64,000 nucleotides of DNA from an uncultured Chlamydiae bacterium (lineage in GTDB: Bacteria > Chlamydiota > Chlamydiia > Chlamydiales > SM23-39): contig CAWHDP010000002.1 of NCBI GenBank assembly GCA_963828125.1, positions 1,720,394 through 1,784,393 on the forward strand, given 5' to 3'. Both the position numbers and the translations under genes were made by a program. Below are positions 1 to 64,000 of the stretch, piece after piece. The notes under the pieces were generated by a model. That model saw nothing but the letters and a program-made list of their open reading frames with translations. It did no database searches and was not told the DNA's origin. Numbering within the stretch: the first letter of the stretch is position 1; the number at the start of each line of letters is the position of its first letter.

Positions 1-987
1 GATCGAGTCTAAAACCTGTCGGATCGCGTAGGTAAAAATCAGGTCGGCCCCGGCCCTTTTAATGCTTAAAAGGGCCTCATAGAAGACTTTTTCGGCGTCG
101 AGCCATCCAGCTTGGTGGGCTGCCATGACCATCGCGTATTCGCCGCTTACGTGATAGGCGGCGATGGGTCTTTTGGTTTGCTCTCTTAAGCTTGCAATCA
201 CATCGAGATAGAGCGTTGCTGGTTTGACCATCAAGATATCGGCCCCCTCCTCCTCGTCAAGCGCTGCCTCAAAAAGAGCTTCGCGGGCATTGGCTGGATC
301 CATCTGATACGTTTTTTTATCCCCAAATTGGAGCTGCACCTGCAAAGCCTGCCGAAAAGGGCCGTAGAGGGCCGAGGCATATTTGGCGCTATAGGCAAGA
401 ATCCCGACCCGCTCAAAGCCCCCTTCATCGAGCGCCTCTCGGATTGCCCCCACCCGCCCGTCCATCATATCGCTTGGGGCGACAAAGTCGACGCCTGCCC
501 TCGCCTGCATCAGCGACATTTCTACTAGCCGCCCGATGGTCGGATCGTTTAGAATATCCCCCTGACCATTTGCGATCCCATCGTGTCCATGCGACGTGAA
601 CGGATCGAGAGCCACATCGGCGATCACGCAGAGACTAGGGAGGGCAAATTTGATTTCCCGAATCGCTCGGGCGAGCAACCCATCTGGGTTGGCAGACTCT
701 TCTCCTCCTGGGCTTTTCAACCCTCCTGCGATGACAGGGAAGAGGGCGATTGCCTGAACGCCCCTTTCGTGCAATTCTTTGGCTTCTTTGAGAGCGAGAT
801 CGACAGAGAGCCGCTCCGTTCCTGGCATGCTCCGGATCGCCTCCCGCCTCTTCTCTCCTTCAATCACAAAAAGGGGAGCGACCAAATCGTGCGGATGCAA
901 ATGGGTCTCTCTAACCATATTGCGAATCGCTGCCGATTGCCGATTCCGCCGCAATCGGATTGGCAGATGTAAAATTTCTCTTTCCAT
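1..987 (-). CDS. hemB: porphobilinogen synthase (delta-aminolevulinate dehydratase); C-terminal end runs off the window
   Basis: Absent from the ORF track because there is no stop in the window. My translation of the reverse strand from the ATG at 985-987 reads MEREILHLPIRLRRNRQSAAIRNMV...VIADVALDPFTSHGHDG...ILMVKPATLYLD...AYHVSGEYAM. The frame stays open to nt 1. The metal motif is Asp-rich (non-Zn type). Confidence 0.85.
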   Translation of the reverse strand, partial: MEREILHLPIRLRRNRQSAAIRNMVRETHLHPHDLVAPLFVIEGEKRREAIRSMPGTERLSVDLALKEAKELHERGVQAIALFPVIAGGLKSPGGEESANPDGLLARAIREIKFALPSLCVIADVALDPFTSHGHDGIANGQGDILNDPTIGRLVEMSLMQARAGVDFVAPSDMMDGRVGAIREALDEGGFERVGILAYSAKYASALYGPFRQALQVQLQFGDKKTYQMDPANAREALFEAALDEEEGADILMVKPATLYLDVIASLREQTKRPIAAYHVSGEYAMVMAAHQAGWLDAEKVFYEALLSIKRAGADLIFTYAIRQVLDSI

Positions 988-1146
988 GTATATCCTCGTC
1001 CGAGTTTGCGAATTATTTTTGGCGATCTGACGCAATCTGATAGTTCGTAAACTCGGGCTAGATATTAGGATCTGGTCTCATTGCCGTCAAATCATCTTGA
1101 TTTCTCTGAGAGATTCTGGGAAACTGTAGATTTTTAAGGGGTTTAA

Positions 1147-2769
1147 ATGCTGCAAGAGGAATTTACCGAGAATCAAATCAAAATCCTCGAACGTTTCGTC
1201 ACGAGCGCCACGGGTAGTGTTTTTGTCCTCCGGAATCTTCCTGAAGTGATTAAAGGGGCCCTTTTTTCCCGCTATTCTCGATCAACCCTTGGATTGAGGA
1301 GTCTTCTTTTAAAAGAATTCATCCTCAATCAAGATACCGCTTTTTCCTCCATTGTCGAGACATGCGAGGCGTCGAGCGGGAACCAAATAACGGCCATTCA
1401 AAAAGCGCAGAATTTTTACGACCGGATCCTCGACGGCTACGGAGACGATTCGATCGGGGAACTAGGCGGCGCCCACCTCGCGATTGAAAATGTTTCGATG
1501 CTCGCCGCCAAAGAGATCGAAGACTGCCGGATCGGCGGCTCCCCGCTTGAGAAATCGACTCGCTACATCTATTTCGATCAAAAAGTGGACGGGGAGTATC
1601 TTTTTTTTCGAGAGCCTATCTTGATGACTTCGGCCTACAAAGAGCTTTACCTAGACATTTGCAATCATCTCTTTGACGTCTATAGCCAGCTGATTCCTCC
1701 CCTCACTGCGGTGATCGAGCAGGGCTTTCCGAAAGATCCGGCCACCCCCAAGTCGGCCTATACCGCTGCGCTCAGGGCCAAAGTGCTCGATTGCCTCCGG
1801 GGCCTTCTCCCTGCAGGCGCCATGACGAATATGGGTATTTACGGCAACGGCCGTTTTTATGAGACGCTTCTCCAAAAACTGGGCGCCCACAACCTTGCCG
1901 AAATGCAAGAAATTGGCAAAAAATCCTCACAAGAACTGGCCAAAGTGATCCCTTCGTTCATCCGGAGAGCCGACCCGGCCCATCGTCACTATCAGTCGTA
2001 CGCTCAGTTTTCCGAGAGCGTCCAGAGCGATCTCCGGCAATTTGCCGCCAGCCACGCCCAGCACATCGCTCCGATGGAAAAACCGGGGGTTCGCCTCATC
2101 CACTACGACAAAAATGGGCCTGCCAAAGTCGGCGGCGCCCTTCTATTCAGCTCCACCTCTGGCTCGCTGCAGGGGTTACAAGAGAGTTGCGCCCACCTTC
2201 CCGATGAAGAGCTAGCCCGCCTCCTTGAAATCGCAAGCTCTCTTCGCGAAAATCGGCGCCATAAATCGCCCCGCGCCCTGGAGCACGCGAACTTTACCTT
2301 TGAAATTCTAGCCGATTTTGGGGTTTACCGCGATCTCCATCGACACAGGATGTTGACTCAAGAACGGCAGCTTCTCTCCTGCGAATACGGTTACTATACC
2401 CCCCCAGAAATCGTCGGCACCGACATGGAAGGCGCTTACATCGAAGCGATGGAACGGGCCCAATTGGCCTTTGACGCCATTGCCTCGGAACTTCCTGAAG
2501 AGGCTCAGTATATCGTCCCCATGGCCTACAACGTCCATTGGTATTTCCAGATCAACCTCCGCTCCCTGCAGTGGCTGTGCGAGCTCCGCTCTCAGCCCGC
2601 CGGACACCCCACTTACCGACTCATCGCCCAAGAGATGGCTCGCCAAGTCAGCCTCGCTCTACCATCCTTTGAGCGGTTCTTTAAATTTGTCGATTTTGAA
2701 GGGTACGAACTCGGCAGATTGGGGGCCGAAGTCCGACAAGAAGAAAAGCTGAAAACGCGCGCCCCATGA
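1147..2769 (+). CDS. thyX: flavin-dependent thymidylate synthase, long (chlamydial-type) ThyX
   Basis: 540 aa. Contains SRYSRS and RDLHRHRMLTQERQ (RHR ThyX motif) and NLRSLQWLCELRSQPAGHPTYRLIAQEM. ATGA overlap with the next gene. Confidence 0.7.
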   Translation: MLQEEFTENQIKILERFVTSATGSVFVLRNLPEVIKGALFSRYSRSTLGLRSLLLKEFILNQDTAFSSIVETCEASSGNQITAIQKAQNFYDRILDGYGDDSIGELGGAHLAIENVSMLAAKEIEDCRIGGSPLEKSTRYIYFDQKVDGEYLFFREPILMTSAYKELYLDICNHLFDVYSQLIPPLTAVIEQGFPKDPATPKSAYTAALRAKVLDCLRGLLPAGAMTNMGIYGNGRFYETLLQKLGAHNLAEMQEIGKKSSQELAKVIPSFIRRADPAHRHYQSYAQFSESVQSDLRQFAASHAQHIAPMEKPGVRLIHYDKNGPAKVGGALLFSSTSGSLQGLQESCAHLPDEELARLLEIASSLRENRRHKSPRALEHANFTFEILADFGVYRDLHRHRMLTQERQLLSCEYGYYTPPEIVGTDMEGAYIEAMERAQLAFDAIASELPEEAQYIVPMAYNVHWYFQINLRSLQWLCELRSQPAGHPTYRLIAQEMARQVSLALPSFERFFKFVDFEGYELGRLGAEVRQEEKLKTRAP

Positions 2770-3953
2770 AAAACGCCTCTACGCTCTCCGGCAGCATCCT
2801 CCTGGTTGCAGGCAGCTGCATCGGCGCCGGCATGCTGGCCCTCCCCATCCTCACCGGCCTCTCCGGTTTTTTCCCCTCGCTCTCCATGCTCCTCCTCGCC
2901 TGGGGCTTCATGACCTTCACCGGCCTTCTCCTCATTGAAATCAACGGTAGGTTCAAAACCCAAGTCAATCTCGTCACCATGGCCAAAGAATCGCTCGGCC
3001 GCAAAGGAGAATTAGCCGCCTGGATCTCCTATCTTTTCCTCTTCTATTCCCTCCTCGTCGCCTATACTGCAGCCAGCGGGACGATCTTCTCCGCCATCCT
3101 CGACTCGCTCTTCGGCCTCCTCCTCCCGCCGCCTGCCGCCTCCCTCTTTTTCACCGTCCTCTTTGGCTACATCATCTATCTCGGCACTCGGCCCGTCGAT
3201 CTATTCAACCGCTTTCTCATGGCAGGCCTCATCCTCTCTTACCTTGGGATGATCCTCTTCGGCCTTACCTGCATTGATCCTCAGCTCCTCCTCCACTCAG
3301 CCCCCGAAATGGCCCTCCTCTCTCTCCCCGTCCTCGTCGTCTCGTTCGGCTTTCAGAATATGATCCCAAGCCTCACCGCCTATCTCCACGGCGAGCTTAA
3401 AAAGGTGCGCCTCGCGATCCTCGGCGGCAGCCTCCTCACCCTCCTTATTTATCTCATCTGGTCTCTCCTCGTCCTCGGCATTGTCGAGCCTTCCGCCATT
3501 GAACAAAGTTATGCCAATGGAGAAGAAGCCACCATTCCCCTTGCAGCCGCCCTCGGCGCCTCTGCCATCAGCCGCTTCGCCCAGAGCTTTGCTCTCTTTG
3601 CCATTATCACCTCTTTTCTCGCCCAAGGACTCACTCTGGCCCACTTCCTCGCCGACGGCCTCAAGAAACAGCCCACCCGCAAAAATCTCGCCTGGCTCAC
3701 CCCCCTCGCCCTCGCGCCCCCCCTCTTTCTCTCCCTCTACAATCCCCATATTTTTTTCCGCGCCCTCAGTTTTGCCGGCGGCGTCTGCGCCATGATCCTC
3801 TTCGGCCTCCTCCCCATCGCCATGGCTTGGGTCGGCCGCTATATTCGGAAACACCCATCCCATTACCACGCCCCCGGAGGCAAGATAGCGCTCCTCGCCG
3901 CCCTCCTCTTCACCCTTCTCGTCATCGGCTGCGAAATCAGTCGCTTTTTTTAA
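2766..3953 (+). CDS. tyrP: aromatic amino acid (Tyr/Trp) permease, HAAAP family
   Basis: 395 aa polytopic membrane protein. The N-terminal GSILLVAGSCIGAGMLALP matches the Trp/Tyr permease family signature. Confidence 0.65.
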   Translation: MKNASTLSGSILLVAGSCIGAGMLALPILTGLSGFFPSLSMLLLAWGFMTFTGLLLIEINGRFKTQVNLVTMAKESLGRKGELAAWISYLFLFYSLLVAYTAASGTIFSAILDSLFGLLLPPPAASLFFTVLFGYIIYLGTRPVDLFNRFLMAGLILSYLGMILFGLTCIDPQLLLHSAPEMALLSLPVLVVSFGFQNMIPSLTAYLHGELKKVRLAILGGSLLTLLIYLIWSLLVLGIVEPSAIEQSYANGEEATIPLAAALGASAISRFAQSFALFAIITSFLAQGLTLAHFLADGLKKQPTRKNLAWLTPLALAPPLFLSLYNPHIFFRALSFAGGVCAMILFGLLPIAMAWVGRYIRKHPSHYHAPGGKIALLAALLFTLLVIGCEISRFF

Positions 3954-4030
3954 CCACATGAGCATATCTTTAGATAGAACATAAAATCTTTATATGACAT
4001 CATGTCCACTTACTTTACAGGAGGTGGGCT

Positions 4031-4144
4031 ATGGGTAAATTTATAGGACTGAACGATCAAGAATGGGCTGTTGTAGAGCCATTCATACCCTATAAATGGG
4101 GGATTACTTTCAGAGGTAAGCAACCGCTTCATCCAATTTTGTAA
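4031..4144 (+). pseudogene. IS4/IS5-type transposase N-terminal remnant (37 codons)
   Basis: MGKFIGLNDQEWAVVEPFIPYKWGITFRGKQPLHPIL* resembles the L-x-D-x-x-W-x-x-I/V-x-P-x-x-P...RG+P N-terminus of IS5-like transposases. No DDE domain follows. The flanks are AT-rich. Confidence 0.45.
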
Positions 4145-4296
4145 GATTTATTCTGAAAAAGCCGCCCAACGAACATTGAGTAAAAAAATTTTTAGCCGTG
4201 GCCGCATGCGTATCAGCGCTGATTTATCCAATGGCCGCAAGCCGATTTTTTCCGAATCCATAGCCAAATGGGGCGTCACTGTGGCAAAATGGCCCC

Positions 4297-6288
4297 ATGT
4301 TCAAGCTAAAATCAGATTATAGGCCGATGGGCGATCAGCCTGAGGCGATCGAGCGGTTGGTGTCGGGGGTTCAGTCGGGCAAAAAATCGCAGGTTCTCCT
4401 TGGCATCACTGGCTCTGGCAAGACCTTTACGATGGCGAACGTGATCCAGCAATCGGGGAAACCTGCCCTGATTCTCGCCCACAATAAAACCTTGGCGGCT
4501 CAGCTTTATCAAGAATTCAAGGGCTTTTTCCCCGATAATGCTGTCGAATATTTCGTCTCCTACTACGATTACTACCAGCCCGAGGCCTATATTGCCCGCA
4601 CCGATACCTATATCGAGAAAGACCTTGCGATCAATGATCGGATCGAGAAAATGCGCCTCAGCGCCACCCGTTCGCTGATTGAGAGGCCCGACGTCATCAT
4701 CGTCTCCTCGGTCTCCTGCATCTATGGCCTCGGAAGCCCAGAGTATTATAGCCAGATGCTCCTCAATCTCGCTGTGGCTCAAACAGTCCGCCGGGACGAC
4801 GTCCTTCTCCATCTTGTCGAGCTCCACTATGAGCGGAGCGACTATGATTTGGCTCGAGCGACTTTCCGCGCCCGCGGCGACGTTTTGGAGATCGTCCCCG
4901 CCTATGAGGATGATCTCGCCTACCGGATTGAGTTTTTTGGCGACGAAATTGAGCGGATTAGCGAAATCGATCCACTGACTGGCAAGGTCCGCAAAAGGTT
5001 GGATAAAATCACGATTTTCCCCGGCTCGCACTATGTCACCCCAGAAAACATCCGCTATCAAGCGATGACCACGATCCGTCAAGAACTGGCGGAACGGATC
5101 GAGACTTTCCAAAAAGAGAACCGGCTCATCGAAGCCCAACGGATCAAAGAGAGGACGAATTACGATCTCGAGATGATTCGGGAGATCGGCTATTGTAAAG
5201 GGGTTGAGAATTACTCGCGCCACTTCAGTCAAAGGCTCTCCGGGGCCCCGCCCCCGTGCCTCATCGACTATTTTCCTGAGGAGTTCCTCTTTTTCATCGA
5301 CGAATCGCACCAGACTCTCCCCCAGCTCCATGCAATGTACAATGGCGATCGATCCCGTAAACAAGCCCTCATCGAGTTTGGTTTTCGGCTCCCCTCCGCC
5401 TTTGACAACCGACCCCTCAAGTTCGAAGAGACCTACGCCAAGTTCAAGCAGGTGGTCTACGTCTCCGCTACGCCTGGCCAATGGGAAGTCGAACAGGCCG
5501 AAGGGGACGTCATCGAGCAAATCATCCGCCCTACCGGTCTCCTCGATCCTGAAATCGAACTCCGCCCTGCTACGGATCAGGTCGATGATTGTCTCGACGA
5601 GATCCGGAAGGAGACCGAGCTCGGCGGACGGGTCTTGGTGACGACTTTGACCAAAAAATTGTCTGAAGATCTCTCCAAATACCTCAATGAAATTGGGGTC
5701 AAAGCGAAGTACCTCCATTCCGACATCGATACTTTGGAACGGATGCAGATTTTAAAATCGCTTCGACTCGGCCAGTTCGATGTTCTCGTCGGGATCAATC
5801 TCCTGAGAGAGGGGCTCGATCTTCCCGAAGTGTCATTGGTCGTCATCCTCGACGCCGATAAGGAGGGGTTCCTCCGCTCTGAGACGGCGCTGATCCAGAC
5901 CTGCGGCAGGGCGGCCCGGAACGTCCGAGGAAGAGTCATTTTATACGCCGATAAAAAGACTCAGGCGATTCAAAGAACGGTGGAAATTACAAGAGAGCGA
6001 AGAGCCCACCAAGAAGCGTACAATCAAGCGCATGGCATTATCCCAAAGAGTACGAAGCGGGGCGAAATCGCCTCCCTCGACGAGACCTTTGGCTTTGCTG
6101 AAGAGACTCCTAAGCCGCTCAAAAAAGAGGAGGAGGCGGAGATCCCCGACCTCGAATCTAAAATCAAAGAGTGCGAGATCGAGATGAGACGGGCTGCCAA
6201 AGAGCTCCGGTTCGAAGACGCCGCCCGCGCCCGCGATTTGATGCGCTATTACCAAAATCTCGAGATGCTGAAAGTCGACAAGGATTGA
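4297..6288 (+). CDS. uvrB: excinuclease ABC subunit B
   Basis: 663 aa. Walker [13 protein letters not shown], helicase motifs, and a C-terminal UVR motif ([11 protein letters not shown]). Confidence 0.95.
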
Positions 6289-8154
6289 ATGAAAACTTTC
6301 CAAACGGTTAAACGGGTCTTGAGGCTGCCTCCTCATATCGTCCTCCAAAAAATAGTCCGTAAACTCACAAATGCCTATAGGACCCAAAAAAAAAGATATC
6401 TCGATCAAAGATTCCCCACGTACGCCCGCCACTGTCCCGCTGATCGGCTCCGCCGGTTCGTCAAAAAAATTCCCCCTCCCGCTTTGGCCCCCCATCTCAA
6501 TGGCCATACTCTCAATCACGAATTCAATTTGCTCGGCTCGGGATGGGTCAAGGTCTTTCATGGAATGGCGTGCAAAGGAATCGACCCCGTTAATCAACAA
6601 AATGTCCCTGAATCGGATCGGATTCGGAGCCTCATCAAAGAACCGTATCTGCCGATCGATTGGCAAATTGACTTTAAGTCGGGTTATCGGTGGAGCGCAC
6701 AAACGTGGAGTCAAGATATTCAATATGGAAATCAACGGAGCGCTGATGTGAAGCTCCCTTGGGAGCTATCCCGCATGCAGCACCTCACTCTACTTGCCTG
6801 GGGCTACGCAGCCGAGAACCGCTCAATCTATCTAGATGAATTCCAGAACCAAATTCTCGACTTCATCGCCTCCAACCCGCCGAGATACGGAGTCAATTGG
6901 TCTTGTACCATGGATGTGGGAATCCGGATTGCAAACTGGCTGATTGCTTACGATCTCTTCGCCGCCCATGGAGCCCCCTTGGATCCATCTTTTGAACAAG
7001 TATTCTTCCGCAGCGTCTATGAGCATGGACATCATATTCGCCATCATCTCGAATGGGATCCCTATCTCCGCTCGAATCATTATCTCGCCAACATCGCTGG
7101 ACTCCTCTTCGCCGCAGCCTACCTGGCAATCGATTCCTGGTTCGATTTTGCTCTCCGCGAACTCATCCGTGAAGTCCTGACCCAATTTCACTCAGACGGG
7201 GGCAATTTTGAGGCCTCGAGCTGTTACCACAGGCTTTCGGCGGAGATGGTTGTCTACGCAACAGCCCTCGCCCTAGATCGGGGGGCCCTCTTTCCAAAAG
7301 AGTACCTCGACCGGCTTGAAAAAATGGGAGACTTCATCCGAGACACGACCAAACCAGATGGGACCATTGTCCAATGCGGAGATAACGATAGCGGCCGGTT
7401 TATTAAGATTTTTCCCGACGCCCATTTGCTCAGCGCCCTGCGGGATGTGAAGGGTCTTTCTTCTGTGATTGAATCGCAATTCATGAATAATAAAGAGGAT
7501 GCAAAATCTGGGGCCTATCCACATTTTGGTTTATATATTGAGAATAGGGATCCATGGTACGTGGCCATCCGCTGCGGTGCTGTCGGGCAAAAAGGGAACG
7601 GAGGGCACGCCCATAACGACCAGCTCTCCTTTGAACTATCGGTGCATGGCGTATCTATGCTCATTGATCCGGGCACTTATGTCTACACGCCGCTTCCCGA
7701 GGCAAGGAGATATTTTCGCTCAACTGCCATGCACAATACATTAGCGGCAGGGGAACAGAATCCGAATGAGGAGCTATTCCGCCTCCCTGACCGGGCCAAA
7801 GGGAGGGTTCTCCAATTTGGCCCTGGAATTTTTATTGGGGAGCATGAGGGGTTTGGAAAGATCCATCAGAGGGAGCTGAGAATCAAAGGCGACCGGATTG
7901 AGGGAATCGATACGTTCGACGGTATGGCTGAAATTTATTTTCATTTTGCGCCGGGATGGATCGGTACACAGATAGATGACAGGAGGGTAGAATGGGTTTT
8001 TGAGACGATTCGAGTCCATTTTTACACAGATCAGGGCGCCTGGAAATGCACGCAAAGCGAATACTCGAGCGCCTATGGTGAAAAAAAATTGAGTCCTCTG
8101 CTTATTTTGACTGGAGCCTGTCAATCGACGTCATGGCGAATTTCTATATATTAA
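6289..8154 (+). CDS. heparinase II/III-like (polysaccharide lyase-like) family protein
   Basis: 621 aa. Motifs LPWELSRMQHLTLLAWGY, NPPRYGVNWSCTMDVGIRIANW, SNHYLANIAGL and GGHAHNDQLSFEL match the pattern I recall for this family. The ATG abuts the uvrB TGA. Confidence 0.6.
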   Translation: MKTFQTVKRVLRLPPHIVLQKIVRKLTNAYRTQKKRYLDQRFPTYARHCPADRLRRFVKKIPPPALAPHLNGHTLNHEFNLLGSGWVKVFHGMACKGIDPVNQQNVPESDRIRSLIKEPYLPIDWQIDFKSGYRWSAQTWSQDIQYGNQRSADVKLPWELSRMQHLTLLAWGYAAENRSIYLDEFQNQILDFIASNPPRYGVNWSCTMDVGIRIANWLIAYDLFAAHGAPLDPSFEQVFFRSVYEHGHHIRHHLEWDPYLRSNHYLANIAGLLFAAAYLAIDSWFDFALRELIREVLTQFHSDGGNFEASSCYHRLSAEMVVYATALALDRGALFPKEYLDRLEKMGDFIRDTTKPDGTIVQCGDNDSGRFIKIFPDAHLLSALRDVKGLSSVIESQFMNNKEDAKSGAYPHFGLYIENRDPWYVAIRCGAVGQKGNGGHAHNDQLSFELSVHGVSMLIDPGTYVYTPLPEARRYFRSTAMHNTLAAGEQNPNEELFRLPDRAKGRVLQFGPGIFIGEHEGFGKIHQRELRIKGDRIEGIDTFDGMAEIYFHFAPGWIGTQIDDRRVEWVFETIRVHFYTDQGAWKCTQSEYSSAYGEKKLSPLLILTGACQSTSWRISIY

Positions 8155-8190
8155 GGGGTCGTCCAATGTCCAGCTTTAATCGGTTTGCGT

Positions 8191-8517
8191 TTATTGAACT
8201 CTTCGTTCGATGGGCCTTTGGGAAAAGCGCCAATCGGATTTCCCGATCTGTTCCGTGAGCAAAGTAAACAATCCGGCGCCCCCAAAAAAAGCGCTGAAGG
8301 TTTTATCCCCGCCGAAATAAGAGAGCACTCCGAATAGACCTAGGGCACAGCCTAATTTCGATATGTCGCTTAACTCATCGAAGATCTCATTTGATATGTC
8401 AGCCACCCCTTTTGCTAATTTGGTGAGGGTTGAACCCATACCTTTCAGCGGTGCATTCCATGTAAATGTACGCGTACAAAATTCACACTTTTGGGGTGGC
8501 TTCTGTATAATTTGCAT
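8191..8517 (-). CDS. small hypothetical Gly-rich membrane protein
   Basis: 108 aa. AGGAGA lies 6 nt before the ATG. Hydrophobic, Gly-rich core (GCALGLFGVLSYFGG...FFGGAGLF). The first ~12 codons lie inside a degenerate family-B repeat half. Confidence 0.3.
   Translation of the reverse strand: MQIIQKPPQKCEFCTRTFTWNAPLKGMGSTLTKLAKGVADISNEIFDELSDISKLGCALGLFGVLSYFGGDKTFSAFFGGAGLFTLLTEQIGKSDWRFSQRPIERRVQ
8478..8509. repeat. degenerate half copy of the family-B palindromic element (B6)
   Basis: aaattcacacttttggggtggcTTctgtata compared with the B arm aaatacacttttggggtggccgcagtata. Confidence 0.5.
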
Positions 8518-8584
8518 GATCGTTCTCCTGCTATCAAAAAAATCAAGGGACAGTGTGCCATATTAGCAGGTTGCGGGCAAGAGC

Positions 8585-9631
8585 CTAGCCCGAGTTTACA
8601 AGTGATTTGAGAGTGTACAATGAACAAAGAAGCTCGCATCCTGTTTCGGTGACTACCACCATGTCTTCCATCCGCACTCCGCCAACTCCTGGTTGATACA
8701 AACCGGGTTCAATGGTAAAAACCATGCCGGTTTGAAGCGCCACGTCCTTGTCCTCCCCATTCCATCGGATGCGGGGAAATTCGTGTGTCTCTAGTCCAAT
8801 CCCATGTCCTAAACTGTGCATGTAAAGCGGCTTTACATTGGCTTTGTCGAATAGATCTTGGACGATTTGGTCGAGTGTTCCGACTTTGACGCCCGGTTTG
8901 ATGTGAGCGATGGCTTGGGCTTGCGCCTCTTTGACGAGTGTTGCGAAATGGACGATGCGCGGATCGGGCGAACCGAAGTGAAAAATGCGGGTGAGATCGC
9001 CATGGTATTGTTCGACGACGGCGCCGACGTCGATCAGGACGGTTTGTCCTTTTTTCAAGCGGCTTTTGCCGGCTCTATAATGTGGATAGGCCCCATTTTC
9101 TCCAAATGCAATGATCGGTTCGAAAGAGAGGCCTGAGGCTCCGTGTTTACGGCAGAAGAGCTCGAATTCGAGGGCGAGTTCCTCTTCGCTAACTCCTTCT
9201 CTCAGATTCTCCATCACTTTTTCGCACCCTCGCAGAGTCAATTGAGCGGCTTTTTTCAACGCCTCGATCTCTTTCGGTTCTTTCACTGCGCGGAGTTGTT
9301 TCACTGGATTCGGTCTTGGTATCCACTCCATGTCGGGGAACTCTTTTTGCAGTCCCAAGTATCCGTCATATGTCACAAAGGCGCTATCAAAGCCGCACTT
9401 TTTTTCTCCCCTTTTTTTCTGCTCATCCCAGAGTAAAACCGGGCAAGGGGCCTCTTTTCTCGCCCGTTCATAATATCTCCCATCGACAAAGAGGATCGCT
9501 TCATCTTCCAGAATCAATAGGCGTCCTTTAGAGAGGGACATGCCGGTTAAATAGAGGAGATCGGAGGGTTGTTCAATGAGACAAGGGGTATCTTGCTGCT
9601 GGCACAATTTTTGAATGCGTGTATTATCCAT
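8585..9631 (-). CDS. pepP: Xaa-Pro aminopeptidase, M24 family
   Basis: 348 aa. Motifs DVGAVVEQYHGDLTR, HSLGHGIGLETHEFP, FTIEPGLY and VRMEDMVVV. Its start overlaps the mutL stop by 8 nt. Confidence 0.8.
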   Translation of the reverse strand: MDNTRIQKLCQQQDTPCLIEQPSDLLYLTGMSLSKGRLLILEDEAILFVDGRYYERARKEAPCPVLLWDEQKKRGEKKCGFDSAFVTYDGYLGLQKEFPDMEWIPRPNPVKQLRAVKEPKEIEALKKAAQLTLRGCEKVMENLREGVSEEELALEFELFCRKHGASGLSFEPIIAFGENGAYPHYRAGKSRLKKGQTVLIDVGAVVEQYHGDLTRIFHFGSPDPRIVHFATLVKEAQAQAIAHIKPGVKVGTLDQIVQDLFDKANVKPLYMHSLGHGIGLETHEFPRIRWNGEDKDVALQTGMVFTIEPGLYQPGVGGVRMEDMVVVTETGCELLCSLYTLKSLVNSG

Positions 9632-11174
9632 TTTTCATCCATTTTGTGAGTTCTTCTTCGCCAAGGGTCGCCGAGATCGGGTTTCCCAACGGATCATAAA
9701 GAGAATCTTTGCACTTTTGCACCTGGCGCCAAAGGGCCGTTGCCTGATCGATCGAAAATTGTGTCTGAGCGGATCTGCAAAAATGGGTGGCGATCTGGCC
9801 GATCTGTTTCCCTTCCCGCCAGTCGGCAAGAAAACGGGGGAAATCGGGGGCTTCAAGAAAGGGGGGAAGGGCTTCGACGAGGAGGGTTCGTTTGAGCGCT
9901 CTGCACTCGACGCCCAGTTGGTTTAAGGCTCCGATTTTCTCCTCATCGCCCCGCTCTAGGGGAATTTCCAGGGGCCAAATCAGGGGTTGGCTCACTTTTT
10001 TTTCTTGGTGGAGGGCGTCAAAGAGGAGGCGGGCGTGGGCCGCTTTCAAATCGACGAGGATGAGCCTTTCTTGCAGGACGAGGAGATAGCTGCCGATGAC
10101 GGCGAGGGGCTTTTCGGGAAACACAAGATCGAGGCTTTGCGGCTCGAAACGGATTTCGGCAGGCGGCGGGGCGTAGCTTTCGGCGAGCGAGAAGGCGGGG
10201 GACATGGTGAAAGAGATCGGCTCGGGGAAAATGATGGGTGGGGCAAAGGTCTCCTCAACGGCCTTGTGGACGGCGCGAAAGAGGGCCCCTTCATTATGAA
10301 AGCGGACCTCTTTTTTTTGAGGGTGGACGTTGAAGTCGACTTCGCTTGGGGGGAGGTTCAAAAAGAGGACGAAGCGAGGGTAGGCGTGTTCGCCGATCCG
10401 GGTGCCGTAGCCCTCTTTGACCGCTTTCGCAATGAGAGGGGAGAAAATGGGCCGTTGATTGATGTAGAGATATTGGCCTGTCCGGGTGGCGGAGGCTTTG
10501 AGCGGCTCTCCGATAAAGCCGAATACGGCGCCATTTTTGACTGTGTGTTCGTGTTCGCCTAAAATCTCCTCAATGCGGCTCTTGAAATCGGTCGGGGCCC
10601 ATTCCCTGCCGTTCAGAGAAAAGGCGATTTCGGGGTGGGCGATTGCGATATTCTCGACAATGCGGGTCACTTGAGCGGCATTGGCGGAGGGGGATTTTTG
10701 GAATTTTTTCCGGGCGGGGACGTTGTAAAAAAGGGAGCGGATCTCGATGGTCGTGCCCCGATTGCGGGCGCAAGGCTCTATGGAGAGAATCCGTCCCCCT
10801 TCGGTTAAGATGCGGGTTCCGGTTCCGTTAGAGGTCTCAATTTTGAGATGGGAGACCGCGGCCATCGCGGCCATCGCCTCGCCACGAAAGCCCATTGTGG
10901 CAAGGGTTTGCAGATCGTCCACCGATTGGATTTTCGAGGTGGCGTGCCGCTCTAAAGAGAGGGGGGCCTCTTCGGGGCTCATTCCGCAGCCGTCGTCTTC
11001 CACGCGGATGAGCTGCTCGCCGCCGCCCACAATCTGGATGGAGATCCGTTTGGCTCCGGCGTCGAGGCTGTTTTCGATGAGTTCTTTGACGATCGATGAG
11101 GGATTTTCAACGACTTCACCCGCAGCGATTTGGTTAATGACCGATTCGGAAAGCTTGAGAATTTTCGGATTCAT
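9624..11174 (-). CDS. mutL: DNA mismatch repair protein MutL
   Basis: N-terminal INQIAAGEVVENPSSIVKELIENSLDAG GHKL ATPase. I place the start at the ATG (MNPKIL) rather than the upstream TTG used in the ORF track. Confidence 0.9.
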   Translation of the reverse strand: MNPKILKLSESVINQIAAGEVVENPSSIVKELIENSLDAGAKRISIQIVGGGEQLIRVEDDGCGMSPEEAPLSLERHATSKIQSVDDLQTLATMGFRGEAMAAMAAVSHLKIETSNGTGTRILTEGGRILSIEPCARNRGTTIEIRSLFYNVPARKKFQKSPSANAAQVTRIVENIAIAHPEIAFSLNGREWAPTDFKSRIEEILGEHEHTVKNGAVFGFIGEPLKASATRTGQYLYINQRPIFSPLIAKAVKEGYGTRIGEHAYPRFVLFLNLPPSEVDFNVHPQKKEVRFHNEGALFRAVHKAVEETFAPPIIFPEPISFTMSPAFSLAESYAPPPAEIRFEPQSLDLVFPEKPLAVIGSYLLVLQERLILVDLKAAHARLLFDALHQEKKVSQPLIWPLEIPLERGDEEKIGALNQLGVECRALKRTLLVEALPPFLEAPDFPRFLADWREGKQIGQIATHFCRSAQTQFSIDQATALWRQVQKCKDSLYDPLGNPISATLGEEELTKWMKNG

Positions 11175-11215
11175 GAGCAAAATATATCAGACGCTCAAGT
11201 ATACTGCATGTCAAT

Positions 11216-11950
11216 ATGAGATGGTTATTGTTTTTCGCTGCATTTCCCCTCTTCGGCGCTTATGTGGGCAATCCGGCCGATCCCGCTTTAATGAACACCG
11301 GATTTTTTTCGGGAGGCTACCCTTTTTTTAAATTCACTTCTGGCTATATCTACGACTATACTTCGAATAAACGGTATGTCTCTTCTTCGCCAGATCAGGC
11401 GATTCGTCAATTTGGCCTCCATTCGCAGCTCGCGAGTTTCTCGTTTATTTTTATAGAGCGTCTTCAAGTGTTTGGCACGGCGGGAGGGTCGAAAGAGGTG
11501 GTTGAGGAAAAAAAGCTCTACGACATGCTTTTCGAATCCCACACGAATTACCACTTTTCTTGGAGCGCGGGGGCCAAGGTGATCTTTTTGCAGTGGGGTC
11601 AAACCTATTTGAGCGGAGATTTCACCTATTTCACGATTCCTTCATCGCATAAATCGTTCTTTAAATATTTAAACAGGCTCCATTTGCCATTGTCTGAGCC
11701 GGGAAAATTCTCTTTGCGCGAGTGGCAGGTCAGCGGAGGGCTCTCTTCCCGCTTTTGGTTCCTGACCCCCTATGTCGGGGGAACCTATCTCCACTCTCGG
11801 CTGAGAGCAGACGTCCGTTATCGCAATCAGCTTAATTGGGGCTATTTCTACGGTCTCACCGTATCGCTGACCGGCCGGCTCCAACTCAACTTTGAGCGGC
11901 GGATGCGCGATGAGTCTGCCTACACTTTTTCCTCTATAGCGGTGTTTTAA
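11216..11950 (+). CDS. MOMP/PorB-like outer membrane beta-barrel protein (short, cysteine-free)
   Basis: 244 aa with a signal peptide. AYVGNPADPALM resembles the mature N-terminus of chlamydial MOMP (VGNPAEPSLM). Alternating aromatic beta-strand pattern and a C-terminal ...SSIAVF. Confidence 0.55.
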   Translation: MRWLLFFAAFPLFGAYVGNPADPALMNTGFFSGGYPFFKFTSGYIYDYTSNKRYVSSSPDQAIRQFGLHSQLASFSFIFIERLQVFGTAGGSKEVVEEKKLYDMLFESHTNYHFSWSAGAKVIFLQWGQTYLSGDFTYFTIPSSHKSFFKYLNRLHLPLSEPGKFSLREWQVSGGLSSRFWFLTPYVGGTYLHSRLRADVRYRNQLNWGYFYGLTVSLTGRLQLNFERRMRDESAYTFSSIAVF

Positions 11951-13170
11951 TGGAAGAGCACTCTCAGGCGAGATTCATCGTGGAGACTTTGGCAAAGGCT
12001 GGCTTTATTGCCTACTATGCGGGGGGCTGGGTGAGGGATCTTTTATTGAAGCATCCGTCGGATGATATCGATATCGCGACGAATGCGCCGCCAGAGACGA
12101 TCCAAGCTCTCTTTCCCCATACAGTCCCTGTTGGAATTGCTTTCGGGATCGTGATTGTGATTGTCGATGGGCGGCAGTACGAGGTCGCCACTTTTCGGCA
12201 AGATCTCGACTATGCGGACGGACGGCGCCCCTCGCGCATCGTCTTTGCGACGGCTGCGGAAGACGCGCGGAGGCGCGATTTCACGATCAACGGGATGTTC
12301 TACGATCCGCTCTCTGGCGAAATTTTCGACTATGTTGAAGGGAGAGCCGATTTGGAGGCAAAAATCATCAGGGCGATCGGCAATCCCCACGAGAGGATCA
12401 AAGAAGATCGTCTCCGGATGATGCGCGCGGTCCGCCTCGCTTGCCGATTTGGCTTTCAGATTGAGCCAAAGACTGCTGCAGCGATCCGCTCCCATGCAGA
12501 AGAGCTCTTCCCTGCCGTCGCTATCGAGCGCATTTGGCAGGAACTGAGCAAAGGTCACGACTTCGGCAAACTCTGTCCTATGCTCATCCAGCTTCATGAA
12601 TTCGGTCTCTTACCGGTCATTTTCCCGTCGTTAAAGGGGGTTCCGCTTGCCCAAATCGAAGAGCGGTTAGAGCGGGTTTTCCTCTATCCCAAAGAGGCTC
12701 CGGTCATCGCATCTCTTTTGCCTCTCTTCCCTCACAGTACTCTTGAAGAGGAGCTTGCCCTCTGCAAACAACTCAAACGATCGAGCGCGGATCAGCAGTT
12801 TACCGCCTTTCTCCATCACGCCCGCCAGCTTGTCTGCCGGGCCGAATCTCTCGAACGGGCCGATTGGGCCCATTTTTATGCCCACCCGCTGGCCCCCATG
12901 TCGCTCCAAATCCTCAGCGCCCACGCCGATCGGCTCCCATTTCTCAAAGAGCACGAAGAGCGGCTTGCGCTCCTTGCTCCGTGGATTGAGCGGATTCAGA
13001 GACGAGAGCCGGTCGTTGGATCGGAACATCTTCTCAAAGCGGGGATCCAGCCTGGAGTTGCCATGGGACTTTTATTGAAAGAGGCCGAGCGGATCGCAAT
13101 CAATAGAGAGCTTTGTGATCCCAAACTAGTGATCGAACAGCTCAGGAGATCGCCGCTATGGCCAAATTGA
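11950..13170 (+). CDS. cca: tRNA nucleotidyltransferase (CCA-adding) / poly(A) polymerase family
   Basis: 406 aa. Motifs GGWVRDLLLKHPSDDIDIAT and RDFTINGMFYD. Confidence 0.8.
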   Translation: MEEHSQARFIVETLAKAGFIAYYAGGWVRDLLLKHPSDDIDIATNAPPETIQALFPHTVPVGIAFGIVIVIVDGRQYEVATFRQDLDYADGRRPSRIVFATAAEDARRRDFTINGMFYDPLSGEIFDYVEGRADLEAKIIRAIGNPHERIKEDRLRMMRAVRLACRFGFQIEPKTAAAIRSHAEELFPAVAIERIWQELSKGHDFGKLCPMLIQLHEFGLLPVIFPSLKGVPLAQIEERLERVFLYPKEAPVIASLLPLFPHSTLEEELALCKQLKRSSADQQFTAFLHHARQLVCRAESLERADWAHFYAHPLAPMSLQILSAHADRLPFLKEHEERLALLAPWIERIQRREPVVGSEHLLKAGIQPGVAMGLLLKEAERIAINRELCDPKLVIEQLRRSPLWPN

Positions 13171-13472
13171 TCTGTTTTTTGCTTCTCTTCGGCCCGCTCT
13201 CTGCCGATATCCTATATCAACGGCCGCTCTCCGATGCTAAATTCAAAGAACTCGCCCAATTCGGCATGGAGCTTGCCTTCGCCCCGTTGCCGCCTACCCG
13301 TTTAGGGGCGCACCTATCTCCTCCGCGAAAAGAGGGGATCCTCTCTCCCTCCGATTTTAATCGAACTGGAAATATCTGCAAGAAATGGCTCCAGATCTCG
13401 CCGATCAAGCCCAATCAAAGAATCCGATTGGAATATAAAAAAAGGGAGCCTGATAGACCCCCTGTCAAATAA
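13158..13472 (+). CDS. hypothetical secreted protein
   Basis: 104 aa. Signal-peptide-like MAKLICFLLLFGPLSADI. Overlaps the cca end by 13 nt. No recognisable domain. Confidence 0.3.
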   Translation: MAKLICFLLLFGPLSADILYQRPLSDAKFKELAQFGMELAFAPLPPTRLGAHLSPPRKEGILSPSDFNRTGNICKKWLQISPIKPNQRIRLEYKKREPDRPPVK

Positions 13473-13479
13473 GGGAAAA

Positions 13480-13662
13480 TTATTGCTGGGCTAAGTTTTC
13501 GATCGACATGGCGCTGTGATGGGCAGCCGCTTTATGTTTTTTGCGGCGGGTCGTTTTTCTTTTCCTAGCTACTTTTCTTTTCGCAACTTTTTTTCTTTTG
13601 TGCGCGGTTCTTTTTTTTGTTTTCGCTTTCGCTCTTGTTTTTTTTCTTTTTCGTACAGCCAT
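13480..13662 (-). CDS. Lys/Arg-rich histone H1-like nucleoid protein (Hc-like)
   Basis: 60 aa from MAVRKRKKTRAKAKTKKRTAHKRKKVAKRKVARKRKTTRRKKHK. AAGGAGG lies 5 nt before this ATG, and the longer ORF-track start is unlikely. Composition resembles chlamydial Hc1/Hc2 tails. Confidence 0.5.
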   Translation of the reverse strand: MAVRKRKKTRAKAKTKKRTAHKRKKVAKRKVARKRKTTRRKKHKAAAHHSAMSIENLAQQ

Positions 13663-13713
13663 ATTTTCCTCCTTGGACTGATAACCTCTCAATGCAAAAT
13701 CTGTAATTAATTA

Positions 13714-15123
13714 TCAATCGGAAAGATGAAAAATCAGCAAAGTCATGTCGTCGTGCTGGGGGGCGCCTTGGCTAAAAAGCCGCACATTTTCGATTGTTTG
13801 ATCTACCCGCTGCTGAGCGGTTCCTCCTGTTTTGCGGGCTAAAAGTTCATACAGCCTTTTTTTTCCAAACAGTTCTCTCTTTGGATTATGCGCTTCAATA
13901 ATCCCATCGGTATACAACACTAAAGTATCCCCTTTTTCTAGAGAAATTTCCTTCAGCCGGACCACATCGGTTTTTTGGGCCCCGAGAGCAATCCCCTCTG
14001 TCCACAATTCTTTTTGTTCCGTCGCGCGCACTAACAGCGCAGGCGGGTGGCCTTGGCTGCAATAGACCAAATTCCGGCTTTTAGGATCATAGATCCCGAT
14101 CCAAAGGGTCGAAAACATCGAAGATTCGTGCACGTCGGTCCAATACAGATCGTTCGCCCGCCTCACCAGTTCTCCCAAATCCTCCGTGACGCTGCCGAGC
14201 GCTCGGATCATGCTCCGCAAGCCCAGTGAAAAAAGACAGGCGGAGATCCCTTTGCCCGCGGTATCGCAGATCGCAATCAAAATGCGCCCATTTTCCAAGC
14301 GGAATAGATCGTAAAAATCGCCGTTGACCTCTTTCGAGGAGAAGCAGCCGGCCGCAATATCGAGCCCTGGTGCGCCAGGGACCCGGATCGGGAATAAACT
14401 GGCCTGGATTTCATGGCCGATCCGGAGCTCGCTGGAGAGTCTCTCCCGGGCGAGACGCTCCCGCTCCGCTTCTTGAACGTTTCTCTGAAGAGCGTCGAGA
14501 GTCTCGTTGAATTGCACGCCGAGGGCATTGATTTCAAACCCCATCCAATCAGGGGTATAACGGACGTGAGCCGCCCCTTCGGAGACCCGTTCCATCGCTT
14601 TGCATAGGCTCCTGAGGGGCCTTGCCATCCGGCGGGCGAATAGATAAACAGCCCCGCCGCCGAGAATTCCGACAAAAAAGAGGAGGGTTCCGAATCTAAA
14701 ATAGTAGCTCGTCTTGTGGAGCCCTTCAACGCGGCTGATTTCAAGGCTCAATTCAAGGGTGAGGGGTGGGTGAGTGAGGGTTTTCGAGGCCTTGAGCGCA
14801 GGGCCGCTCAACTTTCGGTTTTCCCATAAAAGTTTTCTGTCGCTATTGAATAGGGCGATCCGGACCGGATAGGCGCTCGGAAGATCTCTTCCGAACTCTT
14901 CGAAGGGGAGGGAGGGGCTTTGTTCGATGAGGAGGGCTCTCTCCTCTGCCAAGAGATGGAGATCGTTTTGGACGTCGTTCAATTTTTGTCTATATTCCTG
15001 CCGGTAAAGAAATAGGCTCTGCAGAAAGAGGGGCATGACGAGCAAAAGAAGGCATATGACGAGGATTCTACGGGCCATAGAGCCGGTCGGATGGCGCTTT
15101 TTTGTTATTTTGGAATCCTTCAT
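13714..15123 (-). CDS. rsbU: RsbU-type sensor PP2C serine phosphatase (periplasmic domain, TM/HAMP region, SpoIIE domain)
   Basis: 469 aa. N-terminal TM, a second TM plus linker, then a PP2C core (GDFYD...IAICDTAGKG...LVLYTDGIIEA...HDDMTLL). Confidence 0.8.
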   Translation of the reverse strand: MKDSKITKKRHPTGSMARRILVICLLLLVMPLFLQSLFLYRQEYRQKLNDVQNDLHLLAEERALLIEQSPSLPFEEFGRDLPSAYPVRIALFNSDRKLLWENRKLSGPALKASKTLTHPPLTLELSLEISRVEGLHKTSYYFRFGTLLFFVGILGGGAVYLFARRMARPLRSLCKAMERVSEGAAHVRYTPDWMGFEINALGVQFNETLDALQRNVQEAERERLARERLSSELRIGHEIQASLFPIRVPGAPGLDIAAGCFSSKEVNGDFYDLFRLENGRILIAICDTAGKGISACLFSLGLRSMIRALGSVTEDLGELVRRANDLYWTDVHESSMFSTLWIGIYDPKSRNLVYCSQGHPPALLVRATEQKELWTEGIALGAQKTDVVRLKEISLEKGDTLVLYTDGIIEAHNPKRELFGKKRLYELLARKTGGTAQQRVDQTIENVRLFSQGAPQHDDMTLLIFHLSD

Positions 15124-15133
15124 ACTGATTTAG

Positions 15134-15846
15134 ATGGTAACAAAAAAGATTACGAGCTTACAACATCCCCTTGTTAAGCACTGGGTGCAGCTCAGGATAG
15201 AGAGAGCCTATCGCGAAGAGGCTCAGCGCCTTCTCATCGTCGGAGAAAAAATGGTGAGGGAGCTGTCTTGCCGGCGTTTGATCTCTTTGGAACCGACGCC
15301 GGAGATTCGGGCGGAGGAAAACATCCTCGTTTCCGAGCCGATTTTAAAAAAAATCACCGGCCTGAATCAACCTGACGGCTTTGCAGCGGAAATCGACATG
15401 CCCCCGCCCCAAGACGTACGGGGCCAACCCTTTCTTTTAGTGCTCGATAGAATCGCCGATCCGGGGAATTTGGGGACCCTCTTCCGAACAGCCCTCGCCC
15501 TGAATTGGGGCGGAGTGATTTTGACTCCGGGAACCGTCGATCTATTCAACGATAAGGCGCTCCGCGCAGGAAAAGGGGCTCAAGTTCACCTTCCCTATAT
15601 GTATTTAACTCCTGAGGAAATCATCCAGATCAAGACCTGTTTTTACACGGCTGATTTGGAAGGGGAGCCGCTGGGCGCAAGCCATTTTTCTCCGCCGCTT
15701 GCCCTGATTTTGAGTCATGAGGGGCAGGGGGCGGGCTGTTGGTCGGAGCCGAGCGCCCGGAAGATTTCGATTCCGATGAATCGAGCCGTTGAATCGCTGA
15801 ATGTCGCCGCATCAGGGGCCATCTTGCTATATATTATGAGGTTGGA

Positions 15847-15850
<4 letters not shown>
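15134..15850 (+). CDS. SpoU/TrmH family RNA 2'-O-methyltransferase
   Basis: 238 aa. Motifs DRIADPGNLGTLFRTA, ILSHEGQG and IPMNRAVESLNVAASGAILLY. Confidence 0.75.
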
Positions 15851-18166
<2,316 letters not shown>

Positions 18167-18199
18167 AATAAATTCCTCTCCTGAGTATCGAGAGGATAT

Positions 18200-18586
18200 A
18201 TGAAACAAATTATCGCACTCTTTGGCGAGGCTGAAAAAGGGGCCTTCAAAGTGCCCCATCTCCTCGGCAAGCTCCCGCAGCTCGTAGATCTTTTAGGCAA
18301 TCCGCCCGCCGAGAGCCAGGGGCTCTATTTTGCCGTCCAGGCGATCCTTTACAATCGGGAGATCCTTTTTTTCCGAGTGGCCGAAGAAGGATTTAGCCAG
18401 ATCGATTATTTTCAGGGACTTAAATTTCTAGAAAACAGGGAAAAAGTGAAGTCGGTACACGCCATTTGCCTGCCAGGCGTAGGAGACCCTGAAATTCTAG
18501 CCCTCACAGAAGGGGTGTGCCACATTCACAAAAGCCTTCTGATCACCAATCAGAAGGATCTCTATGATTTTCTGACGTCTCAGTAA
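18200..18586 (+). CDS. hypothetical protein
   Basis: 128 aa with GAGAGGA before the ATG. No motif recognised. Confidence 0.4.
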   Translation: MKQIIALFGEAEKGAFKVPHLLGKLPQLVDLLGNPPAESQGLYFAVQAILYNREILFFRVAEEGFSQIDYFQGLKFLENREKVKSVHAICLPGVGDPEILALTEGVCHIHKSLLITNQKDLYDFLTSQ

Positions 18587-18598
18587 CTGATGTCCGGT

Positions 18599-21409
18599 TT
18601 AAAAATCTTTGCCGATTTGCAGAGAGGCAAAGTAGGATTGCATTAAAGAGCCCCATTCTCCCTGCAGATCAATTGTGAAATAGGGAATCTGAGGATGAGA
18701 GGGGAGGAAAGAACAGCGGAACTCTACAGCGGCTAAATTTTGCATTAATAAAGAGCCTGTCGTAATGGAGAAAATCGACGCTGATCCGATGAATAGGGCC
18801 GATGGGGAGCTGCTATAGAAAGGCGTCTGGTTGATATAGCTCCCTTTTTCCATGAATACGAGATCCCCCCAGCTCATGGCAAGAGTTTCATAAAAACGGA
18901 CGCCCCCTTCGCTCCGGAGCAGGGAGGCGTACTGAGAGGGGACTTTGAGAGTCATTTCCGCAGATCCCTTTTCAAGGGATTTTTTTTGCCAATTATTCGC
19001 CCAATCGCACATCCCAAATGGCTGCACGCGTAAGCCTCCGCTTTTAGATAAAATATCTCCGCCGAATTCTGCATGCGGGGACAACACGTAGCCTGTTGAA
19101 TGGCACCGAGAGGTGACGCTTCCCGATGTTTTGCGGATGCTGCGCAATTGATATCCGCCTCCCCAGCAGGAGGCGTTGAAGTAGAGGAAATCGCCTTCCC
19201 AAGACCCATAGGCTACCCCTGCCTCTTGGTTGATATTGGCAGACCCCAGCCCTTTTTGGTAATGGACATGGTTATAGGCATAGCCAGCCCCGACGCCGAT
19301 GAGCCCCCCCTTGCCGATCCGGGCGTCAAATGCGGCCAATCCTCCGGCAATTTCATTGGTAAAACCGGGCGTTGACTCTTGTGTTTTTTCGAAAATAAAA
19401 TCGTTAAAAGGGGTGAACTGCACAGAATAAGGGGCTTGTTTTTGCGCGGGGGTTGAACAGAGCTGTTTACGCTGCGGACTTCCTTTGATTTGCTTCCCCG
19501 CATCGGCCATAAGGCTAACGGTAGCGTCATGTCCGGGGGTTTTGGGTATATTTCTAGAGGACAAAAAGGAGAGTTCGAGCGTTTTGGAAAGAGTCAAGAG
19601 AGAGTTGAAGACGCTATTGACCCAGACGCCGCCTATACCGGACGACCAACGGAGAGGGAGAACGGAAGGAGAGCTCCCTAAAGAGACATAGTAGACGTAG
19701 GGGCTGGGCGCAGGATCCCAGATCCAGCCTTGGCTTCCGTCTGCGCTAAAGGCGCTGCTTTCAGCGCTCATTAGGTAGGTGAGCTGACCGTTTTGAGGAT
19801 CTGTTGGAGACGAGGAAGAGAGATAGTAAATGTAGGGACTTGTCACATTCGTATCCCAGATCCAACCCTGGCTAGCGTCTTGACTAAACGCAACGCCCTC
19901 AGCATTCATCAAAGAGGTCATCTGAGCGGTTTGAGGCTCTGTGGGAGATGTGGCACTGAGATAGTAGATGTAAGGGCTCGGCACGTCCTCATCCCAGATC
20001 CAGCCTTGGCTTGCATTTGGGTTAAACTGGTGGCTTTGAGCATTCATTAGGTTAATGAGGTGAGTATTTTGGGGTTCCGTGGGAGACGTCGCGGAGAAGT
20101 AGTAGATCGAGGGGTTCATGACGCCATAATCCCAGATCCAGCCCTGGCTCGCATCTTGGCTAAATGAGTTCGCTTCTGCATTGATCAGATGGGTCAGCTG
20201 AACGCTCTCAGGGTCTGTTGGAGATGAGGAAGAAAAGAAATAGATGTAGGGTTCTGGTAGGCCTCCGTCCCAGATCCAGCCCTGGCTGGCGTCTTCACTA
20301 AACGCGGAATAGTTTGCATACATCAGATGGGTGAGCTGGGTATCTTGAGGGGCTGTTGGGGATGCGGAAGAGAGGTAGTAGATGTAGGGATGCGTTACGA
20401 TCGGATCCCAGATCCATCCCTGGCTTGCATCTTGGCTAAAATGGGCGCCCTCAGCATTTGTGAGATGGGTGAGCTGAGTATCTTGAGGCACGGTGGGAGA
20501 TGTCGAAGAGAGATAGTAGATATAAGGGCTCGCGAGGCCGACGTCCCAGATCCATCCCTGGCTTGCATCTTGGCTAAAATGGAAGCCGTTCGCATTGAGC
20601 ATGAGGTGGGTGAGTTGAGTATCTTGGGGTATGGTGGGAGATGTGGAAGAAAAATAGTAGATGTAGGGACTCACTACGTTATAATCCCAAATCCAGCCCT
20701 GGCTGGCATCTTCGCTAAACGAACTCCTCATAGCATTTTGTAGATGGGTGAGTTGAGCATCTTGAGGCATGGTGGGAGATATGGAAGAGAAATAGTAGAT
20801 GTAGGGACTCATTACGTTCTTATCCCAGATCCAGCCCTGCCCTCCATCTTGACCAAACAGGAAATTTTCAGCATTTTGTAGATGGGTGAGTTGAGTATTG
20901 AGAGGCATTGATGAGGCAGAGAGGTAATAGATGTAGGGGCTCACTTTATTGTAATCCCAGATCCAACCCTGACTTCCGTCTTGAGCAAACGCACTGATTT
21001 CAGCATTGGTTAGATTAGACAGCTCATTATATTGAGGATCGGTTGGAGATAAGGCAGAGAGATAATAGATGTAAGGGCTTGATACAGAGGCGTCCCAGAT
21101 CCAGCCCTGGCTCGCATCTTGAGCAAACGCGCTGACATAAGCATTCATGAGGTGGTCAAGCTGGATACTTTGAGGGTTTGTGGGAGATGCGGCAGAGAGG
21201 TAGTAGACGTAGGGGGCTGCTGCGCCGTAATCCCAGATCCAGCCCTGGCTTGCACCCTGGTTAAACGCGCTGATTCCAGCATTTGTTAGAGCGGTGAGCT
21301 GAACGTCTTGGGTCTCAATGACCGAGGCGTGGAGCCTAGAGAAACTGGTCAACAGGAGGAGGAGAGAGGGTAGATTGTTTAGGCAGAACGTTTTTTCAGG
21401 TCGGTGCAT
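18599..21409 (-). CDS. autotransporter outer membrane protein with a novel repeat passenger domain
   Basis: 936 aa. Signal peptide, 12 tandem 46-aa repeats, a Ser/Pro linker, and a ~300 aa C-terminal beta-barrel-like region ending ...ASLQIGKDF. Confidence 0.75.
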   Translation of the reverse strand: MHRPEKTFCLNNLPSLLLLLTSFSRLHASVIETQDVQLTALTNAGISAFNQGASQGWIWDYGAAAPYVYYLSAASPTNPQSIQLDHLMNAYVSAFAQDASQGWIWDASVSSPYIYYLSALSPTDPQYNELSNLTNAEISAFAQDGSQGWIWDYNKVSPYIYYLSASSMPLNTQLTHLQNAENFLFGQDGGQGWIWDKNVMSPYIYYFSSISPTMPQDAQLTHLQNAMRSSFSEDASQGWIWDYNVVSPYIYYFSSTSPTIPQDTQLTHLMLNANGFHFSQDASQGWIWDVGLASPYIYYLSSTSPTVPQDTQLTHLTNAEGAHFSQDASQGWIWDPIVTHPYIYYLSSASPTAPQDTQLTHLMYANYSAFSEDASQGWIWDGGLPEPYIYFFSSSSPTDPESVQLTHLINAEANSFSQDASQGWIWDYGVMNPSIYYFSATSPTEPQNTHLINLMNAQSHQFNPNASQGWIWDEDVPSPYIYYLSATSPTEPQTAQMTSLMNAEGVAFSQDASQGWIWDTNVTSPYIYYLSSSSPTDPQNGQLTYLMSAESSAFSADGSQGWIWDPAPSPYVYYVSLGSSPSVLPLRWSSGIGGVWVNSVFNSLLTLSKTLELSFLSSRNIPKTPGHDATVSLMADAGKQIKGSPQRKQLCSTPAQKQAPYSVQFTPFNDFIFEKTQESTPGFTNEIAGGLAAFDARIGKGGLIGVGAGYAYNHVHYQKGLGSANINQEAGVAYGSWEGDFLYFNASCWGGGYQLRSIRKTSGSVTSRCHSTGYVLSPHAEFGGDILSKSGGLRVQPFGMCDWANNWQKKSLEKGSAEMTLKVPSQYASLLRSEGGVRFYETLAMSWGDLVFMEKGSYINQTPFYSSSPSALFIGSASIFSITTGSLLMQNLAAVEFRCSFLPSHPQIPYFTIDLQGEWGSLMQSYFASLQIGKDF
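19670..21301 (-). repeat. 12 tandem ~138-bp coding repeats (46 aa: QLTHLxNAExxxFSQDASQGWIWDxxVxSPYIYYLSSTSPTxPQDT)
   Basis: QGWIWD recurs at aa 55, 101, 147, 191, 237, 284, 330, 376, 422, 468, 514 and 560 of the ORF. Confidence 0.9.
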
Positions 21410-21422
21410 GCTATTGTCCTCG

Positions 21423-21439
21423 GTGAGAAATGCGGGCTA
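21423..21439. repeat. solo terminus of family-A element (A6)
   Basis: gtgagaaatgcgggcta, identical to the right end of A1 and A3. Lies 14 nt upstream of the autotransporter ATG. Confidence 0.6.
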
Positions 21440-21501
21440 GAGAGACGCCCCTTTATTTTTTTCTTATAAGCGAGGATTTTGTTTCACACAATCTCAATTT
21501 C

Positions 21502-22089
21502 TCATCCATTCATTTCTGAAAAATAGCCGACTAGCCCCGCCTCAGTGGGCTGCATAGCTTTGCGGCCGCTTTTCCAATTTGCGGGGCATACCTCTCCGTT
21601 CTCTTCGTGAAAAGTGAGCGCATCGAGGAGCCGGATCGCCTCGTCCACTGATCTGCCGAGAGGGAGGTCATTAATGAGTTGATGTCGGACGATCCCTTGC
21701 CGGTCAATGAGAAATAGGCCGCGATACGCGATCCCCTCGTCTTCCTTGAGGACTCCATAATCGCGGGAAATCGTCTTTGTGAGATCCGATAAAATCGGAT
21801 AGCTGACCCCTTCGATCCCCCCTTTGGATTTGGGTGTATTGAGCCAAGCGGTATGGCAAAAACAGCTGTCAACGGAGCAGCCGACGATTTGGGCGTTCCG
21901 CTTTTCGAACTCCTGCAGCTGCTCTTGGAAGGCGTGGAGCTCAGTGGGGCAAACGAAGGTGAAGTCGAGGGGATAGAAGAAGAGGATAACATACTTGCCA
22001 ACATAATCGCCGAGGTTGAAATCGAAGGTCTTTTGGGTGGTCACCGCTTTGGTTCGAATAGCTGGGGCTTTTTTCCCGATGAATGACAT
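21502..22089 (-). CDS. ahpC: 2-Cys peroxiredoxin (AhpC/Tsa family)
   Basis: 195 aa. FYPLDFTFVCPTE peroxidatic Cys motif plus a resolving Cys (EVCPANW). Confidence 0.9.
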   Translation of the reverse strand: MSFIGKKAPAIRTKAVTTQKTFDFNLGDYVGKYVILFFYPLDFTFVCPTELHAFQEQLQEFEKRNAQIVGCSVDSCFCHTAWLNTPKSKGGIEGVSYPILSDLTKTISRDYGVLKEDEGIAYRGLFLIDRQGIVRHQLINDLPLGRSVDEAIRLLDALTFHEENGEVCPANWKSGRKAMQPTEAGLVGYFSEMNG

Positions 22090-22091
22090 AG

Positions 22092-22727
22092 TTACTCCGA
22101 AAATAGTGCTTGGGCTCGACAGAGCCAGTTTTCTTTGCCAATGGATGTATCTCCGCCGTGACCGGGGATGACGCGTGTGTCAGGAGGCAGGCGGGAGAGC
22201 TTTTCTAAGCTGCCCCACATCAGGGAGGGTTGGGCTGTGGGGAGATGGAGCGTCCCAATGCTCCCTTTGAAGAGGGTGTCTCCGGAGATCAACAACGCCT
22301 GTTCCCTGAGGTAAAAACAGACGCTTCCCGGCGAGTGACCCGGGCTATGGATCACTTCGAGGGTAAGCCTGCCGATTGCGATTAAGTCCCCTTCGTTGAG
22401 AAAGTGGTCGGGAATGGCCGGATGGATGGGGCAATAAAGGGGGATGCCATCGGAGCCGGGGTGTTCGACGTTTTTGGCGTCGAGGGAATGGACGTAGAGG
22501 GGGGCGCCAGTTTTGACTTTGAGGGGGTGGGCGTCGGCGATGTGGTCCCAGTGGGAATGGGTTAACAGAATTTTTTCAATAGCGAGCCCCCGTTCGGCAG
22601 CTTTTTCTAAAAGCGCGGACGCCGACCCTAAGGAGGGGTCGATCACAACGGCGGCTTTTGTGTGGGCGCATCCGATCAAAATGGCATTGGTCTCCAAGGG
22701 ACCAAATGGAAACTTATATACGAACAT
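22092..22727 (-). CDS. MBL-fold metallo-hydrolase (glyoxalase II-like)
   Basis: 211 aa. Motifs LLTHSHWDHIADA, HSPGHSPGS and IPGHG. Confidence 0.8.
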   Translation of the reverse strand: MFVYKFPFGPLETNAILIGCAHTKAAVVIDPSLGSASALLEKAAERGLAIEKILLTHSHWDHIADAHPLKVKTGAPLYVHSLDAKNVEHPGSDGIPLYCPIHPAIPDHFLNEGDLIAIGRLTLEVIHSPGHSPGSVCFYLREQALLISGDTLFKGSIGTLHLPTAQPSLMWGSLEKLSRLPPDTRVIPGHGGDTSIGKENWLCRAQALFSE

Positions 22728-22801
22728 TGCACTGGAGAGGATTTGAACCTCTGACCCCCTGGTTCGTAGCCAGGTACTCTATCCAACTGAGCTACCAGTG
22801 C
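22728..22801 (-). tRNA. tRNA-Arg (anticodon ACG)
   Basis: Reverse complement gcactggtagctcagttggatagagtacctggctACGaaccagggggtcagaggttcaaatcctctccagtgca folds as a cloverleaf by eye: 7-bp acceptor stem, anticodon stem cctgg/ccagg, loop ctACGaa, and a T-arm gaggttcaaatcctc. Confidence 0.9.
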
Positions 22802-22825
22802 TAATGGGGCTATGATGATCCACCC

Positions 22826-22876
22826 GAGGGGTTAAAATCAAGGGCAAATACTCACCAGTCCCGCTTTTAACCCCTC
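22826..22876. repeat. inverted repeat (12-bp arms gaggggttaaaa / ttttaacccctc, 27-nt loop)
   Basis: Read directly. Lies between the tRNA-Arg 5' end and the stop of the 521-aa gene. Confidence 0.6.
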
Positions 22877-22906
22877 TCCCTTTTCAAGGGGCCAGTTCAA
22901 AGATTT

Positions 22907-24472
22907 TCACACATCTCGTTTTTGCTGCTTTTGCTGGTCAAATTGAGACTTAAAGGTTTCAAGTTCCCTCTGTAGCTTAGGATCGGAACCAGCGGCGGCG
23001 CGAAGCTCTACTAACCAAGGGTTGAGTAGGTCAACTTTTGCCAAATTGTTATACAGATTTATGAGGTGGCGGTAATCGCGATAAGTGTCAGGGAAGTCAG
23101 GGTTGTCCTGTGTTTGGATTGCTAGAAGAGCCCAATCAGTCAGAGTCTGGCTCCAATCAGGAAAAAGCTGACACAAAAGGGGGATTGTTTGGTGGGCGTT
23201 GTAATAACTAAATGCATCGGTCAATCCGTCTGCTTCAGTATAGGTCTTTAGCGACGCAAGAAGATCAAGATGCTCTTGACGCAAGAGATCAATTACCGCA
23301 CCTTTACACTGCATTTTCTCTAAAACTGCAAATAGATCCCGCAAACCCTGAAAATTACTACGATTTCCCATCGATCGAATGATGTGGACAATAACAGGAT
23401 AAAAAGCCTTTTCGTTGAAGTGGCGCAGGAGTCTCAAGGCTGTTTCAGAGTAATAATAATCAGATTCAAAAACCGCATTCGTGAGGGACTCAATGTCCCC
23501 TTGGAACCAAGACTGGATCGGATCGATGAGATTTTGAAAATCGGGTTCTTGAAGAAGGCGGATAACCTCCTCTGGATCCGAACCTGTGTAAGAAGAACAA
23601 ATGGTTTGGAAAATACGCAATTTGATCGTATCTGAATTGTCGATTTGAGTAAGAGCCGTGAACCAAGCTTGAAATGTTTTTTTCCCTTCAGGGTGTGATT
23701 TGACCACCCTAACAATCTCGCGAATAGGAACACTTTCGTGAAAAGGATGACTGTCTCTGTTCAGGAAATAACCGAAAAATTGGACTCCCATTTGTTTGAG
23801 CATTGATGTGATGACCGCATATTTTTCATCATTGTTATTTAAAAAAGGCTCCCTCCAAAGATTTTGTTCCAAGTCAGTAAATTTGCCATGCCGCGTGTTA
23901 TTGCAAGCGACTAAACGATCCGCTATGAAAGTCTGCCTTTGAGCGGAATTTTGAGGCAGATTCTCTGCAATCGCCGACTTAAGTGCCTTATTGGCTTCAT
24001 AACCACAACTTGTCCCAAATGCATTTAGGATAGGAATCCATTGATCTGCAGGGGCAATCTCAGAGAACTTTTTGATCACTGCGGAAAGCAATTGCATTTT
24101 TTGAAGGGTTTGATATAACAAGCTCGGCGCCCAAGTTGAATTGACTACTTCAAGAAGTGTTTCCGCAGCCAATTGAGTCCACGTATGTGGATCGAAGCAC
24201 ACATCATGAGAGACTCTACAAATATCCGTACCAAAATATATAAAAAGGCGGGGCCACATGGGTTTGGGCATTTGGCTAAAGAGGCGGGGTAACCAAATAG
24301 AAGGCTTTTCGCCAGTGCTTAGATCCTCCCGCAGGGATTGCGCGATCGGTACCGGGTCGAGGTACTGAGATGTTTCCGTAAAGTGTTGTTTGAGCCTATC
24401 GTAAGCCGATTGCTGCCGTTCGATGCTTTGCGATATAGATAAACCGCTATGAGTAATCGATGGAATATTCAT
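22907..24472 (-). CDS. hypothetical protein, AT-rich accessory gene (all-helical by composition)
   Basis: 521 aa. GGAG lies before the ATG. No recognisable domain. The C-terminus is Gln/Lys-rich. Confidence 0.55.
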   Translation of the reverse strand: MNIPSITHSGLSISQSIERQQSAYDRLKQHFTETSQYLDPVPIAQSLREDLSTGEKPSIWLPRLFSQMPKPMWPRLFIYFGTDICRVSHDVCFDPHTWTQLAAETLLEVVNSTWAPSLLYQTLQKMQLLSAVIKKFSEIAPADQWIPILNAFGTSCGYEANKALKSAIAENLPQNSAQRQTFIADRLVACNNTRHGKFTDLEQNLWREPFLNNNDEKYAVITSMLKQMGVQFFGYFLNRDSHPFHESVPIREIVRVVKSHPEGKKTFQAWFTALTQIDNSDTIKLRIFQTICSSYTGSDPEEVIRLLQEPDFQNLIDPIQSWFQGDIESLTNAVFESDYYYSETALRLLRHFNEKAFYPVIVHIIRSMGNRSNFQGLRDLFAVLEKMQCKGAVIDLLRQEHLDLLASLKTYTEADGLTDAFSYYNAHQTIPLLCQLFPDWSQTLTDWALLAIQTQDNPDFPDTYRDYRHLINLYNNLAKVDLLNPWLVELRAAAGSDPKLQRELETFKSQFDQQKQQKRDV

Positions 24473-24584
24473 GGTGTCTCCAGTTCAAAAACTTTCCAAA
24501 GAGGGACATTATGCCATAATAAGTCTGCAAAAGGCAAGCAATATAATATTTTTATCGGAACTCTAATGGTAGATATTCGCCATC

Positions 24585-24830
24585 TAGCCCGCATTTCTCA
24601 CACAGACGCGGAAAATCTGCTCAATCTGTCACGCCATCTTTCGCCAATCGCTCGTCGCTAATAGGAAGAGCCCTATTATACTGCGGCCACCCCAAAAGTG
24701 TATTTGGGCAGCGTCAAAGCTGCCCAAATACACTTTTGGGGTGGCCGCAGTATAGCTTCCTCGCGATTTGCAAAATCTGGCGTAACATCTTGAGCGCCTT
24801 TTCTCGCGTCTGTGTGAGAAATGCGGGCTA
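24585..24830. mobile_element. family-A MITE-like palindromic element, full copy (A1) carrying a nested family-B element
   Basis: Perfect 26-bp terminal inverted repeats, TAgcccgcatttctcacacagacgcg ... cgcgtctgtgtgagaaatgcgggcTA. The internal arms are imperfectly complementary. No coding capacity. Confidence 0.85.
24677..24754. mobile_element. family-B palindromic element (B1) nested in A1, with a TA duplication
   Basis: TA|tactgcggccaccccaaaagtgtatttgggcagc-gtcaaa-gctgcccaaatacacttttggggtggccgcagta|TA. The arms are a perfect 34 bp. The corresponding site in A3 (45973-45984, cctatTAgctcc) is empty. Confidence 0.85.
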
Positions 24831-24996
24831 GGGGAAGAGGAGCTTGACTGATTCGTAAGCCCAATGGAGCTTTTTTTTCCGTGCAAGTAAATCCTTTTCA
24901 AGGGCCCTCTTCATGGTGCTCTCTAACTGTCTTCATTTTTGCAGAAATTGCCATAAATAAACGCAAATATCTAATAATAAGGCATTTGCGATTTCG

Positions 24997-25896
24997 TTAG
25001 AAGTCGAGAAAGTTCCAGAAGTTTTTCAACGGAATGAGGCTTAAAAGATCCTCATTTTTGAGCCGTTTGACTTGTGGGGCCCCTTTGGGGACGAAATAGG
25101 TTGGTTCCAACTGGATGTCAAAAAGAGGTTGAACCGATCGATAGCGATAGCCGTGGATAAAGTCGGCGCCGCGAAAAGGGGCGGCGAATTCCTCATTCAC
25201 GAGGGCGATCCAATCGCGATCCCCTTTGTGGCCCCAGGAGCGAACCTTCCGGAGCATCTCTTCTTGGGTTCGCACCCAGCTGTAGTGGTGGAACATGGGA
25301 GTTCCGTCGGAGCCGCCGACGTGGCGCCGTTTGGGGCCGGGGAGAAGGTTGTAGATGGCGTCCCTCTCGTCTTGGTGGAGGAGGACGTCTCGCTCAAGGG
25401 CCCTTTTTTGGGCCAGCACAACCGAGTCTTCAAACCGGAGAGCTTGATTCGTCGGTTCGCGAAAGTACCAATAATTGGAGAGCTTGAGGGCTGTGTGGTG
25501 CCGATAGTCACTACAGTCGAGCCATTGGGCAAAGCGTTTGCCGTCAGGGACCTCGTCTGCGTCGAGGAAGAGGACCGTTTCGACCTCTTCGCTCAGAGCG
25601 GAAAAGCCGATCCACCGCGATAGGCTATGCCAAAAATGGGCTGGATCGATTTTTTTCCAAATTTTTTTATGTATTTTCTCTGGCAAATAGGGGTATTCGA
25701 TGAACAGGCATTGAGGAAAGGCTTTATAAATTTCTTCCAAAAGTGGGCGATTTTCAGGAGTCCCATCGAAAAAATGGTCGCAAACAGGTACAATGACTTG
25801 CCGAGAGAAGAGGAGAGCCTGTTCGAGGGTGGCTTGGATGAAGCGGCTCTCGTTCGAACAAAAGTTGACAATGGTCGAAAGGGGATGCTTTTCCAT
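24997..25896 (-). CDS. putative glycosyltransferase (GT-A-like, DxD motif)
   Basis: 299 aa from MEKHPL. Motifs LFLDADEVPDG, KLSNYWYF and MFHHYSWVRTQEEMLRKVRSWGH, reminiscent of GT17/GT2-like enzymes. Family assignment is uncertain. Confidence 0.45.
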   Translation of the reverse strand: MEKHPLSTIVNFCSNESRFIQATLEQALLFSRQVIVPVCDHFFDGTPENRPLLEEIYKAFPQCLFIEYPYLPEKIHKKIWKKIDPAHFWHSLSRWIGFSALSEEVETVLFLDADEVPDGKRFAQWLDCSDYRHHTALKLSNYWYFREPTNQALRFEDSVVLAQKRALERDVLLHQDERDAIYNLLPGPKRRHVGGSDGTPMFHHYSWVRTQEEMLRKVRSWGHKGDRDWIALVNEEFAAPFRGADFIHGYRYRSVQPLFDIQLEPTYFVPKGAPQVKRLKNEDLLSLIPLKNFWNFLDF

Positions 25897-25930
25897 GGCA
25901 CAGAATCTTAACACAAAATACGATTAAATC

Positions 25931-27277
25931 ATGAACGTTGTCATTCTAGGCGCCGGCAAAATCGGCTCATATGTCGCCAAGACCCTTTCGGAAGAGGGGG
26001 TCAATGTAATTTTGATCGATCGGGATCCAGAGGCGCTGGAGAGGGTGAGCCGCGAGAGCGAGGTGGCGACGATCCATGCGTCGGCCCCGAATTGGAGCCT
26101 TTTTGAGGATTTGATCGAGCGAAAACCTGACCTTTTTTTCGCGGCGACCGGAAACGACGAGACGAATTTAGTCTCTTGCTCGATCGCGAAAAATTTGGGT
26201 TTTCCCAAAACGGTGGCTCGCGTTCAGGCGAGGGAGTATCTGAATCCGGTTCATTTGGATTTCGGGCGCCTTTTTTTTGTCGATTATTTCATCGGACCCG
26301 AAGTTCTTGCGGCGCAAGATTTGTGCAAAATGCTTGTCCACTCGGGCGATCTAGCGATGGAACATTTTGCGCATGGGGCGATCCAAATGAGGACAATCCA
26401 AATCCCCGACAAGTGGGACAAAGGGGGAACCTCGATTGCAAATCTGGCCTTGCCGGATGAATTGATCGCGGGGCTGATCCGGCGCAAGATGGCGGCGGGA
26501 GAGACGGTTTTGATCCCTCATGGAGACGATCATATTCTGCCGGGCGATGAGCTAACGGTGGTCGGCGAGGCGAAGGTCATGCATCGGCTCCACGAGATCT
26601 TCGATTCAGCTGAGACGCGGACCCGTTCGGTGATTTTGGTCGGGGGCTCTCCGATCGCGGTCCATCTCACCCATTCGCTTTGCCAACAAAAAATTCATGT
26701 CAGGGTGATCGAAAAAAATGGGGCGCGATGCGGGGAGCTTGCCACTTTGCTCACTCAGGCGACGATCATCCATCGGGACGGACGGGATCCGCAGCTTCTC
26801 CGCTCTGAACAGGTGCAGAATGCAGATGCGTTGGTCGCTTGCACGCACTTAGATGAGACAAACTTGATGATCGCCGCGATGGCTAAAGAGATCGGCTGTC
26901 CGAGGGCGATCGCCCAGATCACCGACGGTCAAATTGTGCCCCTATTGGAGAAGGTCGGCGTCTTTCCTGCCCTCTCTCCTCGTGTGAATGCAGCCAACCG
27001 GATCCTTTCGATTTTGGATGAAGAGACGACCCTTTCGGTCGCCTCGCTCAGCTGCGATTCGGCCAAAATCATCGAAATGCGGGTCGCCCCCTCTTCAAAA
27101 GTGGTCGGAATCCCCCTTTCCGATCTCGATCTGCCGAAGGGGCTCTTAATCGCTGTCATTGAAAGACAAGGGCGGGTAATGATCGGGAGGGGGAGCCGGG
27201 TACTGTATCCTGAGGATATTGTGATTGCTATCTGCCATCCAGTGCAAATTCCAAAACTTCAACACCTTTTTCATTGA
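25931..27277 (+). CDS. trkA: Trk K+ uptake system, NAD-binding subunit
   Basis: 448 aa. Two Rossmann/RCK units (MNVVILGAGKIGSYVA and VILVGGSPIAVHL). Confidence 0.85.
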   Translation: MNVVILGAGKIGSYVAKTLSEEGVNVILIDRDPEALERVSRESEVATIHASAPNWSLFEDLIERKPDLFFAATGNDETNLVSCSIAKNLGFPKTVARVQAREYLNPVHLDFGRLFFVDYFIGPEVLAAQDLCKMLVHSGDLAMEHFAHGAIQMRTIQIPDKWDKGGTSIANLALPDELIAGLIRRKMAAGETVLIPHGDDHILPGDELTVVGEAKVMHRLHEIFDSAETRTRSVILVGGSPIAVHLTHSLCQQKIHVRVIEKNGARCGELATLLTQATIIHRDGRDPQLLRSEQVQNADALVACTHLDETNLMIAAMAKEIGCPRAIAQITDGQIVPLLEKVGVFPALSPRVNAANRILSILDEETTLSVASLSCDSAKIIEMRVAPSSKVVGIPLSDLDLPKGLLIAVIERQGRVMIGRGSRVLYPEDIVIAICHPVQIPKLQHLFH

Positions 27278-28872
27278 TGGGTTTTGCAAAAATCTTAAGC
27301 AAATACCTCTTCTATCTCAGCGCTCTCCTCCTCATTCCGCTCGGAGTCTCCGGATTTTATCAATTGTTCCCCGCATCGCATCCCCAGCCTCATTGCACCC
27401 TCTCCTTTTTTTTGACGTTCACGGTCTCTCTCTCTCTTGCACTTGCCCTTCGCTGGATCGGACGAAAGGCGGAAGGGGGGCTCTATCGGCGCGAGAGCAT
27501 TCTCCTTGTGGTTTTCATCTGGATCATCACTGCAATCATTAGCTCCTTTCCTTTTTCCTTCAGCCGCACATTAAGTCCGCTCGACGCCTATTTTGAGGCG
27601 ATGTCGGGACTCACCACAACCGGAGCTACCGCCCTCTCGCCGAAGGCCTACGACCCTGGAACTGGCGCGGAAATCCCAATCTATTTGACCAATCCCCATA
27701 TTCCTGAAAAAACGTACGTTTATCAGGGAACCGTTGCGCCCGTTCGCGATCCTGAGACAGGTCTTGTCCTCTATTCGGGGATCGAAGCGGTCGGCAAAGG
27801 GCTCCTCCTTTGGCGAGCGTTGCTGCAATGGATTGGCGGCATGGGGATTGTCGTCGTCTTCCTCGCCGTCCTTCCCGTTCTGGGAGTGGGCGGCAAATTC
27901 CTCTACCAAATGGAGACGACCGGCCCGATCAAAGACGAGATCAACCCTCGTGTCCGCGAGACGGCGTCGCAGCTTTGGAAACTCTACGCCTTTTTCACCT
28001 TGTTGGAGACGGCTCTTCTCGTCTGGACGAATGGCGAAATGCCCCTTTTCGACGCCATTTGCACAGCTTTGTCCACCATTTCAACTGGCGGATTTTCGGT
28101 GAAAAATGACAGTATTGCCAGCTACCATAGCGCTGCCACTGAAGGGATTGTCATCGCCTTCATGATCATTGGGAGTATCAATTTCTCTCTCTATTTTCAT
28201 ATCCTCCGCCTCAAATTCTACCGCGTCTATGTCCCCGATTTTTTCCTCTTTCTCGGGATCGCAGCCCTCGGCTCCATTGCCGTCTCCTCCTTCCTCATCC
28301 CCGAATTCGGACTGAGCGAAGCCTTCCGTCAAGGGAGCTTCCAGGCCCTTTCGGTTCAGACGACTACCGGCTTTTTTTCCGCTAACTACGACCTCTGGCC
28401 CTTCGCTCCGCAAATGATCATGCTGATCCTTATGTTCGTCGGAGGCATGTCTGGCTCGACCGCCGGCGGGATTAAAACGTCCCGCTTTTACATTGCCTAC
28501 AAGATCATCCTCCACAGACTCGAATCGCTCTTCCGCCCAGATAGCGTCCGAAAACTCTACATCGGGAAAAACGAAGTCGATGACAAAAATGCCCTCACCG
28601 TCCTCGCCTTTTTCTGTATCGTTGCTTTTTGCACCGCCCTCGGTACGTTCGTCCTCGTCCTCGATGGCGTCGATCCCGAAACGGCCCTTGGGATCATCGC
28701 CTCCTTCCTCAATAACGTCGGCCTCGCCTTCCGCTCCGCCGGTCCCACCGAATCGATGGCCTTCCTCTCCCCCTTCTCCAAGCTCCTCGCCACCTTCTGG
28801 ATGCTCCTCGGCCGCCTCGAGTTCTTCGTCGTCCTCCTCCTCTTCCTCCCCGCATTTTGGAAGAATCGATGA
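27277..28872 (+). CDS. trkH: Trk K+ uptake system, membrane subunit
   Basis: Four pore-loop motifs (GLTTTGAT, STGGFS, QTTTGF, GSTAGGIKT). The ATG overlaps the trkA TGA (TGATG). Confidence 0.85.
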   Translation: MGFAKILSKYLFYLSALLLIPLGVSGFYQLFPASHPQPHCTLSFFLTFTVSLSLALALRWIGRKAEGGLYRRESILLVVFIWIITAIISSFPFSFSRTLSPLDAYFEAMSGLTTTGATALSPKAYDPGTGAEIPIYLTNPHIPEKTYVYQGTVAPVRDPETGLVLYSGIEAVGKGLLLWRALLQWIGGMGIVVVFLAVLPVLGVGGKFLYQMETTGPIKDEINPRVRETASQLWKLYAFFTLLETALLVWTNGEMPLFDAICTALSTISTGGFSVKNDSIASYHSAATEGIVIAFMIIGSINFSLYFHILRLKFYRVYVPDFFLFLGIAALGSIAVSSFLIPEFGLSEAFRQGSFQALSVQTTTGFFSANYDLWPFAPQMIMLILMFVGGMSGSTAGGIKTSRFYIAYKIILHRLESLFRPDSVRKLYIGKNEVDDKNALTVLAFFCIVAFCTALGTFVLVLDGVDPETALGIIASFLNNVGLAFRSAGPTESMAFLSPFSKLLATFWMLLGRLEFFVVLLLFLPAFWKNR

Positions 28873-28958
28873 TAATCAATAAGTATAAAAAATATTTGTA
28901 CTGTTAAATAATGTGTATTTAGTATATAGTTATTTTCGAATTACTAATAGGTTGTATT

Positions 28959-29363
28959 ATGAATTTTGTGAAAGTTGTTGTTACTTCTACCTTCAAGAAG
29001 GTTGATGCGGTTATTGAACCCTATGTTGCGAGACTGCAGGGTCAGCCAATGTGGATGCAGGTGGCGGTGCCGCTGACCCTTGAAGCAATGATTGTAGGGT
29101 CTATAGGGGTATGCCGCAATATTTGGGATAACGTCGTGTCAGAGATGTCAAATCCACTTTTAAAGTACTCATCCGGATTTTTGATGGTCTCCTGCGGAGT
29201 CATGGTCGGAGGCCTTCTAGCAATGTGTTTAAAGAGTGTAGTGGAGAGGCCATGGCAAGATGCTGCAAGAAGAGCCGTTGAACCAATGCGGCAGGTGATA
29301 GCCCAGATGCGGAACAGGGTAATGGAGATGGGTACTCATGCTCAAGGAGCTCCCGCAGCCTAA
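28959..29363 (+). CDS. hypothetical membrane protein (two hydrophobic segments)
   Basis: 134 aa with an AT-rich upstream region. Its 3' end (gctcaaggagctcccgcagccTAA) resembles that of the next ORF. Followed by a copy of the groEL terminator. Confidence 0.45.
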   Translation: MNFVKVVVTSTFKKVDAVIEPYVARLQGQPMWMQVAVPLTLEAMIVGSIGVCRNIWDNVVSEMSNPLLKYSSGFLMVSCGVMVGGLLAMCLKSVVERPWQDAARRAVEPMRQVIAQMRNRVMEMGTHAQGAPAA

Positions 29364-29365
29364 GC

Positions 29366-29409
29366 AGAGGCGGGGGATTTCTCCCCCGCCTCTCTTTACA
29401 TCATGCCGC
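29366..29409. repeat. 44-bp direct repeat, copy 1 (duplicated groEL 3' end plus terminator hairpin)
   Basis: agaggcgggggatttctcccccgcctctctttacatcatgccgc is identical to 30317-30360. Confidence 0.9.
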
Positions 29410-29499
29410 TGTAGTTCTGTAGATAAAACATTTAACATTGCTTCAAATACAGATAATTTGTACAATTTGGCGGAATAAATATAAATCTGGAGTGTAAAT

Positions 29500-30309
29500 A
29501 TGATTCAAATTAGAAAGGAGCCTGTACCTGTATATAACGGGCCGGGCCTCAGCGTTAGTCGGACGGAGGAAAGGGATAAAGAACGCGTTAGTGTGATTGT
29601 CAGCAAGAACGCTTTCTCTGATGCTATCCAACAGATTGCCCGGGAGGCGCCTACGTCTGCCGGAATATGTGAAAAACTCCGCAACTGGTTCTGCCCCCGT
29701 CCCCCAATCAAGGAGGGGTTCTTCTATATGCAGGATGGAATAAAAGTCCAGACGCTGGAGATCGTTAGAGGAGAGGAGAAAAAAAATCAAGAAAAAGGGA
29801 TCTATATTGAGGTCATACGGCCAAAACATCCAAGCGGACAGTGCGCTCGATTCTTTTTGAAGTCGATCAGGCCACTCGCTTTTATCTCTTCTATGGCGAT
29901 GACCGCAAATACAACCGAAATGGGTAGAACATTTCTTAGGAATACAGTCGCAGCCGTTTCACAAGCCGCCACAACTGTTTTTAGTGCTTTAAAAGAAAAA
30001 ACGGTTGAACTCTATCCGCAAGCTGTTCAAGTGGCTCAGAGTGTTCCTCCACTAGCCACCGTTTTAGCCATGACTTGGGCCGTTCCTGCCTTTCTAAACG
30101 CATGCCTAGCAGGGAAAAAATTGCAGGCACTCACCATAGCTGGTCTGGGGCTTGCGGTTGGGGTCGTCCCTTATCTCACGGCTCAAACGGGAAGCAGAGA
30201 CGCCTCTTCCGCTGCTCCAAGTAGCCCGTTCAGCGCATTCTCTCAAGGCACTTGTCCCGCTGCTCCAAATAGCCCGTTCAGCGCTCAAGGCACTTGTCCT
30301 GCGACGTAA
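29500..30309 (+). CDS. putative inclusion-membrane (Inc)-like protein with a bilobed hydrophobic domain
   Basis: 269 aa. PLATVLAMTWAVPAFLNACLAG-KKLQ-ALTIAGLGLAVGVVPYLTA gives two TM segments with a 4-aa loop. The C-terminus carries a 48/42-bp tandem repeat (30211-30300). Confidence 0.5.
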   Translation: MIQIRKEPVPVYNGPGLSVSRTEERDKERVSVIVSKNAFSDAIQQIAREAPTSAGICEKLRNWFCPRPPIKEGFFYMQDGIKVQTLEIVRGEEKKNQEKGIYIEVIRPKHPSGQCARFFLKSIRPLAFISSMAMTANTTEMGRTFLRNTVAAVSQAATTVFSALKEKTVELYPQAVQVAQSVPPLATVLAMTWAVPAFLNACLAGKKLQALTIAGLGLAVGVVPYLTAQTGSRDASSAAPSSPFSAFSQGTCPAAPNSPFSAQGTCPAT

Positions 30310-30316
30310 ATGAAGA

Positions 30317-30344
30317 AGAGGCGGGGGATTTCTCCCCCGCCTCT
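30317..30344. terminator. bidirectional hairpin terminator shared by groEL (-) and the Inc-like gene (+)
   Basis: agaggcggggga-tttc-tcccccgcctct: 12-bp GC-rich stem with a 4-nt loop, immediately after both stop codons. Confidence 0.7.
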
Positions 30345-30346
30345 CT

Positions 30347-32307
<1,961 letters not shown>

Positions 32308-32397
32308 AGGTGCCTCCATATTTTTTGACTCATCATAATGGCTTGCCTCGATTTCGTCAATACATTTAGCAATCAAAGGCGATTACTGCCAAACTTA

Positions 32398-33603
32398 CTA
32401 AAAATAAATGAGGTACTTCTTCCGTTTTTCGAGGAAGGCTTCCCGCTCTGTCTTATGGAGTTCGATGAGTTTCCAGGCCGGATATTTTTCTTTGAGGAGG
32501 ATTTCATAAACGGCGTCGGTGCCGTTGGCTTTGCAGAAGAGGTCTTTCCTTGAAGTGTTTGCAAACCGTTTCAGGAACTCTTTTGGATAGAGGCTTTTGA
32601 GCATGCCGAGGAGAAGAAACTGGACCGATAGAGGCTTATAGGTTTTCGGGTCGGTGATCTGGATGAGGACCCCTTGGCAATCGAGTCCTTTATAGAGTCC
32701 CCAGAAGGGGCGAAAATGATAGGGCTGGAAATGGACGCCGGGGAGCTTTTGTCCGTTGAGTTTGGCGGCAAAGTGGGCGGCGTCGATCCAAGGGGCTCCG
32801 ACAATCTTGAAAGGGAGGGTGAAGCCGACGCCGATGTTGAGGATGCTCAGTTCTCCGAGGATGCCGGTGGCTGGACAGAAGAGCGGGGTGTCGGGTTCTG
32901 GGACGTTAGGGCTAGGGGGGATCCAGGCAAGCCCCGTGTCTCGGTAGCTCATGGAACGGGTCCACCCCTTCATCGGAATCACCACCAGCTGACAGCCAAC
33001 TTGATACTCTTCGTTGAAAAAACGGGCGAGCTCTCCAATGGTCATTCCATGGCAGTAAGGGGTGTTGACGTAGCCGATAAAGGAGCGCCAAGAGTCTTCG
33101 AGCATAGGCCCGTCGACGATGAGTCCGTTGATTGGATTGGGGCGGTCAAGGACGATCACCTCGATGCCGAGCTTGGAGGCCTCTTCCATCATGTAAAAAA
33201 GGGTGGTGGCATAGGTATAGGAGCGGACGCCGGTGTTTTGGATGTCGTAGATAATGACGTCGAGCCCTTTCAACATTTGAGGGGTTGGGCGGCGGGTCTC
33301 GCCGTGTAGGCTATAGACGGGAATACCGTTTTCGGCACTGTGTTGAACCAATGCGGCGGCATAGTGTTCTCCTTTCAGGCCATGCTCCGGCGAAAAGAGG
33401 GCGGCGATGAGTCCAGTCTCCTCAAAGAGCTGGACGGTTGTTTGCATCTGGTTGTTGACGCCGGTTTGGTTAGTGAGGAGGCCAATTTTTTTCCCTTGGA
33501 GTCGGGCGAGGTGGCCCTCTTGGAAAAATATGTCGACGCCGACAGAGACCGAATCGCCGAAGAGAGTCAGAGAAAAAAACAAAAAAAGGATCGCGCGCAT
33601 CAT
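32398..33603 (-). CDS. DUF1343 family protein (NamZ-like exo-beta-N-acetylmuramidase)
   Basis: 401 aa. Signal peptide, GKKIGLLTNQTGV, and VIVLDRPNPINGL, as I recall for DUF1343. Confidence 0.7.
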   Translation of the reverse strand: MMRAILFLFFSLTLFGDSVSVGVDIFFQEGHLARLQGKKIGLLTNQTGVNNQMQTTVQLFEETGLIAALFSPEHGLKGEHYAAALVQHSAENGIPVYSLHGETRRPTPQMLKGLDVIIYDIQNTGVRSYTYATTLFYMMEEASKLGIEVIVLDRPNPINGLIVDGPMLEDSWRSFIGYVNTPYCHGMTIGELARFFNEEYQVGCQLVVIPMKGWTRSMSYRDTGLAWIPPSPNVPEPDTPLFCPATGILGELSILNIGVGFTLPFKIVGAPWIDAAHFAAKLNGQKLPGVHFQPYHFRPFWGLYKGLDCQGVLIQITDPKTYKPLSVQFLLLGMLKSLYPKEFLKRFANTSRKDLFCKANGTDAVYEILLKEKYPAWKLIELHKTEREAFLEKRKKYLIYF

Positions 33604-33648
33604 TGAAATCGATTATAACGAAGGGAAGATTATAAGGTGAGCGATTAG

Positions 33649-36600
33649 ATGACAGACTACCTCGACGAAACGATAGAAATCCTCGACAGCGTGAAGGGAA
33701 AACCGCAATCGATGGCGGAGAGAAAGCGGCTTGCTATCGAACTGGCTGCTTTGATGCTCCATGAGGCGGGCCGGACGATGACGTCGGAGGAACGGTCTGT
33801 GCAACAGCAACTTGCAAGGCTGATGCGCGATCCGGTGGGTAAAGCGTTCACAACGGCGATGACGGATGAATGCTTCCGGAGCTCTTCGCATAAGCGGGTG
33901 GCAGATCAGATGATCTATCTGCTCCGTCAATTAGGAATTCCTCACTACCTCGATTGGAAAAAGCGGGCCGAGCTGTTCGCTTTTCGGAGCGTGGGGGCCC
34001 CAATTGCACAATTTCTCGTTCCCCTTGCGATGAGGGCGCTCAGAAAACAGACCCGTCGAGTCATTTTACAGGCGGAAGCCGGCCCGCTTGAAAAACACCT
34101 GAAAGAGCGACGGAGCGAAGGGGTGCGGCTGAACCTCAACCATTTGGGCGCGGCGATCTTGAGCGAAGCGGAGGCCAAGAAAAAGCTCCATACCTATTTT
34201 GCGCACTTGAAAAATCCAAACATCGATTATCTCTCGGTCAAAATTTCCACCACTTTCAGCCAAATCAATTGGCTCGCTTTCGATGCGACTGTCACAGAAA
34301 TCGGAGAACGGCTGAGGCTCTTGTACCGTGCGACGATGGACTCAAATCCCCACAAATTCATCAATTTAGACATGGAGGAGTACCGCGATCTCGATTTGAC
34401 AGTGACGGCGTTCAAGCAAGTGCTCGATGAGCCCGAATTTCAACACTACTCGGCTGGGATCGTACTCCAGGCCTATTTGCCCGATTCGCACCACTTCCAA
34501 AAAGATCTCACCGAATGGGCTAAAAAACGGGTCAAAAATGGGGGGGCTCCCATCAAAATCCGGATTGTCAAAGGGGCTAATTTGGCCATGGAGCAATTCG
34601 AGGCGTCGGTCAAGGGGTGGCCCCAAGCGCCTTATACGACAAAAGTCGAGGTCGACGCCAACTACAAACGGATGGTGCATTACGGCTGTATCCCAGAGAA
34701 CGCGCGGGCCGTTCGGCTCGGCGTGGCAAGCCACAACTTGTTCGATATTGCGTTTGCCATGCTTTTGCGCTTAGAGAATCAGGTTGAGCCTTATGTCGGA
34801 TTTGAGATGTTGGAAGGGATGGCCGATCACATCCGACGCGTGGTCCAAAGATTGACGGGCGATATGCTCCTTTATTGCCCTGTTGCGAATCGAGAAGAGT
34901 TTCAACACGCCATCGGTTACTTAGTCCGCCGTTTAGATGAAAATACAGGACCGGAAAACTTCCTTCGCCACGCCTTTGGACTGAAACCTGGAACAGATGC
35001 TTGGGAAAATCAAACAGCCCTTTTTTCGCAAAGCTGTGATGAGATGAATACAGTCAGTCAGCAGCCGAGGCGGACTCAAAATCGGTTGATCCATCCTCCA
35101 GCCTATGATCCGAAGCTCCCCTTCGAAAATGAGTCCGATACAGATTTTGCTCTTCCTCAGAACCGGAAGTGGGCCGAGGGGATCGCTCTGCATTGGAGAC
35201 AGGAACAACCCAAACCGATCCCTCTCGTCATCGGAGGGAAGGAACTGTGGGCCAATCAAGAAGGCGTCGGGCATACGCCGAATGATGTAAAGCTGCTTTA
35301 CATTTACGCCAAAGCCCATCCGCACCACATCGATGAGGCGCTCCGGTGCGCTAAGGAATATGAGAAAACGTGGGGAGGGACAACGGTTCAGCATCGGAGT
35401 CAGTTACTAGCTCGCGTCGCACAAAAAATGCGGGAGCGGCGCGGCGAGCTGATCGGCGCCATGATGGTCGACGGGGGCAAAATTGTGTCTGAGGCCGATC
35501 CGGAGGTGTCTGAGGCGATCGATTTTGCAGAGTATTACCGGCGCCAAATGGAAAAGATGGCGCTGATGAAGGACGTCCGGTGGGAGCCGGTGGGGAGCGC
35601 CGTTGTGATTTCGCCCTGGAATTTTCCTTGCGCCATTCCGGCGGGTGGAATCGCTGCCGCTTTAGCGGCAGGCAACTGCGTCCTCTTTAAACCCTCCTCA
35701 GACACGGTGTTAGTCGCTTGGCATTTGGTGAACGCATTTTGGGACGCCGGAGTGCCGAAAGAGGCGCTTCAATTCGTCCCCTGTTCAGGGGAGGGGGCTG
35801 GGAACGATTTGATCCGAGACGAGAGGGTGAATCTGGTCACCCTCACTGGCGGGACTGCGACGGCGAAGACATTTCTCAAGATGCGGCCCGATCTCCATTT
35901 GGCAGCTGAAACGGGCGGGAAAAACGCGATGATCATCACCGCCCTCTCGGATCGGGATTTGGCCATCAAGGATCTCCTCCAATCGGCCTTTGGCCATGTG
36001 GGACAAAAATGTTCGGCCGCTTCGCTTGCCATTCTGGAGGCTGAGGTGTACGACGACCCCCATTTCCTCAGAACCCTCCGGGATGCGGCGGCGAGTCTTA
36101 AAGTAGGGCTGAGTTGGGATCTTTCGACCAAGATCAATCCGCTCATCCATGAGCCGAGGGGGGATCTGAAGCGGGCGCTCACCACGCTCGAAGAGGGGGA
36201 GGATTGGCTGCTAGAGCCAAAACAAGACTCGCATCACCCTGCCCTTTGGAGTCCGGGCATTAAAACCGGAGTGCGCCCTGGCGGCTTTACCCACATGACC
36301 GAACTCTTCGGCCCTGTTTTGGGACTCATGCGGGCAGACAATTTGCATCATGCCATTGAGCTGGCTAATGCGGTTCCATATGGGCTGACTGCCGGACTCC
36401 ATAGCCTCGACGGCCGGGAGCAAGTGAAATGGATGGAAGAGATTGAGGCGGGCAATCTCTACGTCAATCGGGCGATTACGGGCGCGATTGTCCGGAGGCA
36501 GCCGTTTGGCGGCTGCAAGGCGTCGAGTATCGGCGGCGGCTCGAAAGCGGGAGGACCCAATTATCTTTGCGCTTTCATGAGGGCGAAACAAATAGGGATG

Positions 36601-37221
36601 CCCCAAGAAAAACATCCGGTCAATGAGGCGGTCAATCACTTAACCACCTATTTGGATCAGATGGATCTCACTGCTGAGCAAATGGGGATCTGGTCGGGGA
36701 GCTGCGCGAACTACGCCTACTGGTGGAGGCGGATGAAAAATGATCGGGATCCGTCAAAAATCGTCGGACAAGATAATTTTTTCCGTTATGTGCCGAGGAA
36801 AAACATGGTCCTTCGGTTGGGGGCCAAATCGATCCCTCTCGACGCGTTAAGGGTTTGCGCAGCGGTGCTCACGTGCGGCGCAAAAGTGGAGATCAGCTGG
36901 TCTCCGAATAGTCCCCATAGGCCCGAGTTCGATTGGCTGGAGCTGATCCCGACATTGCCCGTCGTCGACGAGACGGAGGAGCGGTTTCTGGAGAGGGTGA
37001 AAACAGGGAACATCGAGCGGGTTCGATTGGTTGAGCCTCCATCGGAAGCTTTGATCGAGGCGGCAGCCGAATCTCCGGTACACGTGATTCACGCTCCTGT
37101 CCTCATTAACGGAAGGCTCGAGCTGCTCCATTACTTGAGAGAGGCGTCAATCAGCATCGATTATCATCGGTACGGGAATTTGGGATTGAGGGAAGGGGAG
37201 CTCAGAAAACCCATTTTCTAG
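33649..37221 (+). CDS. putA: bifunctional proline dehydrogenase / 1-pyrroline-5-carboxylate dehydrogenase
   Basis: 1190 aa. N-terminal PRODH barrel region and a C-terminal ALDH domain (FPCAIPAGGIAAALAAGNCVLFKPS, ETGGKNAMII, GQKCSA). The TAG stop is the first 3 nt of repeat A2. Confidence 0.85.
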   Translation: MTDYLDETIEILDSVKGKPQSMAERKRLAIELAALMLHEAGRTMTSEERSVQQQLARLMRDPVGKAFTTAMTDECFRSSSHKRVADQMIYLLRQLGIPHYLDWKKRAELFAFRSVGAPIAQFLVPLAMRALRKQTRRVILQAEAGPLEKHLKERRSEGVRLNLNHLGAAILSEAEAKKKLHTYFAHLKNPNIDYLSVKISTTFSQINWLAFDATVTEIGERLRLLYRATMDSNPHKFINLDMEEYRDLDLTVTAFKQVLDEPEFQHYSAGIVLQAYLPDSHHFQKDLTEWAKKRVKNGGAPIKIRIVKGANLAMEQFEASVKGWPQAPYTTKVEVDANYKRMVHYGCIPENARAVRLGVASHNLFDIAFAMLLRLENQVEPYVGFEMLEGMADHIRRVVQRLTGDMLLYCPVANREEFQHAIGYLVRRLDENTGPENFLRHAFGLKPGTDAWENQTALFSQSCDEMNTVSQQPRRTQNRLIHPPAYDPKLPFENESDTDFALPQNRKWAEGIALHWRQEQPKPIPLVIGGKELWANQEGVGHTPNDVKLLYIYAKAHPHHIDEALRCAKEYEKTWGGTTVQHRSQLLARVAQKMRERRGELIGAMMVDGGKIVSEADPEVSEAIDFAEYYRRQMEKMALMKDVRWEPVGSAVVISPWNFPCAIPAGGIAAALAAGNCVLFKPSSDTVLVAWHLVNAFWDAGVPKEALQFVPCSGEGAGNDLIRDERVNLVTLTGGTATAKTFLKMRPDLHLAAETGGKNAMIITALSDRDLAIKDLLQSAFGHVGQKCSAASLAILEAEVYDDPHFLRTLRDAAASLKVGLSWDLSTKINPLIHEPRGDLKRALTTLEEGEDWLLEPKQDSHHPALWSPGIKTGVRPGGFTHMTELFGPVLGLMRADNLHHAIELANAVPYGLTAGLHSLDGREQVKWMEEIEAGNLYVNRAITGAIVRRQPFGGCKASSIGGGSKAGGPNYLCAFMRAKQIGMPQEKHPVNEAVNHLTTYLDQMDLTAEQMGIWSGSCANYAYWWRRMKNDRDPSKIVGQDNFFRYVPRKNMVLRLGAKSIPLDALRVCAAVLTCGAKVEISWSPNSPHRPEFDWLELIPTLPVVDETEERFLERVKTGNIERVRLVEPPSEALIEAAAESPVHVIHAPVLINGRLELLHYLREASISIDYHRYGNLGLREGELRKPIF

Positions 37222-37286
37222 CCCGCATTTCTCACACAGACGCGAGAAAAGGGGCTCAAGATGTTACGCCATCTTTCGCCAATCGC
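37219..37286. mobile_element. family-A element, single-arm/hybrid copy (A2)
   Basis: TAgcccgcatttctcacacagacgcgagaaaaggggctcaagatgttacgccatctttcgccaatcgc. It fills nearly all of the 73-bp gap between the convergent putA and the 301-aa gene. Confidence 0.75.
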
Positions 37287-37294
37287 AAGGTCGA

Positions 37295-38200
37295 TTACAC
37301 CTTGCTCAACGCGATATTTTTGCGGAGCGAGACATCCCCCTTCCCCTCTTCTGCCACAAAGGTCTGTTTTTGTCCGCTATGGTTGGGGCGTCCGAGTTCT
37401 AAAAGCTCGATCAGTTTGAAATCGATCGAGATGTGGTGCGATTCAGCGGAGATCCTTTCGATCAACGCAGAGGTCAGCGCGGGCCCCCCTTTCCGATGGA
37501 TTTCTCCGTAAAGTCTCCAGGCGAGCTTCTCGTTGAATAGGACTGTGATGAGATCTGGGTGGGCGTGAAAGACGCAGATTTTATCGGTCGAGGGCTCTGC
37601 TTTCACATATTCTAAGAGGGGCGGGTAGCCGATCTCCCCTCGTAAATCCCAGTGTTTTGTCCCTTTTAGCATTTTGTAATAGATCCTCTGGAAATCGGGA
37701 TCGATGAGGACGATTTTCTCTAAGGAAAAAGACTCTGTTTCTTCTAAAGATTCCTTGGCTGAGGCGAGGAGAAGGTCGAGAAAGCGGCTTTCAAAATGTT
37801 TTTCGCCAGAGCTGAGGGCGCCGTAAAAAGTCCGAATCAGCTTGACGGCCAAATCATATAACTGAGGATGGGCCGCTCTCCCTTCATGGATGAGGGGCCA
37901 AAGATTGATTCGGGCGCAGGGGTGGTTGGGATCGGGTTTTTTTTCTTTTTGCCCTTCGATTTCCGAGTCGTCTGGTTCGACCTCTTCTTTCGGAGGGCGT
38001 CCTTTTCTTGTTGAGCTGTTTTTCTTGCCCAGCTTGGCATAGACTTCGCTTTCATAGCTGTTCAAGATCTTGCGGCTTGCCTGTTGGTGGGCGGCGTAGG
38101 TGTTCCGGAGGCGAGACGAGGCTACATGCTTGTCCCAGCAAGCGTAGAAACTGTAGGAGAGGATCATTAAAATAGAAAAAACAAGGCCGAGGACATTCAT
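37295..38200 (-). CDS. hypothetical N-terminally anchored protein (last gene of the pseudopilin-like cluster)
   Basis: 301 aa. N-terminal TM MNVLGLVFSILMILSYSFYA. ATGA overlap with the upstream gene. Confidence 0.5.
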   Translation of the reverse strand: MNVLGLVFSILMILSYSFYACWDKHVASSRLRNTYAAHQQASRKILNSYESEVYAKLGKKNSSTRKGRPPKEEVEPDDSEIEGQKEKKPDPNHPCARINLWPLIHEGRAAHPQLYDLAVKLIRTFYGALSSGEKHFESRFLDLLLASAKESLEETESFSLEKIVLIDPDFQRIYYKMLKGTKHWDLRGEIGYPPLLEYVKAEPSTDKICVFHAHPDLITVLFNEKLAWRLYGEIHRKGGPALTSALIERISAESHHISIDFKLIELLELGRPNHSGQKQTFVAEEGKGDVSLRKNIALSKV

Positions 38201-38916
38201 ATTGCGGCCTTGTGAGTGGTGTATGTGACAAAAGGTTCTGCGACCGGAAGGATAAAAGCGTACTGACTTGGCTCCTTAACCCCTTCTTCATAAACGGTCA
38301 GGCGGATGACGCCCGGTATTTCCCTGACTGTTTTTGACCAGTGCGATTTCCAGGCAAGGGCCGCATTGATCGGCCGGGACTTTTCTTTGACGCCGTGTTC
38401 GGGCGGGGTGATTTTGCCAAGAAACTCGAATTCAAACGCTTTGACAGCGGGGAGGAGGATCTCTTTGCGCCAAGAGGGAGGGGGATCTTTCGTGAGGGGC
38501 CAGAGGGCAAGACACAGATTGTTTTCGGGGTCGAGGTAGATCCTTCCGACGACTGAACCGCTAAAAAGGGGATCTGGATCGATCCCATTGTTGAAAATAG
38601 CGATTAGGCTGACTCCCTTTTCCTTCTCAAAGAGTTGAGTGTAAAAATAGGGGTCAGGCGCCCCCTGGTCGATGGAGGTTAAAATCGTTTGCAGCCGGGT
38701 TTGCAAGTGGCCTCGGTGCGTCATCGCCATGCGGGTCGTCTCCAGTCTCTTTTCGATCTTCGCGCTTTGAACAAAAAAGGAAAAGAGAAAGGTGAGGAGA
38801 ATCGCGGTCAAACTGAGGGCGATCAGAAGCTCAAAAAGGATTAGCGCCTTTTTTTTCTGACGGCGACGGCTCCGAGGCCGATCGCAAGGAGAACAAATGC
38901 GGTCACGGAGGTCCAT
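38197..38916 (-). CDS. pseudopilin-like protein (type II secretion/type IV pilin-like N-terminus)
   Basis: KKKALILFELLIALSLTAILL is a hydrophobic pilin-type helix with Glu at +5. The only in-frame ATG (38916) overlaps the OPT gene end by 76 nt, so the start is uncertain. Confidence 0.5.
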   Translation of the reverse strand: MDLRDRICSPCDRPRSRRRQKKKALILFELLIALSLTAILLTFLFSFFVQSAKIEKRLETTRMAMTHRGHLQTRLQTILTSIDQGAPDPYFYTQLFEKEKGVSLIAIFNNGIDPDPLFSGSVVGRIYLDPENNLCLALWPLTKDPPPSWRKEILLPAVKAFEFEFLGKITPPEHGVKEKSRPINAALAWKSHWSKTVREIPGVIRLTVYEEGVKEPSQYAFILPVAEPFVTYTTHKAAI

Positions 38917-40697
38917 GCGGGCCAAATTCCCGCCCTGTCCGCCGGGATGATCTTGGCCAGCGCCCCAAAGGCTAATAAAACTCCAATACACGCATCGCCT
39001 CCAATCAGGCCTGAAGAGAGGAGAATCCCCTTCTCTTTAGCGAGGGGATCGTCTGTCTTACGATCGACATAGGCCCTCACAAGACCGCCCACCATTGTAG
39101 CAACTGAAAGAGAAAGAGGCAAATAAACACCGAGGGCAAAAGGGAGAACCGGAATCCGGAGGAGGATCATGGCAAATCCGAGTAGGACGCCAATACCGAC
39201 TAGCGAATAGGGGAGATTGCCGCTGATCACCCCTTCGACGATCATCGACATCAAGGTGGCTTGCGGCGCAGGCATGACGCTCGATCCGATGCCGTAAGCT
39301 TGGTTCAAAATATAAACTGTATAACCCAAGGCGAGCGAGGGGATGATGACGCCAAGGATCTCGGCAATCTGCTGATAAATGGGCGTAGCGCCGAGGAGAT
39401 ATCCCGTTTTTAGATCTTGGGCCGTTGTGCAAGCCATGCAGATCGCACAGCAAGAGACGCATCCCATGGTCATGGCCGAAATCAGATAGAGCCGCTCTGT
39501 CCAGCCGAGGCAGACGAAAATCAGACACGTGATCAAAAGGGTCGTGATGACCATCCCTGAGACAGGATTAGAGCTGGAGCCGACCAGTCCGACAGTGATA
39601 GATGTGACGGCGACGAAAAAAAAACTGAGGACGACGAGGAGAACGATGGTCAGCAGGTTCATCGGAAGTGTGGGAAAAACCCAGAGGAACAAGATAATCG
39701 CAAGAGATCCGATGAGGAGCCAGGAGAGGGAGATGTCCTTTTGCGTCCGAGGGAGGTGGGCTCTCGCTTTATAGCCGCCCAGGAGTTCTGTGAAGCTGGC
39801 GCGCACGGTTCTGGAAAGGAGGGGGATGATGTGAATCAGGCTGTATAATCCTCCGATGGCCAAACATCCGGCCCCTATGTACCGGACATAATAGCTCCAG
39901 ACGTCGTCAGGGCCCATATCGGCAATGGCCATGGTGGAGGGGTAAATGATCGCAGAGCCGAGGCCGAATTCGACAATCAGGGGGATGATCACCCACCATG
40001 CGATGACGCCGCCGGCAAACATGAGAGCTGAAATTTTGGGGCCGATGATATACCCAACGCCGAGAAGGGCAGGGGTCGCATCGATCGAAAATTCGGCTTT
40101 TTTTAACGCGCCGAACGTCCAAGAGACCTGTTCTTTCCAAAGAAAGATCGCATTTGAGAAAATTTTATAGACCGCTGCAGCGATCACACCCCATAACGCG
40201 AACAGGGCGGTCCGGTGGCTCCTCTCCCCCGCTTTCAGGATTTCCGCGCAGGCGGTCCCCTCCGGAAAAGGGAGTTTTTTGTGCTCTTCGACAATCAGAA
40301 ACCTACGCATCGGGATCATCAACAAAATTCCGAGTACTCCCCCCAGAGACGAAAGGAGGAAAATCCGTCCGATCGAAGGAGTGTCTCCCAATAAAATCAG
40401 AGCGGGGATAGTGAAAATCACTCCAGCAGCAAGCCCCTCTCCGACAGTTGCGATCGTCTGAACGATATTGTTTTCAAGGACTGTCGATTGTTTGAAAAAA
40501 ATTTTCAGAATCGCCATCGACATAATCGCTGCGGGGATGGAGGCGGAGATGGTTCCTCCGATCTTCAGGGCCAAATAGCCGTTGGCGACCGCGAAGAAGA
40601 ATCCGAACAATAACCCCAGGAGGACAGCCCTCGGGGTAAATTCTTTCATTTGGGACGTCGCGGGAATATACGGTTCAAAAGTTTCGTGATGGGACAT
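38841..40697 (-). CDS. OPT-family oligopeptide transporter
   Basis: 618 aa polytopic protein. N-terminal EFTPRAVLLGLLFGFFFAVANGYLALKIGGTISASIPAAI is typical of the OPT superfamily. Confidence 0.8.
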   Translation of the reverse strand: MSHHETFEPYIPATSQMKEFTPRAVLLGLLFGFFFAVANGYLALKIGGTISASIPAAIMSMAILKIFFKQSTVLENNIVQTIATVGEGLAAGVIFTIPALILLGDTPSIGRIFLLSSLGGVLGILLMIPMRRFLIVEEHKKLPFPEGTACAEILKAGERSHRTALFALWGVIAAAVYKIFSNAIFLWKEQVSWTFGALKKAEFSIDATPALLGVGYIIGPKISALMFAGGVIAWWVIIPLIVEFGLGSAIIYPSTMAIADMGPDDVWSYYVRYIGAGCLAIGGLYSLIHIIPLLSRTVRASFTELLGGYKARAHLPRTQKDISLSWLLIGSLAIILFLWVFPTLPMNLLTIVLLVVLSFFFVAVTSITVGLVGSSSNPVSGMVITTLLITCLIFVCLGWTERLYLISAMTMGCVSCCAICMACTTAQDLKTGYLLGATPIYQQIAEILGVIIPSLALGYTVYILNQAYGIGSSVMPAPQATLMSMIVEGVISGNLPYSLVGIGVLLGFAMILLRIPVLPFALGVYLPLSLSVATMVGGLVRAYVDRKTDDPLAKEKGILLSSGLIGGDACIGVLLAFGALAKIIPADRAGIWPAWTSVTAFVLLAIGLGAVAVRKKRR

Positions 40698-40742
40698 GTA
40701 GATCCTATTATAGTCTTATTTTCGGCTATGCCTCCATCCGCA

Positions 40743-41177
40743 TTATTTTTCTATAGATATTTTTTGAATGGGTAGGCGAAACTGATACGTTTTGTGATCA
40801 AGGGTGATGAAAATGCCCAGTTGTCGAATATCCTCCCCATGCAGCCCCGTTTTAAATCCTCTGCCTGTTAAATAGAAGCTCCGGCGAACCGTCTTTGGCG
40901 GGCAGTGCGGCAGCTCGATTTTTGCATTGGGGAGAGGGATATTTTCCGTTCTTTCCCCCCGTTCGGGCAATTTTTCCCAGGCGATTTCCCTTTTGAGAAA
41001 CATCTCTTTCACCTCGCTGAAAGTCCAGTCGGCGAGCCTCTCTTTTTCGAGCTCTTCCAACCGTTCTATTTCAATACAAATGATTTGCATCGGCTGGCGA
41101 ACCAGAGGCACGACGCAAAGGGTCACTAAGAAAAAAGCGATGAGAATTTCTGGAAGGAGGAATGTTGTCTTGCGCAT
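40743..41177 (-). CDS. pseudopilin-like protein
   Basis: 144 aa. MRKTTFLLPEILIAFFLVTLCVV has Phe+1 and Glu+5 in a prepilin-like leader/helix. Confidence 0.5.
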   Translation of the reverse strand: MRKTTFLLPEILIAFFLVTLCVVPLVRQPMQIICIEIERLEELEKERLADWTFSEVKEMFLKREIAWEKLPERGERTENIPLPNAKIELPHCPPKTVRRSFYLTGRGFKTGLHGEDIRQLGIFITLDHKTYQFRLPIQKISIEK

Positions 41178-41249
41178 CGATCGAGAATTGTAAGTGCTTT
41201 TACTAAAAAGTTGAACTCTTTTTGTTTCTGGGGTAAAATCCGGGGCATT

Positions 41250-42194
41250 ATGTTGCAGACTAAAGCGCTTTACAATCTTTTACGTCTCAATGCAGCTGAG
41301 GATCCGGCGATTAGAGCCGATCCATGGGCGCTAGAAGATCTTCGCGCGGCGTCTATAGAGGCCCTGTTGTCTCGCGCCCAACAGTATAAAATAAAATTAG
41401 ATAAGCACTCTTTTCTCCAATTTTCCGAGGCGTGCGATCATCCAGAAGGGCTGACTGACCTATTGCTCCCCGACGATGCGTCTGAGACAACGAGAGATCC
41501 ATTTTACTTACTGATCTTCGAGCTTTGGCGACGCCTTCTTCCGGAAAAACAATGCCTTTCGGTCTTCTGCGATGAGTTGGATCATCGGATCGCCCTTTAT
41601 GACCGAGGCGAACCTAATAGCGACGAACAAGTCCAGGATTCACTCGCTCATCTCCTTGAAATTTTTGATGAGAATGTCGATTCCGGGGCCGATCCCGAAG
41701 AGATTTTTATTGGGATCACCGATTATTGCGCCCATGACGTCGAGGGGTTCCTGTATGACTATATATCTGACCTGCTCCATAGCGGCAATTCTTTGTATGC
41801 CTCTGAGCTCATCGAAGGGTTTTCCCAGTACGTCACCGATCCCGTTTGGTTTGACTTTTTAAGGGTGCGGCTCCTTGCGTTCACCGACATTGGCGATGCG
41901 AATTTGGCCATGCACCGCATGCTAGAAAATGAACTTGATCTACCGTTTCTCATAGAGATGCTCCGCTTTTTGTCGGCGAATGGGGAGCGCGATCTTTTTC
42001 AGCTGACCGCCAAAAGGGCTCTACCCCTTTTGAGCGAAGAGGAGGATCTGATTGAGATCATCCGTTTAAGCGCCGATTTTTACGGTAGGCTAGGCGAGGA
42101 GAAGAAGGAGAAAGCGATGCAAGCGCTCCTCGTCGAGAGGCAAGCGGAGCCCGATCAATTCCCCATCGTCGATTTCGTGCGCCGGTATTTCTAG
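41250..42194 (+). CDS. hypothetical acidic protein
   Basis: 314 aa from the ATG (MLQTKALYNLLRL); the ORF track starts at an upstream TTG. Helical and Asp/Glu-rich, with no motif recognised. Confidence 0.5.
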   Translation: MLQTKALYNLLRLNAAEDPAIRADPWALEDLRAASIEALLSRAQQYKIKLDKHSFLQFSEACDHPEGLTDLLLPDDASETTRDPFYLLIFELWRRLLPEKQCLSVFCDELDHRIALYDRGEPNSDEQVQDSLAHLLEIFDENVDSGADPEEIFIGITDYCAHDVEGFLYDYISDLLHSGNSLYASELIEGFSQYVTDPVWFDFLRVRLLAFTDIGDANLAMHRMLENELDLPFLIEMLRFLSANGERDLFQLTAKRALPLLSEEEDLIEIIRLSADFYGRLGEEKKEKAMQALLVERQAEPDQFPIVDFVRRYF

Positions 42195-42346
42195 CCCGCA
42201 AAAAGTTGCAAAGTCAAGATATAGGCGATTGTTGATGCGGTGTCATGTTTCACCAAACTCATGGGTGGTATATGTAAAAATTCGTTCACAGGACAATCCT
42301 TAAAACTGGCAAAAAAGACCGGATCTGTGGTAGGCTTCCGATCAAT

Positions 42347-43627
42347 ATGGCCGAGACGTCTCGCACGAACTATCGTTGGTTTATTGCCTCGCTGATTTTT
42401 TTTGTCACTCTGGTCAATTTTATCGATCGGTCGGCGATCTCCTTCGTCATTCATCCCCTCAAGCAAGAATTTCATTTCACTGACACGCAATTTGGGATGA
42501 TCCTCTCGGCGTTCGGATTGGGGTACGTCCTCCTCACGGTTCTGGGCGGGTGGTTTGTCGATCGTTGGGGAGCCCGCCTCGTTTGGCCGCTTGCCGCCAC
42601 TGCGTGGTCCATCTGTGTCGGATTACTTGGGGTCGCTACTGGTTTTTGGGGCTTTATTGGGCTGAGATTTCTGTTAGGGGTTGCTGAGGGACCTCACTTT
42701 CCCGCTATGACCCGTTCTATTAGCAATTGGCTCTCCCCTGGCGAGCGGGCTCGCGCCCTCTCCCTTGGACTTGTCGCGATCCCCCTCTCCTCGGTGATAG
42801 GGGCGCCGATCACCTCCTATCTTGTCGCTGATTTTGGCTGGAGGCCGATGTTTTTCATCATCAGCCTTGCCGGCGTCCTTTGGGCAGCCGTTTGGTACTA
42901 TTTTTTCACTGACCGTCCTGAAGATTGCAAATATGTTTGCCCTGAAGAGAAAAAATATATTGCCGCCCCCTCTTCTCTGCATGCAGAAAAGAGAAAATCG
43001 CTCGTTAATTGGCGCTTCATCCTCACCCATCCGGCCCTTATCGCCAACAATATCGCCTATTTTGCCTTCGGCTATATGCTCTTCTTTGCCACTCTCTGGC
43101 TCCCTGGCTACTTTCTCTCGCAGCACAACCTGGATTTAAAGAGTGTCGGCTGGTACTTGACCATCCCCTGGCTTGTCGGCGCCCTGTTCTTAAAAGCGGG
43201 AGGCATTCTCTCTGACTATCTCTATCGGAAAACTGGCAGCGGAAGATTCGCCCGCTCCCACCTGATCTGGGTCAGCCAGCTCTTGGCCGCCATCTTCTTC
43301 GTCCTTCTCAGTTACACCCATACGTTAGGGCTCTCGATCTTATTTTTAAGTTTAGCCCTCGGCTTCGGCCTCATGCCCCAGCCGGCCTTTTTTAGCATTA
43401 ATATCGACGTAGCTAAAGACCGTTCGGGAACGGCCCAAGGGGTCACTTCGAGTTGCCTCTCCGTCGCTGGAGTCATCGCTCCGATGTTGACCGGGTGGCT
43501 GATCGATTTCACTGGCAACTATCAAGGGGCCTTCCTCCTCCTCGCCGGACTGACCGGAATCTCCGTTTTCACTGTAATCTTTTTCCACCATCCCGACAGA
43601 GAGTGGTTGGGAGCCGTTAAGGCGTAA
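42347..43627 (+). CDS. MFS transporter (anion:cation symporter-like)
   Basis: 426 aa with 12 predicted TM segments. Motifs FVTLVNFIDRSAISF and GWFVDRWGAR. Confidence 0.8.
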   Translation: MAETSRTNYRWFIASLIFFVTLVNFIDRSAISFVIHPLKQEFHFTDTQFGMILSAFGLGYVLLTVLGGWFVDRWGARLVWPLAATAWSICVGLLGVATGFWGFIGLRFLLGVAEGPHFPAMTRSISNWLSPGERARALSLGLVAIPLSSVIGAPITSYLVADFGWRPMFFIISLAGVLWAAVWYYFFTDRPEDCKYVCPEEKKYIAAPSSLHAEKRKSLVNWRFILTHPALIANNIAYFAFGYMLFFATLWLPGYFLSQHNLDLKSVGWYLTIPWLVGALFLKAGGILSDYLYRKTGSGRFARSHLIWVSQLLAAIFFVLLSYTHTLGLSILFLSLALGFGLMPQPAFFSINIDVAKDRSGTAQGVTSSCLSVAGVIAPMLTGWLIDFTGNYQGAFLLLAGLTGISVFTVIFFHHPDREWLGAVKA

Positions 43628-43658
43628 CCTCGATTTTGTACAACTGGACATTGGCTGT

Positions 43659-44867
43659 TCACCGCGAGTTCTTTCTTTGAGAGGCCGATCCGATTTTTAA
43701 TTGAGTACGGTATTTCGCAATGGTTCTTCGGGCCAAGGAAAAACCTTTCAATCTCAAATTTTCCGTCAGTTCTTGATCGGTCAACGGGCGGCCTTTGTCT
43801 TCCCCGTCGATCAGTTGTTGGAGAGCCTCTCTTCCATGGCTGGCTGCCGGATCGGCTGTGACTAAAGAGCGGAGCAGGAGAAGACCCCGGGGCGTTGCCG
43901 CGTACTTCCCAGAGAGCGCCCGCGATAGGGTCGACTCATGGATCCCGAGTTGTTCGGCCAGTTCTTTCACCCCAAACGGAACGAGAGGTCCTTTTTGATC
44001 TAAAAAAGCGGCTTGTCTACAAATCAACGCCCGCCCTATTTCACGGAGCATTTTTTGGCGCCTATTGAGAACCCGGAAAATCCATTTAGCCCCGGTCTTA
44101 AACATCCGGAGAGCCTCTTGCTCTTCGATCGACTCTGTCTTTGCCTCAAGATACTCTGTTTGGATTTGGAATTGAGGCCACTCATCTTCAATCAGCTCGA
44201 GCCTCCATCCTCCATCGACCCTCTCGATGCGGAGATCGGGGTAGACAGGCGAGATAGGCTCTTCCCAAAAACCTTGGGCAGGCCGCATAGAAAGGCGGGC
44301 CAAATGGCTCATGGCTTGGCTCAGATCGCCTGAGCCGAGCCGTTTTTTGATGGCTGCATAGCGGCCATGCAAAAGGTCTTCATAACTATTTTGGACGAGA
44401 TCGTAGGCGGGGGTCCCTGTTTTCCCTTCGGCCCTCAGCTGCAAAATGAGCGCCTCCTGCAGATTCCTTGCAAAAATGCCCGGCGGATCGAACGTTTGCA
44501 TCACCGTCAAGATCGGCCTCTGACACTCCGTAAGCGGGCCATCCACAAACCCCCTTTCATCCAAACGCTCTAAAATATCCTCGGCGATCCTCAGTTCTTT
44601 TTCATCTGAAAAATGTTCCCTAATCTGGCTTTGCAGATGTTCATAGAGGTGGATACGGGCAGGGATCTCTGGCATAATCCCCTTCTTAGGGCCTGCCGCC
44701 TTCAGCTCCAACAGAGGGTTTTTTTCGATCTCGCTACGCAGCCACGCGCCCAGCTCTTGCTGAGGCATTTGGAGGATCGCGAGAGCCTGACTGAGAGCGA
44801 ACGTCATCGTCATGCGCCGCTCTGGAGCGAGCTTTAAAAAGAGCTTTGGATCCATGCCAGTCCCCAT
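43659..44867 (-). CDS. rpoN: RNA polymerase sigma-54 factor
   Basis: RpoN box ARRTIAKYRTQL, an HTH (ELAEQLGIHESTLSRA), and a Gln/Leu-rich region I (LSQALAILQMPQQEL). Start chosen at MGTGMDPK; the upstream 44 codons of the ORF track are unlikely. Confidence 0.85.
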   Translation of the reverse strand: MGTGMDPKLFLKLAPERRMTMTFALSQALAILQMPQQELGAWLRSEIEKNPLLELKAAGPKKGIMPEIPARIHLYEHLQSQIREHFSDEKELRIAEDILERLDERGFVDGPLTECQRPILTVMQTFDPPGIFARNLQEALILQLRAEGKTGTPAYDLVQNSYEDLLHGRYAAIKKRLGSGDLSQAMSHLARLSMRPAQGFWEEPISPVYPDLRIERVDGGWRLELIEDEWPQFQIQTEYLEAKTESIEEQEALRMFKTGAKWIFRVLNRRQKMLREIGRALICRQAAFLDQKGPLVPFGVKELAEQLGIHESTLSRALSGKYAATPRGLLLLRSLVTADPAASHGREALQQLIDGEDKGRPLTDQELTENLRLKGFSLARRTIAKYRTQLKIGSASQRKNSR

Positions 44868-44946
44868 AGCACACCCCCCATTCGGAAACAAGGTGGTTGA
44901 TTCTCTTTTTGCCAACCAGTTAAACTGCACCCTTTTGGAGGGATTC

Positions 44947-45888
44947 ATGGGTCCGCGAGCAGGTGTTTTTTGCCACAATGGGTTAGGAGACGGGGTCAAT
45001 TGCCTGGTTCTTTCGAATCAGTTACATTTAAACGGCTGGCGGGTGGACACCTACCAAAATGTCATTGGATCAATGCAGAACTGGTTTCCCCACCTGAAAG
45101 TGGAGCCTTACCCCAGCCCTGACGAACTCCCCCGCATCCTGGGCAGCTACGACTGGTTTTTTGTCGTCCAAAACGATACAGATCCCTTTATCCTTCAGCT
45201 CATTCAGGAAGGGAAGAGGCGATTTCCGGATTTGCTAAAAGTGATCTATCTCTATCCCTCTCCCAACATTGTGAACGAACCTTATTACACCGACTGCTTG
45301 ACCGATCCCACCCTGTCGATTGCCGAAAACATGCGCCTTTTCGCCGAGAAGATTCTCCATCTGCCCAAGATCACCCGGAGCAACGGATTCATCCCCCCCG
45401 CCGGCCTCACATTCCGCAAATACCTCAAACGGATCGCCATCCACCCGACGAGCGGACGGGAGACCCGCAACTGGCCTAAAGAGAAATTCCTCCAGTTCGC
45501 AGGCCATTTGCGGCAATGGGGATACGATCCGGTCTTCATTCCCGGCAAAAAAGAGGGGTGGGAAGGGATCGGCTTTGAAATTGCCCTCTTCCCTACCTTG
45601 GATCTTTTGGCACGCTACCTTTACGAATCGGGATTTTTAGTCGGAAACGACTCCGGCCTTGGCCACCTCGCCTCAGCGATCGGTATCCCAACCCTTACAT
45701 TCTGCCGCAGGAAAAAACTGGCCAATATGTGGGCCCCCAGCTTCCAGAGAGGGGTCGTCGTGACCCCCAGCTCTTGGATTCCCAACATCCGGGGATTGCG
45801 ATTGAGAGACCGACACTGGCAAAAATTTATCTCGGTCGCCAAAGCCAAACGGGCGTTCAACAAACTCGTCCATTTGCCGCTGCACTAA
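44947..45888 (+). CDS. glycosyltransferase family 9 (heptosyltransferase-like)
   Basis: 313 aa from MGPRAGVFCHNGLGDGV. Contains GNDSGLGHLASAIGIPT. The TAA stop lies in the left terminus of A3. Confidence 0.75.
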   Translation: MGPRAGVFCHNGLGDGVNCLVLSNQLHLNGWRVDTYQNVIGSMQNWFPHLKVEPYPSPDELPRILGSYDWFFVVQNDTDPFILQLIQEGKRRFPDLLKVIYLYPSPNIVNEPYYTDCLTDPTLSIAENMRLFAEKILHLPKITRSNGFIPPAGLTFRKYLKRIAIHPTSGRETRNWPKEKFLQFAGHLRQWGYDPVFIPGKKEGWEGIGFEIALFPTLDLLARYLYESGFLVGNDSGLGHLASAIGIPTLTFCRRKKLANMWAPSFQRGVVVTPSSWIPNIRGLRLRDRHWQKFISVAKAKRAFNKLVHLPLH

Positions 45889-46012
45889 CCCGCATTTCTC
45901 ACACATCCGCGGAAAATCTGCTCAATCTGTCACGCCATCTTTCGCCAATCGCTCGTCGCTAATAGGACTCTTCCTATTAGCTCCCTCGCGTCTGTGTGAG
46001 AAATGCGGGCTA
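45886..46012. mobile_element. family-A MITE-like element (A3), without the B insertion
   Basis: TAacccgcatttctcacacatccgcg...ctaataggactcttcctattag...cgcgtctgtgtgagaaatgcgggcTA. Its two ends overlap the stop codons of the convergent GT9 (+) and doxX (-) genes. Confidence 0.85.
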
Positions 46013-46402
46013 ATTCATCCCGAAACGGCCCGAGCCCATGGCGAGGAGGAGGAATAGACCGCCGATCACCGCGACCTCTTTCATGAAGGTTCTCCGCTCC
46101 ACTTCGTACTCATTCCCCTCTTTCGTCCAAAAGTCGTGGAACTTCAGCACGGAAGCCGTCGCTACTACAATCAAAATCAGAGCGCCGATGTGGGCGTGCC
46201 AACCAAATAATACGGAAAGTCCCCCGATGATTTTGAGAGCCACTGCTATAGGCAGAACAATTTGCGCGCTCGGCACAGCTTTTGATTGCATGTAGTGCAT
46301 AGATTGGCTCCAGTGTCTTATTTTCTCGAAAGCGCCCCAGAGGAAAATACCCCCGATCAGCACTCTTCCGATTAAATCAAATAAATTCATCATAAATTCC
46401 AT
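46010..46402 (-). CDS. doxX: DoxX family membrane protein
   Basis: 130 aa with 4 TM segments. LIGRVLIGGIFLWGAFEKI is typical of DoxX. Confidence 0.65.
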   Translation of the reverse strand: MEFMMNLFDLIGRVLIGGIFLWGAFEKIRHWSQSMHYMQSKAVPSAQIVLPIAVALKIIGGLSVLFGWHAHIGALILIVVATASVLKFHDFWTKEGNEYEVERRTFMKEVAVIGGLFLLLAMGSGRFGMN

Positions 46403-46497
46403 AGATCCCTTGGGTTCGATGTTCTATCTTTCTGTTAAATCATTAGGAATTTTTTGAACAGAGACATCTTTTCCCCCCCTTTGCTATCCTGTGCGCC

Positions 46498-47661
46498 ATG
46501 TACAATTTGATTGTGATGGGAGGGGGTGCCGCCGGCATGTTTGCCGCGATCAGCGCCAAATCTGCAAACCCGGCAGCCAAGGTGCTCCTTTTAGAAAAAA
46601 GCGGGGTACTCCTCTCTAAAGTGCGCGTTTCAGGCGGCGGCAGGTGCAATGTGACCCACGCCTGCTTCGACCCCGCTGCGCTCATCTGCCACTATCCCCG
46701 CGGCGGCCCCGAGCTTCGCGGCCCCTTCCACCGCTTTCAGCCCCGCGACACGATCGAGTGGTTCGAGGCGCGAGGGGTTTCCCTCAAAGCCGAGCCTGAC
46801 GGCAGGGTATTCCCCGTTACCGACAGCTCGGAGACGATTATCGATTGTCTCCTCTCGGAAGCGAAGAGCCTTGGCGTCGAAATCCTCACCCGTCAACGGA
46901 TAGACCTCATCGTCAAGATCTCCGAAGGCTTTGCCGTCGGCCCTTATCGATCGAGAAAACTCCTCCTCGCCACTGGCAGCGCCCCCCAAGGGCACGCGTG
47001 GGCAGCTCAGCTCGGACACACGATTCAAACACTGGTCCCCTCCCTTTTTACCTTTAACGTCCCCACCTCACCCCTCAAAAATCTCAGCGGCATCTCGGTC
47101 AACCCAGTCGAGCTCAAAATACGAGGCCTAACCCAAAAAGGGGCCCTCCTGATCACCCACTTTGGCTTTAGCGGCCCCGCTGCCCTTAAACTCTCTGCCT
47201 GGGGAGCCCCCGTTTTGCATCAATGCGATTACCGCGCCCCTCTAGCCATTAACTGGCTCCCCGAGCTCAACCCAACCCAAACCCTCGCCATCCTCCAAGC
47301 TCTCAAGAAATCGGCCCCCCAGCGACCCCTTTGCACAGAAAACCCCTTTAAGCTCTCCAAAAACCTCTGGAAAGCTCTACTCAATGATGAAAAACGGCTC
47401 AACGACTTCTCGAACAAAGACCTTCAGACACTCGTTCAGAAACTGCATGAAGATTTTTACCAAATAGACGGCAAGACGACCCACAAAGAGGAGTTTGTCA
47501 CCTGCGGAGGCGTAACGTTAAAAGAGGTCGACTTCAAAACCATGGAGAGCAAAGTGTCCCCTGGTTTATACTTTGCTGGAGAAATTTTAGATATTGACGG
47601 AGTGACCGGCGGATTTAATTTTCAAGCCAGTTGGACAACCGGATTTATTGCTGGCGTTTAA
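46498..47661 (+). CDS. HI0933/BaiN-family FAD-dependent flavoprotein
   Basis: 387 aa. Motifs MYNLIVMGGGAAGMFAAI, VSGGGRCNVT and a C-terminal GGFNFQASWTTG. Confidence 0.85.
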   Translation: MYNLIVMGGGAAGMFAAISAKSANPAAKVLLLEKSGVLLSKVRVSGGGRCNVTHACFDPAALICHYPRGGPELRGPFHRFQPRDTIEWFEARGVSLKAEPDGRVFPVTDSSETIIDCLLSEAKSLGVEILTRQRIDLIVKISEGFAVGPYRSRKLLLATGSAPQGHAWAAQLGHTIQTLVPSLFTFNVPTSPLKNLSGISVNPVELKIRGLTQKGALLITHFGFSGPAALKLSAWGAPVLHQCDYRAPLAINWLPELNPTQTLAILQALKKSAPQRPLCTENPFKLSKNLWKALLNDEKRLNDFSNKDLQTLVQKLHEDFYQIDGKTTHKEEFVTCGGVTLKEVDFKTMESKVSPGLYFAGEILDIDGVTGGFNFQASWTTGFIAGV

Positions 47662-49450
47662 GCTGGAGCGCAAGGCATTGCGCTATTGTCTTTCTAAAGT
47701 CATCCACAGTATCGTTTTGGCCTCTACGCGCTAAAGCGGTTTGAAGGATCAATAGCCGATCTTCCTCCGCACATTTATTGTCTGTTAGATATCGATCCGC
47801 GCATTCATCCCACGAGGTCTCTATAACAAGTAACATATCTTCGCGGTTTTTTATTTGCTCCAGTCGCCGATCAAGATCAGGAATTAAAATTTTCAAACCA
47901 TCAAGGATGTGCAAAGCCTCTTGTTCTGTAAGTGCTAGGGTTGGGCATATAGCCATTAACCCATCTAATACTAATGTCTTTTTATAATGAACAAAAATAC
48001 CATCAATAAATTCGATGCCGCTTAATTGAAGTTTCTTTGATTTTTTCCATTCTTCAAATTTTTGTGTAAAATCTTGTGCGTACTCAGCCAGACAAAAACA
48101 AACTTTCCTTGCTATATATAAGAATGTTTCTTTATTAGATCCAATCGACCTTAATGCCATGCATATTTCGAATGCATATGCATATTGTTCGGGGCTAAAA
48201 TTCCAATTTTTGAAAATCTCTTTGCTAAATACTTGGTTGCAGTGCTGGAGTAAATTCACATTTTTCGTTGGTTGATATAATCTAGCTTCTTGCAGGAAGA
48301 GTTCTTTATTTAAACACAAAAATCCATCTATCTGATGTAGAGTGTTTTCACTGTCATCAATCGATCCAAGTATCGATAAATATTTAAATAAATTGGATTT
48401 ATTTGCAGTTTGATATTTCGGGTCATTCCAAAGTGTTAATAGGCGGAGTACTGTGTTCGTTATTATATCGCAAGACGTGGATTCATATTGGTTAGTTTCT
48501 ATTGTGTTTTCAATCCATTGTCTTGACAAATGAAATTTTATCTTAAGGGTTGGAGCGTCTTTTAAATTATTGTCTAAATCATTGATCGCTAATTTCAATA
48601 GATTGATTTTTTCAGCGTCGAATCGATAGGTTCCAACAGCCCAGCCTATCTCGCTTGTTTCGTAAGGAATGCAATTTAATAATTCTTGTGTTATTTCCAG
48701 TCCCGCCTTAAGGGAACTACTGGCCAAATCTAAATATATGGGAAAGATCCGCTCGATAAAATCTGGAGTCCATAGATGTCCAAAAATCTTTCTCATGCTA
48801 GTTAAAATTTCCGCTTCGAACAGGTATGTTTCAGGGGATACAGACTCAGTGAGTCTTTGCTGTCGAGGCTTAGGAAATACGGGAACCATCTCTCTCAACC
48901 AAAGACTGATCAATTGATCAGAAGATACTTGGGAATAGCCATCCCGTAACAGTTCTTGATCGAGGTTGTCTCTGATGTTTTCTAGCTGCTCGCATATCAA
49001 GTGTTTGTATCCTACCTTGTCTTGCAACATCAATGGATTGCCTTTGGCAGCCACAAATAGGTAATATCGCATTAAAATGTGAAAATTCGGGTTTGCCTGT
49101 TCAGCTGAAATAGCCTGCCGTATTTGTAGCTGGAACTTATTTTTTTGTAGTTGCAGACGGCTTTCTGGTGTTGACACATTATTGATTATAATTTTTGTGG
49201 CAGCATTATATAATTTTTGTTGTTTGCCAGTGAGCCGTGCAGACGGCGATATGGATTTCCATGCAGATTTCAACCCATCCAGCGCCGTTGATTTCAGGTA
49301 TGATTTCAGGCACATATACAACCATCCAAATATTGGGATCACTACGAACCAACGGGATACGGTATGTTGCTGCACAACCCATATCGCATCCTTAGTTATT
49401 GGAAATGTTTTTTGATTAGTAGGCGCTTGGTTAAAATTTTGCACGTTCAT
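47645..49450 (-). CDS. hypothetical protein, member 1 of a tandem paralogue pair (AT-rich)
   Basis: 601 aa. Collinear similarity to the next ORF, e.g. IWVVQQHTVSRWFVVIPIFGWLYMCLKSYLKSTAL vs IWLVQQHTVSKWLAVIPIFGWLYMLVKSCLKSTAL, and LWTPDFIERIFPIYLDLA in both. Confidence 0.6.
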   Translation of the reverse strand: MNVQNFNQAPTNQKTFPITKDAIWVVQQHTVSRWFVVIPIFGWLYMCLKSYLKSTALDGLKSAWKSISPSARLTGKQQKLYNAATKIIINNVSTPESRLQLQKNKFQLQIRQAISAEQANPNFHILMRYYLFVAAKGNPLMLQDKVGYKHLICEQLENIRDNLDQELLRDGYSQVSSDQLISLWLREMVPVFPKPRQQRLTESVSPETYLFEAEILTSMRKIFGHLWTPDFIERIFPIYLDLASSSLKAGLEITQELLNCIPYETSEIGWAVGTYRFDAEKINLLKLAINDLDNNLKDAPTLKIKFHLSRQWIENTIETNQYESTSCDIITNTVLRLLTLWNDPKYQTANKSNLFKYLSILGSIDDSENTLHQIDGFLCLNKELFLQEARLYQPTKNVNLLQHCNQVFSKEIFKNWNFSPEQYAYAFEICMALRSIGSNKETFLYIARKVCFCLAEYAQDFTQKFEEWKKSKKLQLSGIEFIDGIFVHYKKTLVLDGLMAICPTLALTEQEALHILDGLKILIPDLDRRLEQIKNREDMLLVIETSWDECADRYLTDNKCAEEDRLLILQTALARRGQNDTVDDFRKTIAQCLALQLKRQQ

Positions 49451-49552
49451 GTCACAACTATTATTAATTTTATTACTATTATAAACTAATATTTAATATA
49501 AGTAACGGCAAATATCTAACGCGCTAACTTTAAGGCTGTTGTATTTTATTGG

Positions 49553-51499
49553 TTAATGTTGTCGATGTTTAAATGGAGTCCGATCTAATCGTTCGATCGC
49601 CTGGAAAGTACGATCGAAGGGCAACCCCGGCAGCAAGAAATCTGCTAGAAATTGGCTGCCTAGTTGTATCTTTGGATCCCATTTTTTAAATTGTTCGCGG
49701 AATTCATTTTCGTTCTGTAATATGCATAGATACACTTGGTCTATTATAACTTTAAAAGCATCTGCATTATCGCCTTTTGTTCTAAGCGCTAAAGCAGTTT
49801 GAATTATCCATATATTGTCTGTTCTGAACAATGCATCATCCGTTAAATACTTCCCGCATTGATAAAAACAGGCTGTTATAAAATCTGGAATATTTGCGAT
49901 GTTCTCTTTTTCGTTAAGTTGCTCGTAAAAATCGGGAATTAAAACTGTAAGCCCATCAAAGATATGCAAAGCCGCTTCTGGTGTGCGCCCTATCTGTAAC
50001 TCGTTAATCATCAACTCTTGCAGTTGCAATTTTCTTGTATTCTCCATAAAACTGTCAATAAAATGGATTCCACTTGATTTTATTTTCCCCTTTAATTTTT
50101 CCCATTTTTTAAATTCTACTTCAAATTCTTGTTCGCAGTCTTCAAGACAACGAACAACTCTGTGCTCTATCCTCCAAAACATGTCTGCATCAGATCCAAT
50201 GGGTCTTAATGCCATGCATATTTTGAATAAACGTTTTTTGTCTGCAAAATCCACATCTTTGAGAATTTTATCGCTAAATACTTGGTTGCAGTACTCGAAG
50301 AAGGTGACTTCTGCATCGCGCTTGTAGGTTCGATCTTCTCCTTGGAAAAGATCTTGGTCTAACGACAAGAACCCATCTATCTGATGTAGAGTTTGTTCGC
50401 TGTCGTCAATCGACCCAATTTTCAATAAATATTTAAATAAATCTGATTTGTTTTCAGTTTGATATTTTGGATCATTCCAAAGTGTTAATAGGCGGATTAC
50501 GGTGTTCATTATTACGTCGCAAGACGTGGATCCATATTGGCCGGGGATTGTGTTTTTAATCCATTCTTCTGGCGAATTAAACCGCTTGGTAAGTGTCTGA
50601 TCTTTCTGTAATGTGTCATTGAGATTAGCGCACGCTTGTTTCAATTTGTTTAGTAGATCGACTTGGATCCGATGTTCCCCGAGAATCTCGTGTAATTTTG
50701 CGTTGTCATACGGAAGACAATCTAACAAGGCTTGTGTTATTTCCAGTCCCGCCTCAAGGGGATAAGTGGCCAAATCTAAATATATGGGAAAGATCCGCTC
50801 GATAAAATCTGGAGTCCACAGATCGCCAAAAATAGTTCCCATCCTCGTTAAAATGTCCGCTTCGAGGAGATAGGTTCGGTGATCTACACATTCCAGGTTG
50901 TGCTTTTGAGCTTTAGGAAATGCGGGAAGCATCTCTCTCAGCCAGAGATCAATCAATTGCTCAGAGAATCGTTGGGAATAGCCGCTTTGCGAAAGTTCCT
51001 TACCGTATGATGCCATCACATTCATTAGCTCCTTGTATACATTGTCCTCTATCATCTTGTCTGGGATCGAGTTTATATGTCCTCCATCGGAAAGGAATAG
51101 GTAGTATCGCGTTAAAATGTGAAAATTCGGCTTTTGTTGTTCAAGTACAAAAGCTTGTTGTATTTCTCGCTGAAACCTATTTTTTTGTACTTGCAGGCGG
51201 CTTTCTGGCGTTGACAAATGGTTGAGCAGCACGTCCGTGGCGGCCCCATACAATCGTTGTTGCTCAGGATTGAGTTTTGCAGACGGTGCGACTGTGATCA
51301 CCGCATTTTTCAACCGATTCAGCGCAGTTGATTTCAGGCATGATTTGACCAGCATATACAACCATCCGAATATGGGGATAACTGCTAACCATTTAGATAC
51401 GGTATGTTGCTGCACAAGCCATATGTCATCCGTCTCAATTGAGAACTCATTCTGAATAATGGGCGCATTATTTTGGTTAAAATCGTTTGGCCGAATCAT
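49553..51499 (-). CDS. hypothetical protein, member 2 of the tandem paralogue pair (AT-rich)
   Basis: 648 aa. See the previous entry. The upstream regions of both genes also share blocks (actattata..., taa[c/t]ggcaaatat). Confidence 0.6.
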   Translation of the reverse strand: MIRPNDFNQNNAPIIQNEFSIETDDIWLVQQHTVSKWLAVIPIFGWLYMLVKSCLKSTALNRLKNAVITVAPSAKLNPEQQRLYGAATDVLLNHLSTPESRLQVQKNRFQREIQQAFVLEQQKPNFHILTRYYLFLSDGGHINSIPDKMIEDNVYKELMNVMASYGKELSQSGYSQRFSEQLIDLWLREMLPAFPKAQKHNLECVDHRTYLLEADILTRMGTIFGDLWTPDFIERIFPIYLDLATYPLEAGLEITQALLDCLPYDNAKLHEILGEHRIQVDLLNKLKQACANLNDTLQKDQTLTKRFNSPEEWIKNTIPGQYGSTSCDVIMNTVIRLLTLWNDPKYQTENKSDLFKYLLKIGSIDDSEQTLHQIDGFLSLDQDLFQGEDRTYKRDAEVTFFEYCNQVFSDKILKDVDFADKKRLFKICMALRPIGSDADMFWRIEHRVVRCLEDCEQEFEVEFKKWEKLKGKIKSSGIHFIDSFMENTRKLQLQELMINELQIGRTPEAALHIFDGLTVLIPDFYEQLNEKENIANIPDFITACFYQCGKYLTDDALFRTDNIWIIQTALALRTKGDNADAFKVIIDQVYLCILQNENEFREQFKKWDPKIQLGSQFLADFLLPGLPFDRTFQAIERLDRTPFKHRQH

Positions 51500-51609
51500 A
51501 TTATTGCAACAATTGTTAAGTGTTAATTACACTATTATACTACATTATTTATTATTAATGGCAAATATTCTTTAAGTGGCTTATATTGAAGTTGTTGCGT
51601 TTTTTGTAA

Positions 51610-52440
51610 TTATTTGGTGGTGTTGAAGATCCCGTAAATCATGCTGCGGGTCTGATAAGCGAGCCAGATCCGGAAGACCGATTTAGCGAAGATCCGGTCG
51701 GCGGGCTTGTGTGTAAAAAAGAAGGTGCGGAAATCTTTATTCTGGAATTCGCGGAGCATTCTGAAGCCGCAGACGGACCAGGTTTTTTTGACGTTGGCGG
51801 TACATTCTTCAAAGCCGATTTTTTGAAAGCCGGCGTGGAGCATCCACTTTGTATATTCGCTGACGCTGCCGAGACTTGGGAGGCGCCCTTCACGGCAGAT
51901 CGGTTCGAGGAGGTGGCGCACTTCCCAGGCTTTGGGCTGTTCTTTGGCGAGCCAGGCGCAAACGACGAGCCGTCCGCCGGGCTTCAAAACGCGGTAAGCC
52001 TCTTGGAAGAATTTTCCTTTATCGACCATATGTTCGGAGCTTTCTACTGCGATGGCCATATCGAAACTGTTGGGCGGGAGTGTATTGTGGAGCCAATCAG
52101 CTTGAACATAATTGACGTGAGGGGTTTGGGCTCGGGCGTATTCGAGTTGTTTACAAGAGAGAGAAAAGCCGGTCGCTTTGACGCCATACCGTTCGGTTAA
52201 AAAACGGGCCGTTCCGCCGTAGCCGCAGCCGATATCGCAAAGGGTCTCTCCCTGCTGAGGAGCCCCTTTTTCCGCGATCCGTTCAATCAGTTGCTCGACC
52301 GCCCGCTCTGGACTCTCTTTGCCTGTTTTCCAAAAGCCGTGGTGCAGATGGTCGCCCCACAATTTTCGATACCACAGATCTAACGAATTGTAGTGTTTTG
52401 CGACATCCTCACTGTTCTGTTCTACATCTGGGAAAATCAT
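51610..52440 (-). CDS. class I SAM-dependent methyltransferase (tocopherol/sarcosine-MT-like)
   Basis: 276 aa. Motifs HYNSLDLWYRKLWGDHLHHGFW, motif I LCDIGCGYGGTARFL, and VLKPGGRLVV. ATGA overlap with the uvrD stop. Confidence 0.8.
   Translation of the reverse strand: MIFPDVEQNSEDVAKHYNSLDLWYRKLWGDHLHHGFWKTGKESPERAVEQLIERIAEKGAPQQGETLCDIGCGYGGTARFLTERYGVKATGFSLSCKQLEYARAQTPHVNYVQADWLHNTLPPNSFDMAIAVESSEHMVDKGKFFQEAYRVLKPGGRLVVCAWLAKEQPKAWEVRHLLEPICREGRLPSLGSVSEYTKWMLHAGFQKIGFEECTANVKKTWSVCGFRMLREFQNKDFRTFFFTHKPADRIFAKSVFRIWLAYQTRSMIYGIFNTTK

Positions 52441-64000: not shown

What the first reader, a model, noticed from the sequence alone, without database searches (positions are those of the whole stretch)
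18599..21409. Autotransporter whose passenger domain is 12 copies of an unrecognised 46-aa Trp/Tyr-rich repeat
The passenger lacks the GGA(I/L/V) and FxxN motifs of chlamydial Pmps. Instead it consists of 12 highly regular units (..QLTHLxNAExxxFSQDASQGWIWDxxVxSPYIYYLSSTSPTxPQDT..; period 46 aa, 138 bp). A Ser/Pro linker and a typical C-terminal barrel ending in Phe follow. The DNA repeats are similar enough to allow copy-number change by slippage or recombination. A solo family-A terminus lies 14 nt upstream of the ATG.
Basis: partly seen in the sequence, partly recalled or inferred. Interest (0 to 1): 0.62.

Follow-up and report, generated by a model that had tools for sequence, protein, structure and literature searches.

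The report
Chlamydial autotransporter with propeller-blade passenger
An uncultured chlamydia encodes an outer-membrane autotransporter whose exported part is 12 copies of an uncatalogued 46-residue Trp/Tyr-rich repeat. [quoted passage not shown]

Summary
The ORF at 18599-21409 (-) encodes 936 aa: a signal-peptide-like N-terminus, 12 tandem units of 44-47 aa anchored on QGWIWD/PYIYYL, a short junction, and a C-terminal autotransporter beta-barrel ending in Phe (Pfam PF03797, 67 bits). No Pfam or NCBIfam family matches the repeat, and the Pmp motifs are absent.

The family is very rare. A repeat-unit profile searched against 1.84 billion representative proteins found only three full-length relatives and four fragments; word-index and genome scans brought the full-length relatives to five (P0001-P0004, L003). 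All are in uncultured Chlamydiae and carry 11-13 units.

AlphaFold2 models the passenger with high confidence (pLDDT 80-94; 93.7 for six units) as four beta-strands per unit. Foldseek matches only beta-propellers. So the fold is neither a beta-solenoid nor new; it is propeller blades, which is unusual for a classical autotransporter. Ring size and closure remain unresolved.

Homologous barrels in other environmental chlamydiae carry a different, also unannotated, 46-50-aa Gly-rich repeat.

The slippage claim is weak. DNA identity between units averages 68%, with one 39-nt identical run. Even so, orthologues show unit turnover over evolutionary time.

Verdict: a new variant of a known kind, most likely a surface adhesin or binding protein.

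The parts
18599..21409 (-). Complete CDS, 936 aa plus stop: the autotransporter.
   Evidence: Five full-length relatives at 44-53% identity (P0001-P0004, L003).
21326..21409 (-). Signal-peptide-like N-terminus, aa 1-28: MHRPEK / LNNLPSLLLLLTSF / SRLHA|SV.
   Evidence: Read directly from the sequence. Orthologues have equivalent hydrophobic N-termini ending in small residues. No dedicated predictor was available.
19649..21301 (-). Passenger, aa 37-587: 12 tandem units of 44-47 aa. Consensus xLxxLxNAxxxxFSxDASQGWIWDxxxxxPYIYYLxAxSPTxPxxx. Each unit is modelled as a four-stranded blade.
   Evidence: 58-unit alignment: W21 and Y33 invariant; L5, F13, G20, I22, W23, D24 at >=90%. AF2 pLDDT is 80-94 with 48 strands in 12 units. 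The six-unit model has pLDDT 93.7 and pTM 0.88. Foldseek hits are all beta-propellers.
19430..19648 (-). Junction between the array and the barrel, aa 588-660. It includes the conserved W-x-x-G-[IL]-G-G-x-W-V-N-S-x-x-N-S-L-L motif (predicted helix 593-606) and the L-[MI]-A-D-A motif.
   Evidence: Conserved in the five-protein alignment and alignable with barrel-only relatives. The helix in the AF2 model lies in a low-confidence region.
18602..19429 (-). C-terminal translocator beta-barrel, aa ~661-936, ending in Phe.
   Evidence: PF03797 at residues 675-852, E=2.7e-18. Relatives match profile positions 1-248 of 255. The family profile matches the EstA barrel in 3kvn. AF2 gave low confidence here with only 5 sequences.
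21417..21420 (-). AGGA, a likely Shine-Dalgarno sequence, 7 nt before the ATG.
   Evidence: Read from the sequence (inference).
21423..21440 (-). Solo terminus (CTAGCCCGCATTTCTCAC) of a MITE-like element family. It lies 13 nt upstream of the ATG.
   Evidence: A full 248-bp copy with 32-nt inverted termini lies at 24584-24831.
18535..18557 (-). Terminator-like hairpin followed by a T-run, 42 nt downstream of the stop codon and inside the 3' end of the convergent ORF 18200-18586.
   Evidence: This is a consensus match only, and the number of such sites in the region does not exceed that in shuffled sequence.

Best explanation
This is a classical (type Va) autotransporter of an uncultured member of the Chlamydiales. 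The N-terminal signal peptide takes the protein across the inner membrane. The C-terminal ~280 residues insert as a beta-barrel into the outer membrane, and the ~550-residue passenger is passed to the cell surface. There the 12 units each fold into a four-stranded antiparallel blade, and neighbouring blades pack as in beta-propellers. The near-invariant aromatic residues (F13, W21, W23, Y31, Y33, Y34) sit in the strands and probably form the inter-blade core. The variable loop positions (6-12, 25-29, 40-46) probably form the exposed faces. The resulting acidic, cysteine-free disc or arc most likely serves as a binding platform for attachment to host cells or surface glycans. It would play the role that beta-helical Pmps play in Chlamydiaceae, but with a different fold. 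Shown here: the gene, the repeats, the barrel homology, the absence of Pmp motifs, the confident blade-type model, the rarity of the family and its restriction to Chlamydiae. Inferred: signal-peptide cleavage, surface exposure, the core role of the aromatic residues, and the binding function.
For: The ORF and the 12 units are. The barrel is supported by PF03797 at 67 bits, by homologous barrels in 15 chlamydial loci with full-length Pfam coverage, and by the profile hit to the EstA barrel. For the fold, the full-length AF2 model has passenger pLDDT 80-94 and exactly 4 strands per unit. Its pTM of 0.57 is close to 550/936, which suggests that the passenger is modelled as one rigid body. The six-unit model has pLDDT 93.7 and pTM 0.88. 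All 50 listed Foldseek PDB hits for each model are beta-propellers, with E down to 1.5e-16 and 2e-10. The best non-family hits of the unit profile in 1.84 billion proteins are fungal-fucose-lectin propellers. On composition, the passenger has 4 K+R against 47 D+E, no Cys, 4.3% W and 7.7% Y. For background, over 90% of solved passengers are beta-helices and adhesion is their commonest role (PMC9289746).
Confidence: 0.72

Rival explanations
1. It is a divergent member of the chlamydial polymorphic membrane protein (Pmp) family, with a beta-helical passenger.
For: It comes from a chlamydial genome and has an autotransporter barrel. Earlier papers filed the putative autotransporters of Waddlia and Protochlamydia as Pmp-like and predicted a beta-helix for them (PMC2878342).
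Against: There is no GGA(I/L/V) motif and only two FxxN. No Pfam Pmp repeat or middle-domain family is listed at E<=10. AF2 gives four-stranded blades, and Foldseek finds only propellers.
Confidence: 0.04
2. The array is a contingency locus. Frequent slippage or recombination between units changes copy number and varies the surface antigen within populations.
For: The units are in-frame 138-nt direct repeats. One 39-nt identical run links adjacent units 6 and 7. Orthologues carry 11, 12 or 13 units. Units within this protein resemble each other more (BLOSUM score ~145) than any unit of the orthologues (~107), with no positional orthology, which implies past homogenisation or turnover.
Against: Mean DNA identity between units is 68%. 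The median longest identical run is 14 nt, and only 2 of 66 pairs share >=25 nt. Four of the six full-length proteins have exactly 12 units despite 44-53% sequence divergence. P0001 and P0002 keep strict positional orthology of units.
Confidence: 0.1
3. The fold is as in the best explanation, but the passenger is a carbohydrate-binding lectin related to the AAL/fungal fucose-specific lectin propellers.
For: The best non-family hits of the unit profile are PF07938 proteins: P0009 at E=6.8e-9 over 7 stretches, and P0014. They share a P-[RY]-[VI]-Y-Y-L strand and a ~50-aa period. Aromatic-rich propellers are commonly lectins (general knowledge).
Against: The profile-profile overlap is only 10-16 columns, with probability 37-60%. 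Pfam PF07938 does not hit the protein. The conserved aromatic residues lie in predicted strands, so they look structural rather than ligand-binding.
Confidence: 0.15
4. The ORF is a decaying or non-functional gene, or the repeat is an assembly artefact of a metagenome-assembled genome.
For: The exact protein is not in the protein collection although both neighbouring genes are. A mobile-element remnant abuts the start codon.
Against: The reading frame is intact for 2.8 kb. Independent assemblies carry full-length relatives with the same architecture and conserved core residues. The units are too divergent (68% identity) to be collapsed or expanded by an assembler.
Confidence: 0.03

Closest known systems
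Classical (type Va) autotransporters with a non-beta-helical passenger, e.g. EstA of Pseudomonas aeruginosa (PDB 3kvn)
   Same: Same layout: signal peptide, passenger, C-terminal PF03797 barrel with a terminal aromatic residue. EstA is the only solved structure matched by the barrel-family profile. Like EstA, the passenger is not a beta-helix.
   Different: EstA's passenger is a globular GDSL esterase. Here it is an array of 12 propeller-type blades with no recognisable catalytic domain. A 2022 review lists three passenger types (beta-helix; enzyme on a beta-helix; enzyme alone) and never mentions a propeller (PMC9289746).
Chlamydial polymorphic membrane proteins (Pmps)
   Same: Both are chlamydial autotransporters with a repetitive passenger, and both are presumed surface adhesins.
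   Different: There is no GGA(I/L/V) motif, FxxN is not repeated, and no Pfam Pmp family hits. The predicted fold is blades, not a beta-helix.
Barrel-homologous autotransporters of other environmental chlamydiae (loci L004-L018: Parachlamydiales, Simkaniaceae, Rhabdochlamydiaceae MAGs)
   Same: The junction and barrel are homologous (31-40% identity over ~340 aa). The passenger is again a tandem array, with 7-9 units of 46-50 aa and four hydrophobic segments per unit. This repeat too is absent from Pfam and NCBIfam.
   Different: The unit sequence is different: a Gly-rich SVAINxxGxGIIGG...PAYAALVxPxGTLTxL. Neither HMM-to-sequence nor profile-to-profile comparison with the Trp/Tyr unit is significant. 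Their fold was not modelled here.
[quoted passage not shown]
   Same: It is a type Va autotransporter whose passenger contains tandem repeats, for which a propeller was proposed (PMC3426408).
   Different: XatA has a different repeat (LGxL, six copies) in a proteobacterium, and that prediction was made from sequence motifs only. There is no sequence relation to the repeat described here.
Highly repetitive beta-propellers amplified from a single blade (e.g. WRAP of Nostoc; Pereira and Lupas 2022)
   Same: The blades are 40-50 residues and internally similar (58% here), and there are signs of amplification and turnover (PMC9218822).
   Different: Those belong to recognised propeller sequence families and are not autotransporter passengers. 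WRAP's 14 blades form two 7-bladed rings. The ring arrangement here is unknown.
Fungal fucose-specific lectin family (Pfam PF07938; AAL-type six-bladed propellers)
   Same: Similar period, and a shared P-x-[VI]-Y-Y-L strand motif.
   Different: The similarity covers only 10-16 columns, and Pfam PF07938 does not hit the protein.

Membership tests
Type Va (classical) autotransporter | C-terminal autotransporter beta-barrel domain (Pfam PF03797) | tested here: met
   E=2.7e-18, 67.1 bits against a cut-off of 26, residues 675-852. The remainder up to residue 936 aligns with relatives whose Pfam match covers profile positions 1-248 of 255. The family profile hits the EstA barrel.
Type Va (classical) autotransporter | N-terminal Sec signal peptide | tested here: inconclusive
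   By inspection there is a basic n-region, the hydrophobic stretch LPSLLLLLTSF and LHA|S. Orthologues look alike. No signal-peptide predictor was available.
Type Va (classical) autotransporter | C-terminal aromatic residue (beta-signal) | tested here: met
   The protein ends ...QIGKDF. All 16 family members end in F or W.
Type Va (classical) autotransporter | Alpha-helical linker running through the barrel pore | tested here: inconclusive
   A helix at 593-606 is predicted, but it lies in a region of pLDDT ~22 and ~55 residues before the first barrel strand.
Type Va (classical) autotransporter | Passenger exposed on or released from the cell surface | not testable with these tools
   Needs protease-shaving or immunolabelling experiments.
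Chlamydial Pmp family | Multiple GGA(I/L/V) and FxxN tetrapeptide repeats in the passenger | tested here: not met
   GGA[ILV] occurs 0 times. FxxN occurs twice, at aa 8 and 462.
Chlamydial Pmp family | Match to the Pfam Pmp repeat or Pmp middle-domain models | tested here: not met
   At E<=10, Pfam lists only PF03797 and two noise hits.
Beta-propeller fold | Repeating four-stranded antiparallel blades of 40-50 residues | tested here: met
   In the AF2 models only: 48 strands in 12 units. The six-unit model has pLDDT 93.7.
Beta-propeller fold | Structural similarity to solved propellers | tested here: met
   All listed Foldseek PDB hits are propellers (WD40, YVTN, TolB, eIF2A), with E down to 1.5e-16 and 2e-10 and probability 1.00. 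TM-scores are only 0.36-0.53 for the six-unit model.
Beta-propeller fold | Closed toroid with a defined blade number | tested here: inconclusive
The six-unit model superposes poorly on the 6-bladed TolB (TMq 0.36-0.37), moderately on 7-bladed G-beta and YVTN (~0.45), and best on nine-bladed eIF2A (0.53) (PMC4125824). The arrangement could be one large ring, two rings or an open arc.
Known propeller sequence families (WD40, Kelch, YVTN, LVIVD, BNR/Asp-box, fungal fucose lectin) | Significant match to the family profile | tested here: not met
   No Pfam repeat family at E<=10. No sequence relatives in the PDB. hhalign against lectin units overlaps only 10-16 columns. The resemblance of S-x-D-x-S-x-G-W to the Asp-box S-x-D-x-G-x-T-W was recalled from memory and not tested.
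Phase-variable (contingency) repeat locus | Near-identical tandem DNA repeats | tested here: not met
   Mean identity is 68% and the maximum 82%. The median longest identical run is 14 nt, and one pair shares 39 nt.

The most novel reading that the evidence does not exclude
The 12 blades close into one very large single-chain toroid, or a rigid open spiral, rather than two ordinary 6-bladed propellers. That would be both the first propeller-type passenger documented for a classical autotransporter and the largest single-chain beta-propeller. The current maxima are 10 blades in a single chain (sortilin) and 12 only by oligomerisation (Ph1500) (PMC9218822). It would also raise the question of how a fold that closes on itself is exported and folded without the vectorial beta-helix stacking thought to drive passenger secretion. 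Three points are consistent with this reading. The full-length pTM of 0.57 is close to the passenger's share of the chain. The six-unit model does not look like a closed 6- or 7-bladed ring. The related Gly-rich passengers also have non-canonical unit counts of 7-9.
Probability: 0.2. Interest if true: 0.75.

Novelty: new variant of a known kind. Interest (0 to 1): 0.55.

Why it matters
Classical autotransporters are textbook beta-helix exporters. A 2022 review counts more than 90% of solved passengers as beta-helices and lists no propeller type. A confidently modelled passenger made only of propeller blades, together with a wider set of environmental-chlamydia autotransporters that carry other ~48-aa repeats on the same barrel, suggests that the non-Chlamydiaceae chlamydiae use a different, undescribed class of surface proteins where the pathogens use Pmps. 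It gives a concrete candidate adhesin for uncultured chlamydiae. It offers a test case for exporting a non-solenoid beta fold through the type V pathway. It also defines a new repeat family that could be added to domain databases.

Tried and rejected
- **Word-index protein searches.** Three searches were run (full length, C-terminal domain, 16-sequence barrel profile). They returned only 4, 1 and 3 proteins, so no deep alignment could be built for the barrel.
- **Structure job on the 16-row barrel alignment.** The barrel fold therefore rests on sequence homology.
- **Register-shifted alignment.** An alignment of overlapping six-unit windows (A4) was aligned by MAFFT on identity rather than register, and I discarded it. 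I used non-overlapping windows instead (A5).
- **Homology between the two repeat types.** The Trp/Tyr unit and the Gly-rich unit of the barrel relatives looked alignable by eye. It was not significant by hmmsearch or hhalign (E 0.65), so I make no homology claim.
- **Fungal fucose lectin propellers.** Only a 10-16-column strand motif is shared, so I rejected family membership.
- **Other weak profile hits.** P0010 and P0012 (GWVWDK proteins with a T9SS sorting domain) and P0013 share only a short motif and were rejected.
- **Synteny.** None of the ten neighbouring window genes tested is found in L001 or L003.
- **Other copies in the window.** There is no second autotransporter or second copy of the repeat.
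- **Promoter and terminator scans.** They gave no more sites than shuffled sequence.
Full report
**Observation.** The minus-strand ORF at 18599-21409 is intact and encodes 936 aa. The motif QGWIWD occurs 12 times, spaced 46,46,44,46,47 and then six times 46 residues. Tandem Repeats Finder and the repeat finder both recover the 138-nt period. A 58-unit alignment from this protein and four relatives gives the consensus xLxxLxNAxxxxFSxDASQGWIWDxxxxxPYIYYLxAxSPTxPxxx. In it W21 and Y33 are invariant, and L5, F13, G20, I22, W23 and D24 are at least 90% conserved. Pfam reports only the autotransporter beta-domain (PF03797, residues 675-852, E=2.7e-18, 67 bits against a cut-off of 26) and no repeat family at E<=10. 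NCBIfam reports nothing. GGA[ILV] is absent and FxxN occurs twice. The protein ends in KDF. The sequence CTAGCCCGCATTTCTCAC at 21440-21423, 13 nt before the ATG, is a solo terminus of an element family with eight other termini in the window; 0.06 matches are expected by chance. All factual parts of the finding are therefore confirmed.

**Source and distribution.** The two downstream genes (peroxiredoxin and an MBL-fold hydrolase) are exact matches to proteins of a 'MAG: Chlamydiales bacterium' on a 1.92-Mb contig. The autotransporter's own sequence is not in the 15-billion-protein collection.

- The word-index search found four relatives of 914-946 aa at 44-53% identity, all unnamed metagenome proteins.
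- A scan of 185,579 species-representative genomes found one further full-length relative (L003, a Chlamydiae MAG). It also found 15 loci that match only residues ~590-936. These lie mostly in MAGs labelled Parachlamydiales, Simkaniaceae, Rhabdochlamydiaceae, Chlamydiales or Chlamydiota.
- An exhaustive HMMER search of 1.84 billion representative proteins with the unit profile found three full-length proteins and four fragments, then weak motif-level hits.

The repeat is thus real, conserved, extremely rare, and confined to a small clade of uncultured chlamydiae.

**Fold of the passenger.**

- *Full-length model.* AlphaFold2 on the five-sequence alignment models residues 30-578 at pLDDT 80-94, with exactly four strands per unit (48 strands in all). 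The barrel region is modelled at pLDDT ~22. The pTM of 0.57 is close to 550/936. I take this to mean that the passenger is predicted as one rigid body (an inference).
- *Six-unit model.* A model of units 1-6, built with eight non-overlapping six-unit rows, has pLDDT 93.7 and pTM 0.88.
- *Foldseek against the PDB.* For both models Foldseek returns only beta-propellers: WD40 tandem propellers, the archaeal S-layer YVTN propeller, G-beta, TolB and eIF2A. E-values reach 1.5e-16 and 2e-10.

The units are propeller blades.

**Sequence relatives of the repeat.** No sequence-level link to a known propeller family could be shown. The best non-family hits of the unit profile are fungal-fucose-lectin propellers (PF07938). 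The profile-profile overlap with them is only a 10-16-column P-x-[VI]-Y-Y-L strand. Profiles of the passenger have no meaningful PDB sequence relatives.

**The translocator and its wider family.** The junction and barrel (residues ~575-936) align well with the 15 barrel-only relatives, at 28-40% identity with many invariant positions. All family members end in F or W. In those relatives Pfam covers almost the whole PF03797 model. The 16-sequence profile matches the barrel of the solved autotransporter EstA (3kvn, E=3.6e-4). These relatives carry 7-9 copies of another 46-50-aa repeat (SVAINxxGxGIIGG...PAYAALVxPxGTLTxL), which also has four hydrophobic segments per unit and is also unknown to Pfam and NCBIfam. 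By eye the two repeats look alignable strand for strand. Neither hmmsearch nor hhalign supports homology, so I claim only a shared architecture on a homologous barrel.

**Repeat dynamics.**

- *Against frequent slippage.* Units are 58% identical in protein and 68% in DNA (maximum 82%, units 4/5). The median longest identical DNA run between units is 14 nt, and 9 of 66 pairs share at least 20 nt. Only one pair, adjacent units 6/7, shares a long run (39 nt). This is poor substrate for frequent slippage.
- *For slow turnover.* Units of this protein are more similar to each other (mean BLOSUM score ~145) than to any unit of the orthologues (~107). There is no excess similarity on the positional diagonal. 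The closer pair P0001/P0002 keeps strict positional orthology. Unit number is 11 (P0003), 12 (this protein, P0001, P0002, and P0004 if its degenerate first unit is counted) or 13 (L003).

Units have therefore been homogenised or replaced over evolutionary time. The near-constant count suggests a structural constraint on the number.

**Mechanism.** The protein has every sequence feature of a type Va autotransporter. These are a signal-peptide-like N-terminus (by inspection), a passenger, a conserved junction and a PF03797 barrel with a terminal Phe. I infer Sec export, BAM-dependent barrel insertion and surface display of a propeller-type passenger. The conserved aromatic residues lie in the predicted strands and are probably core. 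The variable positions lie in loops and probably form the exposed faces. The passenger is strongly acidic (4 K+R against 47 D+E) and cysteine-free. The most likely role is binding to host surfaces, because adhesion is the commonest autotransporter function and the role of chlamydial Pmps (PMC9289746). A lectin activity is possible but unsupported beyond a motif.

**Comparison and novelty.** It is not a Pmp, because the defining motifs and Pfam models were tested and not met. It is a classical autotransporter by every sequence test available. A 2022 review classifies passengers as beta-helix, enzyme on a beta-helix, or enzyme alone, with over 90% of solved structures beta-helical (PMC9289746). 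The only propeller suggestion I found is the motif-based prediction for XatA (PMC3426408). Earlier chlamydial genome papers describe the few autotransporters of environmental chlamydiae as Pmp-like beta-helices (PMC2878342, PMC2811131). I therefore rate this a new variant of a known kind: a known secretion module carrying a previously undescribed repeat family with a propeller-type fold. The most novel reading not excluded is a single 12-bladed ring or open spiral, which would exceed the largest known single-chain propeller (PMC9218822).

**Context.** The gene lies between enolase and a small unannotated convergent ORF on one side, and peroxiredoxin and an MBL hydrolase on the other. None of ten neighbouring window genes is conserved in L001 or L003. 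The window contains no second autotransporter.

Noticed in passing
window 24584-24831; termini also at 37218-37290, 45885-46012, 56438-56500, 60100-60140; solo terminus at 21423-21440: A MITE-like non-coding element family. The copy at 24584-24831 is 248 bp with 32-nt inverted termini (CTAGCCCGCATTTCTCACACAGACGCG...). Several shorter or partial copies lie in intergenic regions. At 60100-60140 two termini abut to form a hairpin.
   Followed up: partly
window 24677-24754, 8485-8512, 62354-62381, 63681-63708: A second short repeat family (ACACTTTTGGGGTGGCCGCAGTATA). At 24677-24754 it forms a perfect 36-nt palindrome nested inside the MITE-like element. Other copies lie near the window ends.
   Followed up: no
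window 47645-51499: A low-GC island (GC 0.37-0.42, against ~0.52 elsewhere) holds two tandem paralogous ORFs of 601 and 648 aa. They share 74-85% DNA identity in blocks and have no Pfam match. This may be a horizontally acquired or fast-evolving gene pair.
   Followed up: partly
loci L004-L018 (e.g. L007:8624-10915, L006:8678-11020): Other environmental chlamydiae carry autotransporters with a homologous barrel and 7-9 copies of an unannotated 46-50-aa Gly-rich repeat (SVAINxxGxGIIGG...PAYAALVxPxGTLTxL). Several genomes have multiple paralogues (three or four loci each in the MAGs HK-STAS-VERR_A-6 and OFTM116).
   Followed up: partly
L003:1245-1979: The orthologue-bearing contig has a second, distant autotransporter barrel (27% identity) about 3 kb upstream of the Trp/Tyr-repeat gene.
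   Followed up: no
window 18599-21409: The exact 936-aa product is absent from the 15-billion-protein collection, while the adjacent peroxiredoxin and MBL hydrolase of the same contig are present (MGB7977889.1, MGB7977888.1). The gene may be unannotated, annotated with another start, or flagged in the source record.
   Followed up: partly
window 29362-29415 and 30313-30366: Two 94%-identical 54-nt copies contain a GC-rich hairpin (GAGGCGGGGGATTTCTCCCCCGCCTC). They flank the ORF at 29500-30309 and look like paired terminators or a small repeat element.
   Followed up: no
L001:12829-13701: In the P0002 locus the orthologous autotransporter gene is immediately followed by a tyrosine recombinase/integrase gene (Phage_integrase domains). 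Combined with the lack of synteny between genomes, this leaves open that the gene moves between chromosomal sites.
   Followed up: no

Follow-up and report, generated by a model that had tools for sequence, protein, structure and literature searches.

Results

Three Families of Palindromic Repeats

The window analyzed here, a 64,000-nt stretch of the genome of an uncultured chlamydial bacterium, carries short palindromic repeats of three families (A, B, and C) placed among genes that include an autotransporter gene, tRNA-Arg(ACG), putA, neighboring GT9 and DoxX genes, and an ankyrin/SET gene (Table 1). The family A terminus is CCCGCATTTCTCACA. A 24-mer of this end (GCCCGCATTTCTCACACAGACGCG) matched the window seven times at up to three mismatches, against none expected from shuffled sequence, and the family A 17-mer core matched nine times against 0.13 expected by chance. 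The family B end (TACTGCGGCCACCCCAAA) gave seven matches (0.03 expected), and family C gave seven end matches (0.22 expected). The first-pass annotation had described multicopy, noncoding elements bounded by terminal inverted repeats (TIRs); that description is borne out both by repeat numbers far above chance and by relatives that lack the elements at orthologous sites. The three families are real small noncoding palindromic repeats, and they look like relics of transposons.

Table 1. Positions of the family A, B, and C repeats, in window coordinates unless another contig is given
Element	Coordinates	With flanks	Strand	Features
A1, family A MITE	24588-24827 (240 bp)	24584-24831	.	CTAG on each side; canonical form split by B1
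A2, half element	37222-37290	37218-37290	.	one TIR plus ~55 bp of interior
A3, family A	45889-46009 (121 bp)	45885-46013	.	CTAA/CTAA; uninterrupted CCTAT-TA-GCTCC
A4, 56-bp deletion derivative	56442-56497	56438-56501	.	CTAG/CTCG flanks
A5, 34-bp remnant	60103-60136	60099-60140	.	TTAG/TTAG flanks
A6, solo 17-bp end plus CTAG	21420-21436	21420-21440	.	end match
B1	24679-24752	24677-24754	.	near apex of A1 hairpin; TA on both sides
B2, 241-bp form	62136-62376		.	exact 18-nt ends; TA on the right only
B3, 44-bp form	63660-63703		.	TA on both sides; abuts C2
B4, 24-bp collapsed form	59535-59558		.	TA on both sides; 8 bp from C4
B5, truncated B end	60304-60324		.	TA on the left; 46 bp from C1
B6, degenerate solo right arm	8478-8507	8478-8509	.	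followed by TA
C1, longest C form (78 bp)	60371-60448		.	30-nt arms, 97% complementary
C2, 24-bp perfect palindrome	63706-63729		.	end match
C3, 17-bp collapsed form	55476-55492		.	end match
C4, one degenerate C end	59511-59526		.	end match
C5, solo degenerate C end	43643-43657		.	end match
C6, 36 bp	L127 7711-7746 (same genome, ~1.1 kb upstream of the window)			GGCC-ATTTAAAT-GGCC

The putA product is 100% identical on JBAVKL010000062.1 (GCA_049688295.1) and on two Logan contigs, as is the DNA; the nearest putA relatives show 77–82% identity, and the named matches further down the list are chlamydial MAGs. Two short-read contigs from this genome are interrupted within A1/B1, one ending at 24653 and the other starting at 24712, and they confirm only the right B1/A1 junction, the left one being without independent coverage. 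Other contigs break inside C1 (60396) and at 4002/4083, within an IS5-like remnant. These breaks indicate that the repeats are multicopy in the genome and no artifact of a single assembly.

Other repeated DNA in the window includes a 54-bp direct repeat (29362-29415 and 30313-30366; 94% identical) that brackets a 269-aa gene (29500-30309) and includes a GC-rich, terminator-like hairpin (GCAGAGGCGGGGGA...TCCCCCGCCTCT). Adjacent paralogous genes of 601 and 648 aa (47645-49450 and 49553-51499; ~71% DNA identity) have no Pfam or NCBIfam match.

Family A Copies at Gene Ends and Their Decay

Family A comprises four two-ended copies (A1, A3, A4, and A5) and two half elements (A2 and A6); the earlier count of six holds, although it listed one solo end where we count two half elements. 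A1 with its flanks reads catCTAG-CCCGCATTTCTCACACAGACGCGG...CGCGTCTGTGTGAGAAATGCGGG-CTAGggg, with 32-nt arms that are 94% complementary; the chlamydial subterminal sequence is TTCCGGGAAAATCTGAAC.... A2 and the right part of A1 share 92% identity. Several copies sit directly on gene ends: The TAG stop of putA falls in the CTAG flank of A2, the left CTAA of A3 holds the TAA stop of GT9 and its right CTAA the TAG stop of DoxX (minus strand), and A4 encloses the stop and last ~7 codons of the ankyrin/SET gene (56475-58082, minus strand). A5 and A6 lie 14 and 10 bp upstream of start codons, those of a 167-aa gene and of the 936-aa autotransporter gene, respectively. The latter gene (18599-21409), which codes for an autotransporter-domain protein, contains long internal tandem repeats (19681-21315; copies 68–76% identical).

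The shorter forms had been proposed to be deletions between short direct repeats, and alignment of the copies agrees: removing what lies between two CTCGCG from A1 yields A3, removing what lies between two TCTGT from A3 yields A4, and A5 has a deletion between two GAGAAA. Not one of the window copies is intact, each being interrupted, internally deleted between 5–6-bp direct repeats, or reduced to one end. In sum of features—six noncoding copies of 34–240 bp with TIRs and a 4-bp duplication—family A has the makeup of a MITE.

Comparison with relatives identifies A3 as an insertion. In two of them (L117 and L118), the gene order HI0933-like, DoxX, GT9 is kept, with DoxX and GT9 in convergent orientation, 39–57 bp of overlap, and nothing between; in the window, the 121-bp A3 plus CTAA stands between GT9 and DoxX. 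The presence/absence differences typical of MITEs are thus seen for A3, missing from L117 and L118, and for B1, missing from A3 and from canonical A copies in other MAGs. The distance from tRNA-Arg(ACG) to a 296–299-aa gene is 34 bp in one relative (L114) and 32 bp in L118, against 2.2 kb in the window. This 2.2-kb lineage-specific segment (22802-24996), bounded by the tRNA and the conserved 299-aa gene, consists of a 521-aa ORF with no family match and A1. No A, B, or C ends were found in ~86 kb of relatives' DNA.

Canonical family A copies occur in three other chlamydial MAGs. They are 163 bp long (~165 bp), with perfect ends and an interior 80–85% similar to the window copies, and a canonical copy folds into one long hairpin (−94.9 kcal/mol, z −14.6); A1 is this canonical form plus B1. 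A copy in the Chlamydiia MAG contig JACRBF010000036.1 (L081, 5274-5547) has CTAA/CTAA flanks and a nested insert of another kind, ~110 bp long and consisting of three small GC-rich hairpins, which implies that nesting into the A hairpin arose independently in another chlamydial genome. A copy in the Chlamydiales MAG contig DATIHO010000128.1 (L049, 1536-1690) has the outer 9 nt of its left end replaced and lies between the copies of a 13-bp direct repeat, CTAATCCAGCTTT.

The first-pass annotation had seen no matching transposase in the window, and our searches concur. Tblastn with IS1380 transposases found no match in the window and ~100 kb of chlamydial loci, no transposase is listed in the Pfam tables of called genes (window 4–60 kb plus 10 kb upstream), and NCBIfam found no match among unannotated ORFs. 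Since no window copy is intact and ~74 kb contain no transposase, the A copies of the window look like relics of a past invasion, judging from the window and the 10 kb upstream.

Ends Shared with IS1380-Family Elements

We scanned one genome per GTDB species (596 Gb) with an 18-mer of the family A end, GCCCGCATTTCTCACACA, for which ~17 chance matches are expected by our own arithmetic. It was present at at least 100 loci in at least eight phyla. The matches listed fall in Gemmatimonadota, Planctomycetota, Acidobacteriota, Verrucomicrobiota, Alpha-, Beta-, and Gammaproteobacteria, Actinomycetota, and Chlamydiota, with the last represented among them by three MAGs (JACRBF01, DATIHO01, and JACVQJ01). 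Family A is peculiar neither to this genome nor to Chlamydiae. Among the matches listed, TA precedes 83 of 102 A ends (CTAG 66, TTAG 14), and beyond CACACA the sequences split at once into 51 unrelated interiors. Two Hyphomicrobium MAGs carry the 18-mer without TA flanks, apparently at the same locus (L014, 3440-3457; L030, 329-346) just upstream of an ORF start; the match may be due to chance or mark an old solo end.

Paired ends among the matches listed form two size classes, 1674–1715 bp and 56–614 bp; many of the short elements, unrelated to one another, measure 120–430 bp and are spread over at least eight phyla. The long class codes for proteins of 459–465 aa, and two of these (from loci L011 and L056) scored 387 and 399 bits against the NCBIfam model NF033539, "IS1380 family transposase" (cut-off 180), and matched PF13701 with E values of 1e-141 and 1e-151. 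Full-length IS1380-family elements with A ends (1.66–1.72 kb) occur in Gemmatimonadota, in Proteobacteria, and on plasmids of cultured bacteria. An annotated IS1380-family element on Pseudomonas putida pKF715A has CTAG|CCCGCATTTCTCACAG at both ends, 1655 bp apart; this element and one on Bradyrhizobium pCB82_1 share CTAG|CCCGCATTT(C/T)TCACA at both ends. The family A terminus matches the pKF715A element exactly at both ends and the pCB82_1 element with one mismatch at one end.

The IS1380 family includes IS1380A, ISEcp1, ISPme1, and IS1247, and its traits in the ISfinder family summary are a 4-bp duplication and an element starting with CC. The original description of IS1380, by Takemura in 1991, reportedly gave inverted repeats of 15 bp and duplication of 4 bp. 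In agreement with it, the family prototype, IS1380A, as carried by a plasmid of Acetobacter pasteurianus, measures 1665 bp, has TCGA on both sides, and ends in CGCGGAAATCTCACA and CGCTGATTTCTCACA, giving the end pattern CGC(G/T)GA(A/T)ATCTCACA; its right end and the A end have the inner part TTTCTCACA in common.

Because the same ends bound insertion sequences with IS1380-family transposases, we assign family A, on the evidence of its sequence, to IS1380-derived MITEs and not to IS630/Tc1-mariner. The chlamydial sequences examined yielded no autonomous partner, and a search of viral contigs with A ends returned nothing relevant. Our literature search found no description of IS1380-derived MITEs or of CTAG as an IS1380 target. 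The invariance of the IS1380-type end across phyla, and the many independent MITE families bearing it, are the most interesting by-product of this analysis.

A Four-Base-Pair Duplication at Family A Insertions

The TA beside the A ends had been taken as a sign of IS630/Tc1-mariner-type transposition with TA duplication. To examine the flanks, we set the element start at CCCGC and compared the 4 bp outside it on both sides. The flanking tetranucleotides were identical in 28 of 42 elements (among the matches listed, plus window copies): 23 CTAG/CTAG, three TTAG/TTAG, and two CTAA/CTAA pairs (window A3 and L081b); window A5, beyond this set, is also TTAG/TTAG. CTAG is a palindrome, and most copies therefore fail to discriminate a 2-bp from a 4-bp duplication; the case for 4 bp is made by six non-palindromic pairs. 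Where the right tetranucleotide starts with T, the left one does likewise in seven of eight cases. The 14 nonmatching pairs of the 42 are taken to be decay.

In a TA-only model, the base that adjoins TA externally on one side would belong to the element, be fixed (G or C), and not covary with the opposite flank, whereas covariation of the outer bases on both sides points to duplication of all four bases, YTAR. The predicted target of family A is accordingly YTAR, with CTAG preferred and a 4-bp duplication; the TA that had been noted is present but forms the middle of this duplication, and the 2-bp TA duplication of IS630/Tc1-mariner elements is not what family A displays.

These flanks bear on the view that all three families are IS630/Tc1-mariner-type MITEs duplicating TA. 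IS630 inserts at CTAG and duplicates TA, which is established knowledge; TA adjoins most A and B ends, and the filled and empty sites of B1 differ by one TA. Against this, the outer bases of the A tetranucleotide covary (TTAG/TTAG, CTAA/CTAA), and the full-length elements with A ends code for IS1380, not IS630, transposases, which refutes the view for family A; family C lacks TA flanks, and no parent of family B was recovered (below). For the three families together we regard it as very improbable.

Stable Hairpins Without Fixed Positions

All elements form very stable hairpins when folded (z −9.5 to −15.6), and several lie at the 3' ends of genes, as conserved structural RNAs or terminators at fixed positions might. 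We find that explanation barely credible: No element has an Rfam match, and the relatives lack the elements at orthologous positions. The A ends are common to transposase-bearing elements, target duplications are present, and copies also lie at gene 5' ends and inside a coding region. On both counts, Rfam and orthologous sites, the comparison speaks for insertion.

Family B and Its Nested Copy

Family B has six copies, as had been claimed, ranging from 21 to 241 bp, with TIRs and TA at 9 of 10 ends, the makeup expected of MITEs. B1 with its TA flanks is a 78-nt perfect hairpin with 36-nt arms and a 6-nt loop (TA-TACTGCGGCCACCCCAAAAGTG...CCGCAGTA-TA). The right ~40 nt of B2 resemble a B1 arm; its interior is non-palindromic and may represent native promoter DNA with a partial B end on each side. 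B3 is without the stretch between two CCCAAA.

The nesting of B in A1, with an uninterrupted paralogous site in A3, was described correctly: A1 reads CCTAT-TA-[B]-TA-GCTTCC, and A3 reads CCTAT-TA-GCTCC. The single TA of A3 completes a 10-bp central stem, which makes TA the simplest duplication for B, and the canonical A copies of other MAGs, being without B, indicate that the B-less form is ancestral. A 2-bp TA duplication by family B is thus plausible from the sequences compared; the one empty site, paralogous rather than orthologous, is consistent with it and not decisive, and TA could instead be part of the B ends.

No B end was found in other chlamydial loci. The B 18-mer had 10 matches in 241 million metagenome records, none with TA flanks or partner ends; one of them (L113), inspected for ORFs, lies within a coding region, and we judge the 10 to be chance matches. 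Searches of 72,556 plasmids with B arms and of 2.9 million viral contigs with B ends returned nothing relevant. A B parent was thus found neither in the window nor in these metagenome records, plasmids, and viral contigs, which also weighs against an IS630 origin for all three families.

The known TA duplicators are IS630-type and IS5/IS427-type enzymes. Family B alone could be a TA-duplicating MITE of either type, with its transposase elsewhere in the genome or since lost, and we put this at little short of an even chance. IS427-group elements make 2-bp duplications (Table 2 of PMC3281130). The TA flanks, the nested insertion with its single-TA paralogous site, and the variable-length forms with common 18-nt ends all fit, and the same genome holds a multicopy IS5-like (DUF4096) remnant (3957-4134). 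Against it stand the ends of that remnant, which are unlike B, the lack of any B relative in the metagenome, plasmid, and viral-contig searches, and the palindromic character of most B copies throughout, which brings them nearer to hairpin repeats than to MITEs with TIRs and an interior.

The remnant is a 178-bp repeat that encodes the start of an IS5-type transposase, ~35 codons of it (MGKFIGLNDQEWAVVEPFIP..., DUF4096 E 0.08), and an identical copy adjoins a trp operon in an ENA contig (L126, ~921-1098). We considered its 37-aa ORF (4031-4144; weak DUF4096, IS5-type N terminus) as a clue to the B parent and rejected it, the repeat ends being unlike B or C. The hairpin CCGTAAAAAATACGG occurs twice (60216-60231 and 63634-63649), ~70 bp before a B copy at 60.2 kb and ~10 bp before one at 63.6 kb. 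Just past B3/C2, at 63770-63867, lie fragments 97% and 88% identical to 56905-56940 and 58044-58092 in the ankyrin/SET region.

Family C and Its Association with Family B

Four C copies had been listed; the family is real, with five copies inside the window and one more shortly beyond its edge. This sixth copy, C6, immediately precedes the ribosome-binding site of recA and lies 15 bp upstream of the start codon. The flanks of the window copies and of C6 showed no consistent duplication and no TA. The C1, C6, and C2 forms are best read, from their alignment, as progressive collapse of a long palindrome, and insertion and deletion are indistinguishable from the forms seen. An alternative in which C1 is a C palindrome with an IS1380-like insert and a GGCC duplication was rejected, deletion being the simpler account of the GGCC-bounded C6. 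C arms matched nothing relevant among 72,556 plasmids.

B and C stand side by side three times, at 59.5, 60.3, and 63.7 kb, which could reflect a nesting preference or a BIME-like mosaic organization. The second option belongs to a broader alternative, that B and C are REP-/BIME-like units spread by a RAYT-type tyrosine transposase, recombination, or replication slippage and not cut-and-paste MITEs. Their form as near-perfect palindromes of 24–78 bp, the three clusters resembling mosaic BIMEs, their location at gene ends, and the lack of a duplication in C are in keeping with it. REPs typically have a GTAG or CGTC head (PMC3733652), and inspection found neither in B or C; the gene tables of ~74 kb contain no Y1/RAYT gene, and B is consistently flanked by TA, all of which speaks against such units. 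We consider this origin unlikely.

A bolder proposal, decidedly doubtful in our estimate, is that B and C are lineage-restricted palindromic DNA moved by an unrecognized enzyme or hairpin-dependent mechanism, landing by preference in or beside other hairpin repeats, as B does near the apex of the A hairpin and beside C three times, and that the invariant IS1380-type end marks an undescribed cross-phylum superfamily of independently born MITEs.

Discussion

Taken together, the window very probably holds three non-autonomous palindromic families: a decaying IS1380-derived MITE (A), a lineage-restricted repeat that fits TA duplication (B), and a third palindromic repeat (C). As judged from the family, an IS1380-family DDE transposase acting in trans would move A, cutting the target with a 4-bp stagger at YTAR, preferably CTAG, and so producing the 4-bp duplication. 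Because YTAR has TAA or TAG on both strands, such insertions could fall on stop codons without gene loss; insertions lie exactly on stop codons at putA and at the GT9/DoxX junction. Family A is decaying in this genome, by interruption, by deletion between 5–6-bp direct repeats, or by reduction to one end. B presumably entered A1 after the spread of A, and some transposase would duplicate the 2-bp TA at its insertions.

Insertion sequences are rare in the phylum, with 5.7% of chlamydial genomes containing one (PMC9208149). The first-pass annotation knew of no such non-autonomous elements in Chlamydiae, and our literature search likewise found no description of MITEs there. The relics show that small mobile repeats of at least three families have colonized environmental chlamydiae. 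These repeats now lie on stop codons, at the 3' ends of genes, and directly before start codons, and they break short-read assemblies of the host genome. The link between family A and IS1380 corrects the inference that TA flanks mean mariner/IS630. It also documents a YTAR-targeting, 4-bp-duplicating IS1380 branch whose 15–17-bp end is invariant across phyla and is the seed of many unrelated MITEs.

Bacterial MITEs are well known, and RUP of Streptococcus pneumoniae, NEMIS/Correia, ERIC, Nezha, and MITEPye1 resemble the elements described here in small size, TIRs matching those of an insertion sequence, and target duplications, as well as in intergenic location near gene ends, folding into long stem-loops, and deletion variants; the difference lies in the parent family, here IS1380, and in a host phylum poor in insertion sequences. 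With the IS630/Tc1-mariner MITEs among them, such as RUP and Nezha, the window elements share TA beside the ends and, for B, an apparent TA duplication; A differs in its IS1380 ends and in failing the 2-bp test, and the searches revealed neither a parent nor a transposase of IS630 type for B. B and C are, like REPs, BIMEs, and REPINs, short palindromes in intergenic mosaic clusters; they differ in having no GTAG/CGTC head and no RAYT gene nearby (~74 kb), and B in having TA flanks and a 241-bp form. Compared with the IS1380 family itself, A is short (34–240 bp), carries no transposase gene, and has an interior unrelated to the full-length elements. It shares with the pKF715A and Bradyrhizobium elements a terminal repeat that starts with CC as well as the CTAG flanks, and its 4-bp duplication is paralleled by the duplicated palindromic tetranucleotide TCGA of IS1380A.
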